64,000 nt of DNA from the NCBI GenBank assembly GCA_964016885.1, contig OZ024762.1:11718001-11782000 (forward strand), written 5' to 3'. Positions 1-64,000 of this stretch are shown here, piece after piece. Both the position numbers and the translations under genes were made by a program. The DNA comes from Eledone cirrhosa (lineage: Eukaryota). The notes beneath the pieces were generated by a model. It did not search any database and was not told where the DNA came from. It was given only the letters and a program-made list of their open reading frames with translations. Positions within the stretch are counted from its first letter, which is position 1. Each line of letters starts with the position of its first letter.

Positions 1-703
1 TATATATATATATAACGTGAAAGGACAGAGTGGGCAAAAACAGTTTAAGCATGAGTTTGAAATTGCAAAAACAAAAACGAGGTGTAAAAAAAAATATTAT
101 ATATACATAAAAATTATATATACATAAAAATATATAAACAACGTATGTCACATGGAAATATTTACACTTACTAGAAAGAAAAGGGGTCTGATGTTTACTG
201 TGGGACCCTTTGACATTTTATAAAAGTAGAATAAGAAAAAAATAGGGATGATACTGAGTTGATGAGCAGATGTGGTTTGATTGGTTCACACTACACACAT
301 ATAGTGGACATGTATGTATATGTATATATTGCATGTATTTGCTTTATTAAATAATATATTTATTTGAATAGTATTGTTATTGTAAATAGTAAAACACATT
401 CTTTTTCTCTCTTTTTTTTTGCTATTTTATTTATTTTCATTTTTTTTTTTTTTCATTTTCTTTTGGCCAGCTGCTGCTTAGTTGTGGAAAAGACCCAGTC
501 CATATATAAATATATATATATATAAGCATGTGTATATAGATATATATACACACATATATATATATACATATATACATATACATGTATATATATATATACA
601 TATATTTATATATATATATAAATATATGTATATGTATATATATATATGAATGTGTGTGTATATATATACACATACATTCATATATATATTTATATATACA
701 TAC

Positions 704-735
<32 letters not shown>

Positions 736-1226
736 CATTTATGCCTGAGCTCCCATCATTGTTGTTGTTGTTATTATTATTATCAAGGATGTTAGCTCAG
801 GTCAACTTTGCCTTTCATCCTTACGGGGGTCGATAAAATAAAGTACCAGTAATACACTGGGGTAATTGCTGGCCTTGTGCCAAAAGTAGAAACAGTTATT
901 ATCAAGGATGTTGAGTTGGCAGAAATGACCTGGGATGCCTCCTATCTAGATTGCAACTTCAACTTCTCTCGCTCTGGTGCCATTAGGACAGGCATGACCA
1001 CCACAACATCAATCTTTTGCTACAAATACTACCATTTAATGCTATCACTACTACTGTTGTTTCGAGTCTCACCAATAGACAGACTCATTAGTTAATGGGA
1101 TGAAATACCTTGCAGTATTTGTTCTTCAGGAAGTGAGTGGTTGTTGGGGTGAAATAAAATACCAGCTATCTACTGAGGTCAATTTAATCAATTTACCCCT
1201 TCCTCTGAAAAATTGCTGGTCTTACT

Positions 1227-1726
1227 TTAACCCTTTAGCATTTACATTATTTTATATATGTTGTTATATTTTCGCAGTAAAGGCTTTATTTCACATAATT
1301 ATCACATAATATCGAATCTACAAGATTTTGATATTATTTAGTTTGAGAACAATACCTTAACATAAGTATGAGTGGCCTGTTGTGGCCAGTTTGAACAGAG
1401 AGAGGTGAGAGAATTATGGCCGAATATCTATCTATCTATCTATCTATCTAGGGCAGGTAAAATTCCCGAGATCCATGGACGATTTCTCTCCAGCGGTCTC
1501 TGACCCTCATTATCGCTGCCATGTCCTGCGACTCCAACAGACCAGTGTCTGTCCTTAGGGCATCAACATATGATAACCTCGGTCTCCCTCTTCCAGTATG
1601 TCCATGCAGGGGCTCCCACAGGAGCACTGAGTGCAGTGTCAACTCTGGATGTCGGTGAGCATGTCCAGCTAACCTCAGTCTCCTCTGTGTGGCCGGATAT
1701 AACTGGTTTAAATGCTAAAGGGTTAA
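1227..1726 (+). mobile_element. piggyBac-like MITE carrying a nested LINE fragment
   Basis: TTAA|CCCTTTAGCATTT ... AAATGCTAAAGGG|TTAA termini. Confidence 0.8.
1428..1689 (-). mobile_element. 5'-truncated non-LTR retrotransposon (RTE-like 3' end) with (TAGA)n tail
   Basis: Minus strand reads RLRLAGHAHRHPE...LLWEP..GRGRPRLSYVD. TSD-like repeats tggccgaatat (1417-1427) and tggccggatat (1690-1700). Confidence 0.75.
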
Positions 1727-2361
1727 ATTAGAAATCATTATTTAATGTTAGAAAGAGTTATTATTAGTAGTATTATTATTAGGCTGAATCAGTAGAGCAT
1801 CGGACAATATGCTTTGTAATATATAGTTACAGTTCTTTATGTTCTGAGTCTAAATCCCACCAAGGTTAGCTTTGCCTTTCATCCTTACGGGGTCGATAAA
1901 ATAAAATACCAGTAATGAACTGGGATCGATTTAATTGACTTCCCCTCCCCCAAATTGCTGGCCTTGTGCCTATAGTAGAAATCCTTATTAGTATGGACCT
2001 TCATGATCAGAGTTCAAATTCCACTGAGGTTAGCTTTGCCTTTCATCCTTACGGGGTCGATAAAATAAAGTACCAGTAATACACTGGGGTTGATTTAATC
2101 GACTTTCCCCTATCTGTTTCTCTTCAAATTGCTGGCCTTGTGCTAAAAGTAGAAACAATTATTAGTAGTTGTAGTGGACACATGCAGCTTAGTTTAGTTT
2201 AGTTTTTTTTTTTTTATTATTTCTACATACTACAGTATATAAATTACTGAACAATGGACAATTCCTGTGGTACCTTGTCCCTCTACCACTCACACAACAC
2301 TCATCTACCTATCCACACTTCAACCACAGCCCTAACCTAACCTCCGGAATAAAGGACTGTT

Positions 2362-2808
2362 TTAACTCTTAACGTCCAGTACGAAAGAGGTTAACTTTAC
2401 CTTTCATCCTTACAGGGTCGATAAAATAAAGTACCAGTAATGCACTGGGATAATTGCAGGCCATGTGCCAAAAGTAGAAACTATTATTAAAAGATGCTTG
2501 TAAAGTACAAAACAGCACTATGACTGTCATATTAAAAATGAAACTGTTTCAACTAATACTGTAAAATTTCACAGCAATCTGTCCACTACTAAAGATACTA
2601 TAAACATTTGAATTAACAAACTATATGAAACCACATTAGCAAGAGATTCTGAAAAAGTATGGCTACATCACATTAAAACTGAAGTCTTTACTCTAATACT
2701 GGACATTTTGCACAATGATCGGTTCACAAGTAAAGATATAAATATTTGAATTGACAAACCTGTTTTTAGGTATTTTCTGCTAAATCATTCGAGGATGTGA
2801 AAAGTTAA
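2362..2808 (-). mobile_element. Second TTAA-flanked non-autonomous DNA element, copy 1
   Basis: Imperfect TIRs TTAACTCTTAACGTCC...GGATGTGAAAAGTTAA; homologous, inverted, to 30382-30989. Confidence 0.6.
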
Positions 2809-4854
2809 GCTACTAGAATCAATTCTGGCTTCCATGTCTGAGTTTTGTATATTTATATGACCCATCCCTTGAATTAAAGCACACACACACACGTGCGTTG
2901 AAGCTCTGTCAGTCCAGCGACGAGTATTCCCGTTTGTCCAAAAGAACAACCTAATCGTTAAATTAACATGCAAATGTACCCTTAACGAAATTCTCAGGAA
3001 GATTCAGCGAGACACAGTGTATGTCTGTCACCCTTTGAATTATAGGTACAACTCATTTTTTTTTATTTTCCCCGCTGAGTAGGACTGAAGCAACGTGAAA
3101 TAAAGTGTCTTGCTTAAGGGGACGATGTAATGTTGGGAATCAAACGCACACCCTTACAATTATGAGCCAAACAACCTAACCACTAAGCCACACGCTTACA
3201 CACACAGAGAGACAGAAATACACACACACACTCTTGACCAACTGCTGACTCATGTTCATCAAAAAGATTCAACATTCTTAAGACAAAGGAAGGAAGACTG
3301 CAGTCATAGTTATAAAATTATTTGAATACTGAAGAAGAAAAAATGAACTAACGCAACAGAAATTTTTTTAAATCAAAAATTTTAAATAAAAGCAATCAGA
3401 GATATGAAATTAAATAATAAATAAAAATAATTTGTTTCTTTCTTTATTTCAAAATTATAAAATTCAAATCGCTTCATTGTTAACATGTGTATGTTCAGGT
3501 CCCAAATAATAGGTGGGGAGGGTGGAAATTCGACAATTTTTCATGATTGACTCCCTGGATTTATTTTAAACATCAAAATTTCGCCCAGGATAGATGAGCA
3601 AATTTAATAAGGGGGGGGGGGGCATTATTCTGTACAGAGTTATTCCCCCTTATAAGATTTTTTTAAAAAAATTAGCAAGGTGTATAGCTATTGCTGGGTT
3701 GACGAGAATACTATGGTGAATAAAATGTTTTTTCTCTTCTGTTAAAGGTATTAATAATTAGCCACAAGATGGTGGACTGGCAGTAATCGGTAGAGCGTTG
3801 GACAACATACTTTATGGCATAGAACTACTGTTCCTTACACCAATGCAGTCTAATGTGTAAATCAGCAGTTAGACTAAAATACCATTTAAGGCATAACCAT
3901 AAAAAAATGATTGAACTGAGAAAATTGTTGAACCCTCATACGTGGATATACAACGAGAGAGTCCTTCATGTATGTATGTGTGTGTGAATATCTGTATGTA
4001 CATATGTAACGGGAAGTTTGTGAGTTCAGTTCTTACTGTAGTAGAAGAGTGAATGATGATTTGTATTGGTTGCAGATGGCCGTGACAGTTAACCAATGTG
4101 TATATCTGGAAAGCGAAAGTGTTTGATATCGTGGGTAAAGTGATTTCCCCCGATCATACTGCCAGTGTTATAGAAGAACGAACGATCCCATAACGGAAAC
4201 ACTTAGATTAACATTTGTTACAGTCAAAAGGCATGAACAACAAACAAGGAAAAACTGTGCGTGAGATATGTTTGGGTATTAGGAAGAAATCGTGTGTGCA
4301 GCGATACAAGGTAACTTGCCTTATAGAAGTGGCTGGCTGTTATTTTTTGTGGTTCTGCCCATGGGCAGACACGGGGTGTATTTTTGCCAAGGACTACATC
4401 TTACTAGTGGTTTGATGGGTAGACAAAAAATGCGTCTCCAGCCGGAGACCAGAGCAAAACTCTGCCATGTTTATCGTAGGAAAGCTCCCGTTCACCTTCA
4501 TTGAGAACTTGTTTTGTCTTCACCCTCAGACCACTGGCGTCACAAGGAGCTAACCTTTAAAAAAAATGACCATTAAATGACACCCGGGGGGGTCATGTGG
4601 ATAGGTTTCTCTTAATATATTTGAATTTCAACGAAGTCATAATTGCAGACACTTGATTGTTGATAAGGCACAGTTATTGATGTTTAATGATGATGGTACA
4701 CAAATACAGAACTACATACACACAGAGAAAGAGAGGTAGATAGAAAGAATTTAAATATGCCATGTAATTGTAGATAAGATAAACATTTAAACAATTTTAT
4801 TTCTTCTAACGATAACTACGAACCACCGCTTCAAATCTACCACCATGAACTTAT

Positions 4855-5200
4855 TCCTGAGAGGGTCGTGGGCAGAGCCCTCAAGCACGCCTTCCAACGG
4901 GTCCTGTCAAAAGCATCCGTCTCCAACTGATCCTGGTGAATCTCCAAGCGAGACCAGCTGAGCTCATGGATGTTATCCAACCATCTTGCACGGAATCTAC
5001 CCCTGAGTCACCTGTCAGTTGATTTAGCCGGTAAAATCTGTCCAGTGATTCTTTCATTAGTTTATAATAATTATTAGTGAAACCAGCTGAGCTCATGGAT
5101 GTAATCCAACCATCTTACTCGGGGTCTACCCCTAAGTCACCTGTCAGTTGGTTTTATCGATAAAATCTGTCCAGTGATTCTTTCATTAGTTTATAATAAT
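4855..5200 (-). mobile_element. RTE LINE 3' end fragment with internal duplication
   Basis: Reverse complement of the 43500-43660 LINE end (caagatggttggataacatccatgagc), present twice. Confidence 0.65.
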
Positions 5201-5786
5201 TATTATGTACCAGTAATGTACTGGCTAATTGCTGGCCTTGTGCCAAAAGTTGAAACAATTATTATAAACTGAATGAAAAATAATGGTATTACAAGCAATA
5301 GTCAGGATCAGGGGAAGAGGTGAATTGACAGAATCGGTAGAATATCGAATAAATTGCCTGCAATTTATAGCTACGGCTATTTATGTTCTGAGTTCAAATC
5401 CTACTGCTGGGCGTGCTGGATGGACAGCAAATTGATTGACAGATAGACAGACAGACAGTTTGCAGGATAAGAGAAAGACGAGAGAAAGAGAGACAGACAG
5501 ATAGTAAGAGAGAGTATAGTAAACGGACAGAGGGAGAGACAGTAAAAGAGAGAGGGCAGAGATAATAAAAGAGAGGGAGAGGCAGAAACAGTAAACAGAT
5601 AGAGAGAGTGAGAGTTTATCTATTCAAGGGAGATAAATCATAAATCTAAATATCAAGTTCAGTTGTTTCAATTATGACAGACAACCGTTGACAAGACCTG
5701 GACTCCTTTTTTATATTCTAACAAATAATCGTTAAGTTAGGAAAAGTTTATTTTCCCCCGCATTACCACTGATAACAATAATAACA

Positions 5787-5930
5787 ATGTCAGGCTCGAG
5801 CGAAGAGGATGAAAGCCAGCTTCCCAGTGGAGCTGAATGTAAAAAGAGATGTGATGAGTTTGTCCAGTTAACCGGGACCGATTCTGCGCTTGCTATGTTT
5901 TATTTACAGAACTGTTCTTGGGATTTACAA
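5787..5930 (+). CDS. TDP2: Tyrosyl-DNA phosphodiesterase 2, coding exon 1 (UBA-like N-terminus)
   Basis: ATG at 5787 reads MSGSSEEDESQLPSGAECKKRCDEFVQLTGTDSALAMFYLQNCSWDLQ, then donor CAA|gtaagt (phase 0). Matches the TDP2 N-terminal UBA-like pattern. Not in the ORF track (<60 aa). Confidence 0.9.
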
Positions 5931-6119
5931 GTAAGTTAGTGACATATATTTATATCACTTTGCCCGTCATCCTTACGGGGACGATAAAATAAAGTACCAG
6001 TAATGTATTGGATATTTGTTGGCCTTGTGCCAAAAATAGAAACAATTATATATTTATATATATATATATATATATATTATTCAAAATATCAATAAATGGA
6101 TACATTCACATAATCAAAA

Positions 6120-6192
6120 TATGTTTTATTATATATATTTCGGAGGTACTGTGCTGTTTTTTTCAGTACGTCCTCATCAGATAAAATACATA
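6120..6192 (-). ncRNA. Minimal type I hammerhead ribozyme (Penelope-type)
   Basis: UUUUAU-CUGAUGA-GGAcGUACUG/CAGUACcUCC-GAAA-UAUAUA-UA-AUAAAA. Confidence 0.8.
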
Positions 6193-7079
6193 AATTGATG
6201 TATGACATACCTCAACTGTGCTGATGGTTCAATTCCAGTCTTGGCAGTATATATATATATATATATATATATATCCAAAATTAAATTAAGGGTGTCATAT
6301 CTATTATTGTGACATATTTTAAGACCACAGAAAAATTTCCGGTAAATTCCGTAAATGAAAAAAAATGTCAATTTTAAAATTAAATTAAAAGAAAGAAAAA
6401 TGATTTTATTATAAACATAATCGAGATCTACATTTCGAAATTGTATCTTTGTTCAAAATAATACAATTATTAAAAAATTCGTGAGGAAAAATCTAGTAGG
6501 GGACACTTTATATGTATGTTTTGCAGAGATATATTTTCGAATGTTTAGATTACGAGTAGGTTTATTATAATTTTTATTGATGTTGTTGCTGTTGCTGTTA
6601 TTTTCAGTCAAGGAAATTACTGTTGATATTGTTTACAAAATAAAATTCGAGAATCCGAAAAGCCATCGGTGAAGTTTGTTATTAAAATGCGAAAGGCTGT
6701 AGAGACCCACGTGTGTTGGTTATTTAACTGACCAGTGAATTTTGAATGACAAATACTTATACATGGTCGTTAGAATTTATTTGAAATCATGTTTTAGCTA
6801 ATCACAAAAGCACTGCTAATCATTATCACACGGGAATTTTATTTTAAACATTTTTCTTTTACTAATATATACATTTACATAAATCTTTCTGAATTCTCTC
6901 TCTCACACAAAAAAAAAAAGGTATGGTTAAGGGTTAAAAAGGAAAAAGTGTTCAAAGTCCGTAATAGGTTATGAAGAGTGTAAAGAATGAAAGTGGTCGG
7001 TTTGAGTGTAAAAAAAAAAAAGGCGGGGGATATAATTATAATAAATAAGTAGGTGTTTATTGTGTGTGTTGGTTGTAGT

Positions 7080-7358
7080 TAAATGTGTTTTCACGCTTAG
7101 AGTTGCTGAAGCTTTGAACAAACTGCCTGCATCAGTTGTTAGCTGCCGAGACACTGCATCCTTTAAAACCCTCATGCTTCCCGAAATTCGCCAAAACTAC
7201 ACCTGATGTACCCCTTCCATACACATGCACACATGTGTATATCATGACTCATGCACTGTTCACTTCCCTGACGTTTGTACATTACCCTATGTACTATACA
7301 TACACTTTGATGAGTTGTAGTGCACCTGAGCACTGTACACAATATTTTCATTATTATA
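7080..7358 (+). mobile_element. CR1/L2-like LINE 3' end
   Basis: FTLRVAEALNKLPASVVSCRDTASFK and an (ATT)n tail. Other copies near 45880-46290 (-), 51720-52096 and 55815-56290. Confidence 0.65.
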
Positions 7359-8033
7359 AAGAGATCAGGGTAGTGAGTGAAAGAGTTAATTCGTAAGATG
7401 ACACTACACAGGTGGTAAGAATGCCATCTTACTCCCTCCCCTATGTTCTACAGCGCATCTCTCTTTACCATCCTCCGGGGAAACACACCTTCTCCATTCT
7501 GTCCGCCGGGGCTGTGGGGAGGCCATCAATATGATTACTTAACCCTTTCGTTACCATATTCCTGTTCTATATACTATTTAACAGAGACGGTAAGTTACCA
7601 TCAAAGATGATAAAAAGCTGTGAATGCTATGTCTATCATTATCAAAACACACAATGTATTTACATTTTCTTTAATATTGTAGCATTGAAGGAATATATCT
7701 TTCATTGTATCATCCTTTGTAGTGTTACCGAGGCATGTGTAATGTTATTTATGTTTATATTTAAAACATTTGTTATGTTATTCTACTATTAACTATGACA
7801 CGTTTAAAATTCTTCAGCTATAAATAATAAAATAATTTTAAAAAAATAAAGTGACATTTTAGTTCTACAGGCAAGTTCAGCCACCCCACCCGCCGCGATG
7901 AAGGAATTTAACTATGTACGACATCCAAAAATCTTTGACCACTCCCTGTGACAGAAAAGAAAATTAAATTTTAGAATTGTTTTATATGATACTACTGCTA
8001 TGTTTTGATTCCATGCCGATATATGGACTGTAC

Positions 8034-8129
8034 CCCCCTTGATAAGTTCAGCTAGGTCCCTGCCGTCCTAACACTACTGGGTTAGTTCAGATCTAGCTGT
8101 CGAAACGGCTGGAGCCCAGCCGTCGGGGG
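8034..8129 (+). ncRNA. Type I hammerhead ribozyme, U3-A8 core variant (sense, TDP2 intron 1)
   Basis: CCCCC-UUGAUAA-G..CAGCUAG/CUAGCUG.C-GAAA-CGGCUGG agc CCAGCCG-UC-GGGGG. GUC cleavage site after 8124. Confidence 0.75.
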
Positions 8130-9096
8130 TCTCCCTGTATTAGTTTTGGAGGCAAGCCAACACTCGTAGAATTGCCACCAGTGATGGCGAGGCTGAGATG
8201 CTTGAATAACCAAGCACCCTCGCGGGCATCACCCGATGCCAGTTGAATATGTTATTATTGTTGAAACACATTTAGAACCACTAGCATTGTTCCCTAGTGC
8301 TACTCTCTTATTACCCTGGCCATTGCCACGTTTTATTTTACATTTGTTTAAATCCATTTACAGTAATTTTCTTTTATCATTATCAAACATGTATCCATAG
8401 TGCACCTGAGCACTGTACACAATAATTTCATTATTATTGTTATTATTATTGTGGCTGGATGGTTAGAGAATTGGATTCACAATCTTGAGGTTGTGAGTTC
8501 GATTCCTGGACCGGGCGATGCGTTATGTTCTTGAGCAAGACACTTTATTTCACGTTGCTCCTTCTACCTGGAGTTGCGACCGATAGATAGTACTAGCAAC
8601 TGGAAAGACCGACGGAAACATTGTTTCCTCGGTCCGATTTGACGAAAGTCGATCGATATATATATTATTATTTAAATTATGATGGATTGGCAGTATCGGT
8701 AGAGGGTCGGACTTCATGCTTTGCAACGTAGAGTTACGGCCTTTTAAAACAAAGACAGTGTCTTTCATTAGAAATATAGTAATGAGAGGGTTATCTGAAC
8801 CCATCATAATTTTATGTAAAAATGTTATGTGTGTATGTGGTGGGTTACTTGCTCATGTGTCTGCATGTATGATGTGTTACTCAGTCGTGTGTGTATGGTA
8901 GGCTGTTCAGTCATATATGTGTGTGTGTGGTGGGTTACTCAGCCATGTGTGTGATTGTGTATGGATGAAATACTCAGTCATATATGTATGTGTGTGTGGC
9001 AGTGTATTCAGTCATACATATGTGAGTATGTAGTGTGGCAACCTTATATGCGGCCAGCTAAACCTGCTTAAGTGTGAGCTTTTTTTCTTTCTTTCT

Positions 9097-10215
9097 TTAA
9101 CCCTTTACCGTTCACATTACTCTATATATACTATTATATTTTCACAGTAAACGCTTTACCTCACATATCTCACATAACATTTACATTACTCTATATATAT
9201 ACTATTATATTTTCACAGTAAAGGCTTTACCTCCCATAATATCTCGCATAACATTTACATTACTTTATATATACTGTTATATTTTCACAGTAAAGGCTTT
9301 ACCTCACATAACATCTCATAACATTTACATTACTCTATATAAACTATTATATTTTCACAGTAAAGGCTTTATCTCACATAATATCTCACATAACATTTAC
9401 ATTACTCTATATATACTATTATATTTTCACAGTAAAGGCTTTACCTCACATAATATCTCACATAACATTTACATTACTTTATATATACTGTTATATTTTC
9501 ACAGTAAAGGCTTTACCTCACATAACATCTCATAACATTTACATTACTCTATATAAACTATTATATTTTCACAGTAAAGGCTTTATCTCACATAATATCT
9601 CACATAACATTTACATTACTCTATATATACTATTATATTTTCACAGTAAAGGCTTTACCTCACATAATATCTCACATAACATTTACATTACTCTATATAT
9701 ACTATTATATTTTCACAGTAAAGGCTTTACCTCATATAACATTTACATTACTCTATATATACTATTATATTTTCACAGTAAAGGCTTTACCTCTCATTAC
9801 ATTTACATTACTCTATATATACTATTATATTTTTACAGTAAACGCTTTACCTCACATAATATCTCGCATAACATTTACATTACTCTATATATACTATTGG
9901 ATTTTCACAGTGAAGTCTTTACCTCACATAACATTTACATTACTCTATATGTACTATTATATTTTTACAGTAAAGACTTTACCTCATATAATATCTCGCA
10001 TAACATTTACCTTACTCTATATTTACTATTATATTTTCACGGTAAAGGCTTTACCTCACAATTATCTCACATAATATCAAATCTATAAGATTTTGATATT
10101 TATTTTAAGAATAATACCTTAACTTCAGTATGAACGGCTGGTTACAGCCAGTTTGAACAAAAACAGATGAGAGAATTCTGGCTGGATACGGCTGGTTTAA
10201 ATGCTAAAGGGTTAA
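9097..10215 (+). mobile_element. piggyBac-like MITE with expanded internal 72/60-bp tandem array
   Basis: TTAA-CCCTTT...AAATGCTAAAGGG-TTAA enclosing repeats of ttacattactctatatatactattatattttcacagtaaaggctttacctcacataatatctcacataacat. Confidence 0.85.
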
Positions 10216-10279
10216 TCAATGTAAAAAATTTTAACTCTTAAATGTTTTACTCTTAATGGTTTCATCTCTCTCTCTGCAG

Positions 10280-10443
10280 TGTGCAGTAAACTTTTATTTT
10301 GAAAAGAACGGAGGTGAGAAGCCAGAAGCAGACAAAACTACTACAAGAAAGTCACTGAAACAGACTCGAGACAGAAGCATTTCAGATTCTTCATGTAGTA
10401 AACCGAAAAAGCGGCAAGCTTCTTTGGAACCTCAAGGTTTGCT
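10280..10443 (+). CDS. TDP2: TDP2 coding exon 2
   Basis: Acceptor tctctgcag| then CAVNFYFEKNGG..., completing the UBA helix. Donor CT|gtaagt (phase 2) fits the phase of exon 3. Confidence 0.85.
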
Positions 10444-10499
10444 GTAAGTTTTTTTTTTTAATAGAAGAACCTTGGGTCAGAAAAAATATTCTTAACGAA

Positions 10500-10870
10500 A
10501 GATTGACAATATGAATCCAGTGTGCGAAGTGTGATACCGCTTGGTCGTGAGACATGAGCAGTGAACGCAAAGGATGGAGAGAAAGGAAGCAAGCATGCTT
10601 TGATGGATGAACTATGAGAAAAACTGGGTATAAGAGGAATTAGATGTAGTGTGCAAGAAAAAAGATTGCAATGGTAGGGACATGTGATGTGTATGGAGGA
10701 TGATTTCTGGGTTAAGACTTGACAAGAATTTCAAGTGGAGGAAAGCGATAGTAGAGGAAGACCTGTACAGTGGTAGTGAGATTTGATCTCAAATCGTTGA
10801 GGCTGACAAAGGAGATGACGAAGGAGTGTGACGAGTGGAGAGGTGTGCTGAACAGAAAATATCTATTCCA
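10500..10870 (+). mobile_element. Degenerate RTE LINE fragment
   Basis: EKLGIRGIRCSVQEKRLQW*GHV...RGRP. A related copy lies near 62950-63430. Confidence 0.6.
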
Positions 10871-11191
10871 TACAAGTATAGAACAGCAGGCAAAATGATG
10901 TTATGGGGCCTGCAAAGCTTACCCCTGCTTCAGGAAAGACAATGGATGAATTCCTTGGTTGAGCAAACTTATGTTACAAAGGCTTTACAGGCATGCATAT
11001 TATTAATGGTAAAAACTGCAGTCTGTAGTTTGAGTAGATTTAGCTGCTATTTCTAGCACTAGGTTGTTTCTTGTGTAGTGTGCACAACTTCCATTATTCT
11101 CTACATCCAATATACCAAACTGTCATCGCCTTAGGTCAGTCCTTCAATGGTTTCTGAAATTTGGTAGACAGAAACTGTGTGAAAGACTCAC

Positions 11192-11226
<35 letters not shown>

Positions 11227-11236
11227 AACCAGTAAG

Positions 11237-11330
11237 ACCCCGACAGCTGAGCTCAAGCCGTTTCGACGGCTAATTCTGGACTAAATGAAAATTTATCCTG
11301 GTATTTAAATAGCCGATCTTCTCAAGGGGT
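11237..11330 (-). ncRNA. Type I hammerhead ribozyme, U3-A8 core variant (antisense, TDP2 intron 2)
   Basis: ACCCC-UUGAGAA-GA.CGGCUA/UAGCCGUC-GAAA-CGGCU..AGCUG-UC-GGGGU. Homologue of 8034-8129. Confidence 0.75.
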
Positions 11331-11869
11331 AATTCCATATATGGTCAAAGTGATTGTCAAAAATCAGTAGTAATTCTGTGGTTGCAAATTAGTAGGGGAG
11401 ATGGTGGCTAAACCTGCCAGTAGGAGAAAGAGGGGAGGGGGTGGAGTAGACCCAATCAAGCGTAGGTAGTGCCAGCTACAGCTGGGCATGAGGTCAAAGA
11501 AGATACAGGGGAGGGGGAGGGGGAGGAAGTCGGAACGGTAGGTAGAACAATGGGGGGTAGAGTATTGAGTACTTTGGTGCGTTATGGTCCACCTGGTTCC
11601 TTACCACATTTCCTTCGTTATATATATATATATATATATTAAGCAGTAATTCTTTGCTTTAACTTTAATCTGTTGTTTTAATAAATATATATATATATAT
11701 ATATAAACACACACATACACGCGCGCACGCACCTACATATATTTACTTATATATCTGTGTGGGTGTGTGGTAAACAAAACCTGGTTCATTAATTCAAACA
11801 GAAATACCTTGTGTTCGTATACAGGACTGAGTTACCTCCCCTGACATCATTTTCTGTCAGTGAGAGATA

Positions 11870-12245
11870 ACTTAGTATTTCGTATGTTAGGAGATAGAGA
11901 AAATATATACCTGACGAAATACTGCAGATCGATATTATTGACTAAAGGCATTGATTAAAACCAGTTAAGTAATATTGTGTGGCTAAATAACATCAAGTAG
12001 CTTGAGAATATCAGAAACGAAGGTCTGTAGTAGGGAATTGGACAGGAACCAGTGGAGCTGGATTGGACATACCCTCAGGAAACCAGCATCCAACACCACA
12101 CCAAGCCCTGACCTGGAACCCACAGGGTAAGAAGGGAGGTTGGCCTCACGGCAGCTGGAAGTGTGACACTGGCTGAATTAGGAAAACTGGAAGATGAGTA
12201 GAGTGGCGAGAGCAGACCAGGATTGTGTACGATGGCAGAGGGTCG
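11870..12245 (+). mobile_element. Degenerate RTE-like LINE 3' fragment
   Basis: WSWIGHTLRKP followed by a frameshifted ALTWNPQG.RGR-like segment. Confidence 0.55.
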
Positions 12246-12249
12246 TGTC

Positions 12250-42430: not shown

Positions 42431-42519
42431 TGTGTATGTATACATATAAGTGTTTTAACCTGTTATGTGTCTGACAAAGAGATGCGGGGGGGGGGGGGGA
42501 TTGTCAAGTCCTAGTTAAC

Positions 42520-43685
42520 TGATGAACAGTGTGGTTTTCACCCCAGATGCAGCACAGCTGACCAAATATCCAGACTGTGGCAGGTCTTCGAGAAATCGTG
42601 GGAGTATTGCAAAGAAGTATTTTCTTGCTTTGTAAACCTTGAAAAGGCATATGACTGCATTCCTTGGGACCTGCTGTGGAAGGTTCTGCAGGAGTTTAGG
42701 GTCGATGGTCAGCTTCTTGCTGCCTTGATGCCTCTTTATGAATGTCCAAGTACTTGTGTTTGGATAAATGGTGCTAAATCCAAACTATTCAATGTGGGAG
42801 TTGGTCTCTGCCAAGGTGTGTACTGTCACCTCTCCTGTCCATTATTTTCATGAACAGGATTGACATGCTCAGCCGGCTTGGAAGTGGTATCATGACTGGT
42901 GGGTGTGGAATTTGCAGATGACATGGTGTTACTTAACTCGACAGAAGGTGATCTCTGTCTTGCACTTGATAGGTTTGATGCCGAGTGCTGCATGGCTAGA
43001 ATTAGTGCTGCGAAAACTGTGACACCCGTCCACTCAAGGAAGCCTGTACAGTACACACTACATGTGAATGGGGTTCCACCGAAGCAGGTAGAGAAGTTTA
43101 AGTATCTCGGAACCGTGTTCACAAGTGATGGAAGGCAGGAGGCTGAATTAAATGCAAGAATTGCAGGAGCTGGCGCAGTAATGTGCCAGCTTCAGTATTC
43201 TGTGATCAGAAGAAGGGAGGTAGGTGTAAAAGCCAAACTTGCTATCTTTAATTTGGTATTCATGCCAACCCTTACATATGGTCGTGAATGTTGGGTGATG
43301 ACTGAAAGAATATGATTGCATATACAAGCAGCTGAAATGGGGTTCTCCTCTGAAGGGTCTTTGGAGTAACATTACTCAATAGAGTGTGTAGCTCGGAGAT
43401 CAGAGAGTCACTCCAGGTAGAGCTGCTACTTTTCCGAATTGAGAGATCACAGCTCCGATACTATGGACATGTGGTCAGAATGTCTCAGGAAAGAAGCGCT
43501 GGGCAGATTTTACGGGCAAAACCAACCGGCAGCAGACCCTAAGCAAGATGGTTGGATAACATCCATGAGCTTGGCTGGTCTCGCTTGGGGAGCCAGCCGT
43601 GTCAGTTGGATATGGTTGCTTCTGACAGGACCTGCTGGAAGGAGTGTTTGACCTTCTCAGGAATACGTGGATGATGATGATGATG
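42520..43685 (+). mobile_element. 5'-truncated, inactivated RTE-clade LINE (RT domain to 3' end) in GTPase intron 1
   Basis: EQCGF, FVNLEKAYD, VGVGLCQG, FADD, FKYLG and LTYGRECW motifs with frameshifts and stops; (GAT)n tail. Confidence 0.9.
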
Positions 43686-45879
43686 TAGTAGTAGTAGTAG
43701 TAGTAGTAGCAGCAGTAGTTATAGTAGTAGTAGTAGTAGTAGCAGCAGTAGTTATAGTAGTAGTAGTAGTAGCAGCAGTAGTTATAGTAGTAGTAGTTGT
43801 AGTAGTGGTAGCAGCAGCAGTAGTAGCAGCAGCAGTTATTGTAGTAGTAGTAGTACAACATTAATAAAAATTATACTAAAAATAGTACGTTATGGAAGTG
43901 GTGGTGGTGGTGAGGGGGGAGTTAATGAGAAACAGAGATAGTATAGGTGAGAGGGAGATAGAAAGAGGAGGAGGAGGAGTAGAACATAAATTAATGAGGT
44001 ATAGAGAAGAAAGAGAGGGAGAAGGAAAGATGTTTAAACATTTGCTGTAAAAACTGAAGAATTAAGTCTTTCATAAGTTGATTTGTTTTCTACAATCGTG
44101 AGGTTGTTTCACATTAGCAGGTTTTATAATACAACTTCTGTTGGTTTCATTTTGAATTCTTCACACACACAAATGTAGTCATACACACACACACATACAT
44201 AGCCACATACACACACACACACACACACAAATGTAGTCATACACACACACACATACATAGCCACATGCACACAAATGTAGTCATACATACATACACATAC
44301 ATAGCCACATACATACACACACATACATAGCCACATACATACATATATACATGAATGTAGTCATACATATAGTCATACATACATACACACAAATGTCATA
44401 CACACACACACAAATGTAGTCATACATACACACACAAATATAGTCATACATACATATGGAGGCACATGGCTTAGTGGTTAGAGCAATATTGGCCTTGCAA
44501 TCGAAAGGTTGTGAGTTCAATTCTCAGACCGGGTGATGTGTTGTTTCCTTGAGCAAGACACTTTATTTCACATTGCTCCAGTTTACTCAGCTGTAGAAAT
44601 GAGATGATAGGGACTTGGGCCCCTATCATTCCACTGTAAAGTGGTCGTGAAGGTGCCACGGCAAAAAAGCACCCAGCACTCACTGTAAATGAGGTTGGTG
44701 TTAGGAAGGGCATCCAGGTGTAGAAATCATACCAGAATCAGTCCCCGTCCCACCCTTGCAAGCAGGAAAAGTGGACGTAAAATGAAATGAAATGATAATA
44801 CATACATACATACACACATACATACACACAAATAGTCATACATACATACATACATACACACAAATATAGCCACATACATACACACAAATATAGTCATACA
44901 TACATACATACACACAAATATAGCCACATACATACACACAAATATAGTCATACATACATACATACACACAAATATAGCCACATACACACATACAAATATA
45001 GCCATACATATATACACACACACAAATATAGCCTTACATACATACACACACAAATATAGCCATACATACATACAAATGTAGTCATTCATACATACACAAA
45101 TATAGCCACATACATACACATGAATGTAGCCATACACACACACATATAGTCATATACACACACATGCTTCAACCATTTTGTTATACTGAGGTTAATGGTG
45201 ATGGTGGTGGTGGTGGTCATGATCATGGTGGTGGAGGTGGAGGTGGTGGAGGTGGTAGTGTTATCTGTTATGTTACTGATTATCACTGACATCATACACA
45301 TGATTTCTTATGTGTGTGTGTATGTGTCATAAACTGGTGTGTGTGTGTGTGTGTATGAGTGTGATAAACTGGTTCCCCTGTGTGTGTGTATGTGTCATTC
45401 CACAATATCTTGGCATGTGTGTGTGTCATTCCACAATATCTTGGCATGTGTGTGTATGTGGTAAGCTTGTTTGTGTGTGTGTGTGTGTGTAGTAAGCTGG
45501 TTTGTGTGTGTGAGAGAGAGAGATATCTTGGCATGTGTGTATGTGTATTGTAAACTTGTGTGTGTCTGTGTGTGTTTATTTACGATATCTTGGTGTATGT
45601 GTGTGTGTGGTATACTGGTGTGCATGTGTGTGTAGTAAATTGGTGAGTGTGTGTATGTATGTTCACACTATCTTGGTGTATGTAAGTATAGCGGTGTGTG
45701 TGTGATCTACTGGTATGTGTATGTTTAAAGCTTGGTGTGTGTGTGATCTACTGGTATGTGTATGTATGTATCCAGTATGTGTGTGTATATGTATGTTTGT
45801 AGTATCTTGGCATGTGTATGGTAAATTGATGTATGCGTGTGTTTTCATGTGTTTGGATTAATTTCTTATATGAAAGGAT

Positions 45880-46290
45880 GAAATAATAATAATGAAAATG
45901 TGTACAGTGCTCAGGTGCACTACAACTCGTCAAAGGTGTATGTATAGTACATAGAATAATACACAAATGTCATGGAAGTGAATAGTGTATGAGTCATGGT
46001 ATACATGTGTGTATGTTTATGGAGGGGGAACATTAACTGTAGTGTTGGCGGATCTCGGGAAGCATGGAGGCCTTAAAGGATGCAGTGTCTCGACAGCTAA
46101 CAACTGATGCAGGTAGTTTGTTCCGTGCTTCAGCAACTCTGAGCGTGAAAAAATGTTTCCGAAAGTCATGGGAACTGTGCTGTTTTCTGACTTTGTGGGC
46201 ATGTCCACGTGTGTTAGACACATGGAAATCAAAAAGGTACTCAGGGTTGTTGTTGGCAAGATGGTTAACAATTTTGTGGGTGTTTACCAA
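45880..46290 (-). mobile_element. CR1/L2-like LINE 3' end
   Basis: TRGHAHKVRKQHSSHDFRKHFFTLRVAEARNKLP. Confidence 0.75.
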
Positions 46291-46332
46291 GTGGTGGCAT
46301 TAATCCATGTAGCACCTTAAGTTTTCTACTGA

Positions 46333-46367
<35 letters not shown>

Positions 46368-46669
46368 GATACATATACACACAATATACTTCCCACAGGT
46401 ACAAGCTGAAGCTGAAGCATATAGACAATATGCCCCCACACCCTCCCACTGCAAAGTGGTTGTGGAGGCGCCACGGTAACAAAGCCCCCACCCAGCACTC
46501 ACTGTAAATGAGGTTGGTGTTAGGAAGGGCATCCAGCTGTAGAAATCAAGCCAGAATCAGTTCCCGTATGAGCAAGACAAGATCACCCGATCAGACACTG
46601 CTCACAACAGGACAACCCGTCCAACCCATGCTAATGTGGAAGAACGGACATAAAACGGTGATGATGATG

Positions 46670-46725
<56 letters not shown>

Positions 46726-47302
46726 CAAAAGAAACAAAAGTTTCCTTGGTCCAATTTGACAAGGTCCACCTTACTCAGCAAGCGAATGAGCTTTTGGATC
46801 TTGTCAATCGATCAGAGTGAGAGCTATATGAGAATTACTGCCATCTAGTATCTTACAGCAGAGGTCCCCAACCACCAGGCCATGTTTAAATATTCAATGT
46901 TCATCTATTCAATACACTTTTTCTTCCCTTTATAAATTGCTCTCTTTATCGAAATGCACTTAAACCCTTTAGCATTCACATTATTCTATATATACTATTA
47001 TATTTTCATGGTAAAGGCTTTATCTCACATAATATCGAATCTATGAGATTTTGAAAACAATACCTTAACATCAGTTTGAGTGACCAGTTACAGCCAGTTT
47101 CAACAGAAAGAGGTAGAGAATTCTGGCTGGTTTTGGCCAGTTTGAACATTAAAGGGTTAAATAACATATGTGCAACTACCGGTCTGCAGAAAGATTGTCC
47201 GGCATGAAGCCAGTCCAAGGTATAACAAAGGTTGGAGGCCACTGTCTTACAGTATATAAACAGTATCTTGTAATGTTGCAACCTCTCTTTTCTCTTTTTT
47301 AG

Positions 47303-47359
47303 CGCTGTCTGTCCGATTCCTTACCAGGAGGTTTATAGGAGAATATGATCAATCATCAG
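47303..47359 (+). CDS. RERG: RERG-like GTPase exon 2 (switch I)
   Basis: tttttag| ALSVRFLTRRFIGEYDQSS, donor G|gtaagt. VRFLTxRFIGEY is typical of RERG/RASL11/RASL12. Confidence 0.9.
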
Positions 47360-48248
47360 GTAAGTCCAATATCTGTGTTGTACCATTTAGCCGGGGAGGG
47401 AAGAGCAGTGCCCATTACAGTTTTCTGAGCCTCCGAGACTGGTGGTAGTTTAGAACAAGGCCTTGGATAGATTTTACGGGCAAAACCAACAGGCAGGAGA
47501 CCCAGGGGTAGACCCCGAGCAAGATGGTTGGATAACATCCATGAGCTTGGCTGGTCTCACTTAGGGATCCTGCTGGATCAATTGGAGATGGTTGCTTCTG
47601 ACAGGACCTGCTGGAAGGAGTGTTTGAGGACTTTGTCTCCACGAACCTCTCAGGTAAGAGATGACATTGATGATGGAGGAAGAAGAAGAAATATTTAAAA
47701 GTCGTGTGTGGTTGGTGTTAGGACGGGCATCCAGCCGTAAAAATCCCAGCCCAATCTACAGTCCCCGTCAGAGCAAGATATGGCGTGGTCAGTTCTGGCC
47801 AGACTTGTCTCTCGACGTGACTGACCCATCTAGGCCATCCAAGCATGGAAAAATGGACATTAAACGGTGATGGTGATGATGATGATAGACTGTCTTTCAT
47901 TAGAAATATGGTAATAAAGCTGTTAAATCATACTTTATTATCTTAACCCTTTAACATTTAAACCGGCCATATCCAGCCAGAATTCTCTCACCTCTTTCTC
48001 TTCAAAACAGCTGTAACCAGCCATACATACTGATGTTAAGGTATTGTTCTCAAAATAAATATCAAAATCTCATAGATTCGATATTATGTGAGATAAAGCA
48101 TTTATTGCGAAAATACAATAGTATATATAGAGTAATGGAACTGCTAAATGGTTATGAAAGACACTACCGACCATCATGTCTTCTTTATTGTTGTTGTTCT
48201 CATGAGTTTTCTTTCTTTCTCTTTCTTCACCCCACCCATCTCCTCCAG

Positions 48249-48322
48249 ATACAAAATACAAACATAATGCTGTGGTGGATGGAGAATCTGTAGCATTTGA
48301 AATAATGGATACCAGATCTTTG
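48249..48322 (+). CDS. RERG: RERG-like GTPase exon 3
   Basis: ctccag| DTKYKHNAVVDGESVAFEIMDTRSL, donor TTG|gtaagt. Confidence 0.88.
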
Positions 48323-49159
48323 GTAAGTAGGTTCCAGCTATTTCTTTGATACCAAACAACCTGCTGAAACTACTCCTGAATCTCTCATACAAAACTGTTT
48401 GTTTTAAAGTAGTTATATTTATCTAAAACCCTTCTATTATAATTTAACATTAACCCTTTAGTATTTAAACCAGCCGTATCCAGCCAGAATTCTCTCACCT
48501 ATTTCTGTTCAAACTGGCCATAACCAGATGCTTATACTGATGTTAAGGTATTGTTCTCAAAATAAATATCAAAATCTCGTAGATTCGATATTATGTGAGA
48601 TAAATTATGTGAGGTAAAGCCTTTACTGTGAAAATACCATAGTATATATATAGAGTAATGTAAATGATAAATGGTTAAGTTATGTTTTAAAGTGGTTATA
48701 TTTATCTAAAACCCTTCTATCATAATTAAGTTATGTTTCAAATATAAGCTTAATATTGATAAAGTTTGTTATATTACTAAATGCCACAAAATTCTTGATT
48801 ATTTTCAAAATCATAGGCAGTATCTTTTCTCAGAAATATAACAACAAAAAAGGTTAAAGTGGTTATATTTATCTAACGTGGAAAAATGGACGTAAAATGG
48901 TGATGGTGTTGATGATGATGAAACATACTTTTATACATATACATGTCATCCACATCATTTTACATCTACTTTCCACACTGTCAAGTGTTGGACAAGCTGT
49001 CACAGTTCAAGCCAAGGCAGGTCAAAGTAAACTTTTCTCCGTCAAACAAATTTCACTGTCATGGCATCTAGTCAATTCCACTTTGTCGCTTCTCTCACAC
49101 ACAACTCTAGTATCTCTTGTTGATGTTGTTGTTTACTGTTTGATTTGTGTCGTGGACAG

Positions 49160-49367
49160 AACCAAGATAATGGAGCACGAGATGAGGTAATCCGCTGGGG
49201 TGATGGGTTCATGCTTGTCTACTCAGTGACCAGTCGGACAAGCTTCGACATAATTCTAGACATTCGACGGAAGATTGAAGATGTGAAGAAAGCTGCCCAT
49301 GTTCCGGTGATTATAGTTGGCAACAAAGCAGATATGGCACATGTGCGGCAGGTGACACATGATGAAG
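49160..49367 (+). CDS. RERG: RERG-like GTPase exon 4 (G4 box)
   Basis: gacag| ...IRWGDGFMLVYSVT...PVIIVGNKADM..., donor G|gtaact. Confidence 0.9.
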
Positions 49368-49910
49368 GTAACTTGTCGCAACATTTTCTCCTAGTAACAT
49401 ACATTCCTTATGTCTATATATATAAAGTTGTAGTCCCTGTCTGTTTGTTTGTTCACAAACTCCTCCTATGGTTTTGGAGATAGACCCCCATAACCATATA
49501 TATTCTGAAACTACATTGCCCAGGGTACTTGGATAAGTATATTTCATTTTAATCAAAGGGTTTTTCAGGGGCACACACTCCTGCTGAAACTTTTTCCCTT
49601 CAATTTATATGAAATTTAAACCATAGGTAAATGACAAGATATGATGCCTATTCATAACATTTCAGCAAATTTCAATAATATTAAGACACCCTAATGGAGT
49701 TTTTAAAATCAATCATCATTTTCTTACAAAAACAATGTGTGAAACGCAGCAAAGCGCGGGTAATTCAGTTAGTATATATATATATATATATATATATAGT
49801 TGAACACTGGTGAGTTATATCCGTAGTGGTAGAGCACTCAATCCATGGGACGAGTTTGGTAGAAGTAGTTCCACAACAGTTAGTTCACCATACTGAGAAC
49901 AAATGTTTAG

Positions 49911-49953
49911 ACTGAGCTGAAGATCCGAATAAGGTGAAATATTTGTTTTCGGT
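49911..49953 (+). ncRNA. Degenerate minimal hammerhead ribozyme inside a long inverted repeat
   Basis: ACUGAG-CUGAAGA-uCC gaauaa GGu-GAAA-UAUUUG-UU-UUCGGU. Stem II has a U-U closing mismatch. Confidence 0.55.
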
Positions 49954-50130
49954 ATGGTGAAGTAAGAGTTGTGGAACTACTTCTATATATATATATATAT
50001 ATATGTAGGAGGTGAGTTTTATTGTAGTACAATAAAGCAATGCAGATATCGGATAAGAAGCACTCTACAGTTTGTGGGACTGGAGTATGCATAATATAAG
50101 ATCAAAAGATGGTTAAAGGAGTTCCATATA

Positions 50131-50197
50131 TTTTATTATGCGCATTTCAAAAACAATCATCATCAAGCAATAATATTTGTGTTTTCATCAGATAAAA
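50131..50197 (-). ncRNA. Minimal type I hammerhead ribozyme (Penelope-type)
   Basis: UUUUAU-CUGAUGA-AAACA...UGUUUUU-GAAA-UGCGCA-UA-AUAAAA. Stem II is weak. Confidence 0.7.
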
Positions 50198-50258
50198 CAG
50201 GAGAATATGATATGAAGGCTAAAAAACACTTGTGGATAGTGCAGTTTTAAATCAACAT

Positions 50259-50338
<80 letters not shown>

Positions 50339-50734
50339 GAAGTTGTAGTTTGCTTGAAGCATTGTGTATGGTATATAAATGTTATTTCCCTTTGAAGAAG
50401 AGATTTTATATCGAAATATCAGGACAGATAAATGTGTGTGTATATGTATGTATATACATGTGTATGTATGTATGTATGTATATATATATATGGATGTGTA
50501 TGTATGTATGTATATATATGTATATATATGTATGTATGTATGTATATATATATGTATGTGTATATATGCTGTGTATGTATATATATATGTATGTGTATAT
50601 ATGCTGTGTATGTATATATATACATGTATGTATATGTGTGTGTGTATATATATATGTATATATGTATGTTTAAAAAAGGAAAAGAATAATTTTACAATGA
50701 TGGTGGTAGTGATGATGATGGAGATGATGATGAT

Positions 50735-50765
<31 letters not shown>

Positions 50766-50820
50766 CATTTTACAAAGCAAACATCTTCATTTTTTTTTTT
50801 TTTACATCTTGCTTCACCAG

Positions 50821-50987
50821 GTCGTCTGCTTGCCATTGACTTTGGCTGCCCATTTATGGAAGTCTCAGCATCTGAAGATGTCAACAAAGTTTTAGAATCC
50901 TTTCACATTCTCTGCAGAGAAATCATTGATTTTAAACGTAAATCTCGAACTTTCCTTGATCGTGTTTTCGGGTTGAAAAAATCATGA
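50821..50987 (+). CDS. RERG: RERG-like GTPase terminal exon (G5 box, no CAAX)
   Basis: caccag| [20 protein letters not shown]...RVFGLKKS*. Spliced CDS totals 645 nt = 214 aa. Confidence 0.9.
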
Positions 50988-52548
50988 CCTCCTTTGTAGC
51001 GCTATGACAACGCAGAAACGGAAAGAGGAAAAAAAATAACATAAGAAAGAAAGAAACAAACAAAAAATATAAAAATGGAGGAAAGGTAAAAATAACAACA
51101 AAAATAGGATTTTTTTTTTTTTTAAACCAAAAAAAAAAACCCCAAATAGCGAGACACAAGCAGTTGATATTGCGGTGAGAAAGAGTTTATTCTTGTGTGG
51201 ATTATCGTACTGTCTTTATCGACAGAAAAGAATTTCATTTGCAAACATGATACTGGCTTGTGGCAATATTTCGTGACGACCATTATCATCACACACAGCC
51301 GAGTGTTGTTGGTGAAGCTAATGGAATAAATAATAATGTGAGACTCTAGTGGAATGTGTGGACACCTATAGATATATTGTGGCTTAATAATTCTGGCAAA
51401 GAAATCTGGGATAGGGATGAGGGAGGGGGGGGGCAGGATTGGGTAAAACAAAACAAAACAAAACAAAACAAAACGTAAAATAACAACCCAAGACTTCATC
51501 TATTTGTATTTTTGAATTTTTTTTAATTTATTTTTTATTTAATTTTTTTGTAGAATAAAATTTTTTAATTTGGTTTTCTTTGCTCCATTTTTTCTTTTTC
51601 GAAATATTAGAAGTAAAAAAATGTTTTTGTTGAACAAAATAGATATTTATATTTAACAACTTGATTATGTATTAATTTCCCCAGACATATGGCATAGTGG
51701 TTAGGGTGTTGGACACATGATCAAACCCTGAGCACCTTTTTGATTTCCATGTGTCTAACACCCATGGACATGCCAACAAAGTCAGAAAACAATACAGCTC
51801 CCATGACTTCCGGAAACTTTTTATTTTATTTTCATGCTCAGTTGCTGTAGCATGGAACAAACGACCTGCATCAGTTGTTAGCTGCTGAGACACTGCATCC
51901 TTTAAAACCTCCATGCTTCGTGAAATTCACCAACACTACACCTAATGTTCTCTCTCCATACACACGCACACATGTATATCATGACTCGTACTGTTCATTT
52001 TCCTGACATTTCTACATTATTCTATGTACCATACATGCACCTTTGATGAGTTGTAGTGCACCTGAGCACTGTATACAATAATTTTCATTATTATTAGGCC
52101 GAGGTTAACTTTGCCTTTCATCCTTACGGGGTCGATAAAATAAAGTACCAGTAATGCACTGGGGTAATTGCTGGTCTGGTGCCAAAAGTAGATACAATTA
52201 TCATTATAACTACATAGGTTTGGTTCCTAGACTGAGTTGCATATTGTGTTCTTTAAAAAGATACTTTATTCCATGTGGCTCTATCTGCCAGGAGTTGCAA
52301 CAGGCAGATAGTATCAGCAATGGGAAGACCAGTGAAAACAGGAGTTGTGACAAGGCAGATCCGGATCACATCCTTGCTCACTGCTATAGGAACAGAGTTG
52401 GCTCCCTGCAGGTACGAGCCCTGCAAGGTGGAGTGACTGTTCCAGCACATCACCCCTGCAATCCTCCAGACCAACATCTTCTTCATTCTGTAAGCCCTGA
52501 GCAAGTGGTGAACAAAATAGAGCAGGTGTAGGGTGGCGGCACTCAGAC

Positions 52549-53135
52549 TTAACCCTTTAGTATTTACATTACTCTATATATACTATTGTATTTTCACAGT
52601 AAAGGCTTTACCTCACATAATATCTCACATAACATTTACATTACTCTATATATACTATTGTATTTTCACAGTAAAGGCTTTACCTCACATAATATCTCAC
52701 ATAACATTTACATTACTCTATATATACTATTGTATTTTCATGGTAAAGGCTTTACCTCACATAATATCTCATATAACATTTACATTACTCTATATATACT
52801 ATTGTATTTTCACAGTAAAGGCCTTACCTCACATAATATCTCATATAACATTTACATTACTCTATATATACTATTGTATTTTCACAGTAAAGGCCTTACC
52901 TCACATAATATCTCACATAACATTTACATTACTCTCTATATACTATTGTATTTTCACAGTAAAGGCTTTACCTCACATAATTATCTCATATAGTATCAAA
53001 TCTGAGATTTTGATATTATTTTTTTTTAGAACAATACTTTCACATCAGTATGAGTGGCCAGTTACAGCCGGTTTGAACAAAAAGAGGTGAGAGAATTCTG
53101 GCTGGATATGGCCGGTTTAAATGCTAAAGGGTTAA
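52549..53135 (+). mobile_element. piggyBac-like MITE with about 6 x 72-bp array
   Basis: TTAA-flanked, both TIRs present. Confidence 0.85.
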
Positions 53136-54467
53136 CCACCAACACTAGGGAAGTTGTAGTACCCCAGGCATAACTAAAGAGTCCCAGTAAAAGAATGAAA
53201 AAAAAATGTTTCTGTAATCTATTAGTTACATGGATTAATCCGTTCATGGTCGTATATTTCACAAAATACACTGAACATATTTCATTTAATTTTGAAAATA
53301 ATAAAGAATATAGAGGGCTTTAGTGAAATAACTTTTTTCCATTTACACTTCCATTACCATATTTCTCATGAAATACGCTGTATTTGAATAAATTAATGGA
53401 AAACTCGAAGCAATTTACTACAATGACCTTCAAAACACCAAAAAAACAATAGGAAAATCATAAATTTCACCTCCAACGTGAGACGGGAGAAAATGTAAAA
53501 ATTTACTCTTGATTAATCGATCCCCCTAATTAATGTTTTCTGATTTGGGCACAAAGCCGATTAAATCGACTCCAGTGCGTTACTGGTACTTTATTTTATC
53601 GACCCCGTAAGGATGAAAGGTAAAGCTTAACCTTGGCGGAAAAGCAAAGTTAACGTTAAAGGGATTTAAGCTCTAAACTCGAAGCTGAGAAAGTTGGAAC
53701 AAACTCCTGAATATTTGCCAAACCGACCCAAATATATTATTATAATCTATCACGGTACCGAGTACAGTTTTTATGCGTATGTTATTCCATATGGGGGGGG
53801 GGGGGGCTAATCTGTGAAGGGACGTAACTCAACATCAGCCATTTAATAAATTGCGTGCTGGAACGATATAATTAACGAAAGTCAAAGGTCGTTACAGCTT
53901 GGCACCAGTGTCATCCTAACTCATTATTTCCAGCTAAGTGAACTGGAGCAACTTGAAATAAAGCATCTTATACACTACGTGCTTTCACCTACCAACTGTA
54001 CTGCTCTACAGAAGAAGAAACTCGCAGAAGCGATATTTATCATGTTACACCGCATGACGAAGGAGCGATATTTATCATGTTACACCGCATGACTATAGTA
54101 ACCTCAACCATTGCAGGTATGTTAACACGTGTTTTCTTTTTTTGTACCTTCATTTTCTGCTGTATGTTTTAAAACGAAGGTTGCTCTCTTTAATTCTGTA
54201 TTCGTGTCAACCCTTACTTATGGTCGTGAATCTTGGGTAAATACTGAGAGAATACCAGTGGCCGAAATGGAGAACGCCGGTAGTGTCTTTGGAGTAAAGT
54301 CATTTGATACGATGTTTAAGTCAAAATATCAGGGAGTCAATCCAGGTAGTCCTGCTATTTCTAGTATACAGGGGAACCACGTAGAGGCTAACGATGGTGG
54401 ATGACGAAATTTTAATAATTGTGTTGACATAGTGTTAAGTGTTTTAATCAATCTAGTTTCCTCAGTT

Positions 54468-55165
54468 GGTGCAGCCCGTCGCTGGGGTGCCACTGGTGTA
54501 GCCTGACGTTGGGGTTCCTCTCTAGATGTGCCACTGGTGCAGCCTGTCGCTGGGGTGCCACTGGTGTGGCCTGACGTTGGGGTTCCTCTCTAGATGTGCC
54601 ACTGGTGCAGCCTGTCGCTGGGGTGCCACTGGTGTGGCCTGACGTTGGGGTTCCTCTCTAGATGTGCCACTGGTGCAGCCTGTCGCTGGGGTGCCACTGG
54701 TGTAGCCTGACGTTGGGGTTCCTCTCTAGATGTGCCACTGGTGCAGCCCGTCGCTGGGGTGCCACTGGTGTAGCCTGACGTTGGGGTTCCTCTCTAGATG
54801 TGCCACTGGTGCAATCCGTCGCTGGGGTGCCACTTGTGTAGCCTGTCGTTGGGGTTCCTCTCTAGATGTGTCGCTGGGGTGCCACTGGTGTAGCCCGTCG
54901 CTTGGGTGCCACTGGTGTAGCCCGTCGCTGGGGTGCCACTGGTGTGGCCTGTCGTTGGGGTTCCTCTCTAGATGTGCCACTGGTGCAGCCCGTCGCTGGG
55001 GTGCCACTGGTGTGGCCTGTCGTTGGGGTTCCTCCCTCGATGTGCCACTGGGACAGCCAGTCATTGGGGTGACACTCTAGATGTGCTACTGGGACAACCA
55101 GTCATTGGGGTGTCACTCTAGATGTGCCACTGGTACAGCCAGTCATTGGAGTGCCACTACAGCAG
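54468..55165. repeat. GC-rich 68-bp minisatellite (27 + 41-bp subunits)
   Basis: Unit gccactggtgtagcctgacgttggggttcctctctagatgtgccactggtgcagcctgtcgctggggt. Confidence 0.9.
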
Positions 55166-56334
55166 CCAAAAGTCAAAAGGAAAAGAAGAGGTAAAAGAAA
55201 TGGTAAGTTTGGCACTGGTAAGATCACAGCACTGTCTTTAGTTTCTCTAAAGGTAGCAGACTTATCAGGAAAATACATGCTTGAAGAGAAATCTATAAAG
55301 AAATCTTTATTTAAAGTAGACATTGCCAGCTCTGTTAGTTTACATGTGTGTATGTGAAGCCCTGTCTGTATATATGTGTGTATACATATGTGTGTGAAAC
55401 CCTGTCTTTATATATATATATATCTGTGTGTGTATGTGAACCTCTGCCTGTTTATGTATGTGTGTATATATACATATGTGTGTGAAACCCTGTCTGTACA
55501 TATGTATGTGTGTGTGTACACATACATATGTGTGTAGGTATCCTACACACATATGGACAACAGCATGTGTATGTACATCTGCCTTTATATATATATATAT
55601 ATCCCACTTTCTGTTCTTCAGTTACATTCCCATATTTCTATCTATCTATTACTCTCACTCTGTCTTATTTTCCTTCTCCCCCTTTCTCACTCATTCTCTC
55701 TATCTATCTACCATTTCCTCTCTCTCTCAATTTCTAGTTCATTCTATCTATCTATCACTCCCTTTTTCTCAATCTCTAGTTTGTTCTATCTATCACCCTT
55801 CCTTTCTCTTTAAATTATTAACCATCTTGCCAACAACAACCCTGAGCACCTTTTTGAATTCCATATGTCTAACACACGTGGACATGCCCACAAAGTCAGA
55901 AAACAGCACAGCTCCCATGACTTTCGGAAACATTTTTTCATGCTCAGGGTTGCTGAAGCATTGAACAAACTACCTGTTGTTAGCTGTCGAGACACTGCAT
56001 CCTTTAAAACCTCCATGGAACAAACTACCTGCATCAGTTGTTAGCTGTAGAGACACTGCATCCTTTAAAACCTCCATGGAACAAACTACCTGCATCAGTT
56101 GTTAGCTGTCGAGACACTGCATCCTTTAAAACCTCCATCCTTCCTGAAATTCGCCAACACTATACCTGATATCCCCCCTCCATACACACACACACACACG
56201 TATATCATGACTCATACACTGTTCATTTTTCTGACATTTGATGAGTTGTAGTGCACCTGAGCACTGTACACAATAATTTCATTATTATTATATCTCGAAC
56301 TGATTCTCTCTCTCTCAGTTGTAGCTACACTGCC

Positions 56335-56485
56335 ATGGCCAAAGGACGTACATGGAGGAAACGAAAGCAGAAACTGCCAAGAAATGGTTCCATGTTTGGT
56401 TCCCAATATGTTGATTTACTCAAATGGATGAAAAGCGTCGACAATTCTTTCAAACTCCCATCATTATCTCCTCGAGTGTTTCCCA
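56335..56485 (+). CDS. SETD4: SET domain-containing protein 4, first coding exon
   Basis: Kozak gccATGG; MAKGRTWRKRK...YVDLLKWM...PRVFP, the basic N-terminus typical of SETD4; donor A|gtgagt. An acceptor just upstream (about 56318) implies a non-coding first exon. Confidence 0.85.
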
Positions 56486-57365
56486 GTGAGTAAAAAGATC
56501 TAGTGTTATTTTCTTTGAATGCCAATAATAAAGAATTCTGACGTAACCTTTTACCATTTACATTACTCTATATTTACTATTATATTTTCACAGTAAAGAC
56601 TTTACCTCACATAATGTCTCACATAACATTTACATTACTCTATATAATGGAGGCACATGGCTTAGTGGTTAGAGCATTGGCCTTGCAATCGAAAGGTTGT
56701 GAGTTCAATTCTCAGACCGGGTGATGTGTTGTTTCCTTGAGCAAGACACTTTATTTTACATTGCTCCAGTTTACTCAGCTGTAGAAATGAGATGATAGGG
56801 ACCCCACTGCAAAGTGGTCGTGGAGGTGCCACGGCAAAAAAGCACCCAGCACTCACTGTAAATGAGGTTGGTGTTAGGAAGGGCATCCAGCTGTAGAAAT
56901 CAAGCCAGAACCAGTTCCCATCCCACCCTTGCAAGCAGGGAAAAGCAGACGTAAAATGAAATGATGATGATGAAAATGATACTATTGTATTTTCATGGTA
57001 AAAGCTTTATCTCACATAATATTGAATCTATGAGATTGTAATATTATTTATTTTTATACCTTGACATCAATATGAGCGGCTGGTTACAGCCGGTTTGAAC
57101 AGAGAGAGGTGAGAGAATTCTGGCCAGATATGACTGGTTACAACCAGTTTGAATAAAAAGAGGTGAGCAAATTCTGGCTGGATATGACCGGTTACAACCA
57201 GTTTGAACAGAAAGAGGTGAGTAAATTCTGGCCAGATATGACCGGTTACAACCAGTTTGAACAAAACCACTCCACCCTTTACTATGACTAAACTACCCCA
57301 CCTATAAAATTGATATAAAGCCGTAAAGAATAAAAATGAAAAAATGCACTTGTGTTTATTTTTAG

Positions 57366-57492
57366 ACACAGGTCGAGGTTTGATGACCACAAAACCTTTA
57401 CAAGCAGGGAATGTTTTGATCTCTGTACCAGCAGCCCTTATCATTACTACACCTATGGTCCTTAATGGTGATGTTTCAACACTAATAAAAAG
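57366..57492 (+). CDS. SETD4: SETD4 coding exon 2
   Basis: tttag| TGRGLMTTKPLQAGNVLISVP (SET motif I); donor AG|gtattt. Confidence 0.9.
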
Positions 57493-58249
57493 GTATTTAC
57501 TTTTTTACTGGGTTGCAGCCAGTTTAACCCTTTAGTATTTACATTACTCTATATTTACTATTGCACGGTAAACACTTTATCTCACATAATATCGAATCTA
57601 TGAGATTTCGATGTCATTTTTTAGATACGGTGGATTGGCAATATCTGTAGAGGGTCAGATGCTATCCTTTGCAGCATAGAGTTACCACCCTTTACGGTCT
57701 GAGTTCAAATCCCGCCGAGGTTAACTTTGTCTTTCATCCTTATGGGGTCGATAAAATAAAGTACCAGTAATGCACTGGTGTAGATTTAATTGACTTTCTC
57801 CTCCCCTCAAATTGCTGGCCTTGTGCCTATAGTAGAAATAATTATTTAGGGCAGTGGACTGGCAGTATCGGTAGAGGGTCAAATGCTGTTTTGCAGCATA
57901 GAGTTACGGTCTGAGTTCAAATCCTTTGCCTTCCATCCTCACAGGGTCGATAAAATAAGGTACCAGTAATGCACTGGGGTAATTGCTGGCCTTGTGCCAA
58001 TAGTAAAAAATATTATATATAGAGAACAATACCTTAACATCGGTATGAGCAGCCGATTATGACCAGAAAGAAGTGAGAGAATTCTAGCTGGATATGGCCA
58101 GTTTAAATGCTAATGGGTTAACTTATTTCATATTGGAGAAAGGGGTTACAAATTGTAGAGCTATCCTGGGGTACTAAATATTCTCGTGGTACCTTTGTTC
58201 CCTCTCTGTCCTCGTTGATAAACAGAACCATATATTCTTATAATTACAG

Positions 58250-58673
58250 GTGTAAACCTCTAATAACTGCACAGGCGGCTCTCTCTGTCTTCCTGTTGGC
58301 TGAGAGAGCTAAAGGCAGTGATTCAGTTTGGAGCAGGTATATTTCCATGTTACCTTTGGAATTTGAGACAGTCACCTACTGGGAAACAGAGGCAGTGAAT
58401 GTCTTACCGCCACATGCATCACACCTGGCACAGAAGTGTTTGAAAAGTTTTCATAAGGCTTTTACAACAATCTGTGAATGTTGCAGTGAAGCCTGTCCAC
58501 CTTACCTTACTGATGTCTTAACTTGTGAGAAGAATTTCATCTGGGCATGGAATGCTGTTAACACCAGATGTGTTTACTTTGAAGTTCCTACTTCTCCTTA
58601 TATTGAAGAATCTGGGAAGAATTGTGCTCTGATTCCATATCTAGATCTGTTGAACCATTCTGCTGATGCCAAG
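58250..58673 (+). CDS. SETD4: SETD4 coding exon 3
   Basis: tacag| ...WAWNAVNTRCVY...ALIPYLDLLNHS; donor AAG|gtcagt. Confidence 0.93.
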
Positions 58674-60253
58674 GTCAGTTGAAAATAGCCAAATTATTTC
58701 ATCTACTAATCCTTTCAAATTGACCCTTGCTGGTTAACCCTTTAGCATCTACACCATTTCTGTATCAGCAAGACATGGTTACCTGACCTGGCATTGCTTA
58801 CAACAGGACAACTTGTCTAACCCATGCTAGCATGGAAAAATGGACGTTAAATGGTGATGATGATGATTGCTCTATATATACTATTATATTTTCACGGTAA
58901 AAGCTTTATCTTACATTATAATCTCGCATAATATTGAATCTATGAAATTTCAATATTATTTATTTTGAGAACAATACCTTAACAAAAGTATGAATAGAAA
59001 GTGGTGAGAGAATTCTGGCTGGATACGGCTGGTTTAAATGCTAAAGGGTTAAGGATCCTTCCATCTCTTTATTTGGCAGGCTTTCTACAGCTTCATGTCC
59101 TACCTATCACCAACCACTTTACAGCTTGTACTGGGGGTGTTTATCATGTATATCACCAAACACTAGAGAAGCTGTCATGTCTTTGACATCACTTAATGGT
59201 CCTCCTCTCTCTTTATTAAGATGGTCATGTTAATTTAAAGTGTTGGCCATTCTGTTGAGCCATTGAGACACACCATAGAAACCAACAAAGTTCCACTTAC
59301 TATTCTAAACATGGGGAACATGTAGACTTAAGGCCCCCATGTGGCTTTCTATGCTATTCTGTGCAGCCTTTTGAAAGAATAAAACATTTCCAATAAATTG
59401 TAAAATTTTATTAATATTTTTGTCTATCTCTTATTATTTTAATTTAAACCATAAGATGGACGTATTTTAACCCTTTAGCATTTAAACCAGCCATATCCAG
59501 CCAGAATTCTCTCACCTCTATCTGTTCAAACCAGCTGTAACTAGCCACTCATACTGATGTTAAGGTATTATTCTCAAAATAAATAATATCAAAATCTTAT
59601 AGATTCGATATTATATGGGATATAGATTCGATATTATATGAGATATAGATTCGATATTATGTGAGATATAGATTCGATATTATATGAGATATAGATTCGA
59701 TATTATGTGAGATATAGATTCGATATTATATGAGATATAGATTCGATATTATGTGAGATAAAGCTTTTACCACAAAAAGAACATTTCAGAAGTTTCTCTG
59801 TTCATGTTTTAGTTCTAATGCGATTCTAGGCTACATTAGATTCCCGGCTGGAGCCACACCCGAGGTTGGTTGGTGAGAACCTGCAGGGATTTAGTACGTT
59901 GGTGATTATGGCTTCTTGAATGCAACCTTATTATATTATAAGCAGGGCCTCCAAGAGAAATTTTGCAAGGACGTACAAAACTCCTTTGGGGCCCAAAGCA
60001 GGCAAAGATTTTTCTCAAAATTGAGTAGGGGTGGGATGTTGCATGGTTGCTGTGGGGGCTTTCTTAGCTTTTGGGCCCCAGAACAAAGTACAGGCTGGAT
60101 CCCCCCCCCCCTCTCATAGGCCCTGATTAGAAGTAACTTAATCCAGCCTTTCAACATGTGCTATTCACTAGTATACTCTTTGTTTGTTGTATCTTTCTGC
60201 CAGTGAAGATCCATTATATTGAAAGTTTCCAATACACATTTCTTTCTTCTCAG

Positions 60254-60428
60254 ATAAAGACTCACTTCAACAACACAACAAACTGTTTTGAGATCATCAC
60301 CATGGATAACTACAAAAGATACGACCAAGTATTCATTAAGTATGGCATGCACAACAACTCAGATCTTCTCATTGAATATGGTTTCACCATTCCTGATAAC
60401 CCTTGTAATTTTTATGAATTCTCTTTTG
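60254..60428 (+). CDS. SETD4: SETD4 coding exon 4
   Basis: ctcag| ...DQVFIKYGMHNNSDLLIEYGF..DNP; donor G|gttagt. Confidence 0.92.
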
Positions 60429-61063
60429 GTTAGTATCATGTATATCTGTCTGTCCTCTTTTTCTTTTTTTTAACCCTTTAGTATTTAAACCAGCCGTATC
60501 CGGCCAGAATTCTCTCACCTCTTTCTCTTCAAACCAACTGTTACTGATTGCTTATACCAATGTTAAGGTATTGTTCTCAAAATAAATAATATCAACATCT
60601 CATAGATTTGATATTATGTAGGATAATTATGTGAGATAAAGTGTTTACCATGAAAATACAATATTAAATATAGAGTAATGTAAATGCTAAAGGGAATGTT
60701 CTACAGCCAGATGCCCTAACTGGTGCCAATATATGTGTGTGTGTCTGCTGTGGGCAATGCCAGGTCAGGTGACCATGTCTTGCTCATACAGAACTGATTT
60801 TGGCGTGATTTCTACAGCTGGATGCCCTTCCTAACACCAAGCAGTATGTCTGGATATGTCTGTGAGGCTATATTCTTGCAAGATACTTACCATGAGATCC
60901 CCTTTTTTTAAGGGAATGTTTTACAGCCTGATTCCCTTACTGGTACCAAAACTAAATAGTGGGGAGGGGACGATCGTTCGAGACCCGAGAGTAAGCTTTT
61001 TTTTTGCCACATATTTTGCCATTTTCTCTCTTGTTCTAACGTTAAATATTCCTTTCTTTCTAG

Positions 61064-61148
61064 ACACCATCAGAGATTTCTCCACCTCTCACAATGTCGG
61101 CTGTATTCAACAGAAAGAAGAATTACTCAAGAAATACAATTTGACAAA
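61064..61148 (+). CDS. SETD4: SETD4 coding exon 5
   Basis: ttctag| DTIRDFS...QKEELLKKYNLT; donor AA|gtaagt; phases fit both neighbours. Confidence 0.8.
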
Positions 61149-62119
61149 GTAAGTTCTAATTATTTCTCTATAAAGGTTTGGTTGTGGGTGGCATGTGGCC
61201 TAGTGGTTAGGGTGTTGCACTCATGATAATAAGGTCGAGGGTTTGATTATCTGATTGAGCAATATTGTGTCTTCAGCATGATACCTCATTACACATTTCT
61301 CTTCTTGATAGGACAAGGTCCCCTATCATTAAAAGAGCCAATAACATGATATAACAGGGGCCCCTATAATTGAAACACCTGAGATATTTTCTGTAATACA
61401 ACCTCGTAGGGCCAGAAAACTTACATAGCTGTGAGCTGTAACAATATACATACATGTGTGTCTGAAAGGACTAAAAACCGTATCATTAAAACACCCAAGA
61501 AATTCCCTATCAGATACAACCTTGTAAGAGACCCAGCTAAACATATATATGTGTGAGCTGTAACAACAATATGATAGAACTAGGACCCCTATAATTAAAA
61601 CACCCAAGATGCATCCTTGTAGGAGGCCAGTGAAGCCTATATAGGCCTAGGTCCCCTATCATTAAAACATCCCAAAAACCTCCTATGAAGGTCTGAACTG
61701 TAACAACAACATAGGACTGGGGCTCTTATCATTAAAACACCCAAGAATCTTCCTATGAGATACAACTTTGTAGGAGGCTAAGCGAAGCCCCTATAGGTGT
61801 GAGCTGTAACAACAGTATGACATGACTGGAGCCCCTATCATTAAAACAACCAAGAAACCTACATAGTTTTGAGCTGTAAATTTCATACATGTATATATAA
61901 GGCCAACACTTTTGGGAAAGATGGGAAAGTCGATTAAATCGGCCCCAGTGCATTACTGGTACTATATTTTATTGACCCTGTAAAGGCAAAGTTAACTTCG
62001 ACATAACTAAATGCCACAATTCATATACCAACGCTCTACCAACTTTGCTGCCAATATACAGTCCTACTACTACTAATAATAATAATTATGATATTTGCCC
62101 CATTTGTTTATTTTTTTAG

Positions 62120-62206
62120 GGAACTGCGCTACTATCCTGGAGATGGTGGAATTTCCTGGAATCTGCAGTCAGTTTTACACATTTTAAACATGTCTTGGCA
62201 GGAATT
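62120..62206 (+). CDS. SETD4: SETD4 coding exon 6
   Basis: ttttag| ELRYYPGDGGISWNLQSVLHILNMSWQE; donor TT|gtaagt. Confidence 0.8.
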
Positions 62207-62744
62207 GTAAGTTTTTTATTATATTATATATGTTCCACTTAACAGACTGTAAAGAATTTGGAGACAATGCACTCAATACTGGTGTCATAAAATACACCCA
62301 GTCCACTCTGTAAAGTGGTTGTGTTGCTGTCACAATAAAATACACTCTGTAAAAGGGTTGTGTGGCTGTCACAATAAAATACACCCAGTACACTCTGTCA
62401 AGCTGTAGTTTCATGATAAAATGTACCCAGTATACTTTGGCCTGGTCTCTACAACTGAAGGGCCTTCTTTCGTAGAGTGTACTGGGTGCATTTTCTCATA
62501 ACACCAGCGCTACCACTCTACAGAGACTACTGGGTCTATTTTCTCGTGACACCAGCTTTCGTAGAGTGTACTGGGTGCATTTTCTCATAACACCAGCGCT
62601 ACCACTCTACAGAGACTACTGGGTCTATTTTCTCATGACACCAGTACTACAAATTGACAGCAAAAGCCTTCTAGACCCTATATTATCTCCAATATATTAA
62701 TAATCAACTTAGCAGATCATCAATAAAATATTATTTATTTTCAG

Positions 62745-62874
62745 GACTTGTTGGCAATCCTGTTTATCTGAGAATGAATGGCCGATGAACATTCTGGAAT
62801 TTTCCATGGATCTCATCTCCTTTATCATCAATAAAAGACAGTTGGAACAGGAACAAATGGAACCAAGAATCCTG
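62745..62874 (+). CDS. SETD4: SETD4 coding exon 7 (gene continues beyond the window)
   Basis: tttcag| TCWQSCLSENEW...EPRIL; donor CTG|gtgagt. In phase, no stop codon reached. Confidence 0.7.
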
Positions 62875-64000
62875 GTGAGTCATCCATGGTTCACATTCTC
62901 TGGGAAAGGTTTCCTATTTTGTTATTTTAATTATATAAAGTGATAGAACAATGCAGGGAAGGTGGGTGTTCTGAAGATGCAGTAGCCAGAGTGAGAACGG
63001 GATAGAAGAAATTCAGTGAGCTACTACTACTGCTAGCTACAAAAGGCTTTTCCCTCACAATAAAGGCAGAGTGTATGATTTATGCATACGAACAGCAATG
63101 TCACATGGTACTGAGTCCTGAGTGTTCTGTGCAGAAGACTTACGAAGATTGGAAAGAAACGAAGCTTGCATTCTTTGATGGATTTGTAATAGTAATATAC
63201 ATGACCGGCAAAGCATAAACACTGAGAAAGAAACTAGGCATAAGAAGAATTAGATGCAATATGCAGGAGAGGAAATTGCATTGGTATGGACATGTGATGC
63301 ATATGAAGGATGACAGCTGTTTAAAAAGGTGCAGAGCGCTCAAAAATGATGGAAGCCTTGGGATAAAGTGATAAAAGCTGAACTTGCACCTCTCAAAGGC
63401 CATGACACAGGACCAATATCTATGGCGTTATGTAGTAACATATATATATATATATACTATGTTGGATGGTTTTAACTAATGGGTAGATCTAGTCATTCTG
63501 ATTAGCAGACTGTGATGCAATAAGCAAGCTCTATATATCTTCTCAGATGTTGTATCTCAAGTTTGGTGTAAGAACCGAGTTAAACACTTCAATGAAAACG
63601 GATTCCAAATATATCTTTTAATGCTGCAAATTCATAACACAGATCCTCCTATGCCCGATATATGTATAATCAATGGTATTCTAGTCATAGCCAACATGTG
63701 TATATCTAAAACTACATCATTGAATGTCTTTCATTGTTTTAAAATGTGGCTGCTGTTTTTGGCAGTTTTAATGTTGCAAATTAATAATACATATTTCTAT
63801 GGGTGACAGGCCTATGTCATGACACAGTGATGTCTTCAGGTGTAATTCACAAAAAAAAGATTTAAAGGTTAACTAATAAATTACTGGATTACAGCAAAAT
63901 ATAAACAAAGAAGAGGCGGTTAATGTGACCTCAGTGACGAACTCTGTTCTTCTAACACACCCAAACTACATATCCGTAGCATACATATACATATATATAT

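Follow-up and report, generated by a model that had tools for sequence, protein, structure and literature searches.

A predicted hammerhead ribozyme in TDP2 intron 1 of Eledone cirrhosa as the terminal-repeat motif of a Hydra-clade Penelope-like element with a variable 3-8 core pair

Why does an intron of the TDP2 gene carry a motif that looks like a self-cleaving ribozyme, and does the motif serve the gene? A first-pass annotation of the window, that is, the whole 64,000-nt stretch of Eledone cirrhosa DNA analysed here, had described a complete type I hammerhead with a rare U3-A8 core, lying in sense in TDP2 intron 1 and perhaps able to cut the pre-mRNA. The sense orientation within this gene and intron is supported from the sequence. 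Exon 1 (5787-5930, + strand) has a UBA_4 match of 1.7e-8, exon 2 lies at 10281-10443 on the same strand with an approximate end, and the last exon matches solved TDP2 structures (2.5e-21). Intron 1 spans 5931-10280 with GT..AG borders, the exon limits being read from sequence only.

The anatomy that had been proposed is found element by element, over 8039-8124 plus stem I, all on the + strand. By inspection, the 5' strand of stem I is a run of six C at 8033-8038, where four C are the norm in the element family described below. The core UUGAUAA at 8039-8045 reads U3 U4 G5 A6 U7 A8 A9. It is the majority core of its subfamily and contains a Watson-Crick 3-8 pair, U8039-A8044; U3-A8 is present in all 29 copies of that subfamily. 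According to fold prediction, stem II (8046-8101) consists of the base pair G10.1-C11.1 (G8046-C8101), a UU/U loop, a helix of 9-10 bp (8049-8058/8090-8099, including the strands CAGCUAG at 8049-8055 and CUAGCUG at 8093-8099) and a branched interior of 31 nt. GAAA at 8102-8105 gives G12 A13 A14 A15.1 and is unchanged in 10/10 subfamily majority lines. Stem III (8106-8123) has 7 bp, formed by CGGCUGG (8106-8112) and CCAGCCG (8116-8122), against 4-5 bp in the family, and leads into GUC at 8122-8124. Cleavage is predicted after C17, at 8124/8125, where hammerhead numbering agrees with the annotated cut. The 3' strand of stem I takes up 8125-8130, and the element stops there without its usual 17-nt end. 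The window copy has three helices around U4 G5 A6, A9, G12 A13 A14, A15.1-U16.1 and H17, with stem I open.

Is the predicted fold competent? Here the annotated features stand as sequences but less well as structures. The stem I strands CCCCC (8034-8038) and GGGGG (8125-8129) are present, but the C run is six long and ViennaRNA favours a slipped pairing of 8033-8037 with 8125-8129. The competent register of stem I has p 0.03, rising to 0.14-0.18 for an RNA that stops at 8135, and the competent fold lies 3.4 kcal/mol above the minimum. Stem I has four C and four G in 89/136 copies, and the 6/5 form is seen in 1/136, the window copy itself. The slipped fold weakens the case for activity without excluding it, since the model ignores tertiary contacts and the competent-fold score is equally low in 58/136 copies of the family. 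Stem II has the proposed G-C closing pair and a helix, but the UU/U loop isolates G8046-C8101 (p 0.09). The sequences of an extra CUAAC/GUUAG hairpin in its loop are also there, but the hairpin itself has a predicted p of 0.10. A stable stem III had been taken as a reason to expect cleavage as a monomer. The 7 bp exist, and the hairpin is the strongest of 13 copies folded (-12.9 vs -3.2 to -7.1 kcal/mol), but the changes that make it are mostly private to the window copy and stem I is slipped.

Could the motif be a chance resemblance to a hammerhead within a GC-rich repeat? Searching with the hammerhead models of Rfam, which had been suggested as a check, found no hammerhead match for the window motif at E<=10 and none in three other copies of the family at E<=1, as a chance resemblance would predict. 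The models probably miss the motif because of its long stem II; that a U3-A8 core escapes CUGANGA searches is correct as well. A type I descriptor that allows any Watson-Crick 3-8 pair gave two matches in 128 kb over both strands, at 8039 (+) and 11325 (-), and the same descriptor gave six matches in 40 shuffles of the window, none of them equally strong. The fold z-score of the motif is -2.51, with 3/200 shuffles folding equally well. Chance is further contradicted by the conservation among majority lines, by a position that agrees with published Hydra hammerheads and by the canonical hammerheads that metagenome relatives carry at the same place. We give coincidence a negligible probability.

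Where does the motif come from, then? It is the end of a 5'-truncated fragment (7859-8130, + strand) that comprises the last part of the 3' UTR and the hammerhead of a Hydra-clade Penelope-like element, from an old subfamily. Positions 7859 to about 8130 match other genomic copies with 82-89% identity over 264-287 nt. A search of the 3.0-Gb genome with 8020-8200 yielded 1,987 candidates, of which the 40 that were scored have 88-100% identity over the ribozyme part. The supposed rarity of a U3-A8 hammerhead is thus refuted for this genome, which has thousands of copies. The window copy is single and without ORF, and its end branch is 0.10, vs 0.003 for a young sister copy. TDP2 intron 2 holds another copy, young and in antisense (11195-11640, - strand, 97.5-100% identical to the full copy L102), which has a U3-A8 core with G7. 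On its 5' side it carries an inverted tail of 80 nt (11561-11640), a typical Penelope inversion. The window copy is abutted by a fragment of an unrelated old, high-copy repeat (8131-8240, - strand; 78-84% identity, 40 scored of 1,510 candidates), one frame of which may resemble the endonuclease region at the C-terminus of CRE/SLACS-type non-LTR elements. Contigs of one sample confirm the junction over 8090-8422 and are uninformative on ends.

What is the parent element? L102 is a full genomic copy, and the L102 family denotes the element family that includes the window copy. L102 has an RT-GIY-YIG ORF of 719 aa between two hammerheads, with C17 at 3389 and 6507, so that there is one motif per unit of 3,118 nt. 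It also bears an inverted copy, and the whole forms a pseudo-LTR tandem plus inverted arrangement. The ORF is intact and the terminal repeats are 99% identical, which indicates that the family has been active recently or is active now. Longer copies extend upstream through a 3' UTR of about 750 nt into the GIY-YIG endonuclease, and in L018, a copy of the window copy's own subfamily, the GIY-YIG domain likewise lies on the same strand, some 750 nt upstream.

In the part of Craig et al. 2021 that is covered here, the Hydra clade is defined by a change of DKG to DKT, a CxCX5C linker, a divergent RT4, the lack of CCHH, and (TA)n insertion. The L102 ORF shows SDKTG, CNCPDRSIC (the CxCX5C linker) and MGATDS (the divergent RT4), with one cysteine before YIG and no CCHH motif. 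Its likeness to published Hydra proteins was followed motif by motif, by eye, on the supplement alignment of PMC8557442. A (TA)n end lies within 40 nt of C17 in 81/154 copies, and a tail is found in 61. The ORF matches 2,054 database proteins, the best at 38-54%, and a Pfam search with it found no family. Judged by these protein marks and (TA)n ends, the L102 family is a Hydra-clade Penelope-like retroelement. At L012, L075 and L077, copies of the L102 family have as neighbours endonuclease fragments from different Hydra-type families (33-54% to L102); for other Hydra-type families no hammerhead was found after the endonuclease in one set of 5 regions and one of 4.

How does the family compare with known hammerhead-bearing elements? 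As far as PMC8557442 and its File S2 are covered, Hydra-clade hammerheads are, like those of the L102 family, of type I, in sense and near the 3' end, after an ORF with a C-terminal GIY-YIG. The elements also share the (TA)n insertion and the protein motifs, and the stem III of the published rows (3-4 bp plus A-U) is similar. The same rows have C3-G8 and a compact stem II, whereas the L102 family has four 3-8 states, a branched stem II of 54-56 nt and a longer palindromic loop 3. Among metagenome relatives, 5 of 8 loci (two distinct elements) have a compact C3-G8 hammerhead 3' of the ORF, and no hammerhead was found after the ORF in the other three. Together with the Hydra rows of File S2, these relatives make C3-G8 with a short stem II the likely norm of the clade. 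Hydra-1_Obim differs from the L102 family in hammerhead and in protein sequence and is a different family. Non-LTR retrozymes are more distant, being non-coding tandem repeats of about 300 nt with one hammerhead each, while the L102 unit has 3,118 nt and is coding.

Is the ribozyme conserved within the family? The first-pass annotation had made its case depend on homologues that keep the core and show covariation in the stems, and both are seen, the latter as compensation in stem II. Among 10 subfamily majority lines, one of which rests on a single copy, the lines differ at 0/10 fixed core columns, 1/8 columns of stem I, 1/8 of stem III and 0/6 of loop 3, and at 29/39 columns of distal stem II and 3/3 of positions 3, 7 and 8, a contrast that speaks for selection on the fold. 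The constancy of the 5' core is partly built in, as this part belonged to the search patterns. These did not extend to stem III, loop 3 or the stretch from G12 to C17, and G12, A13, A14, A15.1, U16.1 and C17 are constant all the same, while N7 varies. Compensatory changes between subfamilies occur in stem II at the alignment pairs 40-88, 45-83 and 46-82 (3/10 pairs), and stems I and III are nearly invariant with no double changes. In a set of 40 copies hand-picked from 147 distinct ones, 83.5% of the cells pair. Double-change cells number 44 vs 27.5 in shuffles (0/500 reach that number), mainly in stem II, with cell counts inflated by relatedness. The number of pairs with a double change is 5, not above shuffles (477/500 reach it), and the same holds for pair types; two of five whole-structure covariation measures fail to exceed those of shuffles. 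Stem III has 4-5 bp in 93/136 copies and 7 bp in 5/136, and a palindromic GAGCUC loop 3 is found in 109/136. The changes at 8110 and 8116 of the window create its 7-bp stem III and destroy the palindrome.

Does the same constancy hold for the 3-8 pair? The pair was counted with four exact 21-nt patterns, identical except at positions 3 and 8. The genome contains 4,584 matches with U3-A8, 1,545 with C3·A8, 61 with U3·G8 and 13 with C3-G8, and controls with reversed patterns gave 0. The counts are lower bounds, biased to young copies and including both ends of inverted insertions; the window copy itself is missed by these patterns. The Watson-Crick 3-8 pair that the annotation emphasized is thus kept in the window copy but not by the family, in which C3·A8 and U3·G8 form subfamilies. 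One small subfamily with a pattern of its own has U3·G8 in 31/37 copies. The most diverged group (10-11% from the majority line) has 13 C3-G8 and 15 U3·G8 among 38 members, most of which came from a C3-G8 query. A neutral pattern for this group and its U3-A8 neighbours gave 85 U-A, 8 U·G, 4 C-G and 3 C·A, as counted by hand in the first 100 of 266 matches. In L118-L147, which make up the C3-G8 portion of the oldest group, G10.1·U11.1 replaces G-C at the base of stem II.

Some simpler accounts of these states were dropped. Core covariation between U-A and C-G was given up after the 1,545 C3·A8 matches, and a fixed A8 with G8 as mere decay was given up because G8 subfamilies exist. Nine C3-G8 matches in the younger lineage do not stand as a subfamily, since A-to-G decay of C3·A8 copies, at about 0.6%, would account for them.

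In what order did the states arise? A DNA tree of the endonuclease, which is independent of the ribozyme, has 31 rows, three of them linked to their own ribozyme only by inverted adjacency. It places a ladder of C3 copies between the older and the youngest U3-A8 groups (100/99), and grouping these two together is rejected with a p-AU of 5e-66. A tree of the 3' UTR, built from 124 of 184 copies after masking of positions 3, 7 and 8, has the same ladder, and the corresponding test gave a p-AU of 0.005 on 99 rows, with duplicates and four chimeric or gappy rows dropped. A course of the 3-8 pair from U-A to C·A and again to U-A is therefore well supported by the sequences of both regions. The base of the tree was left unplaced despite three distant endonucleases as root, and the order among C3-G8, U3·G8 and the U3-A8 group of the window is suggested by divergence alone.

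Which of these states were known before? Natural U3-A8 has been in print since 2011: several natural hammerheads covary from C3-G8 to U3-A8, and U3-A8 is reported active (Perreault et al. 2011, PMC3088659). Those variants are compensated swaps, with no unpaired 3-8 families in the section covered. For a type III hammerhead that was screened in full for pairwise changes, the covered part of PMC9901934 gives the G-C swap as the only rescue of 3-8 changes, so that U3-A8 is not always neutral, though reported active in the former study. U3-A8 in Penelope elements has been in print since 2014, when minimal hammerheads of this kind, with about 1,300 hits, were described in Cercyon of Schistosoma mansoni (Cervera and De la Pena 2014, PMC4209133), and hammerheads in Hydra elements are in print too. 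In the parts of PMC4209133 covered, Cercyon shares with the L102 family the U3-A8 pair, mostly single, dispersed and truncated copies and a palindromic helix III region, but its hammerheads are without a real helix III and need dimers, while the 4-5 bp of the L102 family could close as a monomer; these parts contain no C3·A8 or U3·G8 families. Minimal dimer-only Penelope hammerheads have no helix III or one of 1-2 bp, shorter than that of the L102 family, and a palindromic loop 3, which is common to the L102 family and lost in the window copy. The L102 family is not described in the literature covered, including the covered parts of PMC6765202, PMC7229834, PMC3884650, PMC7151607 and bioRxiv 10.64898/2026.07.22.740005. 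Neither the long branched stem II nor whole subfamilies with a U3·G8 wobble or a C3·A8 mismatch were found in print. No paper on a C3-A8 hammerhead was found either; most subscription literature lay outside the search, so absence from print is not established.

There is a further question of concern: how often does the element cut its RNA? Among 73 distinct copies chosen by the 5'-core pattern alone, 66 pass C17, 7 stop earlier and 0 end at C17, and copies tend to end either 16-20 nt or about 97 nt beyond it. Since 66/73 copies span the site, the RNA that was copied had an intact junction, either uncut or re-ligated, and the predicted cleavage is probably either slow or undone by ligation. We prefer, with a probability of about 0.7, the reading that this hammerhead belongs to the terminal repeats of a Hydra-clade Penelope-like element, that it is likely a slow cutter whose RNA is re-ligated or uncut, and that the window copy has likely little effect on TDP2. 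In an active element, the slow ribozyme would free unit-length RNA from tandem transcripts, and such RNAs would be re-ligated, or would often stay uncut, before being copied back into DNA, so that the templates would be circular or read-through. A circle model has been proposed for Penelope hammerheads, which cleave weakly (PMC4209133, in the parts covered). Dimer formation through the palindromic loop 3 may aid cleavage, and an alternative hairpin over G12-A14 may damp it. A weak ribozyme would suit an element in which the cDNA has to extend across the cut site, and such a low demand on the cleavage rate may have left the 3-8 pair free to drift through U·G and C·A. Against a slow rate in the window copy, the covered parts of PMC4209133 describe a fungal Penelope hammerhead that has a large stem III and cleaves fast as a monomer, and by analogy with it and with active U3-A8 hammerheads the window copy might cut well.

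The alternative hairpin has p 0.21-0.72 in five C/Y copies and 0 in the three copies folded from the window's group; in the fold model, it is a possible built-in off state. In L042:1480-1615 and L107:4528-4658, stems II and III have as their 3' strands heptamers of almost the same sequence, which allows the helices to exchange partners and this hairpin to form.

Must the mismatched states be idle? It is conceivable that the lineage, as recorded in its thousands of dated copies, walked through C-G, U·G, U-A, C·A and back to U-A, with C3·A8 and U3·G8 as functional natural ribozymes that are supported by the long branched stem II or by palindromic loop pairing, and with weak cleavage tuned so that cDNA can pass the cut site; we advance this only tentatively. 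Another explanation is that the hammerhead fold was kept for a job other than cutting, such as binding of the RT-endonuclease, marking of the 3' end or RNA pairing through the palindrome, with negligible cleavage. A C3·A8 grade between U3-A8 groups and a subfamily that is mainly U3·G8 are what it would predict, and a core that tolerates C3·A8 in 1,545 or more copies may not cleave at all. Copy ends that are fixed past C17 and never at it, a hairpin that hides G12-A14 with p 0.49-0.72 in 4/5 C/Y copies folded, and the spread of Naiad elements without a hammerhead point the same way. However, a non-cutting job fits poorly with the constancy from G12 to C17, which N7 does not share, and with a youngest group that is back at U3-A8, and we consider it unlikely. 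On the preferred reading of a slowly cutting terminal-repeat hammerhead, the unusual part is that the family appears to have kept spreading while the core pair of its predicted ribozyme was mismatched. Do Penelope-like elements depend on cutting by their hammerheads? This open question becomes addressable here, for the family offers natural subfamilies with different 3-8 pairs, of known order and copy yield, for a side-by-side assay.

What does this mean for TDP2? The window copy could have been kept as a regulator that cuts the pre-mRNA in intron 1. It lies on the sense strand with an intact core, the changes at 8110 and 8116 give it a perfect 7-bp stem III, and that hairpin is the strongest among those folded. 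Against a regulatory role, it is one of thousands of copies, its core is equally intact in 108/136 sampled copies so that only stem III sets it apart, its extra C residues favour the slipped stem I, and there is no sign that it has changed more slowly than its neighbours. We regard such a role as very improbable. A special link of the motif to TDP2 is unsupported: the motif is a truncated retroelement tail, and as one of thousands of copies of a jumping gene it is likely a passenger whose association with the gene is incidental.

Ultraconserved intronic hammerheads of amniotes are named HH9 and HH10. Like the window copy, amniote ultraconserved hammerheads are of type I and intronic, but in the covered parts of PMC7229834 and PMC6765202 they are few and conserved across species, while the window copy belongs to a set of thousands. 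As a TDP2 regulator the motif is thus probably of no importance. What matters more broadly is that in one animal genome 6,203 or more motifs of hammerhead type escape searches with descriptors and Rfam, enough for testing whether sense-strand intronic copies are depleted.

The surroundings of the motif are repetitive in other ways too. An AT-rich unit of about 70 nt is repeated in long tandem arrays at 9090-10090 and 13240-14380, in TDP2 introns 1 and 3, and upstream of the gene the stretch 4075-4560 (+) looks, from an impression of its sequence, like a decayed fragment of a DNA transposase.

Follow-up and report, generated by a model that had tools for sequence, protein, structure and literature searches.

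The described systems closest to the element reported here are Penelope-like elements (PLEs) of the Hydra clade, including Hydra-1_Obim from Octopus bimaculoides (Craig, 2021; PMC8557442). According to the parts of that source available to us, these elements have one ORF of about 710 aa with a C-terminal GIY-YIG domain and are characterized by the motifs DKT, RW[K/R], CxCx5C, CxxC, and CxH and by the lack of CCHH; they use (TA)n targets, form tandem or inverted insertions with a tail at one end, and carry a type I hammerhead near the 3' end. All these features are shared by the family described below. A size below 3 kb and a CUGANGA hammerhead are treated there as general, not diagnostic, traits of the clade; all Hydra rows in its File S2 have the CUGANGA core and a stem III of 3–4 bp with a loop of 1–3 nt, and the descriptor used may not admit other cores. 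The function of PLE hammerheads is called unclear in the same source.

Hammerheads with a U3-A8 pair occur naturally and are active in vitro (Perreault, 2011; PMC3088659), and about 1,300 such motifs have been reported from Schistosoma PLEs (Cervera and de la Pena, 2014; PMC4209133), as far as the accessible portions of these papers go. The U3-A8 variant is already known, including in PLEs, and the motif studied here is not a new ribozyme class. It shares with the natural U3-A8 set and the hammerheads of the Schistosoma mansoni PLE Cercyon the core covariation, the PLE context, and the long helix II with an unpaired base near its 5' end, most copies being solitary or arranged as opposite-strand pairs. 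In contrast, helix III is missing from the Schistosoma motifs, which are assumed to require dimers and belong to a different PLE clade, whereas our hammerhead has a stable helix III and is predicted to fold as a monomer.

For the PAc/Poseidon element of Anolis, the available sections of Frangieh et al. (2024; PMC11167929) describe two reverse transcriptase (RT) start sites that define the tail, an AT-rich target, and cutting of both strands; our family agrees in these points, the cutting of both strands being presumed. The hammerhead was dispensable in vitro, since mutants inserted normally, and RNA ends at the cut were not seen. Animal non-LTR retrozymes, as described in the available text of a preprint (bioRxiv 10.64898/2026.07.22.740005), also have a type I hammerhead and are PLE-related, but they consist of tandem repeats that do not code for protein and have a hammerhead per unit, whereas the insert analyzed here is the end of a coding autonomous element.

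This insert lies in a 64,000-nucleotide stretch of the Eledone cirrhosa genome (the window). Our main reading, to which we give a probability of about 0.8, is that it is the 5'-truncated, two-armed 3' end of an autonomous PLE with Hydra-clade motifs, inserted in (TA)n, and that its U3-A8 hammerhead likely cleaves a minority of the element RNAs in vivo.

The insert and its parent element

The relevant features of the window are as follows.

7862..8132, plus strand: older copy of sister subfamily B (the 8034 copy), a 5'-truncated pLTR with U3-A8 and N7 = U; hammerhead at approximately 8031-8132
11195..11224, no strand: (TA)n target tract at priming site 1, seen in the sequence
11222..11562, minus strand: main arm of the insert, 341 nt of 3' UTR/pLTR that contain the complete hammerhead and end at priming site 1
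11237..11330, minus strand: type I hammerhead comprising stem I, U3-A8 core, long stem II, hairpin-bearing loop II, GAAA, and stem III
from 11330, minus strand: 5' strand of stem I, read from the sequence
11325-11319, minus strand: hammerhead core UUGAGAA, read from the sequence
11264-11261, minus strand: GAAA box, read from the sequence
11242, minus strand: C17, with the cut predicted at 11242/11241
11418-11403, 11371-11365, and 11342-11334: blocks common to the insert and the 8034 copy, upstream of the hammerhead, read from the sequence
11561..11620, plus strand: inverted arm of the insert, the distal 60-61 nt of the 80-nt tail of the PLE, up to priming site 2
11621..11641, no strand: (TA)n target tract on the tail side, seen in the sequence

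The minus-strand U3-A8 hammerhead with its cut at 11242/11241 had been proposed in the initial annotation, and direct reading of the sequence agrees. The motif has three helices with helix I open, the strands N3 U4 G5 A6 N7 N8 A9 and G12 A13 A14, the A15.1-U16.1 pair, and H17, and its Watson-Crick pair 3-8 is U3-A8. Within the core, N7 alone separates it from the 8034 copy (UUGAUAA), as had also been noted; outside the core, the 11.2-kb copy and the 8034 copy differ in the base after G10.1 (A vs. U) and in stem III. The shared upstream blocks were located in both copies, and the (TA)n tracts were found on both flanks of the insert. All 40 scored candidates in a search for the 8034 type matched, the other copies being 82–89% identical.

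A three-way junction is the RNAfold minimum free energy (MFE) structure for both copies. The previously suggested extension of stem I is present in the predicted MFE structure of the 11.2-kb copy, and in the monomer fold its stem I closing pair has a probability of 0.97 and the pair 15.2-16.2 a probability of 0.75. The fold is significant against shuffled sequences for the 8034 copy (z = -2.6 and -3.5), whereas for the 11.2-kb copy it is no better than shuffles (z = -0.3 and -1.1). Rfam reported no hammerhead in the window or in 11150-11400, giving only matches of microsatellites to miRNA models.

Searches covered the host's own assembly (3.0 Gb). With the insert as a query, at least 78 matches were obtained (40 of 316 candidates scored), most of the long ones 94–100% identical, and the 20-mer behind the cut, i.e., the 3' end of the unit, has 15,634 exact matches in the genome. 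Copies vary freely in 5' extent, and longer ones extend upstream via the UTR into an ORF. The parent unit is 3.54 kb long, with intact ORFs of 717–719 aa encoding RT and GIY-YIG domains; these lie upstream of the same hammerhead, in line with the Penelope pLTR-like origin that had been suggested, and the anticipated linkage was thus found. The main arm is 99.4% identical over 337 nt to an intact unit at locus L280, and the inverted arm matches positions 3464-3524 of the unit at 100% identity. Tandem copies, also looked for, occur at L280 (C1:91472900-91481000), where five cores follow one another head to tail at intervals of 3,542-3,543 bp and at least two of the ORFs are intact (719 and 717 aa). 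At locus L065, the order is an inverted truncated copy, a partial pLTR with tail, the ORF, the UTR/pLTR, the hammerhead, the tail, and (TA)n, which is the textbook PLE arrangement.

Motifs read by eye from the translation include RWR, DKT, YRDD, CxCx5C, VIY..YIG, and CxxC-E..N-CxH. The single ORF with RT plus a GIY-YIG domain at its C-terminus (YRDD and VIY..YIG), together with pLTRs from partial tandems, an inverted 5'-truncated copy, and a tail at one end, is characteristic of EN+ PLEs. Features of the Hydra clade present in the protein and its insertions are DKT in place of DKG, the N-terminal RWK motif as RWR (a conservative change) with no GxKF/Y, the CxCx5C linker, CxxC and CxH around the catalytic E and N with no CCHH, and (TA)n as the insertion target. 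The general Hydra traits of size and core are absent, as the unit has 3,542 bp rather than <3 kb, and UUGAGAA rather than CUGANGA. Pfam gave no families for four ORF fragments or for the whole ORF, and sequences from the PDB gave no matches to it, and hence the domain names rest on the motifs read by eye. At least 2,027 ORF homologs were found among 8,000 scored candidates, and the top one carries PF01541, which we take to be GIY-YIG. The insert is almost certainly the end of a PLE with Hydra-clade motifs.

Compared with the Hydra rows, the family has a U3-A8 core (C·A, U·G, and C-G in sister subfamilies), at least six pairs in stem III, a loop II of about 35 nt, a 3.54-kb unit, and an 80-nt tail. 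Identity with Hydra-1_Obim was considered and rejected, as its row in File S2 differs in core, stems, and flanks; in the part of that source available to us (PMC8557442), its protein is closely similar by eye but its hammerhead sequence is different, which makes it another family. The element is a young, autonomous PLE family distinct from Hydra-1_Obim.

Core variants and sister subfamilies

An exact 16-nt core pattern has 3,067 U3-A8 matches in the genome vs. 2 for a reversed control, and so the motif is not due to chance. Only 18 exact matches have C3-G8, and the family consensus is indeed not the canonical one. Allowing all four combinations at positions 3 and 8 yields 3,824 matches, of which 739 are mismatched; among the first 100 matches listed for this pattern, there are 79 U-A, 18 C·A, 2 U·G, and 1 C-G.

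The fetched copies were sorted into subfamilies by loop II, with C-G rows sought by pattern. U-A is found in 30 of 32 copies of subfamily A/A2 and in 29 of 31 copies of subfamily B (the 8034 type). On the other hand, subfamily C (51 copies) has 38 C·A, 6 U-A, and 6 C-G cores, and subfamily D (29 copies) has 13 U·G, 8 C-G, and 6 U-A. Subfamilies A/C and B/D form two lineages, 65–69% identical over the motif, across which G5, A6, G12-A14, and the stem pairs are kept. Thus, conservation holds for the fold, whereas amplifying lineages did not always maintain the 3-8 pair: there are sister subfamilies that multiplied while having a C3·A8 or U3·G8 mismatch in the core, and this pair is not strictly required.

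A tree built from 156 copies after masking of positions 3 and 8 supports the two lineages (100/100), and in it the U3-A8 label changes at least eight times on supported branches. The tree gives no order for the core changes, because the bootstrap has not stabilized, junction sequence is included in some of the rows, copies decay once inserted, C3-G8 rows were chosen by pattern, and the root is a midpoint one.

Stem covariation had been taken as a sign of selection for ribozyme function. The compensatory change in stem II is real (10 A-U vs. 10 G-C rows in a 20-row alignment), but it is a single event between the two lineages, and whole subfamilies carry C3·A8 or U3·G8, so that the argument is weaker than it had been put. 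In these 20 hand-picked rows, 86.7% of cells pair vs. at most 45% for slid partners; covariation reached by 0 of 500 shuffles of the same rows reflects their relatedness. At the level of lineages, there are about three double changes, i.e., in the pair 3-8 and in stem II columns 36/84 and 42/78. The junctions of the copies, considered next, provide better evidence of ribozyme function.

Arm structure and junctions of the insertions

Complete 3' ends run 80 nt past the position that borders on (TA)n in the window copy, and the end of the parent tail recurs, reverse-complemented, as the first 60 nt of the insert. A 9-bp inverted repeat near the ends of the insert (11601-11593 and 11232-11224), reported in the initial annotation, is in fact a direct repeat, occurring twice in complete 3' ends and appearing inverted because the 60-nt tail is inserted backwards.

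The family has two fixed 3' ends, 80 nt apart: site 1, located 20 nt behind the cut, and site 2, at the end of the tail. A tail and two start sites were already known for PLEs, and the present arrangement extends them. The 80-nt tail compares with the 30–40 nt reported for Penelope in literature available to us in part, and both priming sites end in TAT, matching the target, whereas PAc priming is described as non-homologous in the accessible part of the paper (PMC11167929). Arm structures were sampled at about 340 loci. Among 107 head-to-head two-armed loci, obtained from several searches and hence not a random set, 101 combine site 1 with site 2, one has site 2 at both ends, and 5 are unclassified. 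The one clear exception to the arm rule is L199:880-1210, an almost perfect palindrome in which either end carries the full tail.

In the window copy and at least a dozen others found with it as a query, the two arms share no sequence, and therefore two priming events are needed. The recurring 61-nt tail arm is enriched by this query and is not claimed as a hot spot. The first 100 matches listed for the 20-mer behind the cut yielded 89 distinct arms that could be measured, besides 2 duplicates; the remaining nine arms comprise 5 with the full core and 4 starting at the cut. Of the measured arms, 63 of 89 begin 31–55 nt upstream of the cut, in loop II, and hence the window copy with its whole ribozyme is of a minority type. 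Contigs from two of four sequencing runs of unspecified kind from one study contain loose ends at both priming sites; such contigs do not reveal RNA ends and carry no weight in our conclusions.

The positions of junctions, defined by the first templated base of a copy and counted with a 3/8 filter (1/4 at -1), have a peak at the scissile bond. Exactly there, 316 copies start, compared with 42 at -5, 31 at -2, 17 at -1 (under the stricter filter), and 12 at +4. The raw count at +1 is 140, but 60 of the first 100 of these have a TCA point variant and 23–40 are possible junctions, leaving about 32–56. Corrected for the 3/8 filter, the peak corresponds to approximately 840 of 15,634 arms (5.4%), in agreement with the 4 of 100 listed arms. 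Inspection of 30 matches at the scissile bond identified 29 true junctions and one A-run inserted at the cut; the junctions are often palindromes in which both arms start at G1.1 with one untemplated base between them. The A-run is a single case, located at L207:1380-1560: there, a copy that is intact in other respects is interrupted by two bases and the A-run precisely at the scissile bond, which would resemble the joining of a polyadenylated 5' cleavage product to the 3' product.

The simplest reading of the peak would be run-off from a cleaved 5' end, and copies starting at the scissile bond are likely a DNA record of cleavage in vivo. Judged from these genomic junctions, the hammerhead probably does cleave in vivo. 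For PAc, no RNA-seq reads began at the hammerhead cut, according to the part of the paper available to us (PMC11167929), in contrast to the peak of genomic junctions in our family.

A C·A pair is expected to cleave poorly. In the subfamily-C-tagged group, rich in C3·A8, the same peak is present (23 matches, 16 of them true junctions, among 1,192, vs. 3 at -5), with a share of about 3.6% vs. 5.4%. This control did not separate cleavage from other causes, because the peak persists. Of the nine arms with a core in the group, seven have C·A and two U3-A8, and the latter may explain part of the peak. Either C·A retains activity, or short copies come from masters with a paired core, or the stop is non-catalytic.

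Proposed mechanism, alternatives, and neighboring features

According to our main reading, an RT-endonuclease, probably acting as a dimer (as predicted for the anole PLE), would nick both strands of (TA)n. Reverse transcription would be primed by one nick at site 2, the end of the tail, and by the other at site 1, which lies 20 nt behind the scissile bond. Both cDNAs would in most cases end within loop II of a ribozyme that is uncut, about 5% of cDNAs presumably running off RNA already cut after GUC, and the two cDNA ends would then be joined via microhomology or a few untemplated bases. In the window copy, the site-1 arm would have been read for 341 nt and the site-2 arm for 60–61 nt. The likely job of the ribozyme would be to free the element RNA from longer or tandem transcripts, with only partial activity tolerated because cutting the 3' copy splits the ORF from the priming sites.

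An explanation in which the ribozyme of this element is inactive or irrelevant in vivo seems unlikely. The G1.1 peak would then reflect stopping of RT at the junction of stems III and I or at a G-run, or cleavage by a nuclease of the host, and a role as a protein-binding or priming signal would preserve the fold. Such a hypothesis accommodates the persistence of the peak in the C3·A8-rich group, the multiplication of subfamilies with mismatched cores, the clear RT stops at structure elsewhere in the motif, and, in the portion of the study available (PMC11167929), the dispensability of the hammerhead for PAc insertion in vitro. It does not explain why a stall at the base of stem III, which should leave C17 or U16.1, is so poorly represented, -1 and -2 being about 10 times rarer than 0, or why the loop II stop is spread over 20 nt, whereas the G1.1 stop is one nucleotide wide, often occurs in both arms, and has an untemplated base. 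Nor does it sit well with the maintenance of G5, A6, G12-A14, and the stem pairs between such diverged lineages. It is doubtful, though somewhat less so, that the RNA passes through a circle, as in the model put forward by Cervera and de la Pena (PMC4209133, seen in part): a tandem transcript would be cut at both hammerheads, the unit ligated, and the re-formed junction read by RT from sites 1 and 2, the G1.1 starts representing unligated linear units. This model differs from the main reading because full cleavage and ligation are the normal path in it. The array of five cores at C1:91.47-91.49 Mb and the location of the priming sites just 3' of the cut speak for it, but later duplication can also make tandem arrays, subfamilies with mismatched cores amplified too, and religated and uncut junctions look alike in DNA.

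Fold-back (self-priming) of one cDNA, proposed for Penelope palindromes in the accessible part of PMC3846280, could account for the inverted arms without two priming events, and it is common for the two arms to stop almost at the same point of the template. We consider this improbable, as in the window copy and the dozen or more others whose arms have no common sequence, neither arm can copy the other. At first sight, the non-coding insert between (TA)n tracts, with its 9-bp inverted match, resembles a retrozyme or MITE-like element of about 400 bp that is independent, non-autonomous, and equipped with short terminal inverted repeats, and a retrozyme-like origin had been suggested. The chance of this is negligible: it is refuted by the 99.4% identity with the UTR of a unit that has an ORF, copies run into the ORF with varying 5' extents, and the unit is coding and 3.54 kb long. 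The retrozyme identity was rejected since there are no short tandem non-coding units, each with a hammerhead, and the terminal-inverted-repeat identity since the parent element has the 9-mer in direct orientation.

Extending the main reading of a two-armed PLE end with partial cleavage, we tentatively suggest, as a possibility that is rather less than even, that the ribozyme cuts in vivo, that cutting of the 3' copy wastes an insertion, and that selection favors a weakened core. At least two times, the core would have gone from C3-G8 to U3-A8 by way of a mismatch, which was C·A in one lineage and U·G in the second, with amplification at every stage; the genome would hold a single-nucleotide record of cleavage; and a strict rule of one primer per site would reflect a dimeric retrotransposase. 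If the weakened-core reading is true, nature has run an experiment in this lineage on the role of PLE hammerheads. Cleavage rate and insertion structure are directly comparable in a family that offers about 15,600 young 3' ends, intact ORFs, the scissile-bond peak, and four core variants. The mismatched subfamilies show that compensatory change in the core of a ribozyme can proceed by way of intermediates that amplify. The U3-A8 motif escapes Rfam as well as standard CUGANGA descriptors. In the literature covered, which excluded most subscription papers, Repbase, and Dfam, we saw no mention of this family and none of PLE copies that begin at a hammerhead cut, of amplifying C·A or U·G cores, or of a rule of one arm per priming site in two-armed PLE insertions.

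Several other features were observed in the window and at the loci of the family. An unrelated second hammerhead at approximately 50140-50200 on the minus strand (core at 50191) has the canonical C3-G8 pair and a minimal palindromic stem III and adjoins (TA)n; near-identical motifs are found at loci L011, L022, and L099, the first of which also has a Hydra-type endonuclease ORF. Hydra-type RT/endonuclease ORFs from different families adjoin copies of the window family at L062:97-2072, L023, L039, L064, and L054, which is consistent with common (TA)n targets. A different PLE-type RT with a CxxC..C GIY-YIG domain, apparently from another clade, is encoded at L069:268-2494 (minus strand), L015:2-910 (minus strand), and L049.

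Arrays of one 72-bp minisatellite flank the insert at 9114-10074 and 13263-14334, with a related unit at 20468-20580. Weak tRNA-like matches at 19687-19744 and 56658-56715 and tandem units of 150–190 bp at 28458-29156 and 32046-32492 presumably represent tRNA-derived SINEs. Finally, a 1.7-kb (TA)-rich tract occupies 25998-27705, with a GC content of 15% in its 2-kb bin.
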